Positions 1 to 58,702 of a DNA stretch of 58,702 nucleotides are shown in pieces; the stretch's first letter is position 1; each line of letters begins with the position of its first letter. The stretch covers positions 1 through 58,702 of the forward strand of contig JAFWDK010000011.1 of assembly GCA_017513085.1 (NCBI GenBank), given 5' to 3'. The DNA is from Clostridiales bacterium (lineage in GTDB: Bacteria; Bacillota; Clostridia; Saccharofermentanales; Saccharofermentanaceae). Below the pieces are notes generated by a model. It had not been told where the DNA came from and did no database searches. It worked only from the letters and a program-made list of their open reading frames with translations. The translations under genes were made by a program, and so were the position numbers.

Positions 1-193
1 AAACCAGATTGCGAAGCTCTTCCCATTCATCGTCTGTCAGCTCTGACATTGAACCGCAGTGACGCTTCAAGACCAAAATACATCGTCCAATATAATCCTG
101 TTCATCTGAAAGGAAAACAGACCACGATTTACTTTCGTATAACTGAAACTGTTTTTCTTCTTCAGACAGGTTGCACCAATCACAATTCCCCAT
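1..193 (-). CDS. HIT-family protein, N-terminal part (runs off the window edge)
   Basis: Not in the ORF track. Read manually: AGGTG RBS, ATG at 193, MGNCDWCNLSEEEKQFQLYESKSWSVFLSDEQDYIGRCILVLKRHCGSMSELTDDEWEELRNLV. N-terminal CxxC and the GR..LV..KRH..s.seL pattern are typical of HIT proteins. The HxHxH triad would lie outside the window. Confidence 0.75.
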   Translation of the reverse strand, partial: MGNCDWCNLSEEEKQFQLYESKSWSVFLSDEQDYIGRCILVLKRHCGSMSELTDDEWEELRNLV

Positions 194-281
194 TCTTTTC
201 ACCTACAAATTTCGATTTTTCAAGCTACGTTTAATTAAAGATTTAGTTATCTATACTGCTGATTTTCCGGACTAACCTCTG

Positions 282-692
282 TTATTGATCCTTTTCTTCA
301 AATGGTTTATTCCATGAACCTATCTCGATAAGATTGCCTTCGGGATCCGCAATATAACATGTTCTCTGTCCCCATGGTTCTGTGGTCGGCGCAAGAACAG
401 ACGTTGCTCCCTGCTTGATAACACGCTCATAGGTAGCATCCACTTCATCGAAAGTATCAACATATAGCGCAAGTTCAAAATGGCCGTTCAAGCCTTTCAC
501 ATAATCATACTTACGGCTGGTCATGTTCTCAAAATCCTTGCGGCCATAAAGCAGAAAAAGCGTTCCATCCTTTATGAGATACACATTTGATGTATCCTCA
601 GTTTCTTTAATCTCAAAGCCGAGAACATCTCGGTAGAACCTGATCATTGACGCCATGTTTTCAACCAATAAACCAAAACCGTCTAGTCTCAT
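282..692 (-). CDS. VOC/glyoxalase-bleomycin resistance family protein
   Basis: FYRDVLGF and EPWGQRTCYIADPEGNLIEI motifs; AGGAG RBS upstream. Confidence 0.9.
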   Translation of the reverse strand: MRLDGFGLLVENMASMIRFYRDVLGFEIKETEDTSNVYLIKDGTLFLLYGRKDFENMTSRKYDYVKGLNGHFELALYVDTFDEVDATYERVIKQGATSVLAPTTEPWGQRTCYIADPEGNLIEIGSWNKPFEEKDQ

Positions 693-762
693 ATTTTTTC
701 TCCTTTTAGGTTCTTTTCCTTATGTTTCTATAGTCATATCATATATTTTATCAAAGAAGAAG

Positions 763-1767
763 TTACTTTATAGCTTTCACCACTTCGATATCAGCAGGAA
801 GCCAGTTCACTGAATCCAGTTCCTCGAAAGAGAGCCACTTCGCCGCTTCATGTTCCAGAAGTTTCATCTTCGAACCTCTTGCCAGTTCTGCCCAGAAGCA
901 GTCCATGGAAAGATGAAATTCCGGATAGTCATATTCCACCGTCATAAGAAGATCACCAACAGCGATTTCCGCATCCAATTCTTCCCGGATCTCCCTTCGG
1001 AGCGCTTCCTGCGGAGTTTCTCCTGCTTCGATTTTTCCTCCGGGGAATTCCCACCCGTCTTTAAAAGCACCGTACCCGCGTTGTGTCGCGAAGATCCGGT
1101 CTCCATCGCGGATAATGGCAGCGACGACACGTACCGTTTTCTTTCTGTTTTCCAAAAGCCAGGAAAAAGCTTTTGCCGTACGGATATCCGGCTCTTTGAA
1201 ATGGTTTCCCTCATTCCATTCAAGCACACAGCGGATGCCACGATCTTTTAGCAAATCATAAGTCTCACGGATCCTCTCCCCCACAGTTGCCATCACCGGA
1301 TTACGTGTCTTTTCTTCTTTGTCACCGAGACTGAGATACACTGAATACACCCGCATCTTCTTCTCTTTCATGTAATCAAGAAATCCCGGAAACCATACCG
1401 ATGGAGAAGCTGCGGCGACCCCGCTGAACCGGTCTGTCCGGAATGCGGCCCATAGCGCAAAAAGTCCGGCCAGTGAATATCCGCCGATATAGTAGGTTTT
1501 CCCTTCATCAGAACAGAGAGCAAGTATTTTCCTAAGGGTCTCTTCGGCACCATCTCCGAAGTCTTCTTTCCCGAAAACGGCAGGTGCTTTCCACGGAGAA
1601 AGATCCTTATTCCAGTCTTCGACCTGACAGGCAATCAGAAAGAAGTCTCTCCCACAGCTTTCGGCTATGACAGAAACCTCATTCTCTATTCCTTCCAGAT
1701 CGTGATCATCGACCGGCTGGATCAATACTATGTCCGCATTCGGATTTCCAAATTTATATAGTTTCAT
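763..1767 (-). CDS. Fusion of an alpha/beta-hydrolase (esterase) and a C-terminal MutT-like Nudix hydrolase
   Basis: GYSLAG nucleophile elbow and WNEGNHF in the first ~205 aa. Nudix box GGKIEAGETPQEALRREIREEL in the C-terminal ~130 aa. Confidence 0.85.
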   Translation of the reverse strand: MKLYKFGNPNADIVLIQPVDDHDLEGIENEVSVIAESCGRDFFLIACQVEDWNKDLSPWKAPAVFGKEDFGDGAEETLRKILALCSDEGKTYYIGGYSLAGLFALWAAFRTDRFSGVAAASPSVWFPGFLDYMKEKKMRVYSVYLSLGDKEEKTRNPVMATVGERIRETYDLLKDRGIRCVLEWNEGNHFKEPDIRTAKAFSWLLENRKKTVRVVAAIIRDGDRIFATQRGYGAFKDGWEFPGGKIEAGETPQEALRREIREELDAEIAVGDLLMTVEYDYPEFHLSMDCFWAELARGSKMKLLEHEAAKWLSFEELDSVNWLPADIEVVKAIK

Positions 1768-1776
1768 CGTACGACA

Positions 1777-2718
1777 TCAGGCTGGGTTGAACTTTTCCTT
1801 AGGCTGCTTGCATCTCGGGCATCTCCAGTCATCAGGAAGATCCTCGAATGCGACTCCGTCGTGTTCTTCTGGATCGTAGACATATCCGCAGATGGAGCAT
1901 ATATATTTTCCGGTTGCTTCTTTCTTCTCGAAATCAAACTCTTCGAAAATCGTCTCCACAGGATTATCAAGATCGATCACCCGGTTGGCCTCGAGATTCT
2001 CATATCCCTGAGGAGTATGCGTTCCCATATACACCGTCGGATGATTTCTGACAAAATCTCTTACGCGGTCCATGGTTTCACGTGCCGCAGGGAGATCATC
2101 AAATACAACGGAAAGCTTGTTCTCATACAATGCTTCATCGACATAAGTAATATCGCCCTGGAACATATAGAACAAACCGTCTTTTTCGGCAACTACGAGG
2201 CTGTTTCCGTTCGTATGGCCCTTCGCCTTAATGAGATACACTCCGTCAACGATTTTCTGGCTGTCCGGGAAGTTATAGTATGCACCGTCAGTAAACGTAA
2301 CCGGGGTGATATTGTTTATTCCCTGAAGCTCCGCAGCGGACAGTTCATCCGCATTGGCATATATCTTTGCATTTGGAAATGATTTTAATTCTCCGGAATG
2401 ATCTGCGTGCTTATGGGTAAGAAGGATCTTTGTCACCTGCTCTGTCTTATATCCCAAAGCCGCCAATGCTTCCATATAACTGCAGATGTCTTTTCCGGTA
2501 TAGGCAATACTGTTTTCATCCGGATTCTCCTCAGGAGTTCCTGCTGGAAGTCCTGTATCCACAAGGATCACGTCATCCCCTGTATCGATCAGATAGTTCT
2601 GAAGACTTCCTCTATATCGGATATTCTTATCGTATTTCTCAGGTCCTTCTTCTCCACCAAAAGCAAAAGGCTGTGTATAGAATCCGTGCTCTCTGAATTT
2701 AATTGCTTTAATGATCAT
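1777..2718 (-). CDS. MBL-fold metallo-hydrolase with C-terminal rubredoxin domain
   Basis: THKHADH, GHT, GD and THT MBL motifs; C-terminal [12 protein letters not shown]...[10 protein letters not shown]. Start reassigned to ATG 2718 (GGAGG RBS). Confidence 0.88.
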
Positions 2719-2858
2719 TTTGCCCTCCATACATCTGTATAATCCGATAAATTTCCGGGACATTAGTCCAGGATGTTTCTATTATATCATGTATGTTTGA
2801 CAACCTTTCAGCTTAATCCTGATTTCTCATCCTTCTCAGACTAATACCAAATCACCTC

Positions 2859-2889
2859 TTGACTTGGAGTTAACTCCAAGTTGTAGAAT
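2859..2889 (+). promoter_or_regulatory. MerR-type promoter with 19-bp spacer and perfect 20-bp operator palindrome
   Basis: TTGACT (2859-2864), 19 bp, TAGAAT (2884-2889). Palindrome ACTTGGAGTTAACTCCAAGT at 2862-2881. This is the hallmark MerR/AdhR/NmlR architecture. Confidence 0.9.
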
Positions 2890-2930
2890 AAACATATCAA
2901 CTGATGGATCGGACGATCAGGAGGATGCAT

Positions 2931-3332
2931 ATGACCATTAAAGAAGTCTGTGAAAAGTACGATATTACAGCTGATACCCTTCGCTACTACGAGCGTGTCG
3001 GGGTGATCCCGGAAGTGACAAGAACACCGGGCGGAATACGGGATTATCAGGAGACGGATATCGCCTGGGTCGAAAATGCGATCTGTTTTCGCGATGCCGG
3101 AATGCCTGTCGAAATGCTTATTGAATATGTGAAGCTCTATCAGGAAGGAGACTCAACGATCGATGCCCGGACCAATCTTCTGAAAGAAGCACGCGAAGCC
3201 ATTCTCGAAGCCAGAAAGAAATACGATATCGCTCTGGAAAAACTGGACTATAAGATCGGCAGATACGAGATCGCCCAGAAGACCGGTGTTCTCACCTGGA
3301 CATGTGACGAAGATGATAAAAAGAAAGGTTGA
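2931..3332 (+). CDS. MerR-family transcriptional regulator (AdhR/NmlR-like)
   Basis: MTIKEV...TLRYYERVG...GIRDY helix-turn-helix; single Cys in AICFRDAG; GGAGG RBS before ATG 2931. Confidence 0.9.
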   Translation: MTIKEVCEKYDITADTLRYYERVGVIPEVTRTPGGIRDYQETDIAWVENAICFRDAGMPVEMLIEYVKLYQEGDSTIDARTNLLKEAREAILEARKKYDIALEKLDYKIGRYEIAQKTGVLTWTCDEDDKKKG

Positions 3333-3338
3333 TCAAAA

Positions 3339-3911
3339 ATGAAGAATAAACTACTGATCCTGCTTTTATCTTCTGCAATCTGTATGAGTGGATGTGCAGG
3401 GAAAACGGAAACGACAGGGACAAGTGCTTTTACGGAAGCATCGGCGGAGAACACGACGATAGCCACCGAAGCAACAACTTCGGAAGACACCTCAATGGAA
3501 ACTGCCGCATCTTCCGAAACGGAAACAACCGTATCAGAAACCACAGCGGAAACAGCAAAGGAGAAAACCATGGTACTGAAAATCGGAGATACTAAAGTTC
3601 CCGTAACCTGGGAAGATAATGATTCCGTTTCTGATCTAAAAGCACTTGCGAAGGATAGCCTTACCATCGAGATGTCGATGTATGGCGGATTTGAGCAGGT
3701 CGGTCCGATCGGGCAAAGCATCACAAGGAATGATTCCCAGACCACTACTTCATCCGGGGATACCGTTCTTTATTCGGGAGACCAGATCGTCATTTTCTAC
3801 GGTTCCAATTCCTGGTCCTATACCCGTCTTGGCAGGATCGATCTGTCCGAAGACGAGATGACGGAGCTTCTTTCCAACGGCGATGTGACCATCACGCTCA
3901 GCATGGAGTGA
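3339..3911 (+). CDS. Lipoprotein with S/T/E-rich linker and cyclophilin-like fold domain
   Basis: Lipobox MSGC; low-complexity T/E linker; C-terminal MSMYGGFEQVG...GD.VLY.G..IVIFYG.NSWSYTRLG. Confidence 0.75.
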   Translation: MKNKLLILLLSSAICMSGCAGKTETTGTSAFTEASAENTTIATEATTSEDTSMETAASSETETTVSETTAETAKEKTMVLKIGDTKVPVTWEDNDSVSDLKALAKDSLTIEMSMYGGFEQVGPIGQSITRNDSQTTTSSGDTVLYSGDQIVIFYGSNSWSYTRLGRIDLSEDEMTELLSNGDVTITLSME

Positions 3912-4045
3912 ACGAAGACGTAATCACGTCCATCCAAAAGTGATTTTTGCGGCAAACTCGCTCATATGGCACAAAGCCTGATATATCAATATTTGTAACA
4001 ATGTTAAACATAACAAAACAAAGCAAAATGCAAGGAGGAAAAGCA

Positions 4046-5212
4046 ATGTTAGGTAATTTCAGCTACAAGAACGCAACCAAACTCTATTTCGGAGATGACT
4101 CTCTTTCGTATCTGAATGAAGAGCTTCCGAAGTATGGAAAGAACATCCAGCTCATCTATGGCGGCGGTTCCATCAAGAGAAACGGGATCTACGATCAGAT
4201 CGTGAAGATCCTGAAAGACAACGGGAAGAACATCATCGAGGACGCAGGTGTCATGCCGAACCCGACTATCGAGAAACTTCGCGAAGGAGTAAAGATTGCA
4301 CGTGACAATAGTGTGGATCTCCTTCTGGCCGTGGGTGGCGGTTCCTGCTGCGACTATGCCAAGGCCGTATCCGTCTCCGTGCACTGCAACGAAGATCCAT
4401 GGGACAAATACTACATCCGGTTCGAAGAGCCCACAAGCGAGATCGTTCCTGTCGGCTGCATCCTGACCATGGCCGGAACCGGATCCGAAATGAATGCCGG
4501 ATCTGTCATCACCAACCACGAACAGAAACTGAAGATTGGTCATGTTTTCGGCGAAGAAGTGATGCCAAAGTTCTCGATCCTGAATCCTAAGTTCACCTTC
4601 TCTCTTCCGAAGCGCCAGATGGTGGCAGGTATCTACGATATCTTTAACCACATCTGCGAACAGTACTTTTCCGGCGAAGACGACAACACCAGCGACTATC
4701 TCGCGGAAGCCCTCATGAAGTCTCTGATACACAGTTCTCTCATCGCCATCGAGAATCCGGAAGACTACGAAGCAAGATCCAACATCATGTGGACAGCCAC
4801 TTGGGCATTAAACACATTGATCTCCCGTGGCAAAAGCACTGACTGGATGGTGCACATGATCGGCCAGTCCGTCGGCGCGTACACAGACGCCACGCACGGC
4901 ATGACCCTTGCCGCCGTCTCCCTCCCCTACTACCGCTACATCCTCCCTTACGGTGTCAAGAAATTTAAGAGATTCGCCGAGGAAGTATGGAATGTTTCTG
5001 CTGAAGGAAAGACCGACGAGCAGGTGGCATTGGAAGGCCTTTCAGCTATGGAAGACTGGATGAAGAAGATCGGTGTTTCGCTCAACATCTCTGAGCTTGG
5101 GGCAACCGAGGACATGATCGATGGCATCACGGAAGGAACCATCATCCTCGAAGGCGGCTACAAAGTCCTTTCCAAAGACGAGGTCCGCGAGATCCTGAAG
5201 CAGTCGCTCTGA
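4046..5212 (+). CDS. Iron-containing alcohol dehydrogenase (BdhA/YqhD-like)
   Basis: GGGSIK, AVGGGS..D, GTGSE and His ligands (HICEQY, HMIG, HG). AAGGAGG RBS before ATG 4046. Confidence 0.92.
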   Translation: MLGNFSYKNATKLYFGDDSLSYLNEELPKYGKNIQLIYGGGSIKRNGIYDQIVKILKDNGKNIIEDAGVMPNPTIEKLREGVKIARDNSVDLLLAVGGGSCCDYAKAVSVSVHCNEDPWDKYYIRFEEPTSEIVPVGCILTMAGTGSEMNAGSVITNHEQKLKIGHVFGEEVMPKFSILNPKFTFSLPKRQMVAGIYDIFNHICEQYFSGEDDNTSDYLAEALMKSLIHSSLIAIENPEDYEARSNIMWTATWALNTLISRGKSTDWMVHMIGQSVGAYTDATHGMTLAAVSLPYYRYILPYGVKKFKRFAEEVWNVSAEGKTDEQVALEGLSAMEDWMKKIGVSLNISELGATEDMIDGITEGTIILEGGYKVLSKDEVREILKQSL

Positions 5213-5248
5213 TCTCATACGATATCGTCACGATAGTGTTACTCACAT

Positions 5249-5284
5249 AAAACCTTGGAATCAACGATGGTTCCAAGGTTTTTT
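5249..5284 (+). terminator. Intrinsic terminator
   Basis: AAAACCTTGGAA / TTCCAAGGTTTT stem followed by a T-run. Confidence 0.85.
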
Positions 5285-5321
5285 CATATGAAGATAATCC
5301 CCGGAATCTTTTTCGAATAAT

Positions 5322-5340
5322 TAGTTGACTTTTGCAACTA
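5322..5340. promoter_or_regulatory. Probable MarR operator
   Basis: TAGTTG-N7-CAACTA inverted repeat containing TTGACT, directly upstream of the marR gene. Confidence 0.6.
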
Positions 5341-5396
5341 TTGCGTTTATCATCTATTCAAGTGAGGCAAATCGACAAAGAAAAAGGAGATACAAA

Positions 5397-5837
5397 ATGG
5401 ACAAAGTAAAACAGTTTCGTGAGTTGACCCGTGAACTGGAATGCCATCTGGAAAACATAAACCGCAGTGACTGCTGCCAATGCAGTGTAAACGAGTCCCA
5501 GTGCTTTTTGGTCGTAGAAATCGGACGGAACCCCGGTATATGCATCAAGGATCTGGCCAAGCAACTCCACCTCGATAAGAGCGGCATCAGCCGGAGTATC
5601 GAAGAACTTGTCCAGAAAGGCTATCTCGTAAGAGAGCCCTCGAAAAACGATCGGCGCTGTGTGGTATTGACTCTGACCGATGCGGGACAGTCAAGGTTTG
5701 AAAAGATCGAAAACGACATGAATGCAGCTTTTAAAAAGGTCTTCTCACGAATGAGCAAGACGGAGCAGGAGAAAGTCCTGGAAGCGCTGAAGATCTATAA
5801 CGAAGCCTGCCGGAAGGAAGAAGAAAACGATGATTAA
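5397..5837 (+). CDS. MarR-family regulator with N-terminal Cys cluster
   Basis: Winged helix-turn-helix LHLDKSGISRSIEELVQKGYL...DRR; DCCQCSVNESQC; AAGGAG RBS before ATG 5397. Confidence 0.88.
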   Translation: MDKVKQFRELTRELECHLENINRSDCCQCSVNESQCFLVVEIGRNPGICIKDLAKQLHLDKSGISRSIEELVQKGYLVREPSKNDRRCVVLTLTDAGQSRFEKIENDMNAAFKKVFSRMSKTEQEKVLEALKIYNEACRKEEENDD

Positions 5838-6339
5838 CATACGTAATGCAAAGTTAGAAGATGCTCAGAGACTGGTGGAAATCTACTCCTACTATGTCCT
5901 CAATACCGCAGTCTCTTTTGAATATGAAGTCCCGACTGTTGCCGAGTTTCAGGAGCGCATGAAAAAGGTCATGGAAAAATACCCGTATCTGGTTGCGGAA
6001 GAGGACGGTCAGATCGTCGGCTATGCTTACTCTAGCCCGTATAGCTGCCGCGAAGCTTATGCCTGGTCGGTGGCCAACTCCATCTATCTGGACAAGGATC
6101 ACCGCAGAAAGGGCATCGGCTCTCTTCTCTATCAGGAGCTCGAAAGGCACTTGAAAGAGAATGGCATCATAAACCTATTGGCCGGCGTTGCTTTTAGCGA
6201 AGAAGAGGACGAATACCTGACGCACGGAAGCTTCAACTTCCACACACGCATGGGCTACGAGAAAGTAGCCCACATGAAGGATATCGGCAAAAAATTCGAT
6301 CGCTGGTATGACCTTTTGTGGCTGCAAAAGAAAATCTGA
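5830..6339 (+). CDS. GNAT N-acetyltransferase, phosphinothricin acetyltransferase (Pat/YncA)-like
   Basis: IYSYYVLNTAVSFE, SIYL...RRKGIG and GKKFDRWYD motifs; overlaps the marR stop. Confidence 0.88.
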   Translation: MINIRNAKLEDAQRLVEIYSYYVLNTAVSFEYEVPTVAEFQERMKKVMEKYPYLVAEEDGQIVGYAYSSPYSCREAYAWSVANSIYLDKDHRRKGIGSLLYQELERHLKENGIINLLAGVAFSEEEDEYLTHGSFNFHTRMGYEKVAHMKDIGKKFDRWYDLLWLQKKI

Positions 6340-6349
6340 AAAGTCAATA

Positions 6350-6386
6350 AAGTGGTCAATGTAAGTACCCTTTACATTGACCACTT
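6350..6386. terminator. Hairpin between convergent genes (probable terminator)
   Basis: 15-bp perfect stem AAGTGGTCAATGTAA / TTACATTGACCACTT. Confidence 0.75.
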
Positions 6387-6425
6387 CATGGTTTTTTACG
6401 TATAGCGCATTATATGACGTGTTAC

Positions 6426-7106
6426 TTACATCGCATTCACGTTCTGGATATACATCTCTTTCGGGATCATCGGCACTTCCAAAGAAGCGATGGTCTCAGG
6501 CGAAAGAGTCAGTGTTCGCGCATACTCTTCGCCGGCAGCTTCGAAGCGGGCCAGGAGCGGATCAGCAACAGGTGCGGCGGCTGGAATATTCAGCATCGGT
6601 GTTTCCGGTACGCATACGATATCGTGACCCGGGAAGCAGTGTTTGCACATCTCTTTTAATCCGTCGAAGTTTCCTTCCCAATCCGGGAACCCACAGCCGC
6701 AGATAACTAGTGTATGGAGTTTGGAAAAATCAGCCAGCGCTTCGTGACGGACAGTACCGTCTTTTTCTTCTACCATGTTCATCTTTACAAGCGGGATCGT
6801 ACGGTCCAGTACGGCCTTCAGATGAGACGGCATCGCGTAGCAGTAAAGCGGGAAACTCCAGATCACCACGTCTGCTTTTACATAGAGATCCAGAATCGCA
6901 TTCTGATCATCCGGGATCACACAGTGACCATCCAGTGTCTGCCAGCAGCCGAAGCATCCCTGACACGGAGCGATGTTCTTCTCGATGACATTGATCACAT
7001 CGACTTCGTGATTCTGCTCTTTGTTTAATCCCTTGAGAAATGCTTCCGTCAGACGGAAGGTATCGCTCTTCTTTTTCGGGCTTCCGTTCAATACCAAAAT
7101 TCTCAT
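6426..7106 (-). CDS. Flavodoxin-fold iron-sulfur flavoprotein (NADPH-dependent FMN reductase family)
   Basis: ILVLNGSPK...T FMN-binding start; CQGCFGCW...C cluster motif; PLYCYAMP. Confidence 0.85.
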   Translation of the reverse strand: MRILVLNGSPKKKSDTFRLTEAFLKGLNKEQNHEVDVINVIEKNIAPCQGCFGCWQTLDGHCVIPDDQNAILDLYVKADVVIWSFPLYCYAMPSHLKAVLDRTIPLVKMNMVEEKDGTVRHEALADFSKLHTLVICGCGFPDWEGNFDGLKEMCKHCFPGHDIVCVPETPMLNIPAAAPVADPLLARFEAAGEEYARTLTLSPETIASLEVPMIPKEMYIQNVNAM

Positions 7107-7322
7107 AATTCCGTGCTCCTTGTTTTTGTTTTATCTTGCTGACACTTTTTGCAGCACCAGCTCCCTATAACCATTAAAATGCATAAATCGCGTTTTGATA
7201 ACCCCCATTAAATTATCTTGTTTTTCGCCGATTAACGACCTGCATATTTTTTCTCAACTTCTTTTCAAGTATAATTGTCGTAGGTGAATGATCGAAAAGC
7301 ACCTGCGATAAGGAGTATCGTT

Positions 7323-8003
7323 ATGAGAAAACTTCTATCTTTATTTCTTGCACTGATGGTATTTGCCACGTCAGGATGTTCTATTATGGATCTTTCAAAG
7401 AGAAATTCAAAAGATGACCATCCATACGGCTACAAGACCGGGAAAGACTATGCCGAAGTCTGGTGCGGACCTTGCAAACAACTTGACCATTTTACGGTTA
7501 CCGAGGATGATGATGGTTCCCGAGTGGAAGCGTATATCATGGAAGACAAAGAGTATGGGTTCACTTATCAGGTCGAAGCCTATTACACGAAAGTCTCCTC
7601 ATATGAACCGCAAGCCAATTATCTGAGCGAAGATTTCGACTACCAGTATTTGAAGGTTTTCCTGGATGAGACGGACTTTTCTAAACTGATAGATAAATAT
7701 GAACTCAATATTGTGTTGGAAGAGCCCCAACCTGCAAATACCGAAGGGCTTTATATGTTCTATAACCCGACGATCAATTTCTATACAGATCAGCAATTGT
7801 CTGAAGATGAAAATGCTGAGATCATGCAATTTGCTTATGATTCTTTACAAGATTTTGATGCCAAGCGCAAGCATTTCACAAGAAACGATTCATGCTCAAG
7901 CGTCTTCCTCCATATATATTGCAAGCCTTCTGAAAAAGAAGCAGCAACGGGCAAAGTATATGGTGGCGCTAGCGGCAGATATGGATTCAAACGCAATGGT
8001 TAG
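7323..8003 (+). CDS. Hypothetical lipoprotein
   Basis: AAGGAG RBS; signal peptide MRKLLSLFLALMVFATSGC with lipobox; no family recognised. Confidence 0.7.
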   Translation: MRKLLSLFLALMVFATSGCSIMDLSKRNSKDDHPYGYKTGKDYAEVWCGPCKQLDHFTVTEDDDGSRVEAYIMEDKEYGFTYQVEAYYTKVSSYEPQANYLSEDFDYQYLKVFLDETDFSKLIDKYELNIVLEEPQPANTEGLYMFYNPTINFYTDQQLSEDENAEIMQFAYDSLQDFDAKRKHFTRNDSCSSVFLHIYCKPSEKEAATGKVYGGASGRYGFKRNG

Positions 8004-8053
8004 GACTTGCGCCATGACATGAAGCTTATTCGCAAACGACTTAAGGAGTCCAA

Positions 8054-8614
8054 ATGACAGACGAACTGTTTTCTAATTATCGTGAGCTTTTTTCCGACAA
8101 ATTATTGCTCCGTCGGATCACGATGCAGGATCTGGATGATGTGTTCGAGATCTACTCAAATAAAGAGGTCATGCTCTATTTTGCGGACCGTTTTCCTTTC
8201 GAGAAAAGCACTGAAGCGGAAACCATGATCCGTGAATACGAGGAAGCGCTCACTAACCATTGGAGCATGCGCTGGGGCATCGTCCTGAAAGAAAGCGGAA
8301 AACTCATCGGCACATGTGGATTTCATGCTCTGTCTGAGTACGATAAACGTATCGAGGTCGGCTACGATCTGAACCGTGACTACTGGCAGAAAGGGATCAT
8401 GACAGAAGCGCTTTCACTGATCATCGATCACGCATTCCAATGCTCGGATTTAAACCGCATCGAAGCAATGGTCGAACCGCCGAACACCGGTTCCCGAGCT
8501 CTTCTTGAAAAGCTTGGATTCCAGTATGAAGGCACCCTCCGGAAACACGAGATGTGCCGCGGCGATTTCGTAGATATACAGATGTTCAGTATATTACGAG
8601 AAGACTTGAAATAA
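8054..8614 (+). CDS. GNAT acetyltransferase, RimJ/RimL family
   Basis: LLLRRIT..D, LIGTCG, EVGYDL...YWQKGIMTEAL and N..SR.LLEKLGF..EG motifs. Confidence 0.88.
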   Translation: MTDELFSNYRELFSDKLLLRRITMQDLDDVFEIYSNKEVMLYFADRFPFEKSTEAETMIREYEEALTNHWSMRWGIVLKESGKLIGTCGFHALSEYDKRIEVGYDLNRDYWQKGIMTEALSLIIDHAFQCSDLNRIEAMVEPPNTGSRALLEKLGFQYEGTLRKHEMCRGDFVDIQMFSILREDLK

Positions 8615-8624
8615 GAAGGCACAT

Positions 8625-8703
8625 ATGGCATCGAGTAAAGAATACCTGGATTTTATTTGAAGCCATGTATCCGGAGCTCCCGGCACCGAAGAAAAAGAAA
8701 TGA
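8625..8703 (+). pseudogene. Internally deleted remnant of a small TfoX_N-like gene
   Basis: ATG 8625 reads MASSKEYLDFI then stop. A different frame from 8656 reads FEAMYPELPAPKKKK then stop at 8703. As I recall them, these match the N- and C-termini of ~105-aa clostridial TfoX/Sxy-family proteins; the middle is missing. Confidence 0.65.
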
Positions 8704-8712
8704 GCGGCTATA

Positions 8713-9393
8713 TCACCCGAAGATCAGTTTCTTTACGATCTCGATCGTCTTCTTTCGCATATAGGTCTGGTCCAGATCCGGATCGATGGGATGCATATAG
8801 GTATGGCAGAAGCACTCTATATAGTTGACCGCCATGCGGACGTTTTCGGCGCTTTTCTCCGGATTCGCGCCCTTAAGGAGGAACACCTGCTCCATCTTCT
8901 CATACATATCCTGCCAGAAGCCGTCGGAGACTTCCGCGATATCCGCATCCGTGTGATACAACGCTTCCAGTTCCTCATGCACTGCCCAGTTTCTCCGGTG
9001 ATATTCCAGTAAGTAGTCTAATGTTTTTTCGGCAAAAGCATCAAACTCAAGCCCTTTTTCTCCGTTTTCAGCTTCGTGGTAGAAGCGGGTAACATCTCCC
9101 ATCAACTGATCTGCCGCCATCTGCAGAGCCTGAATGAGGATATCCTTCTTATCGCGGAAATAGTGGTAAACGATACCGGTAGATAGGCCTGCCGCTTTTG
9201 CAATATCGTCCGCCGTGATATTGTGATATCCCTTCTGAAGGATCAGGTCACCGCCGACGCTTAAGATCTTAAGCCGCGTCTCGATTGAGCGCTTCTGCTT
9301 CGGAACCGCCATTGGCTTGTTCTTGGGGTCTGAAGATGTCTTGCGTTCAATCTTCCCTTTTTCACTGTTTTTTCCCGGTTTCTTAGTGGCCAT
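8713..9393 (-). CDS. TetR/AcrR-family regulator
   Basis: KGYHNITADDIAKAAGLSTGIVYHYFRDKKDIL helix-turn-helix. GAGGTG RBS favours ATG 9393; ATG 9312 is an alternative. Confidence 0.9.
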   Translation of the reverse strand: MATKKPGKNSEKGKIERKTSSDPKNKPMAVPKQKRSIETRLKILSVGGDLILQKGYHNITADDIAKAAGLSTGIVYHYFRDKKDILIQALQMAADQLMGDVTRFYHEAENGEKGLEFDAFAEKTLDYLLEYHRRNWAVHEELEALYHTDADIAEVSDGFWQDMYEKMEQVFLLKGANPEKSAENVRMAVNYIECFCHTYMHPIDPDLDQTYMRKKTIEIVKKLIFG

Positions 9394-9463
9394 CAGGCAA
9401 GTCACCTCATCGAATTCTTACTATCCAACTCTATTAAACCACAGATTCGTTTTCTTGCACAGC

Positions 9464-9548
9464 AAAATTGAGACATTTCTCAATTTTCACAAAAAACCGG
9501 CACCTTGTTTTATACACAATGTACAAAGTTGAGAGATTTCTCAATTTT
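9464..9548. promoter_or_regulatory. Two copies of a palindromic operator (probably bound by the TetR)
   Basis: AAAATTGAGA-CATT-TCTCAATTTT (9464-9487) and AAAGTTGAGA-GATT-TCTCAATTTT (9525-9548) between the divergent tetR and ABC genes. Confidence 0.75.
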
Positions 9549-9552
9549 TGTA

Positions 9553-9581
9553 TTGACCTGATTTCAGGGCGGACGTAGAAT
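9553..9581 (+). promoter_or_regulatory. sigmaA promoter of the ABC operon
   Basis: TTGACC, 17 bp, TAGAAT. Confidence 0.7.
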
Positions 9582-9642
9582 GATCGTAGTTAGCACAGGC
9601 TTACTTTATAACTTATATAAATATCCGAAGGAGACGAACAAA

Positions 9643-10350
9643 ATGGGAAACACAATCGTCGAGTTTAAGAATGTCACGAAGCAATATGGTCAAGGTGAAG
9701 CGATCCAGCTGGCCAACAACGATGTCAACTTCACGATCGAAGAGGGCGAATTCGTCGTTATACTCGGTCAGTCCGGAGCCGGCAAATCCACCGTATTAAA
9801 CATGCTGGGCGGGATGGATACACCTACATCCGGAACGATCACCGTCGCCGGCCAGGAAGTCTCGAAGATGAACGATAAAGAGTTATCGGAATATCGCGCC
9901 GGCACGATCGGGTTTATCTTCCAGTTCTATAACCTCCTCCCCTCCCTGACCGCCATAGAGAATGTGTCTTTGGTAAAAAACATCGTCAAAAGCGGTCCGG
10001 AACCGATGGAGATGTTACGCGCCGTCGGACTCGGGGATCACGCCAAAAAGTTTCCGTCGCAAATGTCCGGCGGCGAACAACAACGCGTCTCCATCGCAAG
10101 AGCTTTGGCCAAGGACCCGAAGATCATACTCGGCGATGAGCCGACGGGAGCACTCGATTCCGAGACCGGTGTGATCGTTCTGGAACTTCTTTCCGATCTT
10201 TCCCGCAAACAAGGAAAGACCGTGATCCTGGTCACGCATAACGCCGATATTGCCAAGTGTGCGGATAAAGTCATCCGCATGAAAAACGGAAAGATCCGCG
10301 AGATCCGCATCAACGAATCTCCGGTTCCGGTCCGGGAGGTGGAATGGTAA
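9643..10350 (+). CDS. ABC transporter ATP-binding protein (LolD/MacB-type)
   Basis: Walker A GQSGAGKST, signature MSGGEQQRV, DEPTGALD and H-loop VTHN; AAGGAG RBS. Confidence 0.93.
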   Translation: MGNTIVEFKNVTKQYGQGEAIQLANNDVNFTIEEGEFVVILGQSGAGKSTVLNMLGGMDTPTSGTITVAGQEVSKMNDKELSEYRAGTIGFIFQFYNLLPSLTAIENVSLVKNIVKSGPEPMEMLRAVGLGDHAKKFPSQMSGGEQQRVSIARALAKDPKIILGDEPTGALDSETGVIVLELLSDLSRKQGKTVILVTHNADIAKCADKVIRMKNGKIREIRINESPVPVREVEW

Positions 10351-12662
10351 TGCTTGTACGTAAGATGACGCGGGAGATCCGGAAGAACCTCGGCCAGTTC
10401 CTCTCTCTCTTTGTACTCTCCTTTCTGGCCGTATCTCTTTTTGCCTGCATGAAGGCTAGCAATATCAGTGCTTACAACAAGCTGGATGACTTGCGGAAAG
10501 AAACCAATTGCGCCGACGGCTGGATCTTCAGCGAGAACTTTTCTTCGGAAGATCTTTCCTCTGTAAAAGCACTTTCCGACATCACTTCTGCGCAGAGACG
10601 TCTTCACTTCAAAGCGACGGCGGAAGGCTTCGACCAGGCGCAGTTGGAAGTCTATGGTCTTGAAGAGGATCTGGTTTCCATGCCGTATTATGTGACCGGA
10701 AACAAGCTGGATCTGACATCGAAAGATGGCATCTGGATCTCGGAGTCTTTTGTGAAAGAATGGGGTCTGAAGATTGGCGACTCTTTCTCCTTTTCTGCTT
10801 ACGGTCAAATTCTGAACAAACGCATCGAAGGCACGATCGTTTCTCCTGAATATCAGTATCTCAAAGCGGATAAGGATCTGGATATCATAGCGAAAAATAT
10901 CGCCGTCATCTATATGCCGGTCGATGGACTAAGCGAATATTTCCAGGGTCTTCCCGGCGGCCTCCCTTTCAATGAACTGATCTTCACGACCAGCCGAAGC
11001 GATGTGAAATCTTTGGAGTCCTCGCTGGATGAAGCACTTCACGGCAACTATGCAGTGCTTTGCGATCGGGACGACATGCCCGGGATCCGCATCATGAAAG
11101 ATGAACTGGCACAACATGATCAGTTTGCCATCACCTTTCCGGTCGTTTTTCTGGCTATTGCCATATTGGTCATTATGACGACGATGAACCGAATGATCGC
11201 CAACCAGCGTACCCAGATCGGAACGCTGCGCGCCTTGGGCATGAAGAAAAGGAAGATCATCTTCCACTATCTGAGCTACAGTTTTATTGTCTCGCTTCTG
11301 GGCTCCCTCGTAGGCGTTTTCGTCGGCACCTATCTCTTCGGCGAAGGGATCGCCGCGATCTTCCGTGCCTGGTATTTGATCCCGGGCTGGACGGTCGAGA
11401 TGGATGCCTCATTCGCACTTATCGTGATCCTGATCGTACTCGCCTGTACGCTCGCGACTTATTTCAGTTGCCGCAAAGTCATGAATGTACATCCTGCCGC
11501 AAGCCTTCGCCCGGCCGCTCCGAAATCCGGCAAAAGCACTCTTTTCGAAAAGCTTCCTTTCTGGTCCAGACTCGGCTTTTCTTCCCAGTACAACCTGCGT
11601 GATATTGCACGCGGAAAGCTGCGTTCTTTCATGGGCGTTTTCGGAACTGCCGCCGGCATGATGATCATGGTCGCGGCCATGGCTTCGATCACCACGATCC
11701 AGGATGCCTCTTCCTGGTCTTTCGACAAGATCCAAAACTTTAAAAACGAGATCGATTTCTCGGATGATATCACGTTGGATCTGGCAGAGAGTTATAAAGA
11801 AAAATATGGCGGCGAACTGATCCAGACATCGGCAATCGAGATTGCAAAAGAACCGCACGCGGATTCTTCGAAGAAAAAGACAACTTCGCTTATGGTAACT
11901 GAGGGCGAAAACTTCTACCGGCTCACTGACAAAAACCGCGATCTCGCCGAACTTGCTCCAGGAAGCTGTGCCATTACCATGAAGCTGGCCCGTTCTCTGG
12001 ATCTTCGTGAAGGCGACACTTTCTACTGGCACCTTTATGAAAAGAATACCTGGTATGAGGCAAAAGTCGGATTGATCAACCGTCACCCGAATTTCTCGGG
12101 AGTGACGATGTTACGTGACGACTATGAAGCAACCGACGCCGGATATCTACCTAGTCTTCTCTATACATCTTCCGACTCGGTGGATGCTCAGGACCAGCCG
12201 GGCATCTTAGCGGTCCATGATGACAAGGATCTGAAGGAAAGCTTCGATATCATGATGGAAATGATTTATGCCATGCTTTTCGTCTTTGTGGTATTTGCAA
12301 CGATCCTGCCGATCGTCGTCCTCTACAATTGCGGGAATCTCTCTTTCCACGAAAGAGTGAAAGAATTTGCTACGCTGAAAGTCCTTGGGTTCACCACGAA
12401 AAAGATCAGAAAGCTCCTCTCTCTTCAGAACCTTTGGCTCTCCATCATCGGAGTGTTCCTGGGGGCGCCGTTCGGCAAAGTCATGCTCCAGTACATGTTC
12501 GACAGTAACGGAGACAGCATGGACTACCCTGTCTCAGCAGGATTCCTCGTCTATCTCGTCTCAGGACTCTTCGTCATGATCGTATCTGTACTGGTCAGTT
12601 ATATGTTCAACAAACGTATCAAGAAACTGGATATGGTCGAGATCCTGAAAGGCATAGAATGA
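10350..12662 (+). CDS. ABC transporter permease, duplicated FtsX/MacB-like
   Basis: Two FtsX-type repeats (QRTQIGTLRALG; ERVKEFATLKVLG) with large extracellular loops. TAATG overlap with the ATPase stop. Confidence 0.88.
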   Translation: MLVRKMTREIRKNLGQFLSLFVLSFLAVSLFACMKASNISAYNKLDDLRKETNCADGWIFSENFSSEDLSSVKALSDITSAQRRLHFKATAEGFDQAQLEVYGLEEDLVSMPYYVTGNKLDLTSKDGIWISESFVKEWGLKIGDSFSFSAYGQILNKRIEGTIVSPEYQYLKADKDLDIIAKNIAVIYMPVDGLSEYFQGLPGGLPFNELIFTTSRSDVKSLESSLDEALHGNYAVLCDRDDMPGIRIMKDELAQHDQFAITFPVVFLAIAILVIMTTMNRMIANQRTQIGTLRALGMKKRKIIFHYLSYSFIVSLLGSLVGVFVGTYLFGEGIAAIFRAWYLIPGWTVEMDASFALIVILIVLACTLATYFSCRKVMNVHPAASLRPAAPKSGKSTLFEKLPFWSRLGFSSQYNLRDIARGKLRSFMGVFGTAAGMMIMVAAMASITTIQDASSWSFDKIQNFKNEIDFSDDITLDLAESYKEKYGGELIQTSAIEIAKEPHADSSKKKTTSLMVTEGENFYRLTDKNRDLAELAPGSCAITMKLARSLDLREGDTFYWHLYEKNTWYEAKVGLINRHPNFSGVTMLRDDYEATDAGYLPSLLYTSSDSVDAQDQPGILAVHDDKDLKESFDIMMEMIYAMLFVFVVFATILPIVVLYNCGNLSFHERVKEFATLKVLGFTTKKIRKLLSLQNLWLSIIGVFLGAPFGKVMLQYMFDSNGDSMDYPVSAGFLVYLVSGLFVMIVSVLVSYMFNKRIKKLDMVEILKGIE

Positions 12663-12670
12663 CAAAGAAG

Positions 12671-12760
12671 TAGTTAGCATATTCTAACTATTTGTATTGA
12701 CACGGATGTTTTCTATTGATATAGTATATACGTTTAGTTAGCCTATGCTAACTAAACGTA
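12671..12760 (+). promoter_or_regulatory. sigmaA promoter flanked by two AGTTAGC-N4-GCTAACT operator boxes
   Basis: Box 1 AGTTAGCATATTCTAACT (12672-12689). TTGACA (12697-12702), 17 bp, TGa-TATAGT (12720-12725). Box 2 AGTTAGCCTATGCTAACT (12736-12753) lies within 14-bp perfect arms spanning 12729-12760. Confidence 0.85.
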
Positions 12761-12785
12761 AAGACGATCAGAAAGGAAAACATCT

Positions 12786-13349
12786 ATGCCGGAACGGTAT
12801 CTGGTTGACCAATGCGCGCCGACTCTTGCCGGAATGAAAACAGGAAGCCTCTTTACTATTCATGGCAAAGATCCGGAAAGGATCCACTCCGAGATCAGAA
12901 GGATCAATCGCACTCTTTCAGGCAAAGGGCTTTTGCTTCTTCCTCTTCACTCAACTTCCGCATTCTGTCTTCTTTATCTGTATCGTCCGAAGCAACTTGA
13001 CCAGGATCTGAAGCAGCCGAAATGTACTAAACTTCTCCGAAAATGCGGATACTCAAGTCTCCGGACAACGACCTGTCTGGTTCACCTTATCCGACGGCTT
13101 CGGGAAGGATCCGGGTTTCCTCACGAGATCGGTCTTTTCCTTGGTTATCCTCCGGAAGACGTACAAGGCTTTATGGAAGATCCGCACTGTCCAAGCAAAT
13201 GCCGAGGCTGCACAGGAGGATGCTGGAAAGTATATCACGAACCGGAAAAAGCCCAAGTGCTTTTTGAGAAGTATGCGTCCTGCACGAGAAGTTATCAGAA
13301 GCGGCTCCTATGCGGAGCTTCTATCGAACAGTTGGCCGTAGCAGGCTGA
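12786..13349 (+). CDS. DUF3793 family protein
   Basis: QCAPTLAG.K...L, YLYRP, FPHEIGLFLGYPPEDV.GF and CWKVY motifs; typical position upstream of flavodoxin. Confidence 0.85.
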   Translation: MPERYLVDQCAPTLAGMKTGSLFTIHGKDPERIHSEIRRINRTLSGKGLLLLPLHSTSAFCLLYLYRPKQLDQDLKQPKCTKLLRKCGYSSLRTTTCLVHLIRRLREGSGFPHEIGLFLGYPPEDVQGFMEDPHCPSKCRGCTGGCWKVYHEPEKAQVLFEKYASCTRSYQKRLLCGASIEQLAVAG

Positions 13350-13418
13350 AGAACAGGCAGTTTCCTGCACTCCGCAGGTCTGTATATATGAAATCTTACA
13401 AACAGAAAGGATATAAGT

Positions 13419-13850
13419 ATGAGCAAAATCGCAATTGTTTTTTGGAGCGGAACCGGAAACACAGAGACTATGGCAAATGCTGTGGAAGCCGGTGCTAAAG
13501 AGGCCGGTGCAGAAGTCACACGTTTTTCGCCGGCTGATTTTACCGAGGACAAAGTAGCAGACTTTGACGCGATCGCTTTCGGATGCCCGGCTATGGGAGC
13601 CGAAGTTTTGGAAGAGTCGGAAGTTGACCCGATGTTCACTGCGCTTGAGCAGGCCAGCGTCCTTACCGGTAAGAAGGTCGGTCTTTTCGGTTCTTACGGC
13701 TGGGGTGACGGCGAGTGGATGCGAAACTGGGAAGAAAGATGCAGACAGGCAGGCGCTGATCTTATCTACGAAGGCGTGATCTGCAACGAAGCCCCGGACG
13801 CTGCCGCTACCGAAGCTTGTAAAAAGCTTGGCACAGATCTCTCACATTAA
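13419..13850 (+). CDS. Short-chain flavodoxin
   Basis: WSGTGNTETMA, FGCPAMG and LFGSYGWGDGEWM motifs. Confidence 0.95.
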   Translation: MSKIAIVFWSGTGNTETMANAVEAGAKEAGAEVTRFSPADFTEDKVADFDAIAFGCPAMGAEVLEESEVDPMFTALEQASVLTGKKVGLFGSYGWGDGEWMRNWEERCRQAGADLIYEGVICNEAPDAAATEACKKLGTDLSH

Positions 13851-13887
13851 TTCATTCACAATTCACTATCAATCTATCTATTCACCT

Positions 13888-13930
13888 AAAGTACCTGATC
13901 AGACATTCATATCTTTTCAGGTACTTTTTT
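13888..13930 (+). terminator. Intrinsic terminator
   Basis: AAAGTACCTGA / TCAGGTACTTT stem with T-run. Confidence 0.8.
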
Positions 13931-14003
13931 ACACACAATTGCAAAATGAAGTATAATAGTAAATAATTATTTTGAAACCATCTGATTTACAAGGAGAATA
14001 CAT

Positions 14004-14384
14004 ATGAACGGACTATATGAATCTGGCGAAGATTATCTCGAGACCATCCTGATCCTTAAGAAGCGAAACGGCAATGTTCGTTCCGTGGATATCGCCCACG
14101 AGATGGAGCTGAGCAAACCAAGTGTCAGCCGTGCTATGGGCATCTTGAAAAACAAAGGTTTTATCTCTATCGAAGAAGATGGCAGTATTATTTTTAGCGA
14201 GGAAGGCAGCAAGCTGGCCAAGCGTATCTACGAGCGTCATCGTATCCTTACGGAAGCCCTGATGCTTCTGGGCGTGGATGAGAAAACCGCTTCAGAAGAT
14301 GCGTGCCGCATCGAGCATGATATCAGCGAGAAATCTTTCAACAAGATCAAGAAGCATGTTCGTGATGCCAAGAAAGCTGAGTAA
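14004..14384 (+). CDS. DtxR/MntR-family metal-dependent transcriptional regulator (no FeoA/SH3 domain)
   Basis: ESGEDYLETI, VRSVDIA...SKPSVSRAM, YERHRIL and DACRIEH motifs. Confidence 0.92.
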   Translation: MNGLYESGEDYLETILILKKRNGNVRSVDIAHEMELSKPSVSRAMGILKNKGFISIEEDGSIIFSEEGSKLAKRIYERHRILTEALMLLGVDEKTASEDACRIEHDISEKSFNKIKKHVRDAKKAE

Positions 14385-14393
14385 GCTTCTGTA

Positions 14394-15281
14394 TTACGCT
14401 TCTTCTTTCTCCTCACTTCTATCGTGATGAAGATTCCAGTACCAGCGGAATACGGCCATGCCGATAATGATCACATAGCCGCATATGCTTAACGGCGCCG
14501 GTATCTCAGAGAAAAAGACCACACCGAGGATCGCAGAGAAGACCACTTGCGTGTTATCGAAAACACCGATCTTTCTTGCCGGTGCAAACTTATAGGCAGA
14601 AGTGATCGAAAACTGTGCAATCGCCGCGAAGATTCCTGCTGCGACCAGACAAAGAAGCTGCCAGGTCTCCATCACCTTAAAGTCAAAGATCATGAACGGC
14701 AGCGACAAAAGACACGAAAAAAGAGAAAAGCAGAGGACAATGATCGATGTCCTCTCTTTTTTTTGCCCGAGAAGACGGACAAAAGAATATGCAATACCAG
14801 CGCCTGCGCCACCCCAAAGGCCGGCCAAAGCCGGGATCATGGAAACATCTGCAGATGGTCTGGCGATCAGGATCACTCCGGAAAAAGCAACTACCGTCGT
14901 CAGGATGTCGATCTTCGTCGGCTTTTCTTTTAGGATCGGAATCGACGCAAGGATCGCAAAGAACGGCGAAAGTTTATTGAGCATATTCGCGTCGGCAAGA
15001 GGCAAGTGATCGATCGCATAGAAATTGCAGAGCAACCCGGTCGTACCGAACAGGCATCTGAGAAAAACGTACTTCCCGTTTCCCTTTTTCATCTTGAACT
15101 TTTCTTCCGAACGCATGAGTGTTACCGCTGCAATCACTGCTGCAAAAGCATTTCTGAAGAATGCTTTTTCCATTGTCGGCACATCGCCGCTGAGTTTTAC
15201 AAAGAAAGTCATCAGGGCAAATCCCAATGCCGCTGCCAGAATACAGGCAATTCCTTTTGCGTCCGAACTCTTCAGTTTCAT
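14394..15281 (-). CDS. DMT/EamA-family transporter
   Basis: About 10 hydrophobic helices in two EamA repeats; LSPFF..L...ILKE and GVVFFSEIP motifs. Confidence 0.88.
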   Translation of the reverse strand: MKLKSSDAKGIACILAAALGFALMTFFVKLSGDVPTMEKAFFRNAFAAVIAAVTLMRSEEKFKMKKGNGKYVFLRCLFGTTGLLCNFYAIDHLPLADANMLNKLSPFFAILASIPILKEKPTKIDILTTVVAFSGVILIARPSADVSMIPALAGLWGGAGAGIAYSFVRLLGQKKERTSIIVLCFSLFSCLLSLPFMIFDFKVMETWQLLCLVAAGIFAAIAQFSITSAYKFAPARKIGVFDNTQVVFSAILGVVFFSEIPAPLSICGYVIIIGMAVFRWYWNLHHDRSEEKEEA

Positions 15282-15315
15282 CTATATAATCTGTCCTCTT
15301 TCCTTCTGACCTTTT

Positions 15316-16590
15316 TCACTCGCTTTGCAGCATCATGCGTTCCAATCCGCAAGCTGCTGCATAAAGTTTTTTCTCATCCGCGCCATAGAGGATGACCGCC
15401 CGTCTTATCCCCTGCTCATCTTTTTCAGCGCCTGCGACTGTAACAGACGGCAATCCACAGAAATGCATGACATTGGTCGGTCCGGTCATCAAGACCGCAT
15501 CGTATTCTTCGATCGCGTTGCGCACTTCCTCGATCCTCTTCTTCCGGTAACGCAAAGCCTCCAGATATTCTTCACCCATAAGCCCTCCCGGCGTCTCATC
15601 CAGAGCTGCCCGAAGGTAGTCATGCCCGTACTTCATCATGGTATCCGGATTCGCTTCATAAAAGTCAACGATCTCGCTCAGCGTTTTTCGGGAAGCCGTC
15701 GATGTACGAAGGTACATCTCGAGCATAGGCTTAAACTCCCATTTCATGATCGTCTTGAGCATCGGTTCTTTTTCCTGATGGATCTTCTCCACCGTCGCGC
15801 CCGCTTCCCGAAGCTGTCCCACCAATCTTTCGTAGAAAGCCTTCTGCCCGTCGTCCAGTTTCTCCCCATTCGCGTCATTCACCGCAATACGGAGCCTGGA
15901 GACCGAAGCAGGCCGGATATCCGGAAACACCTCATCGCGCATGGCCCGATACATCCGAAACGCATCCAGAAATGTATCTGCCATCGGTCCCGGGCTATCC
16001 AACGTTTTCGCCACCGGTATGATCCCTTCCTGCGAAAGCACTCCGACCGGTGGTTTGATCGCGCAAATGCCGTTGAACTGTGCGCAGGCGATAATGGAAA
16101 ACGAGGTATCCGTACCGACTGCCATCGAGACGATCCCCGCGCTGACAGCCACTCCGGATCCGGTAGACGAACCGCCCGGTTCCGCGCTTTCACATATCGC
16201 ATGGATCACCTGGCCGCCACGGGAACTGTATCCTCCGGGCATATTGGAAGAGACATAGTTGGCAAACTCGGTCATATTGGTCTTGCCCAGGATCACGGCA
16301 CCGTGTCTTCTTAAATTCCGGATCACGTGCGCATCTTCCAAAGCCAGATTATCGGCAAGCGCCAGACTTCCGGCGGTAGTATGCATACCTTTCACATCGA
16401 TATTGTCTTTGACAAGGATCGGCACTCCGCGAAGCAGGAGTTCACCTGGCTCGCCGCTGGCAGCAGATGGTTTTCTTCCCTGATAGTTGGCTTCATCCAA
16501 GGCCGCTTCATTGATCTCGGCAATACAGTTCAGCGCATCTTTTCCGCCAAGCTGCTCCGCCTTTCTCATCGCGCGTTGTGTTCTGTGCAT
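15316..16590 (-). CDS. Amidase-signature family enzyme
   Basis: GVPILVKDNI, GKTNMTEFA, GGSSTGS and GTDTSFSI (Lys/Ser/Ser triad region). Confidence 0.88.
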   Translation of the reverse strand: MHRTQRAMRKAEQLGGKDALNCIAEINEAALDEANYQGRKPSAASGEPGELLLRGVPILVKDNIDVKGMHTTAGSLALADNLALEDAHVIRNLRRHGAVILGKTNMTEFANYVSSNMPGGYSSRGGQVIHAICESAEPGGSSTGSGVAVSAGIVSMAVGTDTSFSIIACAQFNGICAIKPPVGVLSQEGIIPVAKTLDSPGPMADTFLDAFRMYRAMRDEVFPDIRPASVSRLRIAVNDANGEKLDDGQKAFYERLVGQLREAGATVEKIHQEKEPMLKTIMKWEFKPMLEMYLRTSTASRKTLSEIVDFYEANPDTMMKYGHDYLRAALDETPGGLMGEEYLEALRYRKKRIEEVRNAIEEYDAVLMTGPTNVMHFCGLPSVTVAGAEKDEQGIRRAVILYGADEKKLYAAACGLERMMLQSE

Positions 16591-16647
16591 GATAGATCCC
16601 TCTTCAGTTCTTGTCGCAATATATTCCCATGCGGTCCCCGGCGTCTC

Positions 16648-17316
16648 TTACGCCTGGATCCACATGGCAGGACGAAGTCCGTATCCTTCATAGTAGACAT
16701 TGTAACCGGAACTCAGAACATAACCGAAATCCCGGACACAGGCAGCAGAATGCTCGTCACGGCCAGGTGAACGAAGCCACCAGGGCGAGCAGCCGGCAGC
16801 GGATCCTTTTAAAGAAGTCATCACACCGCGATCCTTCGCGTAGTCGGTCGGAATGGCACGGCGGTCTTTTCCCTTGGCAAAAAGCGAGTTAGCCTCGTCA
16901 AAACTCAGAAGGAAAATACGATCTTCCGTTTCATTTCCTCCGCGGATACCAAATTCCTGATTGTCTGCATTTTTGATTTTGGTCTCGAGAATACGTTTTT
17001 GCTCTTCTTCGCTAAAAGCACTTGTATAGAAATCTGCGTTCAACCAGGCACGGAGAGTGCAGGTTTCCCATGTGACGTTCTTGGCATCCTGGTTATAAGG
17101 AATCATGTCGATGACATGCTTCGTGATCACCAGGGCATCTCCTTCATCGTTCACATCCAGAACGATCCACTGAAGTTCCTGATCCGCATAGGATCCGAAA
17201 GTGATCTCATCGCCTACGTTATACTTCACTTTCTTCCTGGCCGAAGAACAACTTAACGCCGCCAGCATCACGGCCAGGATCAATACTATATTAAGAAGAC
17301 GTTTAACAACACTCAC
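16648..17316 (-). CDS. Lipoprotein with DUF6273-like domain
   Basis: GTG start after GGAGG; lipobox LSSC; ITFGSY...WIVLD, TWETCTLRAWLN..F, IFLLS..E, WWLRSPG and GLRPAMWI motifs. Confidence 0.8.
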   Translation of the reverse strand: MSVVKRLLNIVLILAVMLAALSCSSARKKVKYNVGDEITFGSYADQELQWIVLDVNDEGDALVITKHVIDMIPYNQDAKNVTWETCTLRAWLNADFYTSAFSEEEQKRILETKIKNADNQEFGIRGGNETEDRIFLLSFDEANSLFAKGKDRRAIPTDYAKDRGVMTSLKGSAAGCSPWWLRSPGRDEHSAACVRDFGYVLSSGYNVYYEGYGLRPAMWIQA

Positions 17317-17688
17317 GATGCGCCTCCGAAAAGATTCCTAGCATATTATCAAAACACGTTCAGTCCCCGTAAAACATACACCAGAAAGTATAGCACAAAT
17401 TATCAAAAAGAGAATGCAAGTATTCACAAACAAGTAACTTTTCGTGTTTTACACTGACAGATGGCCATGGCAAGTCAGTGTTTTTCTTTATACACGAACG
17501 CATATTAAGATTATTATAGCACGAGAAAAAAATAGCTTTGACATCATCTTGCAACTGACACTGTCAAAGCCATAGCTGACAAAAGTAAAAATTTTCGCTC
17601 CTCATCTCTTATTCAAAACCTGCATACTGAGGAGCGATTACGCAGGCGCGAAGCGCCGAAGATCGAGCAACGAGAATTGTTTTTTTAT

Positions 17689-20600
17689 TTAAGCATTGAT
17701 CGTCGCAATTCCCGGTATCGTTTCTTCGAGTACATCCAGCAGGATCTTGACCGTATCGAGCGAGGTAAAGATCGTCACACCATTCTGGATCGCACAGCGG
17801 CGGATCGCCACACCGTCTTCATAGTGCACACCGGAAAGGATCGCACGGGTGTTGATGATGTAACTTACATAACCGGCACGGATGGAATCGAGGATCTCGG
17901 TACTGCCCTCACTGAGCTTACCACGTACGCGGGTACGGATACCGTGATTCTTCAGGAAGTTTGCGGTACCGATCGTGGCTTCGATATTGAAACCAAGTTC
18001 ATAGAACCGGCGGATCAAAGGAAGTGCTTCTTCCTTATCCTCATCCGCCAACGTTACGATGACTGTACCGTAATCCTTCATCTTGATGCCCGAAGCCTGC
18101 AGCGCTTTGAAGAAAGCACGGTTCAGGCTCTTATCGTAGCCGATCGCCTCACCGGTCGACTTCATTTCCGGAGAAAGATATGCATCCATACCATCCAGTT
18201 TCTGGAAACTGAACGCAGGTGCTTTTACATACCAACGATCCGTCGTCTCCGGCGGAGTCAGCTTCGTGATGCCCTGATCAGCCAGGGACTCGCCCAGCAT
18301 GACGCGGGTCGCGATCGTAACCAGATTCTGATCGGTCGACTTAGAAAGGAACGGTACAGAACGGGAAGCGCGCGGATTGACCTCAATGACATAAACGCTG
18401 TCGTCCTTATCGACGATGAACTGGATGTTGAAAAGGCCCACAATGCCGATACCTAAGCCCAGGCGTGTAGTATAGTCACAGATCGTTTCTTTTACCTTAT
18501 CCGAAATCGAGAACGGCGGATATACACTCGTACTGTCACCACTATGGACACCGGTCCTCTCAACGAGTTCCATGATGCCCGGAATAAAGACTTCCTTGCC
18601 ATCGCAGATTGCATCGACCTCGACTTCTTTACCGACGAGATATTTGTCGATCAGGACCGGCTTATCTTCGTCCACTTCCACGGCGTTCTTCAGGTACTTC
18701 ACGAGCATCGTTTCATTTGCGACGATCTCCATGGCACGTCCGCCGAGCACGAAAGACGGACGGACAAGTACCGGATAACCGATCTTCTCAGCCACTTTGA
18801 TGCCGGTAGGAATATCGGTCACCGCTTCACCCTTCGGGTTCGGGATCTCGAGCGATTTGATCACGGCGTCAAAAGCATCTCTGTCTTCTGCTTTTTCGAT
18901 TGCTTCGGAGTCAGTGCCGATGATATGTACGCCGCGCTTGGTCAGTGAATCCGCAAGATTGACGGCTGTCTGTCCACCAAGTGTTACGATGACACCAAGC
19001 GGTTTTTCCAGTTCAATGATGTTCATGACATCTTCTGTGGTCAGCGGCTCAAAATAGAGTTTGTCGGCCGTTGTGTAGTCCGTGGATACCGTCTCCGGGT
19101 TGTTGTTGATCACGATAGCCTCGTAGCCCGCTTCCTGGATCGTTCTGACAGCGTGTACCGTCGAGTAGTCGAACTCGACACCCTGGCCGATACGGATCGG
19201 ACCGGAACCCAGAACGATGACTTTCTTTCTGTCGGAAACGATGGACTCGTTCTCGGAAGCATAGGTCGAGTAGAAATACGGAATATAACTGTCAAACTCG
19301 GAAGCACAGGAATCGATCATCTTATAGATCGGCGCGATCTTATTCTCACGGCGCATTTTGTAAATGTCGTCTTCAGTCTGCTTCCAAAGCTCTGCTACGT
19401 AGGAGTCGGAGAATCCCATTCTCTTTGCTTCGATCAGGTGTTCCAGCGAACCCACGTTCTCCTCCATCTCACGCTCGAAATCGACGATCTTCTTGATCTT
19501 ATCGAGGAAGAACATATCGATACCCGTGATGTTGCAGATACGGGAGTGATCGACACCCAGCCACATCAGTTGGGAGATCGCATAGATACGGTCATCGGTA
19601 CCTTCCTTGATGTACTCAAGAAGGTCGTCCACACTCATATGCTCAGAGTCGAACTTCGTCATATGGATATGGTTCTTGCTGTCCTCGAGAGAACGGATCG
19701 CCTTAAGAAGGCTCTCTTCAAAAGTACGGCCGACGCTCATGACCTCACCGGTTGCTTTCATCTGCGTGGAAAGCTTATTCATGGCTGCCGGGAATTTATC
19801 GAACGGGAATCTCGGCATTTTCGTGACCACATAGTCCAGTGCCGGTTCAAAACATGCCGGTGTATTGGCCAGTTTGATCTCATCGAGATTCATGCCGACT
19901 GCAATCTTCGCAGAAACGCGCGCGATCGGATAGCCGCTGGCTTTGGATGCAAGTGCGGAAGATCTGGACACACGTGGATTCACTTCAATGACATAGTACT
20001 TAAAGGAATGCGGGTCAAGCGCAAACTGACAGTTACAGCCGCCCTTTACGCCCAGCGCACGGATGATCTTTAGCGCACTGTCACGGAGCATGTGGTACTC
20101 CTTGTTCGTCAGCGTCTGGGAAGGCGCAACAACGATGGAGTCACCGGTATGAATGCCGACCGGATCGAGGTTCTCCATATTACATACCGTGATCGCCGTA
20201 TCGTTCGCATCACGGATGACCTCGTATTCGATCTCCTTATAACCCTTGATGCTCTTCTCCACCAAGACCTGATGCACAGGAGACAGAGCCAGCGCATTTT
20301 TCATCATGGAGGTCAGTTCTTCCGGATCGTTGGCAAAACCGCCGCCCGTACCACCAAGCGTAAATGCCGGACGAAGGATGACCGGATAACCGATCTTTTC
20401 CGCCGCCTCAAGGGCTTCTTCAATACTGTATGTGATCTGCGAAGGTACGACCGGCTCGCCGATTCTTTCGCAAAGCTCCTTGAAAAGCTCTCGGTCTTCG
20501 GCGCACTCGATACTCTTGGCGTCGGTGCCGAGCAGTTCGATCTCGCACTCTTCCAGTACGCCTTTCTTAGCAAGCTGCATCGCCAGGTTCAAGCCAGTCT

Positions 20601-20877
20601 GACCACCGATACCCGGAACGATGGCATCCGGACGTTCCAGACGGCAGATGCGCGCCAAATACTGCAGCGTCAACGGCTCCATGTACACTTTATCGGCAAT
20701 GGATGTGTCTGTCATGATCGTTGCCGGGTTACTGTTGGCAAGAATGACCTCATAACCTTCTTCTTTCAGAGCCAGGCACGCCTGCGTGCCTGCATAGTCG
20801 AACTCCGCCGCCTGACCGATCACGATCGGACCTGAACCGATCACGAGTACTTTGTGTATGTCTGTTCTCTTAGGCAT
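17689..20877 (-). CDS. carB: Carbamoyl-phosphate synthase large subunit
   Basis: [27 protein letters not shown]; two ATP-grasp halves ([19 protein letters not shown]); C-terminal MGS domain. GAGGTG RBS before ATG 20877. Confidence 0.97.
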
Positions 20878-21979
20878 TGTCACGCACCTCGCTTTCCTTA
20901 TTTGCTGCAAGAATAGAAGTAAACTTCTCGAAAAGGTAACTGCTGTCCTGCGGACCCGGCGCGCTCTCCGGGTGATACTGCACGGAGAAGACCTTGTCTT
21001 CCTTGCACTCGACGCCCTCTACAGTGTTATCGAGAATATTGATATGCGTGGCTTGAAGTTTCGTGCCCGCAAGGCTCTCCAGATCAACGGCGTAACTATG
21101 GTTCTGGGACGTGATCTCGATCTTTCCTGTTTCCAGATTCTTGACCGGGTGGTTGCCGCCACGGTGACCGAACTTCAGTTTATAGGTCTTCGCCCCGTAC
21201 GCCAGGGAGATCATCTGATGACCAAGACAGATACCGAAGATCGGGAACTTGCCGGCCAGTGCTTTTACCGTGGAAATAACAGGCGTCACGTCCTCCGGAT
21301 CTCCAGGGCCGTTGCTTAAGAAAATGCCGTCCGGCTTCATGAACTCGATTTCATCCGGCGTCGTGTCAAATGGCACTACCGTGACATTACAGCCGTAGGA
21401 ATTGAGTTTGCGGATGATATTGAGCTTGATGCCGCAGTCGATAGCGACAACATTGTATTTCGGGTTCGGCGTACGGGAGTACCAGCGCTTCTTGCAGCTG
21501 ACGCGGGAGACCTGGTCGTGCGGGACCGGTGTGTCTTTGATCTTTTGGAGTGCCTCTTCCACACTCGTATCGATCGACGTCATGATCACGCGGCGTGAAC
21601 CGAGATCACGGATGCTCCGGGTAATCTGGCGGGTATCCACACCGAAGATACCCGGAATATTATTTTCCTCCATCTCTTCGGAAAGCGTCTTGGTGTAGCG
21701 GAAGTTGCTCGGCATATCGTTATAGTCTCCGACGATCATGCCGCCGATGCTTGGGTTCTTGCACTCAAAGTCATCATCTGTGATACCGTAGTTTCCGATC
21801 AACGGGTAAGTCATCACGACCATCTGGTCCGTATAGGAAGGATCGGAAAGGATCTCCTGATACCCGACCATCGAAGTATTGAACACGATCTCGCAGACGC
21901 GTTCCACATCTGCACCGAATCCATATCCTTCGTAAAAACTGCCATCCTCAAGAACGATCTTCCGGTCTTTCTTTCTCAT
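20870..21979 (-). CDS. carA: Carbamoyl-phosphate synthase small subunit
   Basis: [28 protein letters not shown] and QYHPE motifs. GGAGG RBS before ATG 21979. Confidence 0.97.
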
Positions 21980-22001
21980 AACGCCCTCCAGTGCTTCTCG
22001 C

Positions 22002-22186
22002 AAAAAAAGACGCCCCCTGCATGCTCAAGATCAAGCATGTGCGAACGTCTTTGTTCCACTATTTTCAGTCGATATAATCTGTTGTAAGCCTTGCATTCCC
22101 GTACTTCTTCATCATCTGCGGCGCACTCATGGCGCGCCACGCAATTTCTTAACGGGAATTATAGTAATATGCCCTTCGTCTGTCAA
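22002..22186 (-). promoter_or_regulatory. carAB promoter and structured leader with premature terminator (attenuator)
   Basis: TTGACA (22186-22181), 17 bp, TATAAT (22163-22158). GC hairpin at 22117-22143. Terminator at 22002-22052 ends in U7 about 23 nt before the start codon. Confidence 0.75.
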
Positions 22187-22237
22187 TGCAACTTCGGAAG
22201 AAAATATTATCGATTTCTGCCCTTTACCGGAATGGCT

Positions 22238-23011
22238 TTATTTCTGGCAGGCTTCCTTCATTTCCTTGACAAAAGCACCTATGCTTGCAGGTGCGTCAGT
22301 GCCTTTTTCTTCCAGGATCCGGATGACTGCCGATCCGACGATGACACCGTCTGCCACCTTGGCCATTTTCGAGGCGGTCTCCGGATTGGAGATGCCGAAT
22401 CCGATCGCGCACGGCACATCCGTGACTTCGCGGATCTTCTTGACCACTTCGCTCAGGTCATTTGAGAACGAGGAGCGGACGCCTGTCACGCCCAGGCTGG
22501 AAACGATATAGATAAAGCCTTTCGCTTCTTTTGCGATCATGGAAACACGATTCTCGGAAGTCGGGGCGACCATGGAGATCAGATCCACATCATACTGCTC
22601 GCAGAATGGTTCGAACTCTTCTTTCTCTTCAAAAGGAACGTCCGGGACGATCAGTCCGTCGATGCCGATCTCACTGCACGTCTTGATGAAACGGTCCGAA
22701 CCGTAGGAGAACACAACATTCGCGTAAGTCATGAACACCAACGGGATCGTGACTTCTTTTCTGATCTTTCTGACCAGTTCGAACACTTTGTCGGTCGTGA
22801 TGCCACCGGCCAGCGCACGGATGTTCGCACCCTGGATCACCGGTCCTTCCGCAGTCGGATCTGAAAAAGGAATACCCAGTTCGATCAGATCCGCGCCGTT
22901 TTGCGCCGCAGCAAGAACGGCCCGGTAGGTAGTCTCCACATCCGGATCACCGCAGGTAATAAACGGGATGAATGCTTTTCCATTCTGAAAAGCCTCTTTT
23001 ATTTTACTCAT
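22238..23011 (-). CDS. trpA: Tryptophan synthase alpha chain
   Basis: [30 protein letters not shown] and GFGIS motifs. Start reassigned to ATG 23011. Confidence 0.97.
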
Positions 23012-24200
23012 AGATATTCTCTCCTCTGTATCTGGCAATCGCCGCGCAATCCTTGTCACCTCTTCCGGAAACCGTGACGACAATGATCTTATCTTTGTCC
23101 ATGGTCGGCGCGAGCTTCATGGCGTAAGCGATCGCGTGCGAAGATTCAATGGCCGGAATAATGCCCTCTGTCCGGGACAGATACTCAAATGCATCTACCG
23201 CTTCATCGTCTGTGACCGGCACATAAGATGCCCGGCCGATATCGTGAAGATGTGCGTGCTCCGGTCCGACACCCGGATAATCCAGGCCGGCCGAAATGGA
23301 ATAAACCGGAGCGATCTGACCATATTCATCCTGACAGAAGTAAGACTTCATGCCATGGAAGATACCCAGTTTTCCGGTATTGACCGTAGCCGCGGTTTCA
23401 AATGTATCGATACCTCTTCCTGCCGCTTCGCAGCCGATCAGCTGTACATCCTTGTCTTCAATAAAGTGGTAAAAAGAACCGATCGCGTTGCTTCCGCCGC
23501 CTACGCATGCCATGACGACATCCGGAAGGCGTCCTTCTTTTTCCAGCATCTGCTGTTTGATCTCTTTGGAAATTACAGCCTGAAAATCACGTACGATCGT
23601 CGGGAACGGATGCGGGCCCATAACAGAACCTAAGCAGTAATGTGTATCGGAAACCCGGGTCGTCCACTCGCGCATCGCCTCCGAAACCGCGTCCTTCAAG
23701 GTCGCCGTACCGGTCTTGACCGGCACCACAGATGCGCCCAGCAGCTTCATGCGGTACACATTCAGTGCCTGTCTCTTCGTATCCTCTTCACCCATAAAGA
23801 CGACACATTCCATCCCCATCAGCGCCGCAGCAGTCGCCGTCGCCACACCATGCTGGCCGGCGCCCGTCTCTGCGATCAAGCGTGTCTTACCCATCTTCTT
23901 TGCCAGCAGTGCCTGTCCCAGCACATTATTGACCTTATGCGCACCGGTATGGTTTAAATCTTCTCTCTTAAGATAGATCTTCGCACCGCCAAGATCCTCG
24001 GTCATCTTCTTTGCATAATAAAGAAGCGACGGACGATTGGCATACTCATTAAAAAGCGTCTCAAGCTCCTTCTGGAACTCCGGGTCGTTCTTGTAATGCT
24101 CGTATGCCTCTTCCAGTTCATGAACAGCATTCATCAGAGTCTCAGGAATATACTGTCCTCCATGTATGCCGAATCTTCCTTTTTTATCCACTTTACTCAT
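23004..24200 (-). CDS. trpB: Tryptophan synthase beta chain
   Basis: [31 protein letters not shown] and [13 protein letters not shown] motifs. Confidence 0.98.
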
Positions 24201-24796
24201 CCTTTCCTCAAAAGCTCCATAAAGGAGCGCATCTTCTCTTCATCTTTTTTTCCGTCCGTCTCGATCCCGGAACTCACGTCCACTCCAAAAGGATGCAACA
24301 TCCGAACGGCCTCTTCTATGTTTTCCGTATTCAAGCCACCGGCCAGAATATACGGTCTTTTCACATCTTTCAAGCATCGCCAGCCAAAAGTCTCTCCCGT
24401 TCCGCCTCCCGGCGAGTCCAGGAGTACCAGATCCGCTTCACAAGTTTCCACCTTCAGCAGATCTCCCTGATCGCGTACCCCAAAAGCCTTGATCACTTTC
24501 GCGCCCGTCGCCCTCTTCAGTTCACGGATATACGCATCGGATTCATTCCCGTGAAGCTGCGCGATATCTATAATACCGCGACTTAGAAGATCCTGCACGA
24601 CCCGTATATCTTCATCGATAAAAACACCGACGGCCTTTATCTCCGGCAAAAGCACTCGCCTTAGTTCTTGTATCGTTTCCGGCGCGACGTATCTTCTTCT
24701 GCCCGGCACCAGTATAAACCCGACAAGATCCGGTCTCACACGGTTCACAGCTTCGATGTCCTCTTTTCTCTGCATACCGCAATACTTAACGATCAA
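24197..24796 (-). CDS. trpF: Phosphoribosylanthranilate isomerase
   Basis: [30 protein letters not shown] and GVDVSSGIE motifs. TTG start at 24796, 8 nt after AGGAGGT. Confidence 0.93.
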
Positions 24797-24888
24797 GCAC
24801 GCGCACCTCCTTCGCCGTAACGGACCTTCTGCCCCGCCCCTGGACTTGCTGTCCCGTTCGAGAGCCAGCCAGCCCCTTTGCCGAGGAA

Positions 24889-25165
24889 ACAAAAAATCCT
24901 CGACAGAACTCCATTCTTTCTGTCAAGGACGATTCAAAATCGCGGTGCCACCTTGATTCACGACCCTAGCCGTGCACTTAGCAGGATACCAACATATCCC
25001 CGGCAAGTAACGTATGCCCTCACGTTGCAGAATACTTTGCATCACGCATTTGACTGCACCCTCAGCGGTCCATTTGATGACTTGTTTTCCACCGGTCTCT
25101 CATCCACACCGGCTCTCTGTAGGAGCATCATCACCGTTATCTCCGCGTCAACGGTTTCTCATATC
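24889..25165 (-). ncRNA. Trp T-box riboswitch upstream of trpFBA
   Basis: Stem I with AGAGA and GAUGAG motifs; UGG specifier (25072-25070); T-box AAGGUGGCACCGCG (24954-24941); terminator 24891-24929. Promoter TTTACA-17-TATTAT (25200-25172). Confidence 0.93.
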
Positions 25166-25347
25166 AGCAGAATAATACCACGAGCCGGAGATATTGTAAA
25201 TAGGCGCACAGATTCCGCAAGCCCCGCGGCGTCGCAAAGCACAAGGCATGATAATTTTGTATTCATAATTTTTTCCTTCTTCTCTTTCTTTTGCTAGTAA
25301 AGGATAACATAAAAAAGGCTATCAGAAAACTCATAACAATATACATC

Positions 25348-25388
25348 AAAAAACCTCTTGCGACGGGGGATCCGCATCGCAAGAGGTT
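25348..25388 (-). terminator. Intrinsic terminator of the DUF4214 gene
   Basis: AACCTCTTGCGA / TCGCAAGAGGTT stem with a U-run on the minus strand. Confidence 0.85.
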
Positions 25389-25412
25389 ATATCGTTTTAG
25401 TAAAAGCAGACG

Positions 25413-27557
25413 TTAGATCGTTCCCCGATCGATACCATATTTCTTGCAGATTTTGGTAAATTCAGGAGACTGACCGAAGAAAGCCATGACACTGGCTCGC
25501 GTCTGTGTGCCCTTAGCGATCTCGCCTGTCCAGTAAGCTACTTCCGAAGCTTCCGGATCACGTCCCATAAAGGTCGTATACAGACGCTTGACGTACTCGG
25601 TATTGTTCAGTTTGAAATTCACAAACTCGTCACTGGTAAAGAAAAGTTTGGCAGCCGAGCAACCGGTCTGCTCGAGGTTGGTCAGAGCAAGCGACCAGTA
25701 CTGAAGGCCCTTCGGCTCCGGATCTCTTCCCAGACAGCATGTATAAAGTCTTGTTGCAAAATTGATTGCATTCTTCGACGCAAACTCCGCCTTGTGGTAA
25801 ATTGCGCCGGACTTGACGCCATATGTCGCGCAGACATTACACCATTCGGTGGATTCAATAAAATTGTTCACGACATCCTGACGTGTCACACCAACTTTCA
25901 AGCGGTCCAACCAGTATAGTTTGCCGGCAGCATCGGATTTACGATCATAAAACGTCTTGTAAAGGACTTCCAGGAAGTCATCATCGTCCATGGCACGGTT
26001 CAGGAACTCCGGTGCATCGAGCAAGAAGAAACGTGCACAATCCGCACCATTATATTCACCATTAACTACCTTGGCCACCCAGAATTTCTTGCCTTCCGGA
26101 TCGGAAGGACGATCAAGCGCAACCGAATAAAGTCTCTCGACAAAATCTTCGAAAGTCGGGTCCTTATCAGGCGCTGATGTCGGAGTCGGCTGTCCCGGAG
26201 CGGTCGTTGGAGTCGGCTGTCCCGGTGCGGTCGTCGGTGTAACGGAAGGCTCCGTGGTCGGAGTCGGCGACACAGTCGGGGCTTCCGTAGGCGTCGGAGT
26301 CGGCGACAAGGTAGGTGCTTTTGTAGGCGTTTTTGTAGGAATCGGCTTATCATTTAAATATGTGTATGAGCCTTTCCAGGTCGAAGAGATCTGCAGCCGG
26401 CGGGCATAACTGCCACTACAAGCACAGAGGCTGACTTCGTAAGCGCCACTTTCAAAATCGTTTTTCCAGCAGACCTCTTTAAGATCCACGCTTGTGCCGG
26501 ATACGATTCCGGTGAAAGTACCGATCTTGAATTGATAAAGAGTGGCAAGTGGAAAAGCACTCCACGTCATCACGCCTTCAGATGAGATCTCAACATCAAA
26601 CATTTCTGCAAGCGATTTATTATATGTTAAAACCGGACTGGTTACCCAATCACTACAAGCGGAACCATGCTTAAATGCTCTTACCCGGAATGTGTAAGTG
26701 TGTTCCCCTTCACGGAAATGGTCCATCATATCATCCTGGTTGTTATATGAGAGTATGTTTTGATAAATGCGTTCGTCACCCTCATAAAGCTCAATTTCAT
26801 AATACACATCTTCGTCATTCGCCGGATCCCATACTGCCTGAGTTTCATCCCAGCGAACGTTCTGTGGCTTATTGACCGTAGGATCCGATGATACATATGT
26901 ATATGTACCCTCCCAGGTTGCAGAACTCTGGTATTGACCCAGAGAATCGTTATCGTTGGAATATGCGCACAGAGTAATCTCATACTCACCACTATTCAGG
27001 CCAAAGAAATGTATAAGTTGATCCAGATCCTCAGAGATCGCACCGAAATGCCAGGAAACATTCGAATCAACAGTAATTCTATATTTCTCTGCATCCGGAA
27101 ACTTTTGCCACTTTAATACACTCTCTTCGAGCCTTACGTTTTGTATTTCAGGCAGACTCTTATCGTATGTGAATTTCGCGCTAGTCCCGAAATCACTATC
27201 GTCGTAGTAGGGGGCACTTGCGTTCACCTCGATCGTGTAAGTGTGCTGACCTTCTAAAAGCCATCTGTGCAAACTCACATGAGGGGTCATAATATTCTGG
27301 AAGACCTTGATCGTTTCTTCACCTTCCATAAGGTAAATACTGTAAGTTCTCGCATTCGTTACTGCATCCCAAACTGCATCTGTACCATTCCATCTGACAT
27401 TTTGCGGTGTATCCAGCTTGCTCTGTACCACAGGATCCGTGGCCGCCTGTACCGGACGTGAAGTCCACGGCATAACGGAAAAGAACAGAAGCACAGCCAA
27501 AAGCGCACAAAGTAATTTACTTCGGGATCGTCTCATTGTTGTCATCCTCACTTCCAT
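25413..27557 (-). CDS. Secreted cell-surface protein: tandem FN3-like beta domains, Pro/Thr linker and C-terminal DUF4214 (S-layer-like) repeats
   Basis: Signal peptide ending VQA; twice-repeated PQNVRW...W module; PTPT linker; FVERLY..ALDR..D..G..FW repeats ending ICKKYGIDRGTI. The true start may be ATG 27545 or 27536. Confidence 0.82.
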   Translation of the reverse strand: MEVRMTTMRRSRSKLLCALLAVLLFFSVMPWTSRPVQAATDPVVQSKLDTPQNVRWNGTDAVWDAVTNARTYSIYLMEGEETIKVFQNIMTPHVSLHRWLLEGQHTYTIEVNASAPYYDDSDFGTSAKFTYDKSLPEIQNVRLEESVLKWQKFPDAEKYRITVDSNVSWHFGAISEDLDQLIHFFGLNSGEYEITLCAYSNDNDSLGQYQSSATWEGTYTYVSSDPTVNKPQNVRWDETQAVWDPANDEDVYYEIELYEGDERIYQNILSYNNQDDMMDHFREGEHTYTFRVRAFKHGSACSDWVTSPVLTYNKSLAEMFDVEISSEGVMTWSAFPLATLYQFKIGTFTGIVSGTSVDLKEVCWKNDFESGAYEVSLCACSGSYARRLQISSTWKGSYTYLNDKPIPTKTPTKAPTLSPTPTPTEAPTVSPTPTTEPSVTPTTAPGQPTPTTAPGQPTPTSAPDKDPTFEDFVERLYSVALDRPSDPEGKKFWVAKVVNGEYNGADCARFFLLDAPEFLNRAMDDDDFLEVLYKTFYDRKSDAAGKLYWLDRLKVGVTRQDVVNNFIESTEWCNVCATYGVKSGAIYHKAEFASKNAINFATRLYTCCLGRDPEPKGLQYWSLALTNLEQTGCSAAKLFFTSDEFVNFKLNNTEYVKRLYTTFMGRDPEASEVAYWTGEIAKGTQTRASVMAFFGQSPEFTKICKKYGIDRGTI
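26179..26232. repeat. 27-bp tandem repeat (2 copies) within the Pro/Thr linker
   Basis: GTCGGAGTCGGCTGTCCCGGAGCGGTC and GTTGGAGTCGGCTGTCCCGGTGCGGTC, encoding TAPGQPTPT twice. Confidence 0.85.
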
Positions 27558-27742
27558 AGTGTCTTAAAATGCATGTAGTCAAAAAGCAGGCAAAAGTTTC
27601 TCCACCGCCTGTTTTTTTACCAACCTTTTCGGAGCGATTGTATCACACCCTGTCACAAAAAATTCTAACATGATATGGAAATTCAGATTTTCTTCACATT
27701 GGTTTCGTTTTTGTTCTTTTTACACAGAACCTGCCGTGCTTC

Positions 27743-28543
27743 TCACTTTCCGAGGATCTCCGCCACAAAAGCACTCTTATCAGGGCTTTTCATGATGGCC
27801 TCACCTATGAGGATCGCGTCGACTTTTTCCTTCTCCAAAACCACCACATCCTCACGGCTGTGCACACCGCTTTCCGCGACAAATACTATATCGGACGGGA
27901 TCTTTTCACGAAGCCGCAGGCAGTTGGATGGATCCACTTGGAAATTTTTGAGGTCGCGGTTATTGACACCGATGATCCTTGCACCGGCGGCAATGGCCAT
28001 GTCCACTTCGTTCTCGTCGTGTGCTTCAACCAGCGCGGAAAGATGCAGTTGATCGCAGAGCGCGTGGTATCTTTTCAACGAAGGCAGATCCAGGATCGAG
28101 CAGATCAGAAGCACGGCCGACGCGCCGGAGATCTTGGCTTCGTAGATCATATACTCATCTACGGTAAAATCTTTTCTCAGACAAGGGATCGAGACCTTCC
28201 GGGAGATCTCGGAAAGATATGAAAGATCTCCCAGGAACCACTGCGGCTCCGTCAGAACGGAAATCGCCGAAGCGCCTGCCTTCTCGTATTCTTTGGCAAT
28301 CTGAAGATATGGAAAATCTTCTGCGATAATGCCCTTTGATGGCGAGGCCTTCTTACATTCACAGATCAAAGAGATGCCTTCCTTCCGAAGTGCTGCTTCA
28401 AAAGGAAAGACCTTCCCGTCAAAGTCTTCCTGCTCCGCGAGTTCAAATGCTGCCCGGCGGATATCTTCCGTCGGGAGCGTCTGTTTAGCGATTCTCACCC
28501 GTTCTTTCGTTGCTTCCGCAATCGTATCCAGGATCGTACTCAT
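27743..28543 (-). CDS. trpC: Indole-3-glycerol phosphate synthase
   Basis: ICECKKASPSKG, ISVLTEP, LRKDF, GVNNRDL and AESG motifs. Confidence 0.97.
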   Translation of the reverse strand: MSTILDTIAEATKERVRIAKQTLPTEDIRRAAFELAEQEDFDGKVFPFEAALRKEGISLICECKKASPSKGIIAEDFPYLQIAKEYEKAGASAISVLTEPQWFLGDLSYLSEISRKVSIPCLRKDFTVDEYMIYEAKISGASAVLLICSILDLPSLKRYHALCDQLHLSALVEAHDENEVDMAIAAGARIIGVNNRDLKNFQVDPSNCLRLREKIPSDIVFVAESGVHSREDVVVLEKEKVDAILIGEAIMKSPDKSAFVAEILGK

Positions 28544-28564
28544 CTTCTGTCCTCTTTTCTCTTC

Positions 28565-29587
28565 TTACTTATTGGATTCTTCGATGAAAGATTCCATTGC
28601 TTGGAGAGCTGCGCCATTGTCGATCAGCTCCGCGGCGAGCTTGATGCCTTCCGCGATCGAGTCAGCTTTACCCCCTACATAGATCGCCGCGCCGGCGTTC
28701 ATGAGGACCGCGTTTCTCTTGGCATCCCGGATCTTACCGGAAAGGATATCCCGCGTGATCTGCGCATTCTCTTCCGGCGTGCCGCCAACCAGTTCCTCTT
28801 TCTTGCAACGTTCGAAGCCGAAATCCTCCGGACGGATCGCATAGCTGGCAAACATGCCTTCATTCAGTTCACATACCAACGTCTCGGAAGACATGGAGAT
28901 CTCATCCAGCTTATCCATACCATATACGACCAGAGCTCTTCTAACGCCCAGATTTTTAAGTACCCGAGCTACGGTATCGACCAGGTATCCGTCATATACA
29001 CCGAGGAGGAAATACTCCGGAGATGCAGGGTTCGTCAAAGGTCCCAAAATGTTGAACACCGTACGGAAACCGAGTTCTTTGCGGATCGGTCCGACATATT
29101 TCATCGCACTGTGGTACTTCTGCGCAAACAGGAAAGCAAAACCACTCTTCTCGAGAAGACCGGGCACCTTCTCCGGTTCGATAGAGATATTCGCGCCCAA
29201 AGCTTCGAGGCAATCTGCCGTGCCGGATTTCGAAGACGCCGCACGGTTACCATGCTTGGCCACCTTGATGCCGGAAGCCGCAATGACGAAAGCGGAAGTT
29301 GTCGAAATATTGAAGCTGTGCGCACCGTCACCACCTGTACCCACGATCTCCAGAACCTCCATGCCCGGGTGCGGTGCTTTTGTCGCTTTGCTCCGCATCG
29401 CCGCCGCACAGCCGGAGATCTCATCGATCGTCTCGGCACGAGCGCTCTTGGTCGAAAGCGCCGCGAGGAAAGCCGCATTCTGTGTCGGTGTCGTCTGTCC
29501 GCTCATGATCTCATTCATGACTGTATATGCTTCGTCATAGGTCAGGTCTTCTTTGTTTACGATTTTGATAATGCCCTCTTTAATCAT
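28565..29587 (-). CDS. trpD: Anthranilate phosphoribosyltransferase
   Basis: [26 protein letters not shown] and [13 protein letters not shown] motifs. Confidence 0.97.
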
Positions 29588-30162
29588 TTTTTGTTACCTC
29601 TCTTGATGAAATTTGTAAGGATAGCAAGTCCGTCTTCTGTCATGATCGACTCCGGATGGAATTGCACGCCGTATACGCTGTATTCTTTATGTTCCACTGC
29701 CATGATCTCCCCGTCGCCGGTCTCCGCCGTGACCAGGAGGCATTCAGGCATCGTCTCTTTGAGTGCTGCCAGGGAGTGATATCTGGCAACATCGATTTCT
29801 TCCGCAAGCCCGGTAAAAAGCACTGAATCCGTGTTCACCCGGACTTTCGATTGTTTGCCGTGCATAAGTTCTTTTGCATAGGAAACTGTCGCGCCGTAGG
29901 CTTCGCAGATCGACTGATGCCCGAGGCACACGCCCAGGATCGGATATTTGCTTCCGAGTTTTTTGACCACTTCGATGCAGACACCGGCATCACAAGGACG
30001 TCCCGGGCCGGGGGAAAGAATGATGCTCTCGGGAGAAAGCGCGTCGATCTCCTCGACAGTCAGTTCATTGTTACGGATCACCTTGATATCCGGCTCGATC
30101 GTGCCGACGAGCTGGAAAAGGTTATAAGAAAAGCTATCGTAGTTGTCGATCAAAAGGATCAT
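29584..30162 (-). CDS. trpG: Anthranilate synthase component II (glutamine amidotransferase)
   Basis: [25 protein letters not shown] and QFHPES motifs. Confidence 0.96.
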
Positions 30163-31637
30163 CCGTCCACCTCCTCTGCCATCTCAATGGCCTTCACCAC
30201 TGCGGCGGCTTTGTTAATGCATTCCTGATATTCTTTTTCCGGAACGGAGTCATAAACGATACCGGCGCCGGACCGGACGAATACCTTGTTGCCTTTTTTG
30301 AATGCAATACGGATCGCAATACATGTATCGAGGTTTCCGGTAAAATCGATATAACCGATCGCTCCGCCATAGATGCCACGCTTGTTGTTTTCCAGTTCAT
30401 TGATCAGTTCACACGCACGGATCTTCGGCGCACCGGAAAGAGTGCCGGCAGGAAGTATCGCATCAATGGCATGGATGGCATCCATATCATCACGGATCTC
30501 ACCTCGCACGGTGGACCCGATGTGCATTACGTGTGAGAAACGCTCGATCTCGTGGTATTTCTCCACTTTCACGGAACCGAACTTCGCGATCTTTCCGATA
30601 TCATTTCTTCCCAGATCGACCAGCATATTGTGCTCGGCCAGTTCTTTTGGATCGGCAAGGAGCTCTTGCTCAAGCGCCAGGTCCTCTTCCTCCGTTGCGC
30701 CGCGCTTTCTCGTGCCCGCCAGCGGGAACGTGTAGGCTTTGCCGTTTTCAAGTTTCACCAGCGTCTCCGGCGAAGCTCCGGCCACTTCCACATCCGTGCC
30801 GGAAAAGTAGAACATGTACGGCGACGGATTGACAGTACGGAGCACACGGTACACGTTCAGAAGACTGCCCTCGAATTCGCCTTCCAGACGGTTCGAAAGC
30901 ACGATCTGGAAGATATCTCCTTCCTTGATGTGATGCTTGGCCTTTTCGACCATCGAGCAATACTCGTCCTTATCAAAAAGCGCTTGCATCTTGCCTTTGA
31001 GTTTTCCCGGTTTTTCCTCTGCCGGCTTTCCGTTCACGATCAGATCACGAAGTTCCGAGAGCTCACGCTCGCCGCGGTTCAGTTCTTTTTCCACATTCTC
31101 ATCGGAATCATCAATGCGGATGTTTACGATGAGGACGATTTTTTGCATAAGATTGTCGAAAGCGATGACCTTGTCAAAAAGCATCAGGTCCACATCTTTG
31201 AAACTCTCGGAATCTTTGGCATCAAGTTTGAGTGTCGGCTCCGCATACTTGATATAGTCGTAGGAGAAATATCCCACGAGGCCGCCTGTAAATGTCGGAA
31301 GATACGGAAGTCTCGGGCTCTTATACTCGCTCAGGAGCTGTCTTAGGTATGTGCCGGGATGGGTCACGTCAAAAACAAGATCGCCCACCTTCATTTTACC
31401 GTCCACACAGGTGATCTCCATCTTCGGATCAAAACCGAGGAACGTATATCTTCCCCACTTTTCGTTGTTCTCCACCGATTCCAGCAGATAGCAGTGGCGG
31501 GACACATTTTTCAGGATCCTCAGCACTTCGATCGGTGTCTTGATGTCGGAAAGGATCGAGGTGGAAAGCGGGACGCACTTATAACCGCCACGTTTTCTGA
31601 TCTCGTGCACTTCCTCCCGGGTTGGCCGCAAATTCAT
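30159..31637 (-). CDS. trpE: Anthranilate synthase component I
   Basis: LLES, NPSPYMF, ASPE, KELAEHNMLVDLGRND and GTLSGAPK motifs. Start reassigned to ATG 31637 because the longer ORF overlaps the T-box. Confidence 0.96.
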   Translation of the reverse strand: MNLRPTREEVHEIRKRGGYKCVPLSTSILSDIKTPIEVLRILKNVSRHCYLLESVENNEKWGRYTFLGFDPKMEITCVDGKMKVGDLVFDVTHPGTYLRQLLSEYKSPRLPYLPTFTGGLVGYFSYDYIKYAEPTLKLDAKDSESFKDVDLMLFDKVIAFDNLMQKIVLIVNIRIDDSDENVEKELNRGERELSELRDLIVNGKPAEEKPGKLKGKMQALFDKDEYCSMVEKAKHHIKEGDIFQIVLSNRLEGEFEGSLLNVYRVLRTVNPSPYMFYFSGTDVEVAGASPETLVKLENGKAYTFPLAGTRKRGATEEEDLALEQELLADPKELAEHNMLVDLGRNDIGKIAKFGSVKVEKYHEIERFSHVMHIGSTVRGEIRDDMDAIHAIDAILPAGTLSGAPKIRACELINELENNKRGIYGGAIGYIDFTGNLDTCIAIRIAFKKGNKVFVRSGAGIVYDSVPEKEYQECINKAAAVVKAIEMAEEVDG

Positions 31638-31728
31638 TTTACATTCCTGCCTTTCTCTTCGTTTTTCCCGGCAAAAAAAGACCTGCCGGAAATGGTCTTT
31701 CGTACAAGAACGATTTCCTGCAGGAAAC

Positions 31729-32055
31729 AAAAAATCCCTGGCAGAAGAATTCTCATACTCTTCTGTCAAGGACGAATTACTAATCCGCGGTGCCACCTTG
31801 ATTCTTTCTTTCCGAAAAACTCCGTCTACTCTGACGATGTTTTCTTTGAAAAAGCACTTTAGCGAGATACCATCATATCCCCGGCAACTAACGCATGCCT
31901 CTCGTCACAGAATACTCAGTCGGATACCGACCTTTGACTGCACCCTCAGCGGTCCATTTGATGACTTGTTTTCTGCCGGATTCTCAGCCTCGCCGACTCT
32001 CTGTATGAGCATCATCACCGTTATCTCCGCCTCAACGGTTTATGTTATTCAATTG
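31729..32055 (-). ncRNA. Trp T-box riboswitch upstream of trpEGDC
   Basis: Stem I with AGAGA and GCUGAG motifs; UGG specifier (31956-31954); T-box AAGGUGGCACCGCG (31799-31786); terminator ~31729-31772. Promoter TTGACA-17-TATCTT (32089-32061). Confidence 0.93.
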
Positions 32056-32109
32056 ATGATAAGATAATTCTATTCGTGTCTCTTGTCAACACTTTTTCGC
32101 AAAGCTTTA

Positions 32110-32379
32110 TTATCTTTTTTCGATCAAACCGAATCCGCATTCTTCGGAAAGATCACGGAAAGTCTCGAGGATCTTGCCGGCGTAGCCTCCGATGTTCTCT
32201 TCAAGGATCGCGGTATTCACGAACACGATCGTAGTTTCCTTAGGAAGTTCACCGAGGCAGTCTGCAAGGGCGTCGAGATTGGCGCCGAACCAATCCGGGA
32301 ACTCCATGGTTGCCCCGATCACGCGGTATGCTTCTGCTTTGGAGGTCATGTCTTTTCCATCAAGTACAAAAATACGCAT
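32110..32379 (-). CDS. Barstar-family ribonuclease inhibitor
   Basis: LDGKDM...FPDWFGANLDALADCL motif; immediately downstream of the barnase-like gene. Confidence 0.9.
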   Translation of the reverse strand: MRIFVLDGKDMTSKAEAYRVIGATMEFPDWFGANLDALADCLGELPKETTIVFVNTAILEENIGGYAGKILETFRDLSEECGFGLIEKR

Positions 32380-32381
32380 AT

Positions 32382-33092
32382 TTATTCCTCCCCATAGAGC
32401 AATGTGAATGTTTCGTAGTGATCATCGGTATAGTAGATCAGGCCGTCATCCGAGAACACGATACGCTTGGCGCCTCTTGAACTCTTTCCCTTCGTGTCGA
32501 TATCGCACTCATAGTACGTGCGGCCTTTCTTCTTAGGAAGCAGGCCTTCTCTGTTTCCGAAAACGTCGCCGCCGATGCTGCATCCCGGAAAATACTCCTC
32601 GAGCGAACCGCCGCTCCATCCCTTCTCTCTGGCCCGTGCTTTCGTAACAAAGTTAGACGGCAAATGCCAGTATGTGTGGATATATAGAGCTACGTCTTCT
32701 TTTGATGTATATCTGCCTTCCTCATCGATCTTATTGTCGTCTTCAGTCGGCTCGGTCGTCGTTTCAGATGTCGTTTCAGAACTGCTCTCCGAAGTTTCCT
32801 CGTTGCTCCCGGAAGTCTCCGTCGTGGTTTCTTCCGTCGTTGCTTCGGTCTCTTTGGTCGTTTCTTCCGTAGTAGCCTTCGTGGTTTCCGATTCGCTCTC
32901 CTTCGAAGTCTCCGATTCCTTCGTCGTTTCGGAAGCAGTAGTCTCGGTTACTTTTGGTGTGGTCGTAGCCGTTGTGATTGCAGACGTCTCACTCTTTGAC
33001 GCCGAGCATGCCGCAAACAGACCCAGCACGCAGATCGCGCAAAGCAGCGCGAATACTTTCATTAGTCTTGATTTACTGAAAATGTGTCTCAT
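32382..33092 (-). CDS. Barnase-like (N1/T1) ribonuclease lipoprotein with S/T/E-rich stalk
   Basis: Lipobox LFAAC; LPSNFVTK..A...GW, SIGGD.F.NREG.LP, YYECDI and RGAKRIVFS.DGLIYYTDDHY.TF motifs. Confidence 0.9.
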   Translation of the reverse strand: MRHIFSKSRLMKVFALLCAICVLGLFAACSASKSETSAITTATTTPKVTETTASETTKESETSKESESETTKATTEETTKETEATTEETTTETSGSNEETSESSSETTSETTTEPTEDDNKIDEEGRYTSKEDVALYIHTYWHLPSNFVTKARAREKGWSGGSLEEYFPGCSIGGDVFGNREGLLPKKKGRTYYECDIDTKGKSSRGAKRIVFSDDGLIYYTDDHYETFTLLYGEE

Positions 33093-33180
33093 GTGATCCT
33101 TTCTTCTCCCCTCACAAGCACAGACGCCGCGTCAGAGCTTGTTTCCTCCTTCGCGACGTCATGGTGTTTTATTGATTCTA

Positions 33181-34983
33181 TTACTCTTCGACCGGCACTG
33201 TCTTGATGTGCAGTTCTTCGAGCTGCTTGTCGGTAACATAGCCCGGCGCATCCATCATGATGTCCTGCGCGTTCTTGTTCATCGGGAACGGGATGATCTC
33301 ACGGATCGTCTCTTCGCCGGACAAAAGCATGACCATACGGTCTACGCCCGGAGCGATACCGGCATGCGGCGGCGCACCATAGCAGAAAGCATTGTACATA
33401 GCCGGGAACTTCGCCTTTACGTCTTCTTCGCCGAGGCGGACCATCTCGAAGGCCTTGATCATGATCTCCGGATCGTGGTTTCTTACCGCGCCGGAAGAAA
33501 GCTCTACGCCGTTACATACGAGGTCGTACTGGTCGGCAGTGATGGCCAGCGGATCGATCTCGCCGCGCTCTGCCTTGAGAAGTGTCTCGAGGCCGCCGCT
33601 CGGCATGGAGAAAGGATTGTGGCAGAACTCGAGTTCGCCGGACTCTTCACCGATCTCGTACATCGGGAAGTCTACGATCCAGCAGAACGCATACTGCTCT
33701 TTATCAATGTGGTTCGGGCAAGCCGCGCCGAATGTCTTCACGATCACACCGGCTGTCTTCTGAGCTGTCAGAAGCTTACCGCAGGAAAGAACGACCAGGT
33801 CACCCGGCTTTACGCCAAGAGCGGAAACGACCGCATCCTTGATCGGAGTAACAAACTTCGCGATACCACCGACGATCTCACCGTTCTCATCCATTCTGAA
33901 CCAGCAGGCTTTATTGCCGGACTGTACTTCCACATCTGCCAGCGTCTTATCAATAAACTTACGGGATTCCTTGAAGTCGGAGATGACAACTGCCTTGATG
34001 CGGACATCGGTATCTTCGCCGGCCTCGTTCTTTGTGGCAAACGGCGGGAAACCGCAGTCTTTGAGCTGTTCGGTCGCGTCCTGTACCGTCAGGTCGATAC
34101 GAAGGTCCGGCTTATCGGAACCATACTTCTCCATCGCCTCGAGGAACGGGATACGTGCGAACGGAGCGCCCGATGCACGGTTATATGTACCATACTTGGC
34201 AAAGATCGGAGGCAAAACATCTTCGATGACGGAGAATACATCCTCCTGAGTCGCAAAGGCCATCTCCATATCGAGCTGGTAGAATTCACCCGGAGATCTG
34301 TCACCACGGGCATCCTCATCACGGAAGCAAGGTGCGATCTGGAAATATCTGTCGAAACCGGAAGTCATCAGGAGCTGCTTGAACTGCTGCGGAGCCTGCG
34401 GAAGCGCATAGAACTTGCCCGGGTGCTTTCTTGCCGGAACGAGGTAGTCACGTGCACCCTCCGGAGACGAAGCCGTCAGGATCGGAGTCGTAATCTCGAG
34501 GAAGTCATGCTCCATCATGGCCTGACGAAGTGCAGCAACAACATTGCAGCGCAGGATAATGTTCTTCTTCACTTCCGGGTTACGAAGGTCGAGATAACGG
34601 TACTTCAAACGTGCATTCTCATCGGCTTCACGGGAGTGATTGATCTCGAAAGGAAGCTCGTTATAACGGCAACGGCCGAGGACCTCGATCTTCTCCGGTA
34701 CGACTTCGATATCACCGGTCGCCTGATTCGGGTTCTTGGAAGATCTCTCACGGACAGTACCGCTCACGGAGATCGTGGACTCCTTGTTGATGCCCTTGGC
34801 GAGCTTGACCATCTCTTCTGTCTCGAGGACGATCTGGGTCGTGCCGTAGAAGTCACGAAGCACGACGAAACCGAGTGTGCTTCCTACCTCACGCATGTTC
34901 TCCAGCCAGCCTACCAGCGTGACCTTCTCGCCTGCATTCTCCAGACGGAGCTGGCCGCAGTTATGTGTTCTTGATTGGATCAT
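33181..34983 (-). CDS. aspS: Aspartate--tRNA ligase
   Basis: RTHNCG.L, RLKYRYLDLR, PEGARDYLVP, QIAPCFRDED and PPHAGIAPGVDR motifs. Confidence 0.96.
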   Translation of the reverse strand: MIQSRTHNCGQLRLENAGEKVTLVGWLENMREVGSTLGFVVLRDFYGTTQIVLETEEMVKLAKGINKESTISVSGTVRERSSKNPNQATGDIEVVPEKIEVLGRCRYNELPFEINHSREADENARLKYRYLDLRNPEVKKNIILRCNVVAALRQAMMEHDFLEITTPILTASSPEGARDYLVPARKHPGKFYALPQAPQQFKQLLMTSGFDRYFQIAPCFRDEDARGDRSPGEFYQLDMEMAFATQEDVFSVIEDVLPPIFAKYGTYNRASGAPFARIPFLEAMEKYGSDKPDLRIDLTVQDATEQLKDCGFPPFATKNEAGEDTDVRIKAVVISDFKESRKFIDKTLADVEVQSGNKACWFRMDENGEIVGGIAKFVTPIKDAVVSALGVKPGDLVVLSCGKLLTAQKTAGVIVKTFGAACPNHIDKEQYAFCWIVDFPMYEIGEESGELEFCHNPFSMPSGGLETLLKAERGEIDPLAITADQYDLVCNGVELSSGAVRNHDPEIMIKAFEMVRLGEEDVKAKFPAMYNAFCYGAPPHAGIAPGVDRMVMLLSGEETIREIIPFPMNKNAQDIMMDAPGYVTDKQLEELHIKTVPVEE

Positions 34984-35169
34984 ATGATTTCTCCTTTTCT
35001 ATTGTCCTCATGCCGGTCAAGAAGAACCGGCCCCCGAAAGTATTCCGAGGGCCGCCTCAGACGGCACGTTATATACCGTTCCTTATTTTATAGCATGATA
35101 TTCTTACCCGCAAGACGACAAAACCACCAATTATTCTGAACAAACCAGTGGAAAAAGGAGTATATCCTC

Positions 35170-35232
35170 TTATAGCCTTCCGAAAACCACTCCGGGCAGT
35201 CTGAACTTTTTCGAAACTTGTATGATTTCCAT
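35170..35232 (-). CDS. Possible 20-aa small ORF or 5' remnant of a lost gene
   Basis: AGGAGG, 5 nt, ATG; MEIIQVSKKFRLPGVVFGRL. TG-n-TATAAT upstream at ~35287-35295. Confidence 0.35.
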   Translation of the reverse strand: MEIIQVSKKFRLPGVVFGRL

Positions 35233-35348
35233 CTCAACCTCCTGATGCGCGTGCGATCTGTCGGGGTTAGTTCTTATCTGTTTTTGATTATAACAAAAAC
35301 AGCCCTGAGGAGGTCAGAGCTGTTTCTTTCAGTCGAGTTTCTAAACTA

Positions 35349-35738
35349 TCAGCAGAGCGCGGGCATGAACTTGGCAAAGAGATATAGTCCCTCTTTTCCT
35401 GCATGAACTTCGTGATGGATTTTCGCCGGCATGATCGAGATCACGCCCGGGAAATACTCGATTACGTGGCCATCGTTCACGCATGTCCCACGTCCGGCGA
35501 TGACTTCATGTGTCTCCAGCTGTGGATCGTGAATATGATCCAGAATACTCTTACCGGGTGTGATCCTCACGAGATGGTAGCTGTACGCTCCGCCTGTGAC
35601 CTTCGAAGTTACGATGTGCTTCAGCTCGACGCCCTCGAATGTCGGATGCTTCGACCAGGGAATATCCTTGAACATGACCGTTCCTTCCGGAAGCGAAAGT
35701 TTTCCTTCGTTAAATGCTTCAAATACTGTGTTTTCCAT
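35349..35738 (-). CDS. Cupin-domain protein
   Basis: HIHDPQLETHEV and HHEVHA cupin metal motifs. Start reassigned to ATG 35738. Confidence 0.8.
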   Translation of the reverse strand: MENTVFEAFNEGKLSLPEGTVMFKDIPWSKHPTFEGVELKHIVTSKVTGGAYSYHLVRITPGKSILDHIHDPQLETHEVIAGRGTCVNDGHVIEYFPGVISIMPAKIHHEVHAGKEGLYLFAKFMPALC

Positions 35739-35786
35739 TATGATCACCCTTTCTTTTTTGGATGGTTTGATCATAACAGGATGGGA

Positions 35787-36398
35787 TCAATCCGCATTGG
35801 ATAAAATTGCGGACTGGATAAACTGTTCCGGTGAAATGCCTACTTGTTTCTTAAACACCCGGTCCAGATGGCTCTGATCACAAAAGCCCACCATATGCGC
35901 CACGTCCACAACTTTATATCCCTGACGCAGGAGCTGCTGGGCTTTTCGGATGCGGCACTGCATCTGGAACTTATGAGGTGTCAGGCCGTTTTCGGAAGTG
36001 AACTTGCGTATCATATGGTAAGAACTGATGTTTACCTTCTCGGACATCTGATCGATGCTTAAGTCCAGCTCCGGATTTCCAAGGATCTCGCGCTTGATGA
36101 CGTCCAGTTCTTTTGCCGCATCATCATCTCGCGGGATGCATGTCGTGATCATGGAATACTGGTCGGACAGCGGTTCGATCGAGTGCTGCACATCCGGAAG
36201 AACAGAGAAGCATTCGCCTTCGGAGCATGTGAACTCCTGATCGGCCACACGGATCAGGAGCGACCCTTCCGTCACGATGCCGAACACATAATGCCCTACA
36301 TGCGTGTGTGGCGGATAGGAGATCCGGACATGTTCCAGACTGACGGTCTCGATCCCCGTCGAGTTATCTTCTATATATTGTAATTTTTCTGCTTCCAC
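35787..36398 (-). CDS. AraC-family transcriptional regulator
   Basis: N-terminal PHTH cupin; C-terminal ISSYHMIRKF...GLTPH and VGFCDQSHLDRVFKK.VG.SP motifs. Confidence 0.92.
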   Translation of the reverse strand: MEAEKLQYIEDNSTGIETVSLEHVRISYPPHTHVGHYVFGIVTEGSLLIRVADQEFTCSEGECFSVLPDVQHSIEPLSDQYSMITTCIPRDDDAAKELDVIKREILGNPELDLSIDQMSEKVNISSYHMIRKFTSENGLTPHKFQMQCRIRKAQQLLRQGYKVVDVAHMVGFCDQSHLDRVFKKQVGISPEQFIQSAILSNAD

Positions 36399-36460
36399 TT
36401 ACTTTTTTCAGCCTCATTGAGATAAAGCAAAATGAACCTACGTGAAGGGGGTGTGTCAGA

Positions 36461-38302
36461 TTACACGTTGATATACGCGCCGGCCTGGGCCTTCCACATC
36501 TCCGCGTACTTACCGTTTTGGGAAAGAAGCGCGTCATGCGTTCCCTCTTCCACGATGTGTCCTTCTTCGAGCATGAAGATCCTGTCTGCAAGGCGTGTCG
36601 TCGACAATCGGTGCGAGATAAAGATGACCGTCTTGTCCTTCGTCGCTTCGATCATGGCGTGGTTCAGCTGGTACTCCGCAATCGGATCGAGAGCCGAAGA
36701 TGGCTCGTCGAGGATCATGAGAGAAGCATTCTGGTAGAACACACGCGAGATTGCAAGTTTCTGCCGTTCACCTCCGGAGAGGTCGACACCTTGTTCGGAG
36801 AACTCATGTGTCAGCGGCGTATCAAGTTTCATCGGAAGAGACTCCGTCCGCTTCAAAAGACCGCTGTCCGTGAGCGCCTGCCGGATCTTCGCATCGTCTG
36901 CGTGATCGACCGTATCAAGAATGACGTTTTCACGTACGGTTCCCGCGAAGATCTCGAAGTCCTGGAAGACTGTACCGATCGAGTTCCGATACGAAGTCAG
37001 ATCGTAGTCTTTCACATCGACACCATCTGCAAGAATACGTCCCGATGTAGTATCGTAAAGACGCATCAGAAGCTTGACCAAAGTCGTCTTACCTGCACCG
37101 TTGTATCCAACCAGCGCGATCTTCTCGCCCGGCTTGACGGACATGGAGATCTCCGAAATCACTGAAGGCAGATCTTCTTTATAAGAGAAAGATACATTCT
37201 CCAGGGCAAGTGCTTTTGCCGGAGAAGACGGCTTCGTCTCGCTCGTAGAAACCACCTTCGGCTCGTAGCCCAGGAAGTCTCTGATCTTCTGGATGTACAG
37301 GCTCGTCTCGCAAGCCTTCGGGTACGTCTCCGTGAAGATACGGAGGCTGTTCTTAAGGCCACCGAACCAGTTGAAGAGCATGACCATCGTTGACAGGTTG
37401 ATCGCGTGCATGATTGCGTAGCGGTAGACCAGATAAGCCGTGTAAAGCGTATCGCCGATCAAATGTCCGAAGATATGATCCTTGAGATACGCGATACCGA
37501 ACTTCTTGTGCGCAAGTGATTTTTCCGCCGCAAGCACCTCATTGTTTGCCTCGACGAAGCGCTCCTCGAGCACCTCTGTGACTTCCGGATCCAGACGGAT
37601 CTCTTTCGCGTAATCTTTGAGATAGAAGACACGCTTCACATACTCACGTTTTCTCTCCGGCGGATTTCTGCGGATGCGGACCTTGTAGGAGAACTTGTTG
37701 TAGATCTGGTTCAAACCGAACGTGATCACGAATGTAATCACGACGAAGATGATCGAGACCTTATCTTTCGCTAAGAAGTACCCGCCTGTCAGAAGAAAAA
37801 CTGTCAGACCGGAAAGCACGCTCTTGATGAACTCCATCGTCTGATCGATCTGCTTGTCCACCTCAGAAATGGCCAGGACCTGACTGTTGTAAAACTCCGG
37901 ATCATCGTAGCAGGCAAGGTCCACGCTGCGTGCCTTCTCATAAAGCATCAGCTTGATTTTCTCCCGGACCTTCGGCCGCTCTTTCTCCTGCATATAGTCG
38001 CCGGCGATGACTGTAAAGATCATTCCGATCGTGATCGCTGCTGCAATGATCAGGATCACGGCGGCTACCCGGCGGAACGGGTAACCGAATTCCGCTGCCT
38101 CGAGGACATAGCCGATGAGGATCAGGTGCTCGAAGAAGATCGAAACCTGACCGCGGATCGCATCCAGCGCCGGGAAGAGTACGAACTTCGGAGAGGCTTT
38201 CATCATCATCTTCATGAAGAAGAAATTGTTCTTGAAGACCTGCGAGGTCGACTGTTTGGTCTGCTCATTTTTGTTTTCTGCTATTTCCGTTTTCTTGCTC
38301 AC
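36461..38302 (-). CDS. ABC exporter, fused permease/ATPase (subunit 2)
   Basis: Transmembrane domain plus GYNGAGKTT, LSGGERQK, DEPSSALD and ISHRL motifs. Confidence 0.92.
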   Translation of the reverse strand: MSKKTEIAENKNEQTKQSTSQVFKNNFFFMKMMMKASPKFVLFPALDAIRGQVSIFFEHLILIGYVLEAAEFGYPFRRVAAVILIIAAAITIGMIFTVIAGDYMQEKERPKVREKIKLMLYEKARSVDLACYDDPEFYNSQVLAISEVDKQIDQTMEFIKSVLSGLTVFLLTGGYFLAKDKVSIIFVVITFVITFGLNQIYNKFSYKVRIRRNPPERKREYVKRVFYLKDYAKEIRLDPEVTEVLEERFVEANNEVLAAEKSLAHKKFGIAYLKDHIFGHLIGDTLYTAYLVYRYAIMHAINLSTMVMLFNWFGGLKNSLRIFTETYPKACETSLYIQKIRDFLGYEPKVVSTSETKPSSPAKALALENVSFSYKEDLPSVISEISMSVKPGEKIALVGYNGAGKTTLVKLLMRLYDTTSGRILADGVDVKDYDLTSYRNSIGTVFQDFEIFAGTVRENVILDTVDHADDAKIRQALTDSGLLKRTESLPMKLDTPLTHEFSEQGVDLSGGERQKLAISRVFYQNASLMILDEPSSALDPIAEYQLNHAMIEATKDKTVIFISHRLSTTRLADRIFMLEEGHIVEEGTHDALLSQNGKYAEMWKAQAGAYINV

Positions 38303-40161
38303 AGGATCACCTCCTCTTCCTTTTCTACCGCCAGATAGTTCATCGCCTGGCGGATGTACATCTTTGCATATTTTCCCTTCTTATCGATCAGTTCACGGTG
38401 ATCGCCGCGCTCAATGATCGTTCCCTTCTCCAGCATGAAGACTTTGTCGCAGTTCTTGACCGAAGACAGACGGTGCGAAATGAATACCATCGTATGGTCC
38501 CGTCCTTCCTTCATGATGTTCTTGAAAAGCTCATACTCCGCGATCGGGTCAAGTGCCGAGCTCGGCTCGTCGAAGATCTTGACCGGCGATTCTTTTGCAA
38601 AAGTTCTCGCGACGGCGAGTTTCTGATGTTGCCCACCGCTGAAGACGGCACCGTCTTTGTCGAATTCTTTGGTCATGATCGTATCCACGCCTTTTGGCAA
38701 AGACTCAACCTTTTCGAGGATTCCGGCACGGCGGAGCGCACGGTGCACGATCTCCTCTTCATTCTCGTAATGGCGTCCCATCAGGACGTTTTCTTTGATG
38801 CTCATCGCGAAGATCGCAAAGTCCTGGAACGTAGTCGCGAACAGTCTTCTGTACGCACGAAGGTCATACTCCTTAATATTTTTGCCGTTCAGCAGGATCT
38901 CACCGGATGTCGGATCGTAGAATCGAAGTAGCAGTTTGATGATCGTTGTCTTCCCTGCACCATTGTGTCCGACAAGCGCTACGATATCGCCCTTATCGAT
39001 GCGGAAAGAAAGATCCTTGATCGTCTCTTCGTCCTTATACGAGAAGCACACGTTCTTGAACTCCAGACTCTCAAATCCTTCCGGGATCTCACCTTTCTGA
39101 TCCTGCGGGATCTTCTCTTCGTACTCTAAGAAAGTACGAAGGTTATTCATGAAGACACCGTTCTTGATCAAGTCCATGACATTTTCAAAAGCACGGATCA
39201 GGATCCATGTCATCGCCACCATCAAGCTGGTCATGATCGTCAGCTGCGCCAGCGTGATCGTCTTACTGACCAGGTTTCTGTAGATCGCGTAAAAAAGCAC
39301 ACCTTCGAAGATGATCGTGAAGGTGAATGTGATCCTCCAGAAAGAAAGCGAACAGTTAGCAAATGCATACTTCACCGCCGCTTTTACATTCTTCTTGGTC
39401 GCTTCCTGATACTGTTCTTTCAGAAGCGAGAACACATTCGAAAGACGGATCTCTTTTGCGCCGTCCGGCAGGTACATCATGCGGTTGACGTAATTATGCA
39501 CTTTGTTTTGCGGTACTTGCGCCTGATAGCGCTTATACTCATATTTCTGCTTGTAATTACCAAAGATGAAGTTACCGATCAGCGGTGAGATAATGAACAG
39601 CACGGCATAGTGATCGATCTCGAACATGAAGTAGAAGACCGCAGCAAGTGCCGGCACCGATACGATCACGCCCCAGAAACTCTGGACGATCTTGGCAACT
39701 TTTTCTTCCGCACCATCCATAGCCATAGTGTACTTATCGTAGAAATCCGAATCCTCGTAGCACCGGAGTTCCACATTCTTCGCTTTGGCAAAAAGCTTCT
39801 TGTAGATGCCGCCGTAAAGATGGATCGTGCCCAGCGGTAACGTCACATTTTCCGCGTATTTCGTATAGCAACGCAACACCAGGAACACCACACCGGTCAT
39901 GGCGATGAACCACATGATCTCATTAAAGGGCTGATTGGTATCCAGCGCATTGACGATCTTTCTCATGAAGATGCCATCGTAAAACACCCACTCAAAGTAT
40001 CCGAAAAGCATCAGCAGAAAGCCTGCAATGACCAGTCTCTTGTCGATCGATGCAGCAAGCTTCACTGCATACAGATCATTCTTCACTGTCTGCGCAAACG
40101 ACAGTTTTTTCTTTTTCTCTTTATTCTTTTTACTTGGTTCCTCTTTCTTTTCTTTGCTCAT
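38299..40161 (-). CDS. ABC exporter, fused permease/ATPase (subunit 1)
   Basis: Transmembrane domain plus GHNGAGKTT, FSGGQHQK and DEPSSALD motifs. GAGG RBS before ATG 40161; promoter TTTACG-17-TACAAT at 40269-40241. Confidence 0.92.
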   Translation of the reverse strand: MSKEKKEEPSKKNKEKKKKLSFAQTVKNDLYAVKLAASIDKRLVIAGFLLMLFGYFEWVFYDGIFMRKIVNALDTNQPFNEIMWFIAMTGVVFLVLRCYTKYAENVTLPLGTIHLYGGIYKKLFAKAKNVELRCYEDSDFYDKYTMAMDGAEEKVAKIVQSFWGVIVSVPALAAVFYFMFEIDHYAVLFIISPLIGNFIFGNYKQKYEYKRYQAQVPQNKVHNYVNRMMYLPDGAKEIRLSNVFSLLKEQYQEATKKNVKAAVKYAFANCSLSFWRITFTFTIIFEGVLFYAIYRNLVSKTITLAQLTIMTSLMVAMTWILIRAFENVMDLIKNGVFMNNLRTFLEYEEKIPQDQKGEIPEGFESLEFKNVCFSYKDEETIKDLSFRIDKGDIVALVGHNGAGKTTIIKLLLRFYDPTSGEILLNGKNIKEYDLRAYRRLFATTFQDFAIFAMSIKENVLMGRHYENEEEIVHRALRRAGILEKVESLPKGVDTIMTKEFDKDGAVFSGGQHQKLAVARTFAKESPVKIFDEPSSALDPIAEYELFKNIMKEGRDHTMVFISHRLSSVKNCDKVFMLEKGTIIERGDHRELIDKKGKYAKMYIRQAMNYLAVEKEEEVIL

Positions 40162-40420
40162 GTTCCTCACCTTGTCCCTCCTGTCCTTTCCCCTCATTAA
40201 GGACAGATCCCAAGTCGCATATTCCCTCTAAAGTAGACTCATTGTATCAATCCGAAATGCTTTCGTAAACGGATTTATACTATCACTCTATTTGAAATCA
40301 TCGGCAGCGTCGGTATGGGGCGGATCGTCGCCAAAAGAACGGTCGGCTGCCGCTTTTGACCGGTGGTGACAGATAGGATTTGCTCATCGAATCTTATCTC
40401 CATCGCTTGCTATCGAACGC

Positions 40421-40453
40421 AAAAAATAACCGTCGACCTGGATCAGACGGTTA
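40421..40453 (-). terminator. Probable terminator of iscSU
   Basis: TAACCGTC / GACGGTTA stem with U6 on the minus strand. Confidence 0.7.
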
Positions 40454-40487
40454 CTCTTTTCAGGATAACAATATCACTGCTTCAAAA

Positions 40488-40859
40488 TCACTTTTTCTTT
40501 TCGTAATCTTCAAGTGCGGACTTGATGGCTTCCTCTGCAAGAACAGAGCAATGCATCTTATAATCCGGGAGACCGTCGAGGGCCTCGGCCACGGCTTTGT
40601 TCGTCAGTTCTCTTGCTTCGGAGACCGGCTTGCCCTTGATCATCTCGGTAGCCATCGAGCTGGAAGCGATCGCGCTGCCACATCCGAATGTTTCGAACTT
40701 CACATCTGTGATCACGTCATTATCGATCTTCAAGTACATCTTCATGATGTCACCGCACTTCGCGTTACCGACTTCACCCACGCCGTCCGCGTCCTCGATC
40801 ACACCAACATTTCTCGGGTGCAGAAAATGATCCATTACTTTTTCACTATATAAAGCCAT
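40488..40859 (-). CDS. iscU: Fe-S cluster scaffold protein (IscU/NifU N-terminal type)
   Basis: YSEKVMDHF.HPRNVG, CGD, FETFGCGSAIASS and KMHCS motifs; GGAGG RBS. Confidence 0.95.
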   Translation of the reverse strand: MALYSEKVMDHFLHPRNVGVIEDADGVGEVGNAKCGDIMKMYLKIDNDVITDVKFETFGCGSAIASSSMATEMIKGKPVSEARELTNKAVAEALDGLPDYKMHCSVLAEEAIKSALEDYEKKK

Positions 40860-40878
40860 TGTTGTTCCTCCCTTTTTC

Positions 40879-42063
40879 TCACAAGATAAATGCTTTCTTT
40901 CCGGACACAAGATCTCTCCAGATCGGTGAGAATCCGCGCAGATATTCGACTACTTCTTTTACCGACTTTATGATCGTCTCGACATCCTCATCGGTTGTCT
41001 CTTCACTGATGCTCAGTCGCAGCGATCCATGTGCCACATCGTGCACACGACCGATCGCCAGCAGCACATGACTCGGATCGAGTGAACCGGATGTGCAGGC
41101 CGATCCGGACGAAGCCTGGATGCCCTTCTCATCAAGAAGAAGCAGGAGCGACTCGCCCTCGATCCCCTCGAAGCAGAAGTTCACGTTACTCGGAAGTCGA
41201 TGCTCCCGATCTCCATTCAAAGCACTGTGCGGGATCTCGCTGATCTTCTCGATCAGTCGGTCGCGCTTCGCCTGTACGTTCTTCGTATAATTATCGAGAT
41301 TGGCCACCGCTTCCTCCAGCGCCACAGCCATCGCCGCAATTCCCGGAACATTCTCCGTACCGGCACGCTTACCGCGTTCCTGCGCACCACCCTCGATCAG
41401 ATTGACCAGACGGATGCCCTTCTTCGCATACAGGAAACCCACACCCTTCGGTCCATGGAATTTGTGAGAGGAAGCCGAAAGCATATCGATATTGTCTTCC
41501 ACCACATTGATCGGCAGATGCCCGATCGCTTGCACCGCATCCGTATGAAAAAGCACTTGCTTCTTGCGGCAGATCGCGCCGATCTCGCGGATGGGCTGGA
41601 TCGTTCCGATCTCGTTATTCGCGAACATGATCGTTACCAGTGCGGTATCTTCGCGGATCGCCTGCTCCACTTCTTCCGGTCGGACCAGTCCATCTTCATG
41701 CACATCGAGAAGTGTGATCTCAAATCCTTCCTTTTCAAGTTTTTTCAAAGTATGAAGCACGGCGTGATGTTCAAAAGCGGAAGAAATAATATGTTTCTTT
41801 CCTTTGGCCTCACCGATCTTCGCCGCCGTAATGATCGCCTGATTATCCGCTTCACTTCCGCCGGAAGTAAACGTGATCTCTCGAGGTTCCGCGCCGATGA
41901 TGCCCGCAACTTTCTCGCGTGCTTCCTCAAGCACTTCCTTCGCACTCTGTCCCAGACGATAAAGACTGGAAGGATTTCCGTATTGTTCTCTCATCAGCGA
42001 TACCATCTTATCGATCGCCGCTGTACTCATTTTTGTCGTTGCCGCATTGTCTGCATATATCAC
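40879..42063 (-). CDS. iscS: Cysteine desulfurase (IscS/NifS type)
   Basis: [18 protein letters not shown] and SSGSACTS (catalytic Cys) motifs; GTG start. Confidence 0.95.
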
Positions 42064-42133
42064 GATCCTAATCTCCCTTGCTATCTCATTTTTTCTTCCG
42101 AAAAACCATTTCGATCATCGGATGTTGATACAT

Positions 42134-42166
42134 ATCTTATCGCCATTCGCCTACCATGTCAATAGG
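42134..42166 (-). promoter_or_regulatory. iscSU promoter with overlapping CCTA-N9-TAGG inverted repeat (probable Rrf2 operator)
   Basis: TTGACA (42162-42157), 17 bp, TAAGAT (42139-42134). The inverted repeat at 42150-42166 straddles the -35. Confidence 0.65.
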
Positions 42167-42381
42167 TTTTTGAAAACAATTTGACAACCCGTCAAACGCC
42201 TTAATATCAGATATTTCAGAAAATCATCCGGAAATCGTCTTTCAAAAAACAAAGCCTCTTGATTTACCCATTCACCTTGCGGTATACTAGGCAAATAACG
42301 AACAAGTGCTTTTGCATGATCCATATCAACCGAAAACGGGGATCATGCTATCGGAAGTTATTAGAAGGGAGAGTACTTCTT

Positions 42382-42777
42382 ATGGTATCTACAAAAGGAC
42401 GTTATGCGATCCGTGTCATGATCGACCTGGCTGAGCATCAGGACGGTAATTTTATTCCGCTGAAGGATATCGCCGAGCGCCAGGACATTTCAAAAAAGTA
42501 TCTGGAGATCATCGTCAAAGACATGGTAGCCGGCGGTCTCGTGGTAGGCGCCAGCGGAAAGGGCGGCGGTTACAAACTCTGCAGAAAACCCGAGAAGTAT
42601 AACATCGGCGAGATCCTCGAACTCATGGAAGGAAAACTCGCCCCTGTAGCCTGTCTGTCCGAAAAGAAAAACACCTGTCCCAGAAAATCCGTCTGCCATA
42701 CATTACCGATGTGGACAGAATACGACAAGATGGTCCACGACTTTTTCTATTCAAAAAAACTCAGCGACCTGCTCTGA
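42382..42777 (+). CDS. Rrf2-family regulator (IscR/CymR-like, three-Cys type)
   Basis: STKGRYAIR.M.DLA, IAERQDISKKYLE and GKGGGYKL motifs; CLSEKKNTCPRKSVC; divergent from iscSU. Confidence 0.92.
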   Translation: MVSTKGRYAIRVMIDLAEHQDGNFIPLKDIAERQDISKKYLEIIVKDMVAGGLVVGASGKGGGYKLCRKPEKYNIGEILELMEGKLAPVACLSEKKNTCPRKSVCHTLPMWTEYDKMVHDFFYSKKLSDLL

Positions 42778-42876
42778 CCGGGGATCTATCCTCTATAGAT
42801 GAATTCCACGCTTGAGCAAAAGCGCCGGTACCTTTGCTTTTACACCATCTTCTCTACTTCTCGCTATCGTAGCAAG

Positions 42877-42911
42877 AAAAACGCCCGTAGCCTTTAAGGC
42901 CACGGGCGTTT
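42877..42911 (-). terminator. Intrinsic terminator of the candidate sRNA
   Basis: AAACGCCCGUGGCCU-UAA-AGGCUACGGGCGUUUUUCUU. One position is a G-U pair on the minus strand but an A-C mismatch on the plus strand. Confidence 0.85.
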
Positions 42912-43097
42912 CGGGATACCTAGCATCAGCAGGCAGGAAAGTGGTAGCAATAAAGCTGCCTGCCATTTCAAGAAGTCGTGCTTTTCATGTGAAGTACATT
43001 ATATATTAGGGGAGTTGATCTGAACTGCAGAAACTACGCACGACCCCTCTATAGGTATAATATCAAGGAACACAAACTAGTTAGCATATGCTAACTG
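42877..43097 (-). ncRNA. Candidate small regulatory RNA (~220 nt) under the AGTTAGCATATGCTAACT operator
   Basis: Own promoter and terminator, internal stems and no ORF with a usable RBS. See the first finding. Confidence 0.65.
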
Positions 43098-43132
43098 TCA
43101 ACGATTATAGCAGACACTTTTTTCCACGTCAA
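43079..43132 (-). promoter_or_regulatory. sigmaA promoter with a perfect 18-bp operator at +1
   Basis: TTGACG (43132-43127), 17 bp, TGc-TATAAT (43109-43104). Palindrome AGTTAGCATATGCTAACT at 43079-43096. Confidence 0.88.
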
Positions 43133-43200
43133 CATTATTTTTCATACTTTTTTTCAAAAAGGTATAGACATTCTCCACGAATGGTGTATTATATGAATTG

Positions 43201-43230
43201 TAAACACATGAACGGTTGTTCATACGTTTA
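43201..43230 (+). promoter_or_regulatory. ArsR/SmtB (CadC/CzrA-type) operator upstream of the HMA-P1B ATPase operon
   Basis: TAAAC-AC-ATGAAC-GGTT-GTTCAT-AC-GTTTA inverted repeat, just downstream of TAGACA-16-TATTAT (43165-43192). Confidence 0.75.
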
Positions 43231-43320
43231 TATGACAAAGAAACATTGAAAAACCATACGGATACTGAGAGAATCTTTTACGGATCATTCACCAAGTCCG
43301 AACCGAAAAAGGAGTTAATT

Positions 43321-43539
43321 ATGAAAAAGTCTTTTAAACTTGAAGAACTGGATTGCGCAAACTGCGCGGCTAAGATGGAAGCAGCAATTGCTAAACTTCC
43401 GGGAGTTAAGAAGGTTGCGATCAACTTCATGGCCCAGAAAATGATCCTTGAGGCAGAAGATGACCAGTTCGATGAAGTTCTGGCCTTGGCGCAGAAGAAA
43501 ATGAAGGAAGTTGAGCCGGACTGCGAGATCGTGATGTGA
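43321..43539 (+). CDS. Stand-alone heavy-metal-associated (HMA) domain protein
   Basis: LDCANCAAKME motif; AAGGAG RBS before ATG 43321. Confidence 0.9.
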   Translation: MKKSFKLEELDCANCAAKMEAAIAKLPGVKKVAINFMAQKMILEAEDDQFDEVLALAQKKMKEVEPDCEIVM

Positions 43540-43671
43540 ACCTCGGGTGACCAGTCTTTTCTGATTTCATCTTTTCCTATTCAATAATAGTATTTACACT
43601 GAAAGTATCCACACAAGGATCCTCAATCCGGATCCGGTAGTACTTTACGGCCCAAAGGGAGTGTTTCCTAT

Positions 43672-45670
43672 ATGACGAAAAAACAGAAAAAAAGATTAAA
43701 AAGAATTCTCCTGGCGGCGGCGATCCTGGGTATTCTCCTTCTGCTCACCGAGGTATCGGCGATCAGCGAACATATCCCGTTTCCGGAAAATGCAATCGCC
43801 AACCGTATCCTTATGACACTTCTTTTCCTTATCCCCTATCTGATCGTAGGATACGACGTCGTACTCGGTGCTGTTAAGAAGATCGGTAAAGGCCAGATCT
43901 TCGACGAAGAATTTCTCATGCTCATCGCCACGGCAGGCGCTTTTGCCATCGGAGAATATCCGGAAGCCACAGCCGTCATGCTCTTCTATCAGGTAGGAGA
44001 GCTTTTCCAGAGCATCGCGGTAGGACGCAGCAGAAAATCGATCTCGGATCTGATGGACATCTGCCCGGACAGCGCCATCGTGCTCCGCGCTGCAGAGGGA
44101 GAAGGCAGCGATACCGGCGCTTTGGCGGAAATCGAAGTGGACCCGAGCGAGGTGGAGATCGGCGAGACCGTGCTGGTCAAACCTGGTGAAAAGGTCCCGA
44201 TCGATGGCATTATTCTGGAAGGAAACACTTCGCTTAACACTTCCGCCCTCACCGGGGAAAGCGTCCCGGTAGACCGGAAAGTCGGAGACAAATGCTTTTC
44301 GGGAAGCATCAATCTGACACAGGCGATCAAGATCCGCACCACTTCTGCGTACGAAGACAGCACAGTGGCCAAGATCCTGGAACTGGTGGAAAACAGTACG
44401 GATAAAAAAGCACGTTCCGAGAATTTTATCACTCGCTTCTCGCGTTTCTACACACCGGCCGTTGTACTTTGCGCGATCCTGATCACTCTGATCTGCGCAT
44501 TCTTCACCAACCTTGGCCTCTCCCGGAGCCTGTACCGTGGTCTGATCTTTCTCGTCGTCTCCTGCCCGTGCGCCCTCGTGGTTTCCGTACCGCTGAGCTT
44601 TTTCGGTGGAATCGGTGCCGCCTCGCGTCAAGGCATTCTCGTCAAAGGCAGCAACTATCTCGAAGCGCTCGCTACCGTCGACACGATTGTGCTCGATAAG
44701 ACCGGCGACCCTGACCGAAGGGCGTTTCGCAGTAGAAGCCGTACATCCGAACGAAATCGATCCCGATGAGCTGATCGATATCGCCGCCCTTGCGGAAAGC
44801 CGTTCGAATCATCCGGTGGCCGAGTCCATCGTAAAAGCACACGGCACACACATCGACTCCAGCCGGCTTGGTGAGGTAGAGGAAATTGCAGGCAAAGGCA
44901 TCCGTGCGATCATCGACGGAAACACCTATTACGTAGGAAATGGTGCTCTCATGACCGAAATCGGAGCTGATTCCCACGAGTGTCACCTCCCCGGAACCAT
45001 CGTTCATGTCGCACGCGTAAAAGACTTGAATATCAAGCTTTGTAACAGTGTTACGGACAGTAACGGAAAAGAGATTCCGGTCTTCGATCCGAAATCCACC
45101 GAGTATTTAGGCCACATCGTCATCAACGATGTCATTAAAGAGGGTTCCAAAAATGCACTGGCGGATCTTCGCCGGGCGGGCGTCAAAAATGTGGTCATGC
45201 TCACCGGGGATAATGAAAAGGTTGCAAAAAAAGTCTCTACAGATGTTGGTGTGGACAAATTCTTTGCCGGCCTTCTCCCCGCTCAGAAAGTTGAGAAGCT
45301 CGAAGACCTCCTCGCCAAAAGAACCGGCAACGTTGCTTTTGTCGGTGACGGCATCAATGATGCTCCGGTACTGACCCGTGCAGATATCGGTATCGCCATG
45401 GGCGCGCTGGGTTCCGATGCAGCGATCGAGGCTGCGGATGTGGTTCTTATGAACGATGATCTCAGAAAGATCCCCGTTGCGGTTAAGATCGCCCGAAAGA
45501 CTCTTCGCATCGTCAAAGAGAACATCACTTTCTCCTTGGCCGTCAAGATCGGCATCATGGTGCTTGGCGCACTCGGTATCGCAGACATGAAGCTGGCCGT
45601 CTTCGGAGACGTCGGCGTCCTGATCCTCGCAATCCTAAATGCACTTCGCGTCCATCGGACCCGTGCCTAA
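43672..45670 (+). pseudogene. Zn/Cd-type P1B ATPase (CadA/ZntA-like), split by a +1 frameshift in the DKTGT motif
   Basis: Frame 1 has LTGES, SCPC and DKTG. Frame 2 continues TLTEG, SNHP, MLTGD and GDGINDAP. There is an extra base at ~44707 (GAT AAG ACC GGC g ACC CTG ACC). This may be a sequencing error. Confidence 0.85.
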
Positions 45671-45696
45671 GCCAAACAAATACCTGACCTGAACGA

Positions 45697-45745
45697 TTAC
45701 GTGTGGAATCCACATTTTGTGCGAATCCGCACGTAATTTGTTTTC
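45697..45745 (+). terminator. Probable terminator after the P1B ATPase
   Basis: TTACGTGTGGA / TCCGCACGTAA stem followed by TTTGTTTT. Confidence 0.65.
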
Positions 45746-45881
45746 ACGGAACCGGCGACTACGGGTGAAACTAAAGAAATGCCGAATTCACCACTAATTC
45801 CGCCAGTCAGTTTCCCCTAACCGCCGAAAATCACATTTGAAAAGTCTCTTTCAGGAATCCATTTCCAACTACCGGTTTTTC

Positions 45882-46652
45882 TCAAACCTTCCGAAGATCC
45901 AGGATGTTGTCCCCGACATCGATATCGTGGCGGGCAAGGAATTTCTTCAAGCCTCTCACCTTTTCCGGCTGAAGGATCAGCTTCGGCGTATGGGCATCGC
46001 AGCCGATCACAAAACGCGCACCTCTTGAAGCAGCCATTCTGAAGAACCGGTCGCAAGGATAATTCCGCCCGTCCGTAAATCCGTAGATATTGATCTCCAA
46101 CGGAATGTCTAATTCCACGGAAGCATCCACGAGACGTTCCATATGTTCCTCATACACATCGTCCCTACCGGTAAAATTGATCAGATCCGGGTGCGCCAGA
46201 TAGGTAAAAAGTCCGGTCTGCATACCCTCGATGGTCGTATCCACATATGCCTTCAGACGATCCTCGTTTGACGTCGGCGCACCGGTATAAAAACCATAGA
46301 CCTCGTCCGGAACATAGTGCTGACCTTGAATGATATAGTCCAAAGGAAACTTCCGTAGTTCAGCAAGAAGCGGTTCAAAGTATTTTTCCGAATACTCCAC
46401 CTCATATCCGATCAATATTTTGATCTTCGATTTATACTCTTCCCGAAGCTTCAAAAGCGTCGAAGTATAGTCATCAAGTTCCGACATTCTCATGCGGATC
46501 CCGGAATGGAAATCCTCCGGATACGGCTGCGGGCAATGGTCCGAGAAGCCCAGGATCTGAAAACCCTGCTTGATCGCCGCCTCAATATACTCGCGCTCGG
46601 TCCCGACCGCGTGATGGCATCTTGTTGTATGCGTATGGTAATTCGCCAGCAT
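45882..46652 (-). CDS. PHP-domain phosphatase (histidinol-phosphatase HisJ-like family)
   Basis: NYHTHT.RC.HA, GFSDH, LAHPD and GCDAH motifs. Confidence 0.88.
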   Translation of the reverse strand: MLANYHTHTTRCHHAVGTEREYIEAAIKQGFQILGFSDHCPQPYPEDFHSGIRMRMSELDDYTSTLLKLREEYKSKIKILIGYEVEYSEKYFEPLLAELRKFPLDYIIQGQHYVPDEVYGFYTGAPTSNEDRLKAYVDTTIEGMQTGLFTYLAHPDLINFTGRDDVYEEHMERLVDASVELDIPLEINIYGFTDGRNYPCDRFFRMAASRGARFVIGCDAHTPKLILQPEKVRGLKKFLARHDIDVGDNILDLRKV

Positions 46653-46715
46653 AGATATATCCTTTCATGAGAACTCCCCGTTCACGCCCCATATCTTACC
46701 ACACTTTACATGTTG

Positions 46716-46771
46716 TTGACAGGAAAATCGATCAGTCTTATAATGAATCTCGATGATATCAATTTGATATC
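46716..46771 (+). promoter_or_regulatory. Consensus sigmaA promoter with a downstream GATATC-repeat operator
   Basis: TTGACA (46716-46721), 17 bp, TATAAT (46739-46744). Palindrome GATATCAA-T-TTGATATC at 46755-46771. Confidence 0.8.
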
Positions 46772-46839
46772 GTATCGACTCACTAATCAAGAAGCACTTC
46801 TTTGGTGCTTCAGCATGACACACGAAAGAGGTGGAGAAA

Positions 46840-47877
46840 ATGAATCAGAACAAAATTATCGAAGAGAAGATCCTGCGCGGACGCAAGATCGGAGGATTGG
46901 TCGTATTCCTCTACATCCTGCTCTTTATCGGCTCGATCGCCGGCATAATTTACTGCGTGGCCAATTCAGTAGACGACAATCCGGAACCGCTGGCGCTGTT
47001 TATCGCCTGTATTGCTTTTATCTTCTTTGGGTGGATCCCGCTCTGCGGACTCAAAGTATTAAAGCCGAATGAAGCATTAGTGCTTACACTTTTCGGTAAG
47101 TACATCGGAACCTTGAAGGGCGATGGATTCTTCTTTGTAAACCCGTTCTGCTCTGCTTTCAACCCGGCAGCCAGCACACATCTTGGACAGAGCGGTGATG
47201 TCAGCACGAAGCGCATCATCTCAACCGCCGGCGGACAGACAGCAACCAATATAGAAATTGCTTCCAAGAAGATCTCACTTAAGGTCATGACTCTTTCCAA
47301 CAGTAAGCAGAAAGTCAACGACGTACTTGGTAATCCGGTCGAGGTTGCTGTAGCGGTAATGTGGAAGGTATCGAATACTGCGAAAGCTGTTTTTAACGTT
47401 GACAACTTTAAGGAATACCTTTCCCTTCAGTGCGACACGGCAGTACGAAATGTCGTAAAAGTATATCCGTATGACGTAACCGATAATGTTGACACCACCG
47501 GTGACGGTGAAGCCGATGACGGTTCCCTCCGTGGCTCCACAGAAGTAGTCGCAAGACGTATTAAGGAAGAGATCCAGAGCAAAGTTGAAGAAGCCGGTCT
47601 GGAGATCGTAGATGCAAGAATCACCTACCTCGCGTATGCACCGGAAATCGCCGCTGCGATGCTCCAGCGTCAACAGGCAGCAGCGATCGTAGATGCAAGA
47701 AAGCTGATCGTCGATGGTGCAGTCGGCATGGTAGAAATGGCGCTCGAAAGATTGTCCGAGAAGAAAACAGTCGAACTGGATGAGGAAAGGAAGGCGGCAA
47801 TGGTTTCCAATCTCCTGGTCGTACTGTGCGGCAATAAGGAAGCCCAGCCGATCGTAAACTCCGGGAGCTTGTATTGA
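46840..47877 (+). CDS. SPFH/band-7 domain membrane protein
   Basis: Two N-terminal transmembrane helices; PNEALVLTLFGKY.GT and LAYAPEIAAAMLQRQQA motifs. Start is ATG 46840 or GTG 46831. Confidence 0.9.
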   Translation: MNQNKIIEEKILRGRKIGGLVVFLYILLFIGSIAGIIYCVANSVDDNPEPLALFIACIAFIFFGWIPLCGLKVLKPNEALVLTLFGKYIGTLKGDGFFFVNPFCSAFNPAASTHLGQSGDVSTKRIISTAGGQTATNIEIASKKISLKVMTLSNSKQKVNDVLGNPVEVAVAVMWKVSNTAKAVFNVDNFKEYLSLQCDTAVRNVVKVYPYDVTDNVDTTGDGEADDGSLRGSTEVVARRIKEEIQSKVEEAGLEIVDARITYLAYAPEIAAAMLQRQQAAAIVDARKLIVDGAVGMVEMALERLSEKKTVELDEERKAAMVSNLLVVLCGNKEAQPIVNSGSLY

Positions 47878-48071
47878 TGGCTGAGAAGAAACAGATCCCA
47901 TTACGGCTTTCCGCCAAGCTGTACGATGCTATCGCTGCATGGGCGGAAGATGATTTCCGCTCCGTCAACGGGCAGATCGAATACCTTTTGACCGAATGCG
48001 TCAAACAGCGCAAGAAGAACGGGAAATACGTTTCCGAAGAACTGGATAAAGGTATCGACCTGGATATCTGA
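47877..48071 (+). CDS. Small Arc-like ribbon-helix-helix DNA-binding protein
   Basis: KKQIPLRLS..LYDAIAAWAEDDFRSVNGQIEYLL; TGATG coupling to the SPFH gene. Confidence 0.8.
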   Translation: MAEKKQIPLRLSAKLYDAIAAWAEDDFRSVNGQIEYLLTECVKQRKKNGKYVSEELDKGIDLDI

Positions 48072-48146
48072 GAGAGATCCTAATCGCGCCGTATTCCGGC
48101 TACAAAGTAAAACAGACGCCCCTTATTCAGGGTTTAAAAAAATGAG

Positions 48147-48186
48147 GAAGCTGTCTCAAAACATGAGGCAGCTTCCCTTCTTTTTG
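48147..48186 (+). terminator. Intrinsic terminator
   Basis: GAAGCTGTCTCA / TGAGGCAGCTTC stem followed by a T-run. Confidence 0.75.
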
Positions 48187-48291
48187 CGCGGCTCCGGGCA
48201 ATTATCTTTTACAGTTCCGTAACCATTGGCATACATGCATCATGATATAATAAATATCAGTTAGTTACCGGCAACTTACGGAGGCAATGCT

Positions 48292-49308
48292 GTGGATCTG
48301 AAATCGATCAAGAAACTCACCTTTACCATCAATACCTTGATACTCTTCCTGGTATTTTGTCTTGCGGGCTTTTTCTACTTATGCAAAGCCACTTTTCTTA
48401 TCTGGTTCAGCCTCCCGACCGCGCTGGTCTATGTATTAGGATTCCTCCTGATCGCAAACGACAGACTGGATTACTATGTCCGCATCGTTTACAGCTGGCT
48501 GACTCTCTATATGAGCATCACCACAGTCTGTCTAGGTTACAAACTCGGATTTCACCTTTACTGTCTGTCCATGATCCCTATCATTTTCTACACGGAATAC
48601 ATGGCCGAAAAGCTTGGCAAGAAGAAGATCAATGCTTTTATCGTCAGCGGGCTGATCGTGATCTGTTACCTGCTCTCTACCGGATACGCCGCATATGCCG
48701 GACCTATCTACGAAGTGAACAATAATATCGCCGGACTCTTCTGGATCATTAACTCCGCCATCGTCCTATTCTTCTTGATTGCCTATTCCCGCATCATGCT
48801 GGGCATGGTCAACAACTACGAAAAAAAGATCACAGAGATCGCACACAAGGATAGACTGACAGGGCTTTACAACCGGCATTACATGATGCAGCAACTGGAA
48901 GAAGCCGCCACTTCAAGCGAAAAATCCTATGTCGCCATGATCGACATCGATAACTTCAAACAGATCAACGATCAATACGGTCACAACGCCGGCGACTATG
49001 TGCTGACAAATCTGTCGCGCATTATGCAGGAAATCTGCACCGGATGCGAGATCTCCAGATGGGGCGGCGAAGAATTTCTTCTTCTCGGTCAGGGCGAAAC
49101 TGCAAGCACCGGTCAAGAGCTAGTCGAGAAGCTCAGGAAACGCGTCGAATCCGAATCCTTTCTCTTTGAAAAAGAAAACATCCGCGTCACGATCACCGTT
49201 GGCCTATCCCAAAAGGTGAAAGACCAGATGGTAGATCTCTGGGTGAAAGACGCGGATGACAAGCTCTACTTTGGTAAGAAAAACGGCAAAAACCGTGTGA
49301 TCATTTAA
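48292..49308 (+). CDS. Membrane-bound diguanylate cyclase (GGDEF domain)
   Basis: About 6 transmembrane helices; DRLTGLYNR, DIDNFKQINDQYGH and RWGGEEF motifs; no RxxD I-site. Confidence 0.92.
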   Translation: MDLKSIKKLTFTINTLILFLVFCLAGFFYLCKATFLIWFSLPTALVYVLGFLLIANDRLDYYVRIVYSWLTLYMSITTVCLGYKLGFHLYCLSMIPIIFYTEYMAEKLGKKKINAFIVSGLIVICYLLSTGYAAYAGPIYEVNNNIAGLFWIINSAIVLFFLIAYSRIMLGMVNNYEKKITEIAHKDRLTGLYNRHYMMQQLEEAATSSEKSYVAMIDIDNFKQINDQYGHNAGDYVLTNLSRIMQEICTGCEISRWGGEEFLLLGQGETASTGQELVEKLRKRVESESFLFEKENIRVTITVGLSQKVKDQMVDLWVKDADDKLYFGKKNGKNRVII

Positions 49309-50437
49309 TGACTTTTTCAACGTACTCTTCCAGACGGTCGCGGATCTGGATGTGCTGCGGGCACACCTCTTCGCAAGCTCCACAATGGATGCACTCATCG
49401 GCTCTCTTCTTGCCCGGGTTGATCACGCTGAACTTTTCCTCGACCTTGGCGCGCTCGACGTTCTTATAAAGCGTAACGATATTCAGCGACTTAAATGTAC
49501 CCGGAATACCGATATCCATCGGGCAGACTTTCGTGCAATACTGGCATGACGTGCAAGGAACGATCGGGATCGCCTCCAGCGTCTGTCTTGCCTTTTCCAT
49601 CACCGCCTGCTCATTCTCATCCAGTTTTTTAAAATCCGCCATGTAGGAAAGATTATCCTTCATCTGCTCGACATTACTCATGCCCGAAAGCACGGTAATA
49701 ACGCCATCCAGGCTGGCCGCAAACCGCACTGCCCAGGACGCCAGCGAAGCATCCGGATCCGCCTCTTTCAAAACCTGAGCCACTTCCTCCGGCGGGTTCG
49801 CAAGAAGACCACCCTTGACCGGTTCCATAATGATCACCGGCTTATTGTATTTTCTCGCCATCTCATATACTTTCCGCGACTGGATCTCCGCATTTTCCCA
49901 GTCCGCGTAGTTGATCTGCAACTGCACAAACTCAGCCTCCGGATGCGCCTTCAGGATCTCTTCCAGCTCTTCCGCCGTCGAATGGAAAGAAAAACCGACA
50001 TGACGGATCTTTCCTTCCGCTTTCTTCTCCTGCACGAAATTCCAAAGATCAAAATCATCGAAAGGCTTCGTCCGGTTCTGGCCCAGATTGTGAAGCAGAT
50101 AGAAATCGAAATATCCGGCGCCGGTCCGCTTCAAAGAAGTCTCGAACTGCGCGATCGCATCCTCTCTTGTCTTACAATTGATCCACGCCGCATTCTTCGT
50201 GGCCAGGAGAAACTTCTCACGCGGATATCTCTCCACCAAAGCCTGGCGGATCGCGTCTTCACTTCCCCCGTACGCCCACGCGGTATCGAAATACGTACAC
50301 CCGGCCGCAAGGAAAAGATCGACCATTTCCTTCGTCTGCTCGATATCAATAACATCCTGCTCCCCTTCCACTCTCGGAAGGCGCATCAGTCCAAATCCCA
50401 ACTTCTTTACGTCATGTCCCAAGTAATTCTCATCCAT
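49301..50437 (-). CDS. Aldo/keto reductase with C-terminal 4Fe-4S dicluster
   Basis: LGFGLMRLP, YFDTAWAY and IMEPVKGG motifs; CTSCQYC..CP and CIHCGACEEVCP. GGAGG RBS before ATG 50437. Confidence 0.92.
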   Translation of the reverse strand: MDENYLGHDVKKLGFGLMRLPRVEGEQDVIDIEQTKEMVDLFLAAGCTYFDTAWAYGGSEDAIRQALVERYPREKFLLATKNAAWINCKTREDAIAQFETSLKRTGAGYFDFYLLHNLGQNRTKPFDDFDLWNFVQEKKAEGKIRHVGFSFHSTAEELEEILKAHPEAEFVQLQINYADWENAEIQSRKVYEMARKYNKPVIIMEPVKGGLLANPPEEVAQVLKEADPDASLASWAVRFAASLDGVITVLSGMSNVEQMKDNLSYMADFKKLDENEQAVMEKARQTLEAIPIVPCTSCQYCTKVCPMDIGIPGTFKSLNIVTLYKNVERAKVEEKFSVINPGKKRADECIHCGACEEVCPQHIQIRDRLEEYVEKVIK

Positions 50438-50649
50438 AGAAACCTCCCCCGGCTCTTGATGTGACCCGCTATTAAAATGTGTACCTCTTTCTTTCCGGAG
50501 CACGACTCTTTCCCAAAAGCACTTGCGCCCGTACTTCTGATTATACCTTATACGTGGCCGTAAAGTAATCCTTAGTTCTCTTTATCCCGCGTGTTTGGTA
50601 TAATGAGCTGGATCCGTATGAAGGAAAAGAAGTTAAAAGAGGATAGTAT

Positions 50650-52995
50650 ATGAAAATAGCCATTGTCAGTCCGAGTCCCGTACCGTTTACCATCGGAGGC
50701 GCAGAAAATCTTGCCTGGGGGCTTTGCGAATCGATCAACAAATATACGAAGCATCAGGCTGAACTCATCAAGTTGCCCAGCAAAGAATTTGAATTCTGGG
50801 ATCTTGTCGAAAACTATTACCAGTTCTATAACCTCGACTTAAGTCATTTTGACCTGGTGATCTCCACCAAGTATCCGGCCTGGATGGTCAAGCACGATAA
50901 CTGCATGGTCTACATGCTCCATACTCTTCGCGGACTCTATGACACCTATCCGCAGATGGATCTGAAAGAAGAAGTCGATCCGTCCTGTCCTGCTGTCAAC
51001 AGCATTCTTTCCTACATGGAAAAGCACAGGAACTACCATGACCTGAAGATCTTTTTCGAGAAACTTTTCAAACTCAAGAACGATACTTCCATCCCGGCCT
51101 CTTTCTTTGCTTTCCCGGGTCCTTTTATCAGAAAGATCGTGCACTATCTCGATTACTGCGCACTTTCCCAGGACGGCATGCACAAGTGGGCGGCCATCTC
51201 GAATACCGTAAAAAACAGAAAAGACTATTTTCCGGAATATGCAAATGTCGACGTGGTCTATCCGCCGACGATCCTCAAGGACTGTAACACCGGAGATTGC
51301 AAGCACATCTTTTTCTGCAGCCGTCTCGACGCGCCGAAGCGTATCGATATGCTCGTTCGCGCCATGAAGCACGTCAAGAGTGACGTCAAGCTCTACATTG
51401 CCGGCACCGGTCCGGAAAGAGACAAGCTCCTCGAGCTGGCCAAAGATGACCCGCGCATCAAGTTCCTCGGATTCGTGTCCGACCAGGAAGTCGAAGAATA
51501 CTATGCCAACGCGATCTGTATCCCGTACTTTCCTTTTGACGAGGATTACGGATATATCACGATCGAAGCCATGCTTCACAAGAAGCCGGTCATCACGACG
51601 ACCGACGCCGGCGGGCCGAACGAATTTGTGGAAGACGGAGTAAACGGCTTCGTCGTGCCTTTTGAAGAAAGAGCCATTGCCGAGAAGATCGACTATCTGG
51701 CACAGCATATCGATGAGGCAAAAGAGATGGGCGTCAAAGCCTACGACAAAGTCAAGGATATCACCTGGGAGCGTGCCGTCGCTTCTCTTCTGGATATGGA
51801 GGGCGAGCGTCTGCACGACAAGAAGATCGTCGTGACCAATACTTTTGCCATCACGCCGGTCATGGGCGGAGGTCAGGCCAGAGTCTTCAACCTCTATAAG
51901 AGCGCAGCGCAAAAGTGCGATGTTGAGATCGTCGCCTACACGGTTTCCGACGAAAAACCCAGAAAGAGAAAGATCGCCCGCGGTCTTACTGAGACGGTCA
52001 TTCCGAAGTCTGCTGCACATCAGGCGGAAGAGAACAAACTTACCGATCTGTTCCAGAAGCCGGTAACGGACATTGCCATGCCGCTCCTCGGCGAAATGAC
52101 ACCGGAGTACACTGCCAAACTGGAAGAAGCCACGAAGGATGCGGATCTGGTGATCCTTTCCCATCCTTACACCTACAACCAGTATCTCAAGCACGCCTCT
52201 CATCTGCCGTTCGCCTATGAAGCACAGGATATCGAGTATCTTCTGAAAAAGGAAATGTTTAAGGATGTCGATCATCCAAAAGCACAGGAGCTTCTGGAGA
52301 ACCTCCACAAGATCGAGAAGGAATGCTGTGAGAAGAGTCAGTTCATCATGACATGCTCGCAGGAAGATAAAGACAAACTCGTCGAGCTTTACGGTATCAC
52401 GCCGGATAAGATCCTCGTCGTTCCGAACGGTGTGGATTGCAAAGCCACGACGTACACAGACGTGGACACCCGTCTTCTGAACAAGAAAGAAGCCGGTCTG
52501 GAAAAAGAAAAGATCGGTATCTTCATGGGAAGCTGGCACGGACCGAACCTTGAATCTGGTGAGATCATCGTAGAGACGGCCAAGAGCTGCCCCGACACGA
52601 AGTTCTTCATCATCGGAAGCATGTGTTCTTATTTCCTGCATCGTCCTCTGCCGTCCAATGTAGCGCTCCTGGGCATGGTTTCCGACGACGAAAAGACACG
52701 TATCTTCAGCATCGCGGATTTCGCCCTGAACCCGATGTATTCCGGATCAGGCACGAATCTGAAGATGTTCGATTATATGTCGGCCGGTCTTCCGATCATC
52801 ACCTCGATGTTCGGCACGCGCGGCATTGAGAACAAGGACCTCTTCATTCTTGCCGAAAAAGAAAGCCTGGCCGAAACGATCAACCATTTCGACCTGGCTT
52901 CTATGCGGGATAAAGTGGAAGCGTCCAGAAAGTACGCAGAAGATATCTTCGATTGGAAAGTCATCGTGAAGCCTCTTCTTGAGAAGCTCCCGTAA
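50650..52995 (+). CDS. Glycosyltransferase with two tandem GT4 (GT-B) modules
   Basis: Module 1: GGAE, SRLDAPKR, EDYGYITIEAM..KKPVI. Module 2: GGGQ.R, VVPNGVD, GSGTNLKMFDYMSAGLPIIT. Confidence 0.85.
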   Translation: MKIAIVSPSPVPFTIGGAENLAWGLCESINKYTKHQAELIKLPSKEFEFWDLVENYYQFYNLDLSHFDLVISTKYPAWMVKHDNCMVYMLHTLRGLYDTYPQMDLKEEVDPSCPAVNSILSYMEKHRNYHDLKIFFEKLFKLKNDTSIPASFFAFPGPFIRKIVHYLDYCALSQDGMHKWAAISNTVKNRKDYFPEYANVDVVYPPTILKDCNTGDCKHIFFCSRLDAPKRIDMLVRAMKHVKSDVKLYIAGTGPERDKLLELAKDDPRIKFLGFVSDQEVEEYYANAICIPYFPFDEDYGYITIEAMLHKKPVITTTDAGGPNEFVEDGVNGFVVPFEERAIAEKIDYLAQHIDEAKEMGVKAYDKVKDITWERAVASLLDMEGERLHDKKIVVTNTFAITPVMGGGQARVFNLYKSAAQKCDVEIVAYTVSDEKPRKRKIARGLTETVIPKSAAHQAEENKLTDLFQKPVTDIAMPLLGEMTPEYTAKLEEATKDADLVILSHPYTYNQYLKHASHLPFAYEAQDIEYLLKKEMFKDVDHPKAQELLENLHKIEKECCEKSQFIMTCSQEDKDKLVELYGITPDKILVVPNGVDCKATTYTDVDTRLLNKKEAGLEKEKIGIFMGSWHGPNLESGEIIVETAKSCPDTKFFIIGSMCSYFLHRPLPSNVALLGMVSDDEKTRIFSIADFALNPMYSGSGTNLKMFDYMSAGLPIITSMFGTRGIENKDLFILAEKESLAETINHFDLASMRDKVEASRKYAEDIFDWKVIVKPLLEKLP

Positions 52996-53002
52996 GTTCA
53001 AT

Positions 53003-53905
53003 CTAGACGCATTCATTCGTCAGATCAAAGACAAAGTAGTTTTTCTCCGCGTCCAGACGTTTGCTGTCGATAGCTTTTTCGACCATCGCATCGTGGTCGA
53101 AATCCATGCGCCAGAAGAAATCGTAAGCGTCGGAATTTTCTCCGTAGCAACGCTCGCCACGCTCCAAACTGACCTTTCCGTCTTGATCGACGAGGATATC
53201 CTTCAGATACACACAATCGTATCCTTCTGTCGTTCTTCCGTCTTCGGTCTCCAGCACAAGATCCATAATGAAATAAAGACCATTTCCACGATCGCTCGTG
53301 ATAAGATACACACTCTCGATCTGCGGCTCCTGCACCAGATTCCAGATATCCTTCGAAGACTGGATCACTGCGCCTTCATGCTTCTCTTTTATAGAATCGA
53401 TCGCCAGATCTTTGGCATATTCCAGGAAGCCCGCCTTTTCCAGTTCGGACGGAACCACGCGATAGGACTTCGGACGGTTGTTCGCGGCCGTCGCTGCCTT
53501 CTGCGCGTCCCTTTCCGCTTTTTGGGCCCTCGCTTTGTCGATCAGAACCTTCATCACCACCGCGCAGATCGCGAGGATGATCAATGTCCGAATAAATGAT
53601 ATGATCGACTTCCTTCTGGCCTTTCTCCTTATCTCTTTCAAGGCCTCTTTATGCTTTCTCTCACGCTCTTCTTCGCGCGCGATCGTCTCCGCTTCTTTCT
53701 TTTTGAAGAAAGCCTCCATCTCCGCTTTTCTGTCCGAAAGCGAACGGCGGATCAATTCCTCTGCATTGGCAATGTTATCATACGCAACATCCGATGCGTC
53801 CTTCTCTATGTCAAAAGCACTGTTGCAGAAGTCGCAGATCAGTTTCTCCCCTTCCAGCCGGAGCGGCGCATTGCAATTTTTGCAGTTCATTACTCGTAGT
53901 TTCAT
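53003..53905 (-). CDS. Zn-ribbon / coiled-coil / single-TM membrane protein (paralog 3)
   Basis: CKNC-x12-CDFC, charged helix, one hydrophobic helix, then a ~170-aa C-terminal domain; AAGGAG RBS. Confidence 0.75.
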   Translation of the reverse strand: MKLRVMNCKNCNAPLRLEGEKLICDFCNSAFDIEKDASDVAYDNIANAEELIRRSLSDRKAEMEAFFKKKEAETIAREEERERKHKEALKEIRRKARRKSIISFIRTLIILAICAVVMKVLIDKARAQKAERDAQKAATAANNRPKSYRVVPSELEKAGFLEYAKDLAIDSIKEKHEGAVIQSSKDIWNLVQEPQIESVYLITSDRGNGLYFIMDLVLETEDGRTTEGYDCVYLKDILVDQDGKVSLERGERCYGENSDAYDFFWRMDFDHDAMVEKAIDSKRLDAEKNYFVFDLTNECV

Positions 53906-53920
53906 GATGCCACTCCTTTC

Positions 53921-54772
53921 TTACTGTTCCGGAATCTCGATCTCGGTTGCGGTATAACGAGTCATGCCCAGGACGCTCTCTCGATAGAGCTGATCCTTAT
54001 CGGAATACCCTCTCTTATTCCCCATAAAACCACATTTGTAATCGCACTTCACTTCACCATACGCATTCACAGAAAGATTATCCAGGCTCGCAGCATCATA
54101 GATCTCTTTGAATTCACCGTTATCTTCATACTGATAGGTGATCTTATAGATCATGCAGATCTTCTGGTCATTCAACTCCAGGCTCTCCATCAGATACATG
54201 CCCTGGATCTGCGGATCACCGACCATATTGGCAACACGATCATTTCCATCTTCCGTCTCGTCGAGCGTCCTTCTGTTTCCCCGGTATTCAAACATTCTTC
54301 CGGCAGCAATAGCGTTCTCCACAAAAACCGAGTCTTTTTCGATAGCAGTTGATACGATTTTGAATTTATCCGCTTTCTTTTGGTCATAGTTTCCGCTGTT
54401 TTTACTGACTCTCCAGAAAACAAAACCCAGAGGAAGGAATGTCAAGGCAAAACTCAAAATAATGCCCAGCGTAGTATGCAAAGCAAGTTTTCCCGCACTC
54501 TTTAAGGCCTGCTCTCTCTCCTTATCTCTCTTACGCTGCCGTTCACGTTCGATCATGTCTTCACGAAGCTGATACTGCGTCTGGATGAGCTCCAGATCTT
54601 TTTGCAAAAGCATCTTCGTACGATCTGCCGAGGTAACCAGATCCGTGTACTGCACGTCATCCTCATCGTAATCAACATTAAAGACCGCGCCGCAACTGGT
54701 GCAGCAGAAGACATCGCGTTCCTGATGGAGGAAACCATTACACTGCGGGCAATTCAGATTGGTAAGTTTCAT
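53921..54772 (-). CDS. Zn-ribbon / coiled-coil / single-TM membrane protein (paralog 2)
   Basis: CPQC-x12-CTSC with the same architecture; GGAGG RBS. Confidence 0.75.
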   Translation of the reverse strand: MKLTNLNCPQCNGFLHQERDVFCCTSCGAVFNVDYDEDDVQYTDLVTSADRTKMLLQKDLELIQTQYQLREDMIERERQRKRDKEREQALKSAGKLALHTTLGIILSFALTFLPLGFVFWRVSKNSGNYDQKKADKFKIVSTAIEKDSVFVENAIAAGRMFEYRGNRRTLDETEDGNDRVANMVGDPQIQGMYLMESLELNDQKICMIYKITYQYEDNGEFKEIYDAASLDNLSVNAYGEVKCDYKCGFMGNKRGYSDKDQLYRESVLGMTRYTATEIEIPEQ

Positions 54773-54783
54773 AGAACACCTCC

Positions 54784-55659
54784 TCAGCCGATATCATTCA
54801 ACTTGTTCATCAAAGAGGAGCCGATCGAAAGCTTCGTGATCTTTATGTCAGGCTTCGAATCGATCACATCTTTCACCAGCTTATCTTTGTCTTCATAGCC
54901 ATACATATTGGCGCCCTTTTCATGCTTGAAACGTGCCGAATATCTGCAGGCGACTTTCCCCTGATCATTCAAAGAAATATCATCGTGTGCGGCGTCAAAA
55001 TAGACGATCACCGGATCCGCGTCATCTTCGAAAGTACACGTGCACTTAAAGATCAAATGGATCTCCGCGTATGTGTTTGTGCTGAGAACATAACTCTCGA
55101 CAAACTCCGGCTCGCCGGAAATTTTCGCCATCTCTCCGGCTTTGTTTTTGAAAAGTTTCTTCTCGTTTTTGATCAGGTAACGACCGGACTCGACAGCATT
55201 GATCATGAAGTCCTCATCGGACACGACTTTGTCCGTATCGATACCGACGATATCCTTGACGTCAACCGTAGTTGCTGCAGTGGTAGTCGGCATTGCGGAA
55301 AGGAGTCCTTTTCTAACATTTCTGCCAACAGCCAGCATAACAAAATGAAAAGCGTAATATACGATTATGAATCCCAGGAAAAAGATGCCGATCCTTTTCA
55401 GCGGCTTCAGAAGATCCTGCTGCTGTCTTCTCGCTTCGTTCGCCTTCGCCTGCTGCTGATATTGGGCGCGGGCTTCGCTGGTCTTCTGCATATGCTCGAT
55501 CCATGCCTGCGCACGTTCTTCACGGGTAGCTTCCTGCGCACGGGCAACATCATCTTTATCCCAGTTGATTGCAAAAACACTGCCACAAGTCGGACAGATC
55601 ATCTTTCCATCCTGCATGACGAGCTGGCTTCCACAATTCTGACAGAAATTGTTTGCCAT
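54784..55659 (-). CDS. Zn-ribbon / coiled-coil / single-TM membrane protein (paralog 1)
   Basis: CQNC-x12-CPTC with the same architecture; GGAGG RBS before ATG 55659. Confidence 0.75.
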   Translation of the reverse strand: MANNFCQNCGSQLVMQDGKMICPTCGSVFAINWDKDDVARAQEATREERAQAWIEHMQKTSEARAQYQQQAKANEARRQQQDLLKPLKRIGIFFLGFIIVYYAFHFVMLAVGRNVRKGLLSAMPTTTAATTVDVKDIVGIDTDKVVSDEDFMINAVESGRYLIKNEKKLFKNKAGEMAKISGEPEFVESYVLSTNTYAEIHLIFKCTCTFEDDADPVIVYFDAAHDDISLNDQGKVACRYSARFKHEKGANMYGYEDKDKLVKDVIDSKPDIKITKLSIGSSLMNKLNDIG

Positions 55660-55793
55660 AGTACACCTCCCATATCGCACTCATACCCTAAAACTTCCTT
55701 TATCATTATAGCATGAGGTCAAACGCTAAAAACCAGAAACGGCACTCTTTTTTGCAGGTTTAATTTTCTTTTCCTGCAAAATAAAGCATTTTC

Positions 55794-57290
55794 TCAGGTC
55801 GCTCCTCTCACGACTCTGGAATAATCATAACCCTGATCCGATGTCATTTCACAAGGTGTAAGCGTAAAATACTCCACGCCGAATCCTCGTATATTGAATT
55901 TCAATTCGACGTCTCCTTGCACAGCTGTAACGATACTCGAGGAAACAAGCGGAGAATCGGCCTGCTTAAGAAGATCGAGCTGAGCCCGTGACGGAGCGGC
56001 CGGCTCACCGATATCGTGCCACAGTTTCAATGGATTCGTCGTGACAGGATCCACGGTCTGCCGGATCAATGTCAGGTTCTTATCTTTTACGGGAATCGCA
56101 AAGTCCTTCTTAAGCGCCTTTTTGCCACGATTCCAGACAATGCCGCGGATCTCTTTCTTGTCGGCGCTCTCAAGGATCACGCACTCCTCATCTTTATAGA
56201 TGCAACGCCCGGACAAGTCCTGAAGACGCTTAAAGAAAGCAAATGTCCAGAATGTCGGTTTTCTCACGCAGCCTGCCGCCACAAGTCCAAATCCGCCGTA
56301 AAACTGGGTATGAGGAATTCCGGTCTCTTCAAAAACATCTCCGAACGTCCAGTACGAGTAAGATTCGTTAACATCCCCCAAGTGGGAAAGCTGATGAGCG
56401 ATATACGCGGCATTCTCATTCGTATCATGGATCGGATTTGTCGGAGTATACGAAGTATTAAACTCCGTGATATGGATCGGCAGACCTTTAAATTCCTTAT
56501 ACGAGTCAATGGCAACACGAGATGTTTTTAAGTTATCAAAGCCCATGAAAGGATCAGAGAGTTTCTGATAGGTAAAGTGCCCCTTCCTTTGTGGCTCTTC
56601 TGTCGTGTAATGGTGTCTGGTGACAAAATCCAACGGAAGTTTCTCCTTGCGGCAAAAATCCAGAAAACTTCTGATCCAGAACTCATCCTTCACACCGCAC
56701 ACAGCAGGTCCACCGACCTTAAACCGGCGATCGACCTTTTTGACGGCTTTCAATGTGATCTTGAACAGTTTGAAATACTCCTGCATGTCGGCATCTTTCC
56801 AGAAACCAGGAAGATTCGGTTCATTCCATACCTCGACCGGCCAGTTCACCACACGGTCACGCCCGTATCTGTCACAAAGGTGGGTAAGTGTCGTGCTGAC
56901 CAGTTCCGCCCATTTCTCATAACTCTTCGGAGGCGTGACATTTCCCTTCCAGTAGAAGATCGTCTGTGTTCCGGAACCAAGCGCACCGGGCATAAAGCCA
57001 AGTTCGAGGAACGGCTCGAGCCCCTGCTCGATGTAACTGTCCATTACGCGGTCGAGATAGGTAAAGTTATAGCAGAAGAAAGTTTCGTTTCCCCACTTTA
57101 TTTCTTCATAGATGCCCATATCTTCACAAAACAGGCCATGTCCACGGATATGCTTAAATCCGATCTCTTTCTGAACAACTCTCAGTTCATCCTGATACTC
57201 CTTGGTAAGCGCCAATCCCATACGCCCGGTGCCTACACAAAAGTCCACATTATTATGAAACGTATATGTCTTTTTTCTGTCGATCCTCAT
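55794..57290 (-). CDS. GH39 beta-xylosidase (XynB-like), cytoplasmic
   Basis: CVGTGR.GLAL, IRGHGLF, EVWNEPN (acid/base), HITEFN (nucleophile) and SYWTFGDVFEE motifs; no signal peptide. Confidence 0.92.
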   Translation of the reverse strand: MRIDRKKTYTFHNNVDFCVGTGRMGLALTKEYQDELRVVQKEIGFKHIRGHGLFCEDMGIYEEIKWGNETFFCYNFTYLDRVMDSYIEQGLEPFLELGFMPGALGSGTQTIFYWKGNVTPPKSYEKWAELVSTTLTHLCDRYGRDRVVNWPVEVWNEPNLPGFWKDADMQEYFKLFKITLKAVKKVDRRFKVGGPAVCGVKDEFWIRSFLDFCRKEKLPLDFVTRHHYTTEEPQRKGHFTYQKLSDPFMGFDNLKTSRVAIDSYKEFKGLPIHITEFNTSYTPTNPIHDTNENAAYIAHQLSHLGDVNESYSYWTFGDVFEETGIPHTQFYGGFGLVAAGCVRKPTFWTFAFFKRLQDLSGRCIYKDEECVILESADKKEIRGIVWNRGKKALKKDFAIPVKDKNLTLIRQTVDPVTTNPLKLWHDIGEPAAPSRAQLDLLKQADSPLVSSSIVTAVQGDVELKFNIRGFGVEYFTLTPCEMTSDQGYDYSRVVRGAT

Positions 57291-57495
57291 TAGTGTTCCT
57301 CCATTCCGCCATATCGTTTTATGTATGTCTATATCATTCTACACTAAAAACAGCTTGAAGAAGATTCTGATTTCAATGTCAAAAGCACTGACCGAGTGCT
57401 TTTTGCGCAGAAGAAAAAAGAGAATCGTTCGGGTTGCGTTTTTTCTTTGGAAGTCTGTTATACTGTTTGTATGCTATGAAATGAGGTAGATTTCC

Positions 57496-58338
57496 ATGAC
57501 GAAGGCAGACCATTACCTGGTTGACGATATCCACAATATTCTCGATAACGGCTATAAAGATGTAAATCCGCGTCCGAAATACGAAGACGGAAAGCCGGCA
57601 TATACGATCAGCGTCAATCATGTAATGCGCAAGTACGACCTGAGTCTGGGACAGTTTCCGATCTGCACGCTAAGAAGGCAGGCTTGGAAAACAGGCATTC
57701 GCGAGATCTTCACGATTTACCAGAACCCGACCAATGTTCTTTCCGAAATGGAACAGATGAAGGTCACCTGGTGGACACCCTGGGATATCGGCGACGGAAC
57801 GATCGGCCAGCGTTATGGCGCGACCGTCAAGAGATATGATCTCGTAAACAACCTGATCGCTGACATCAAGAAAGATCCTTATGGAAGAAGAAAGATCATG
57901 TCGCTCTGGCAGGAGACCGACCTTCGCGAAACACCCGGCCTCGCGCCATGTGCTTTTCTTACGATATGGAATGTCCGTGAAAAATATCTGGATATGTGCA
58001 TGATCCAGCGAAGCGGTGATATGTTGACCGCATCCGGTGCCGGCGGAATCAACGAGATCCAGTACGCCGCCCTGCAGATGATGATTGCCTGTGCGACAGG
58101 CTATGAACCAGGTGTCTTCACACATTTCGTAGCGAACGAACAGATCTACGACCGTCACGTCGACAATGCGCATGAACTTCTTCGCCGTGCCGATGCCGCG
58201 ATCTCGTCCATCCAGAAACCACGTCTCATCCTGCACAAAGACCCTGGATGCGACCTGAGTTCCATCTCCGTCGACGACTTTGAGATGGTTGATTATCACC
58301 CCATGGAACCCCAGCTTAAATTCGAACTCGGTATCTGA
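57496..58338 (+). CDS. thyA: Thymidylate synthase
   Basis: IGQRYG, DPYGRR.IMSLW, LAPC (catalytic Cys), QRSGD, N..QY and IYDRH motifs. Confidence 0.9.
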   Translation: MTKADHYLVDDIHNILDNGYKDVNPRPKYEDGKPAYTISVNHVMRKYDLSLGQFPICTLRRQAWKTGIREIFTIYQNPTNVLSEMEQMKVTWWTPWDIGDGTIGQRYGATVKRYDLVNNLIADIKKDPYGRRKIMSLWQETDLRETPGLAPCAFLTIWNVREKYLDMCMIQRSGDMLTASGAGGINEIQYAALQMMIACATGYEPGVFTHFVANEQIYDRHVDNAHELLRRADAAISSIQKPRLILHKDPGCDLSSISVDDFEMVDYHPMEPQLKFELGI

Positions 58339-58392
58339 ACCTATCTTTGGCTTTGGGTAGAGAATACTGTTGTTTTACACGTCACACATAAA

Positions 58393-58433
58393 AAGGGTGA
58401 GTTTCGGTTTTCCCGAAACTCACCCTTCATTTT
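58393..58433. terminator. Bidirectional terminator
   Basis: 15-bp stem AAGGGTGAGTTTCGG / CCGAAACTCACCCTT between convergent genes. Confidence 0.85.
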
Positions 58434-58485
58434 GATACATTCATTACTTCTATCCAGCATCCTTACTGATTACAGCAAATACACC

Positions 58486-58702
58486 TCAGATCGTTCCTCG
58501 ATCGATACCATACTTCTTACAGATGTTCGTGAACTCCTCACTCTGTCCGAAGAATGCAAGCACGCTCGCTCTTGTCTGGTTACCCTTGGCAATCTCTCCT
58601 GTCCAGTAAGTTACTTCTTCTACTTTCGGTTCGCGGTCCATGAAGGTTCTATAAAGTCTCTTCACATACTCGTCATCCTTCAGTTTGAAGTTAACGAACT
58701 CC
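58486..58702 (-). CDS. C-terminus of a second DUF4214 surface protein (starts beyond the window)
   Basis: Manual translation: EFVNFKLKDDEYVKRLYRTFMDREPKVEEVTYWTGEIAKGNQTRASVLAFFGQSEEFTNICKKYGIDRGTI then stop. Highly similar to the end of 25413-27557. Confidence 0.88.
   Translation of the reverse strand, partial: EFVNFKLKDDEYVKRLYRTFMDREPKVEEVTYWTGEIAKGNQTRASVLAFFGQSEEFTNICKKYGIDRGTI

Follow-up and report, generated by a model that had tools for sequence, protein, structure and literature searches.

Knowledge of iron-sparing small RNAs (sRNAs) comes from a few cultured model bacteria. FsrA of Bacillus subtilis and RyhB of Escherichia coli are Fur-repressed sRNAs that silence the mRNAs of dispensable iron proteins. 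The sRNA RsaC of Staphylococcus aureus is linked to the MntR-controlled mntABC operon and to manganese sparing, and IsaR1 of Synechocystis is an iron-stress sRNA with ferredoxin reported among its repressed targets. Rumen and gut Clostridia depend on ferredoxin for fermentation and hydrogen metabolism, and our literature search found no iron-sparing sRNA described for strictly anaerobic, ferredoxin-dependent members of this group. IsrR of S. aureus is an iron-repressed, genus-restricted sRNA of 174 nt (PMC9410917), and MrsI (ncRv11846) of mycobacteria has bacterioferritin as a validated target (PMC6016810).

We analysed a stretch of 58,702 nucleotides from a Clostridiales bacterium (the window), in which a first-pass annotation had proposed an iron-sparing sRNA under a DtxR-type operator. 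The analysis supports that reading.

A predicted RNA gene with its own promoter, operator and terminator

The window contains a predicted RNA gene, discrete, ORF-less and terminated, with its own promoter and made up of the following elements:

43132-42877, minus strand: whole unit, promoter to terminator (sequence inspection)
42877..43096, minus strand: predicted ncRNA gene of ~220 nt, type A paralogue (sequence and homologue comparison)
43127..43132, minus strand: −35 hexamer TTGACG (sequence)
43104..43112, minus strand: extended −10 TGc-TATAAT, 17-nt spacer from the −35 (sequence)
43079..43096, no strand: operator palindrome AGTTAGCATATGCTAACT, exact, 18 bp, core GTTAGC-N4-GCTAAC
~42914-42877, minus strand: intrinsic terminator, 16-bp GC-rich stem with one G-U pair, then U5 (MFE fold)

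The promoter TTGACG-17-TGcTATAAT lies where the first-pass annotation had placed it and, with a score of 11/12 plus the TG, is the top promoter-like site within 42200-43700. TTGAC(A/G), the 17-nt spacer and TAnn(A/T)T are kept in 17 of 18 complete copies. The palindrome, described earlier as perfect, is indeed exact. In the window copy it begins at about +1, 7 nt past the −10 hexamer, and in 17/18 complete copies 6–7 nt past that hexamer; as RNA, the operator sequence folds into a 7-bp hairpin at the 5′ end. When up to 3 mismatches were allowed, the palindrome was found at 5 sites in the window and at 0 in each of 100 shuffles. The GC-rich terminator with U5 that had been read from the sequence is present in the MFE fold, and the G-U pairs are compatible with the minus strand only. 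A simple terminator scan did not return 42914-42877 among its output.

Short ORFs are present in every copy (for example, 12–30 codons in the window copy), with a Shine-Dalgarno motif before only two of those listed; the ORFs in the window's unit are non-conserved and have no such motif. Across the 19 genus copies no conserved ORF was found in the unit, frame and length varying and indels breaking the frames, which agrees with its earlier description as ORF-less. When 42700-43330 was searched with the covariance models of Rfam 15, the best matches had E = 0.29, 1.3 and 3.4 and fell well short of the gathering scores, and the view that the RNA belongs to no known family is upheld; the sole Rfam match in the whole window is a T-box at 24922-25160. 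Our verdict is that the RNA is a new sRNA family of an already known functional kind, probably the metal-repressed sparing sRNAs.

The adjoining genes are Rrf2 (42382-42777, plus strand, convergent), iscS and iscU. The Fe-S assembly neighbourhood remarked on by the first-pass annotation is thus present in the window, but it is specific to this genome and is not retained in relatives.

Expression of the RNA is hinted at by metatranscriptome contigs. Two sheep-gut metatranscriptomes (two studies), from runs that were picked by using the window's own stretch and whose contigs come without metal conditions, yielded identical contigs lying wholly inside the RNA:

42901-43070: RNA-library contig, 170 nt, 0 mismatches
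42920-43070: RNA-library contig, 151 nt, 0 mismatches

These contigs span the RNA body and not the promoter, and a contig of 161 nt from a homologue was recovered as well; contigs of RNA libraries may come from DNA. Identical contigs covering the flanking genes were not found in the same metatranscriptomes, and the parts of 42200-43800 that lack contig cover (runs X2, X3) do not show silence.

Conservation and structure of two paralogous types

For comparison we used 23 genomes of the same genus. The RNA, together with its promoter, operator and terminator, is kept in 15/23 of them, so the expected conservation in relatives was found, and ~200 nt 3′ of the operator are conserved among the copies. 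The 19 RNA copies in the genus represent two paralogous types, A and B. In most relatives the RNA gene is divergent from DUF3793-flavodoxin, and an FtsX gene is convergent with the type B copies, which face its 3′ end. Scanning a genome contig collection with a 14-base pattern gave 3 true copies among 121 loci listed, the rest being mostly chance matches, and scanning metagenome contigs gave 5 true copies among 120 loci listed, 2 of them new variants; both scans list matches only, mostly due to chance, and carry no information on distribution.

The predicted fold comprises the following conserved tracts and helices:

43059..43079, minus strand: 5′ tract UAGUUUGUGUUCCUUGAUAUU, conserved and mostly unpaired (unpaired probability 0.67–0.81)
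43052..43058, minus strand: 5′ arm AUACCUA of P2, the long-range closing helix (MFE and alignment)
42918..42924, minus strand: 3′ arm UAGGUAU of P2 (MFE and alignment)
43008..43017, minus strand: C-rich tract CAACUCCCCU, predicted unpaired (probability 0.40–0.99)
42928..42964, minus strand: hairpin P4 with conserved C/U-rich loop CUUUAUUGCUACCACUUUCC (MFE and alignment)

The MFE fold of the window copy has −76.3 kcal/mol (z = −5.2), and 0/200 shuffles fold as well. Types A and B have a common structure, backed by compensatory changes. Because MAFFT misaligns the variable middle, the consensus fold of both types aligned jointly recovered nothing beyond the operator hairpin and a portion of the terminator, and structure alignments were therefore done per type. 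In type A, 13 of 54 pairs carry a compensatory change, a number reached by 0/500 shuffles and compared with 1–6 in slid controls. The terminator helix covaries in both types. P2 has 100% of cells paired and one compensatory pair in type A, and is retained in type B too. The MFE fold contains the 8-bp stem (8–9 bp, 42928-42936/42956-42964) and the GUCGUGC/GCACGAC pairing that had been named earlier; a competing AGGGG/CCCCU stem, also proposed, is absent from it. The 5′ tract and the C-rich tract are almost invariant across copies, the ACUCCCC core of the latter being present in 19/19 genus copies.

The operator regulon and a candidate repressor

Exact matches to GTTAGC-N4-GCTAAC occur at 19 sites in the genome against 0.18 expected, and the reversed control pattern occurs at 0 sites. 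Operator sites lie upstream of feoA-feoB, paired ABC transporters, a NifH-like/FecCD cluster, an enolase paralogue, surface proteins and DUF3793-flavodoxin. The regulon has two feoB loci and a FecCD-type importer, and includes a cofactor-dependent phosphoglycerate mutase-like gene (His_Phos_1), enolase and a ZnuA/ABC-3 transporter; the presence of the mutase-like gene and enolase would fit manganese sparing. These sites support the conclusion that the operator marks a metal-uptake and flavodoxin regulon. The flavodoxin locus is organised as follows:

12672-12689, no strand: operator copy before the DUF3793-flavodoxin-repressor operon, 1 mismatch
12736-12753, no strand: second operator copy before the same operon, 1 mismatch
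12786-13349, plus strand: DUF3793 gene
13419-13850, plus strand: flavodoxin gene
14004-14384, plus strand: DtxR/MntR-family repressor gene, 126 aa, last in the operon (PF01325, PF02742)

The palindrome thus brackets the DUF3793-flavodoxin promoter as had been claimed. In relatives, the spot corresponding to 12672..12753 is occupied by the type B RNA gene, between an FtsX permease and DUF3793. Literature searches found nothing on DUF3793 together with flavodoxin, nothing for an MntR box motif, and nothing that joins MntR, flavodoxin, ferredoxin, manganese and Clostridia.

The protein encoded at 14004-14384 is likely the repressor acting on the palindrome. Of the 23 relatives, 17 carry at least one operator, 16 a repressor orthologue and 15 the RNA. 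The orthologue (at least 63% identity) is found in 16/17 operator-bearing relatives, the 16 include all 15 RNA-bearing relatives, and the 6 operator-free relatives have neither orthologue at this identity (0/6) nor RNA (0/6); because the compared genomes are kin, these counts overstate the case and do not amount to a statistical test. In four relatives (G002, G003, G011, G021) the orthologue lies on the same contig as the flavodoxin locus and within a few kb of it, and in another (G004) it is separated from the RNA by a few hundred nt. Gene position and co-occurrence argue for the DtxR/MntR-family control suggested by the first-pass annotation.

By sequence the repressor best matches MntR structures and the MntR models of NCBIfam, and its score is below the NCBIfam cut-offs of both MntR and DtxR. 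It is short and has no SH3/FeoA-like domain. When its ligands were aligned to those of B. subtilis MntR, D10, E13, H79, E104 and H105 matched, and C101 was found where MntR has Glu; DtxR carries Cys at the matching position. The ligand set is therefore mixed, with Asp as in MntR at one position and Cys as in DtxR at another. The classical DtxR/IdeR box has a different half-site spacing, and the operator is thus not a canonical DtxR box.

Complementarity to the ferredoxin ribosome-binding site

The best candidate target is the ribosome-binding site of the genus's conserved 68-aa 2×[4Fe-4S] ferredoxin. The type A 5′ tract could pair with the ferredoxin mRNA over about −17 to +8, in a predicted imperfect duplex of 21 bp that takes in the Shine-Dalgarno sequence and the AUG. 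For the tract at 43059..43079 the duplex energy is −19.9 to −20.1 kcal/mol, at rank 18 of 2872 windows; for type A it is −20.1 to −21.9 kcal/mol, a value reached by only 9–19 of 500 shuffled tracts. The perfect match of the window's own type A copy is only 7 nt. In type B, native pairs have a 9–12-nt perfect complement over the ferredoxin Shine-Dalgarno sequence in 12/12 copies. By complementarity the ferredoxin site ranks 1–2 of 2872 for all 13 copies, a result reached by only 0–6 of 3000 shuffles. Both paralogue types complement the same ferredoxin site, from different positions in the RNA, and the pairing tracts are predicted to be mostly unpaired. In one relative (G020) the ferredoxin UTR and the type B RNA are both altered, with one compensatory change, and the 12-nt complement is kept. 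A conserved single-stranded tract that includes UGUUCCUU, one of the anti-Shine-Dalgarno-like tracts noted earlier, is complementary to this ribosome-binding site. The ferredoxin leader is identical in 20/23 genomes; as these include 7/8 without detected RNA, its conservation is independent of the RNA.

Other rankings did not point to ferredoxin. By duplex energy it was unremarkable with 28-nt type B segments (rank 55–564 of 2872) and ranked 626–1274 of 2872 with long RNA segments; the method rewards G-rich flanks and long loops and was judged uninformative, but we still count both rankings against ferredoxin as the target. The enrichment of Fe-S and iron enzymes that the first-pass annotation had predicted was not seen: in a rank-sum comparison, Fer4_7 and radical SAM genes taken together were not significantly enriched among predicted targets of the 5′ tract (p = 0.08) or of the C-rich tract (p = 0.88), with 2/19 Fer4_7 and 3/21 radical SAM matches excluded as unmapped to the rough gene calls. 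The remaining top complementarity matches are non-iron proteins. A genome-wide search with the complement of the 5′ tract matched its own locus only, and a scan with the complement of the P4 loop gave no consistent target. Naive duplex-energy scans with two RNA segments and seed-word scans put an HD-domain protein, an ATP-grasp enzyme, an ABC permease, LDH, ThiC and others at the top, with no iron theme among them, and this approach was rejected. An Hfq gene is present in the genome.

Proposed mechanism and alternative explanations

What the computation shows is the anatomy and conservation of the unit, the covariation in its structure, its place in the regulon and its occurrence together with the repressor. 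We infer an iron-sparing switch: a real, independently transcribed, trans-acting sRNA of ~220 nt that would be metal-repressed and would block ferredoxin synthesis. We put the probability of this reading at roughly 0.6. The metal-loaded DtxR/MntR-family repressor would bind the palindrome at +1 and shut the promoter. Shortage of the metal, most likely Fe(II), would release the repressor, and iron uptake (feoAB and ABC importers), flavodoxin and the RNA would be switched on by one signal. The RNA would fold into the 5′ operator hairpin, the closing helix P2, inner helices and the terminator, leaving the conserved tracts single-stranded to pair with ribosome-binding sites, for which ferredoxin mRNA is the best candidate. 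Acting in this direction, the RNA would stop ferredoxin synthesis while flavodoxin substitutes, and iron would be spared.

The same RNA and mechanism might instead answer to manganese or to general divalent-metal limitation, with the repressor a true MntR and the response manganese-sparing. The matches of the repressor to MntR structures and models, the retention of 5/6 B. subtilis MntR ligand positions, the short protein without an SH3/FeoA-like domain, and the presence of the ZnuA/ABC-3 transporter, the His_Phos_1 gene and enolase in the regulon would all suit this version, but the flavodoxin gene, both feoB loci and the FecCD-type importer typically belong to iron limitation, the DtxR-like Cys replaces the Glu of MntR, and the best target candidate is an Fe-S protein; we consider it rather unlikely. 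Less probable again is a metal-repressed RNA that does not pair with ribosome-binding sites, and instead binds protein, acts as a sponge or has other targets. The 5′ and C-rich tracts are more invariant than pairing with variable targets requires, Fe-S enrichment is absent and duplex-energy ranking fails to single out ferredoxin. Against this stand the complementarity of both types to one ferredoxin site from different RNA positions, the compensatory change in G020 and the predicted single-strandedness of the tracts.

Could the unit be a cis-acting 5′ leader or attenuator, orphaned in the window's genome by rearrangement? A His_Phos_1 gene begins 22 nt past the terminator on the same strand in G020b, and G011 and G015 have a Shine-Dalgarno sequence and start codon 20 to ~100 nt past it. 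Only these type A copies have a same-strand downstream gene, however; the next gene downstream is convergent in the window (Rrf2) and in type B (FtsX), every copy keeps a strong terminator, and no riboswitch or leader family of Rfam matched, which makes a leader improbable. It is more improbable still that only the DNA matters, as promoter and operator for divergent genes with the transcript as a by-product. The unit does adjoin the DUF3793 promoter region in most relatives, and the window's conserved tract has a TATAAT on its plus strand. But DUF3793 has a nearer promoter and operator of its own, the conservation of ~200 nt past the operator comes with compensatory pairs and a terminator, and the RNA-library contigs lie on the body, not on the promoter; the plus-strand TATAAT is missing from type B, and the tract was ruled out as a plus-strand promoter on this ground. 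That the unit encodes a small protein deserves hardly any credence: every copy has short ORFs, but among the 19 genus copies none keeps its frame or its length, and Shine-Dalgarno motifs are nearly absent.

Around the iron-sparing switch a wider and more doubtful picture can be drawn, which we offer tentatively as a whole. A short MntR-like repressor with a DtxR-like cysteine, not Fur, may be the master iron sensor of this lineage of rumen Clostridia and may run a complete ferredoxin-to-flavodoxin switch through paralogous sRNAs. The seed might have moved from the 5′ tract in type A to an internal loop in type B with the mRNA site unchanged, the operator palindrome might double as a protective 5′ hairpin, and at least one more sRNA under the operator, unrelated to this family (contig C23), might belong to the regulon.

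Comparison with known systems

If the iron-sparing reading is true, the locus would provide a fully specified circuit, with repressor, operator, regulon, sRNA and a named target site showing natural compensatory variation. It would account for the swap of ferredoxin for flavodoxin in these Clostridia, and would be a further independent invention of the regulatory logic of iron-sparing sRNAs. Our analysis further provides the candidate operator of a DtxR/MntR subfamily so far uncharacterised, an aid to the annotation of metal regulons in MAGs.

FsrA and RyhB would belong to the same functional class as the RNA of the window, but they are under Fur and unrelated in sequence, no Rfam family having matched the window RNA. 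RsaC is released by cleavage from the 3′ end of an mRNA; the window RNA differs in having a promoter to itself. IsaR1 comes from a cyanobacterium and is under Fur.

MrsI spares iron, carries close to its start site a site for IdeR, a regulator of the DtxR family, and has a short conserved loop seed that pairs with iron-protein 5′ UTRs (PMC6016810); the design predicted for the window RNA is similar. The two differ in host, Actinobacteria against Clostridia, and are unrelated in sequence (PMC6016810). IdeR is a long DtxR with an SH3-like domain, in contrast to the 126-aa protein found here, which is closer to MntR.

From IsrR the window RNA is set apart by the absence of sequence similarity (and of any Rfam match), by a DtxR/MntR-type palindrome in place of Fur boxes, by a candidate U/C-rich 5′ seed and one C-rich tract in place of three C-rich regions, by candidate ferredoxin instead of nitrate-respiration enzymes as target (PMC9410917), and by the two paralogous types of its family. 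In general design the two resemble each other: similar size, metal repression (predicted here) with repressor boxes in the promoter and just past the start site, several stem-loops with an intrinsic terminator, confinement to one genus, and conserved single-stranded C-rich regions, which in IsrR pair with the ribosome-binding sites of Fe-S enzymes (PMC9410917).

Anatomy of the transcription unit

The candidate small RNA gene is read on the minus strand, and its promoter, palindrome and terminator are present where the first-pass annotation had placed them.

Features of the candidate sRNA unit
Start of 43132-42877, minus strand: promoter, TTGACG, 17-nt spacer, TGcTATAAT, read from the sequence
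43096-43079: operator palindrome AGTTAGCATATGCTAACT, perfect, seven bases past the promoter
About 200 bases between palindrome and terminator hairpin, minus strand: RNA body
Ending at 42877, minus strand: terminator, a 16-bp GC-rich hairpin followed by U5

Among sigma-70-like sites between 42200 and 43700 this promoter scores best, matching at 11 of 12 positions and having the TG. When up to three mismatches are allowed, the palindrome occurs five times in the window and in none of 100 shuffles. Two of these copies precede the DUF3793-flavodoxin operon, as had been reported. Two three-mismatch copies, which are candidates only, lie at 39354-39371 and 9588-9605; one is inside an ABC transporter gene and the other 38 nt ahead of a gene for an ABC ATPase, which has a TetR gene divergent to it. 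The RNA has a computed folding energy of -76.3 kcal/mol (z = -5.2), equalled by none of 200 shuffles, and the helices proposed earlier are found in this fold. A search for known families with Rfam 15 gave none at 42700-43330 (best E = 0.29). Over the whole window its sole match was a T-box leader at 24922-25160 on the minus strand (96.6 bits, exceeding the gathering score).

One flank carries a convergent Rrf2 regulator gene on the plus strand, iscS and iscU; the other carries divergent genes for a small HMA protein (43321-43539, plus strand) and a heavy-metal P-type ATPase. The latter occupies two overlapping plus-strand frames, 43672-44769 and 44606-45670; the single frameshift, near 44600-44770, marks either a pseudogene or an assembly error.

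Two sheep-gut metatranscriptomic runs from separate studies, found in one search, contain part of the stretch. Within the compared region, 42200-43800, one contig of run X2 (42901-43070, 170 nt) and one of run X3 (42920-43070, 151 nt) match over their whole length without mismatch and lie within the RNA; X2 also holds a 161-nt contig of an RNA homologue. On the flanking genes, the only matches were pieces of 35 nt that came from other organisms and had 2-4 mismatches. These contigs carry no strand or level information and come from runs selected using this very stretch, and are a modest hint of expression. Both end at 43070 without a loose end, 26 nt inside the predicted RNA. This stop weakly hints at an RNA end, perhaps a processed 5′ end; an assembly break in a sequence that the paralogues have in common would explain it equally well. 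Contigs of two further runs, X1 (RNA label guessed) and X4 (kind unrecorded), extend beyond 43070.

Conservation and structure of the RNA

By BLAST, the 60 nt at the 5′ end and an internal hairpin had matches in 11 of 23 same-genus relatives and in none of 36 genomes outside the genus. A covariance model (R1) built on the first 97 positions found 19 copies, 220-236 nt long, in 16 of the 24 genus genomes including that of the window, that is, in 15 of the 23 relatives. Of the 18 complete copies, 17 keep TTGAC(A/G) and TAnn(A/T)T separated by a 17-nt spacer, and their palindrome begins 6-7 nt further on; the exception, in G004, has rearranged upstream DNA. No ORF is conserved across the copies. 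The unit is very probably a real non-coding RNA gene. Among 118 genomes of the family's other genera, R1 gave a single weak match (E = 0.005), in G164. This locus (L196, C8:57838-58052, plus strand) is about 215 nt long and has TTGACG, a 17-nt spacer, TAAACT, the operator, the start of the 5′ tract, a CACCCCC tract and a terminator; the remaining body differs from the genus RNA. It may be a distant analogue.

The copies fall into two paralogous types, A (six, including that in the window) and B (thirteen); three relatives, G001, G020 and G021, have two copies each. Common to both types are the operator hairpin, the 5′ tract (UAGUUUGUGUUC...), an ATACCT...AGGTAT pair, the ACUCCCC core of the C-rich tract, and the terminator. 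Folded singly, the first 14 copies were all predicted to share one plan: operator hairpin, unpaired 5′ tract, long-range helix P2, an inner helix that leaves the C-rich tract unpaired, another hairpin, and the terminator. The G-U pairs are compatible with the minus strand only. In the type A consensus, 13 of 54 pairs show changes on both sides (shuffle mean 5.6, at least 13 in 0 of 500 shuffles; slid controls 1-6). Type B has such changes at 5 of 41 pairs, every one in the terminator, its other helices being plainly conserved or showing G-U variation.

Type B copies have the 3′ end of an FtsX permease gene on one side and the DUF3793-flavodoxin(-repressor) operon on the other, and are divergent from that operon. 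The gene order at 9643-14384 of the window matches that of type B loci. There, only 124 bp with two operators (12662-12786) separate FtsX from DUF3793; this genome therefore has no type B copy and only its type A copy, 30 kb away, and it seems to have lost the one and kept the other. Type A copies in G011 and one of two in G020 are likewise divergent from DUF3793; the G020 copy is followed by a His_Phos_1 gene and that of G011 by an ORF sharing its N-terminal residues. Those in G008 and one of two in G021 adjoin a HemN-like radical SAM gene. The Fe-S assembly neighbourhood described earlier is real here, where iscS and iscU adjoin the unit, but since the contexts in relatives differ, it holds for this genome alone.

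The operator and its probable repressor

Base composition predicts 0.18 occurrences of the core GTTAGC-N4-GCTAAC in the 3.06-Mb genome, which has 19; with one mismatch allowed there are 36 against 6.6 expected, and the reversed control pattern does not occur. Twelve of the 19 exact sites are intergenic and clustered at 54-108 kb of contig C23, in a ~55-kb island (52-108 kb, L020-L022). They precede feoA-feoB, several paired ABC transporters, MacB/FtsX-type transporters, a NifH-like and FecCD cluster, an enolase paralogue and TetR/AraC regulators. Further sites lie upstream of large surface proteins, and a second feoB gene has two one-mismatch operators upstream and a second DtxR-family gene after it. 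Together these sites mark out a metal regulon with the palindrome as its operator.

The island's gene content includes feoAB, a ZnuA/ABC-3 transporter, a cobW-like GTPase, a His_Phos_1 mutase-like gene, the enolase paralogue, a NifH-like gene with two nitrogenase-component-like genes and FecCD, and numerous ABC exporter-type pairs with TetR or AraC regulators. It also holds a second ORF-less unit under an identical operator (C23 ~84962-85185, plus strand; L021:12962-13185), flanked by the 3′ ends of a TIM-barrel gene and an enolase gene. This has TTGACA and TATAAA separated by a 17-nt spacer; GTTAGCATATGCTAAC stands at about +1, and further on come a hairpin in which UUCCCUCCC pairs with GGGAGGGAA, and a terminator. 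Its first ~130 nt are kept in 7 of 23 same-genus genomes, and it is unrelated to the RNA of the window.

The DUF3793-flavodoxin operon closes with the gene for a 126-aa protein (14004-14384, plus strand) bearing both DtxR-family domains. Exact operators are present in 17 of 23 same-genus genomes and absent in six. An orthologue of the protein (63-86% identity) is found in 16 of the 17, the exception being G018 (88% complete), and in none of the six, three of which have 54-55% homologues only. All 15 RNA-bearing relatives are among these 16, and none is among the six; G017, whose repressor gene is at a contig start, has operator and repressor with no RNA detected by R1. As the genomes are kin, this co-occurrence describes a pattern and should not be read as a statistical test. 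Some genomes from the order's other genera and families also have many operator sites (nine in G031, eight in G050), and their repressor homologues have 49-57% identity. The DtxR/MntR-type control suggested by the first-pass annotation is borne out to this extent, and the 126-aa protein is likely to control the unit through this operator.

The nearest matches to the repressor are MntR structures (E ~1e-13), then DtxR/IdeR, and it falls below the NCBIfam cut-offs for both MntR and DtxR. Aligned with Bacillus subtilis MntR, it keeps five ligand positions (D10, E13, H79, E104, H105) and has C101 at a Glu-ligand position, giving a mixed ligand set; DtxR has Cys at the aligned position. Among the regulon genes, flavodoxin, two feoB loci and FecCD point to iron, while the cofactor-dependent mutase-like gene and enolase could reflect a manganese signal. 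The genome also has two Fur-family genes. We favour iron over manganese as the repressor's metal roughly two to one, and iron is the more probable signal.

Candidate targets

An unbiased duplex-energy ranking gave no iron theme, and the predicted enrichment of Fe-S targets was absent: Fer4_7 and radical SAM genes were not enriched among predicted targets of the 5′ tract (p = 0.08) or the C-rich tract (p = 0.88).

The standout candidate is a 68-aa two-cluster ferredoxin (C3:13472-13678), 90-99% identical in 22 of 23 relatives, with a strong promoter and a ~32-nt leader. The 5′ tract of the window's type A copy would form 21 base pairs with this leader (about -17 to +8, over SD and AUG) at -19.9 kcal/mol, rank 18 of 2872 windows. 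With native leaders the six type A copies gave -20.1 to -21.9 kcal/mol, reached by only 9-19 of 500 shuffled tracts. In type B a different, internal conserved tract, UCCUGAUAUUUU, is a perfect complement of AAAAUAUCAGGA in the same leader. When windows are ordered by their longest perfect complement, the ferredoxin window comes first or second of 2872 for each of the 13 type B copies; of the twelve native pairs, ten measure 12 nt, another 11 nt and the last 9 nt, lengths reached by only 0-6 of 3000 shuffles. G020 shows a compensatory paired change, with AUAAUAUCAGGA in the leader and UCCUGAUAUUAU in the type B RNA, which keeps the 12 nt and extends the type A match to 10 nt. Both pairing tracts are predicted to be mostly unpaired, and an Hfq gene is present. 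Against this target, type B energy ranks are ordinary (55-564 of 2872), the other long-complement window encodes an acyltransferase, 20 of 23 genomes have one identical leader, among them 7 of the 8 without detected RNA, and the window's own copy has a perfect core of only 7 nt. The chance that the ferredoxin is a direct target is about one in two. That the RNA acts by base pairing is more probable.

Comparison with known iron-sparing RNAs

We found no published link of DUF3793, flavodoxin and a DtxR/MntR regulator or sRNA in Clostridia. To the whole statement, of a metal-repressed sRNA that probably acts by base pairing and has ferredoxin as its best candidate target, we give a probability of about 0.6. 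In IsrR, repressor boxes lie in the promoter and just past the start site; the RNA has several stem-loops, its C-rich regions are single-stranded, and it is conserved at genus level (PMC9410917). MrsI has a site for the DtxR-family regulator IdeR close to its start (PMC6016810). In function the unit would match the iron-sparing sRNAs. Because it resembles them yet belongs to no RNA family described in Rfam 15, it is a new RNA family within an already known functional class.
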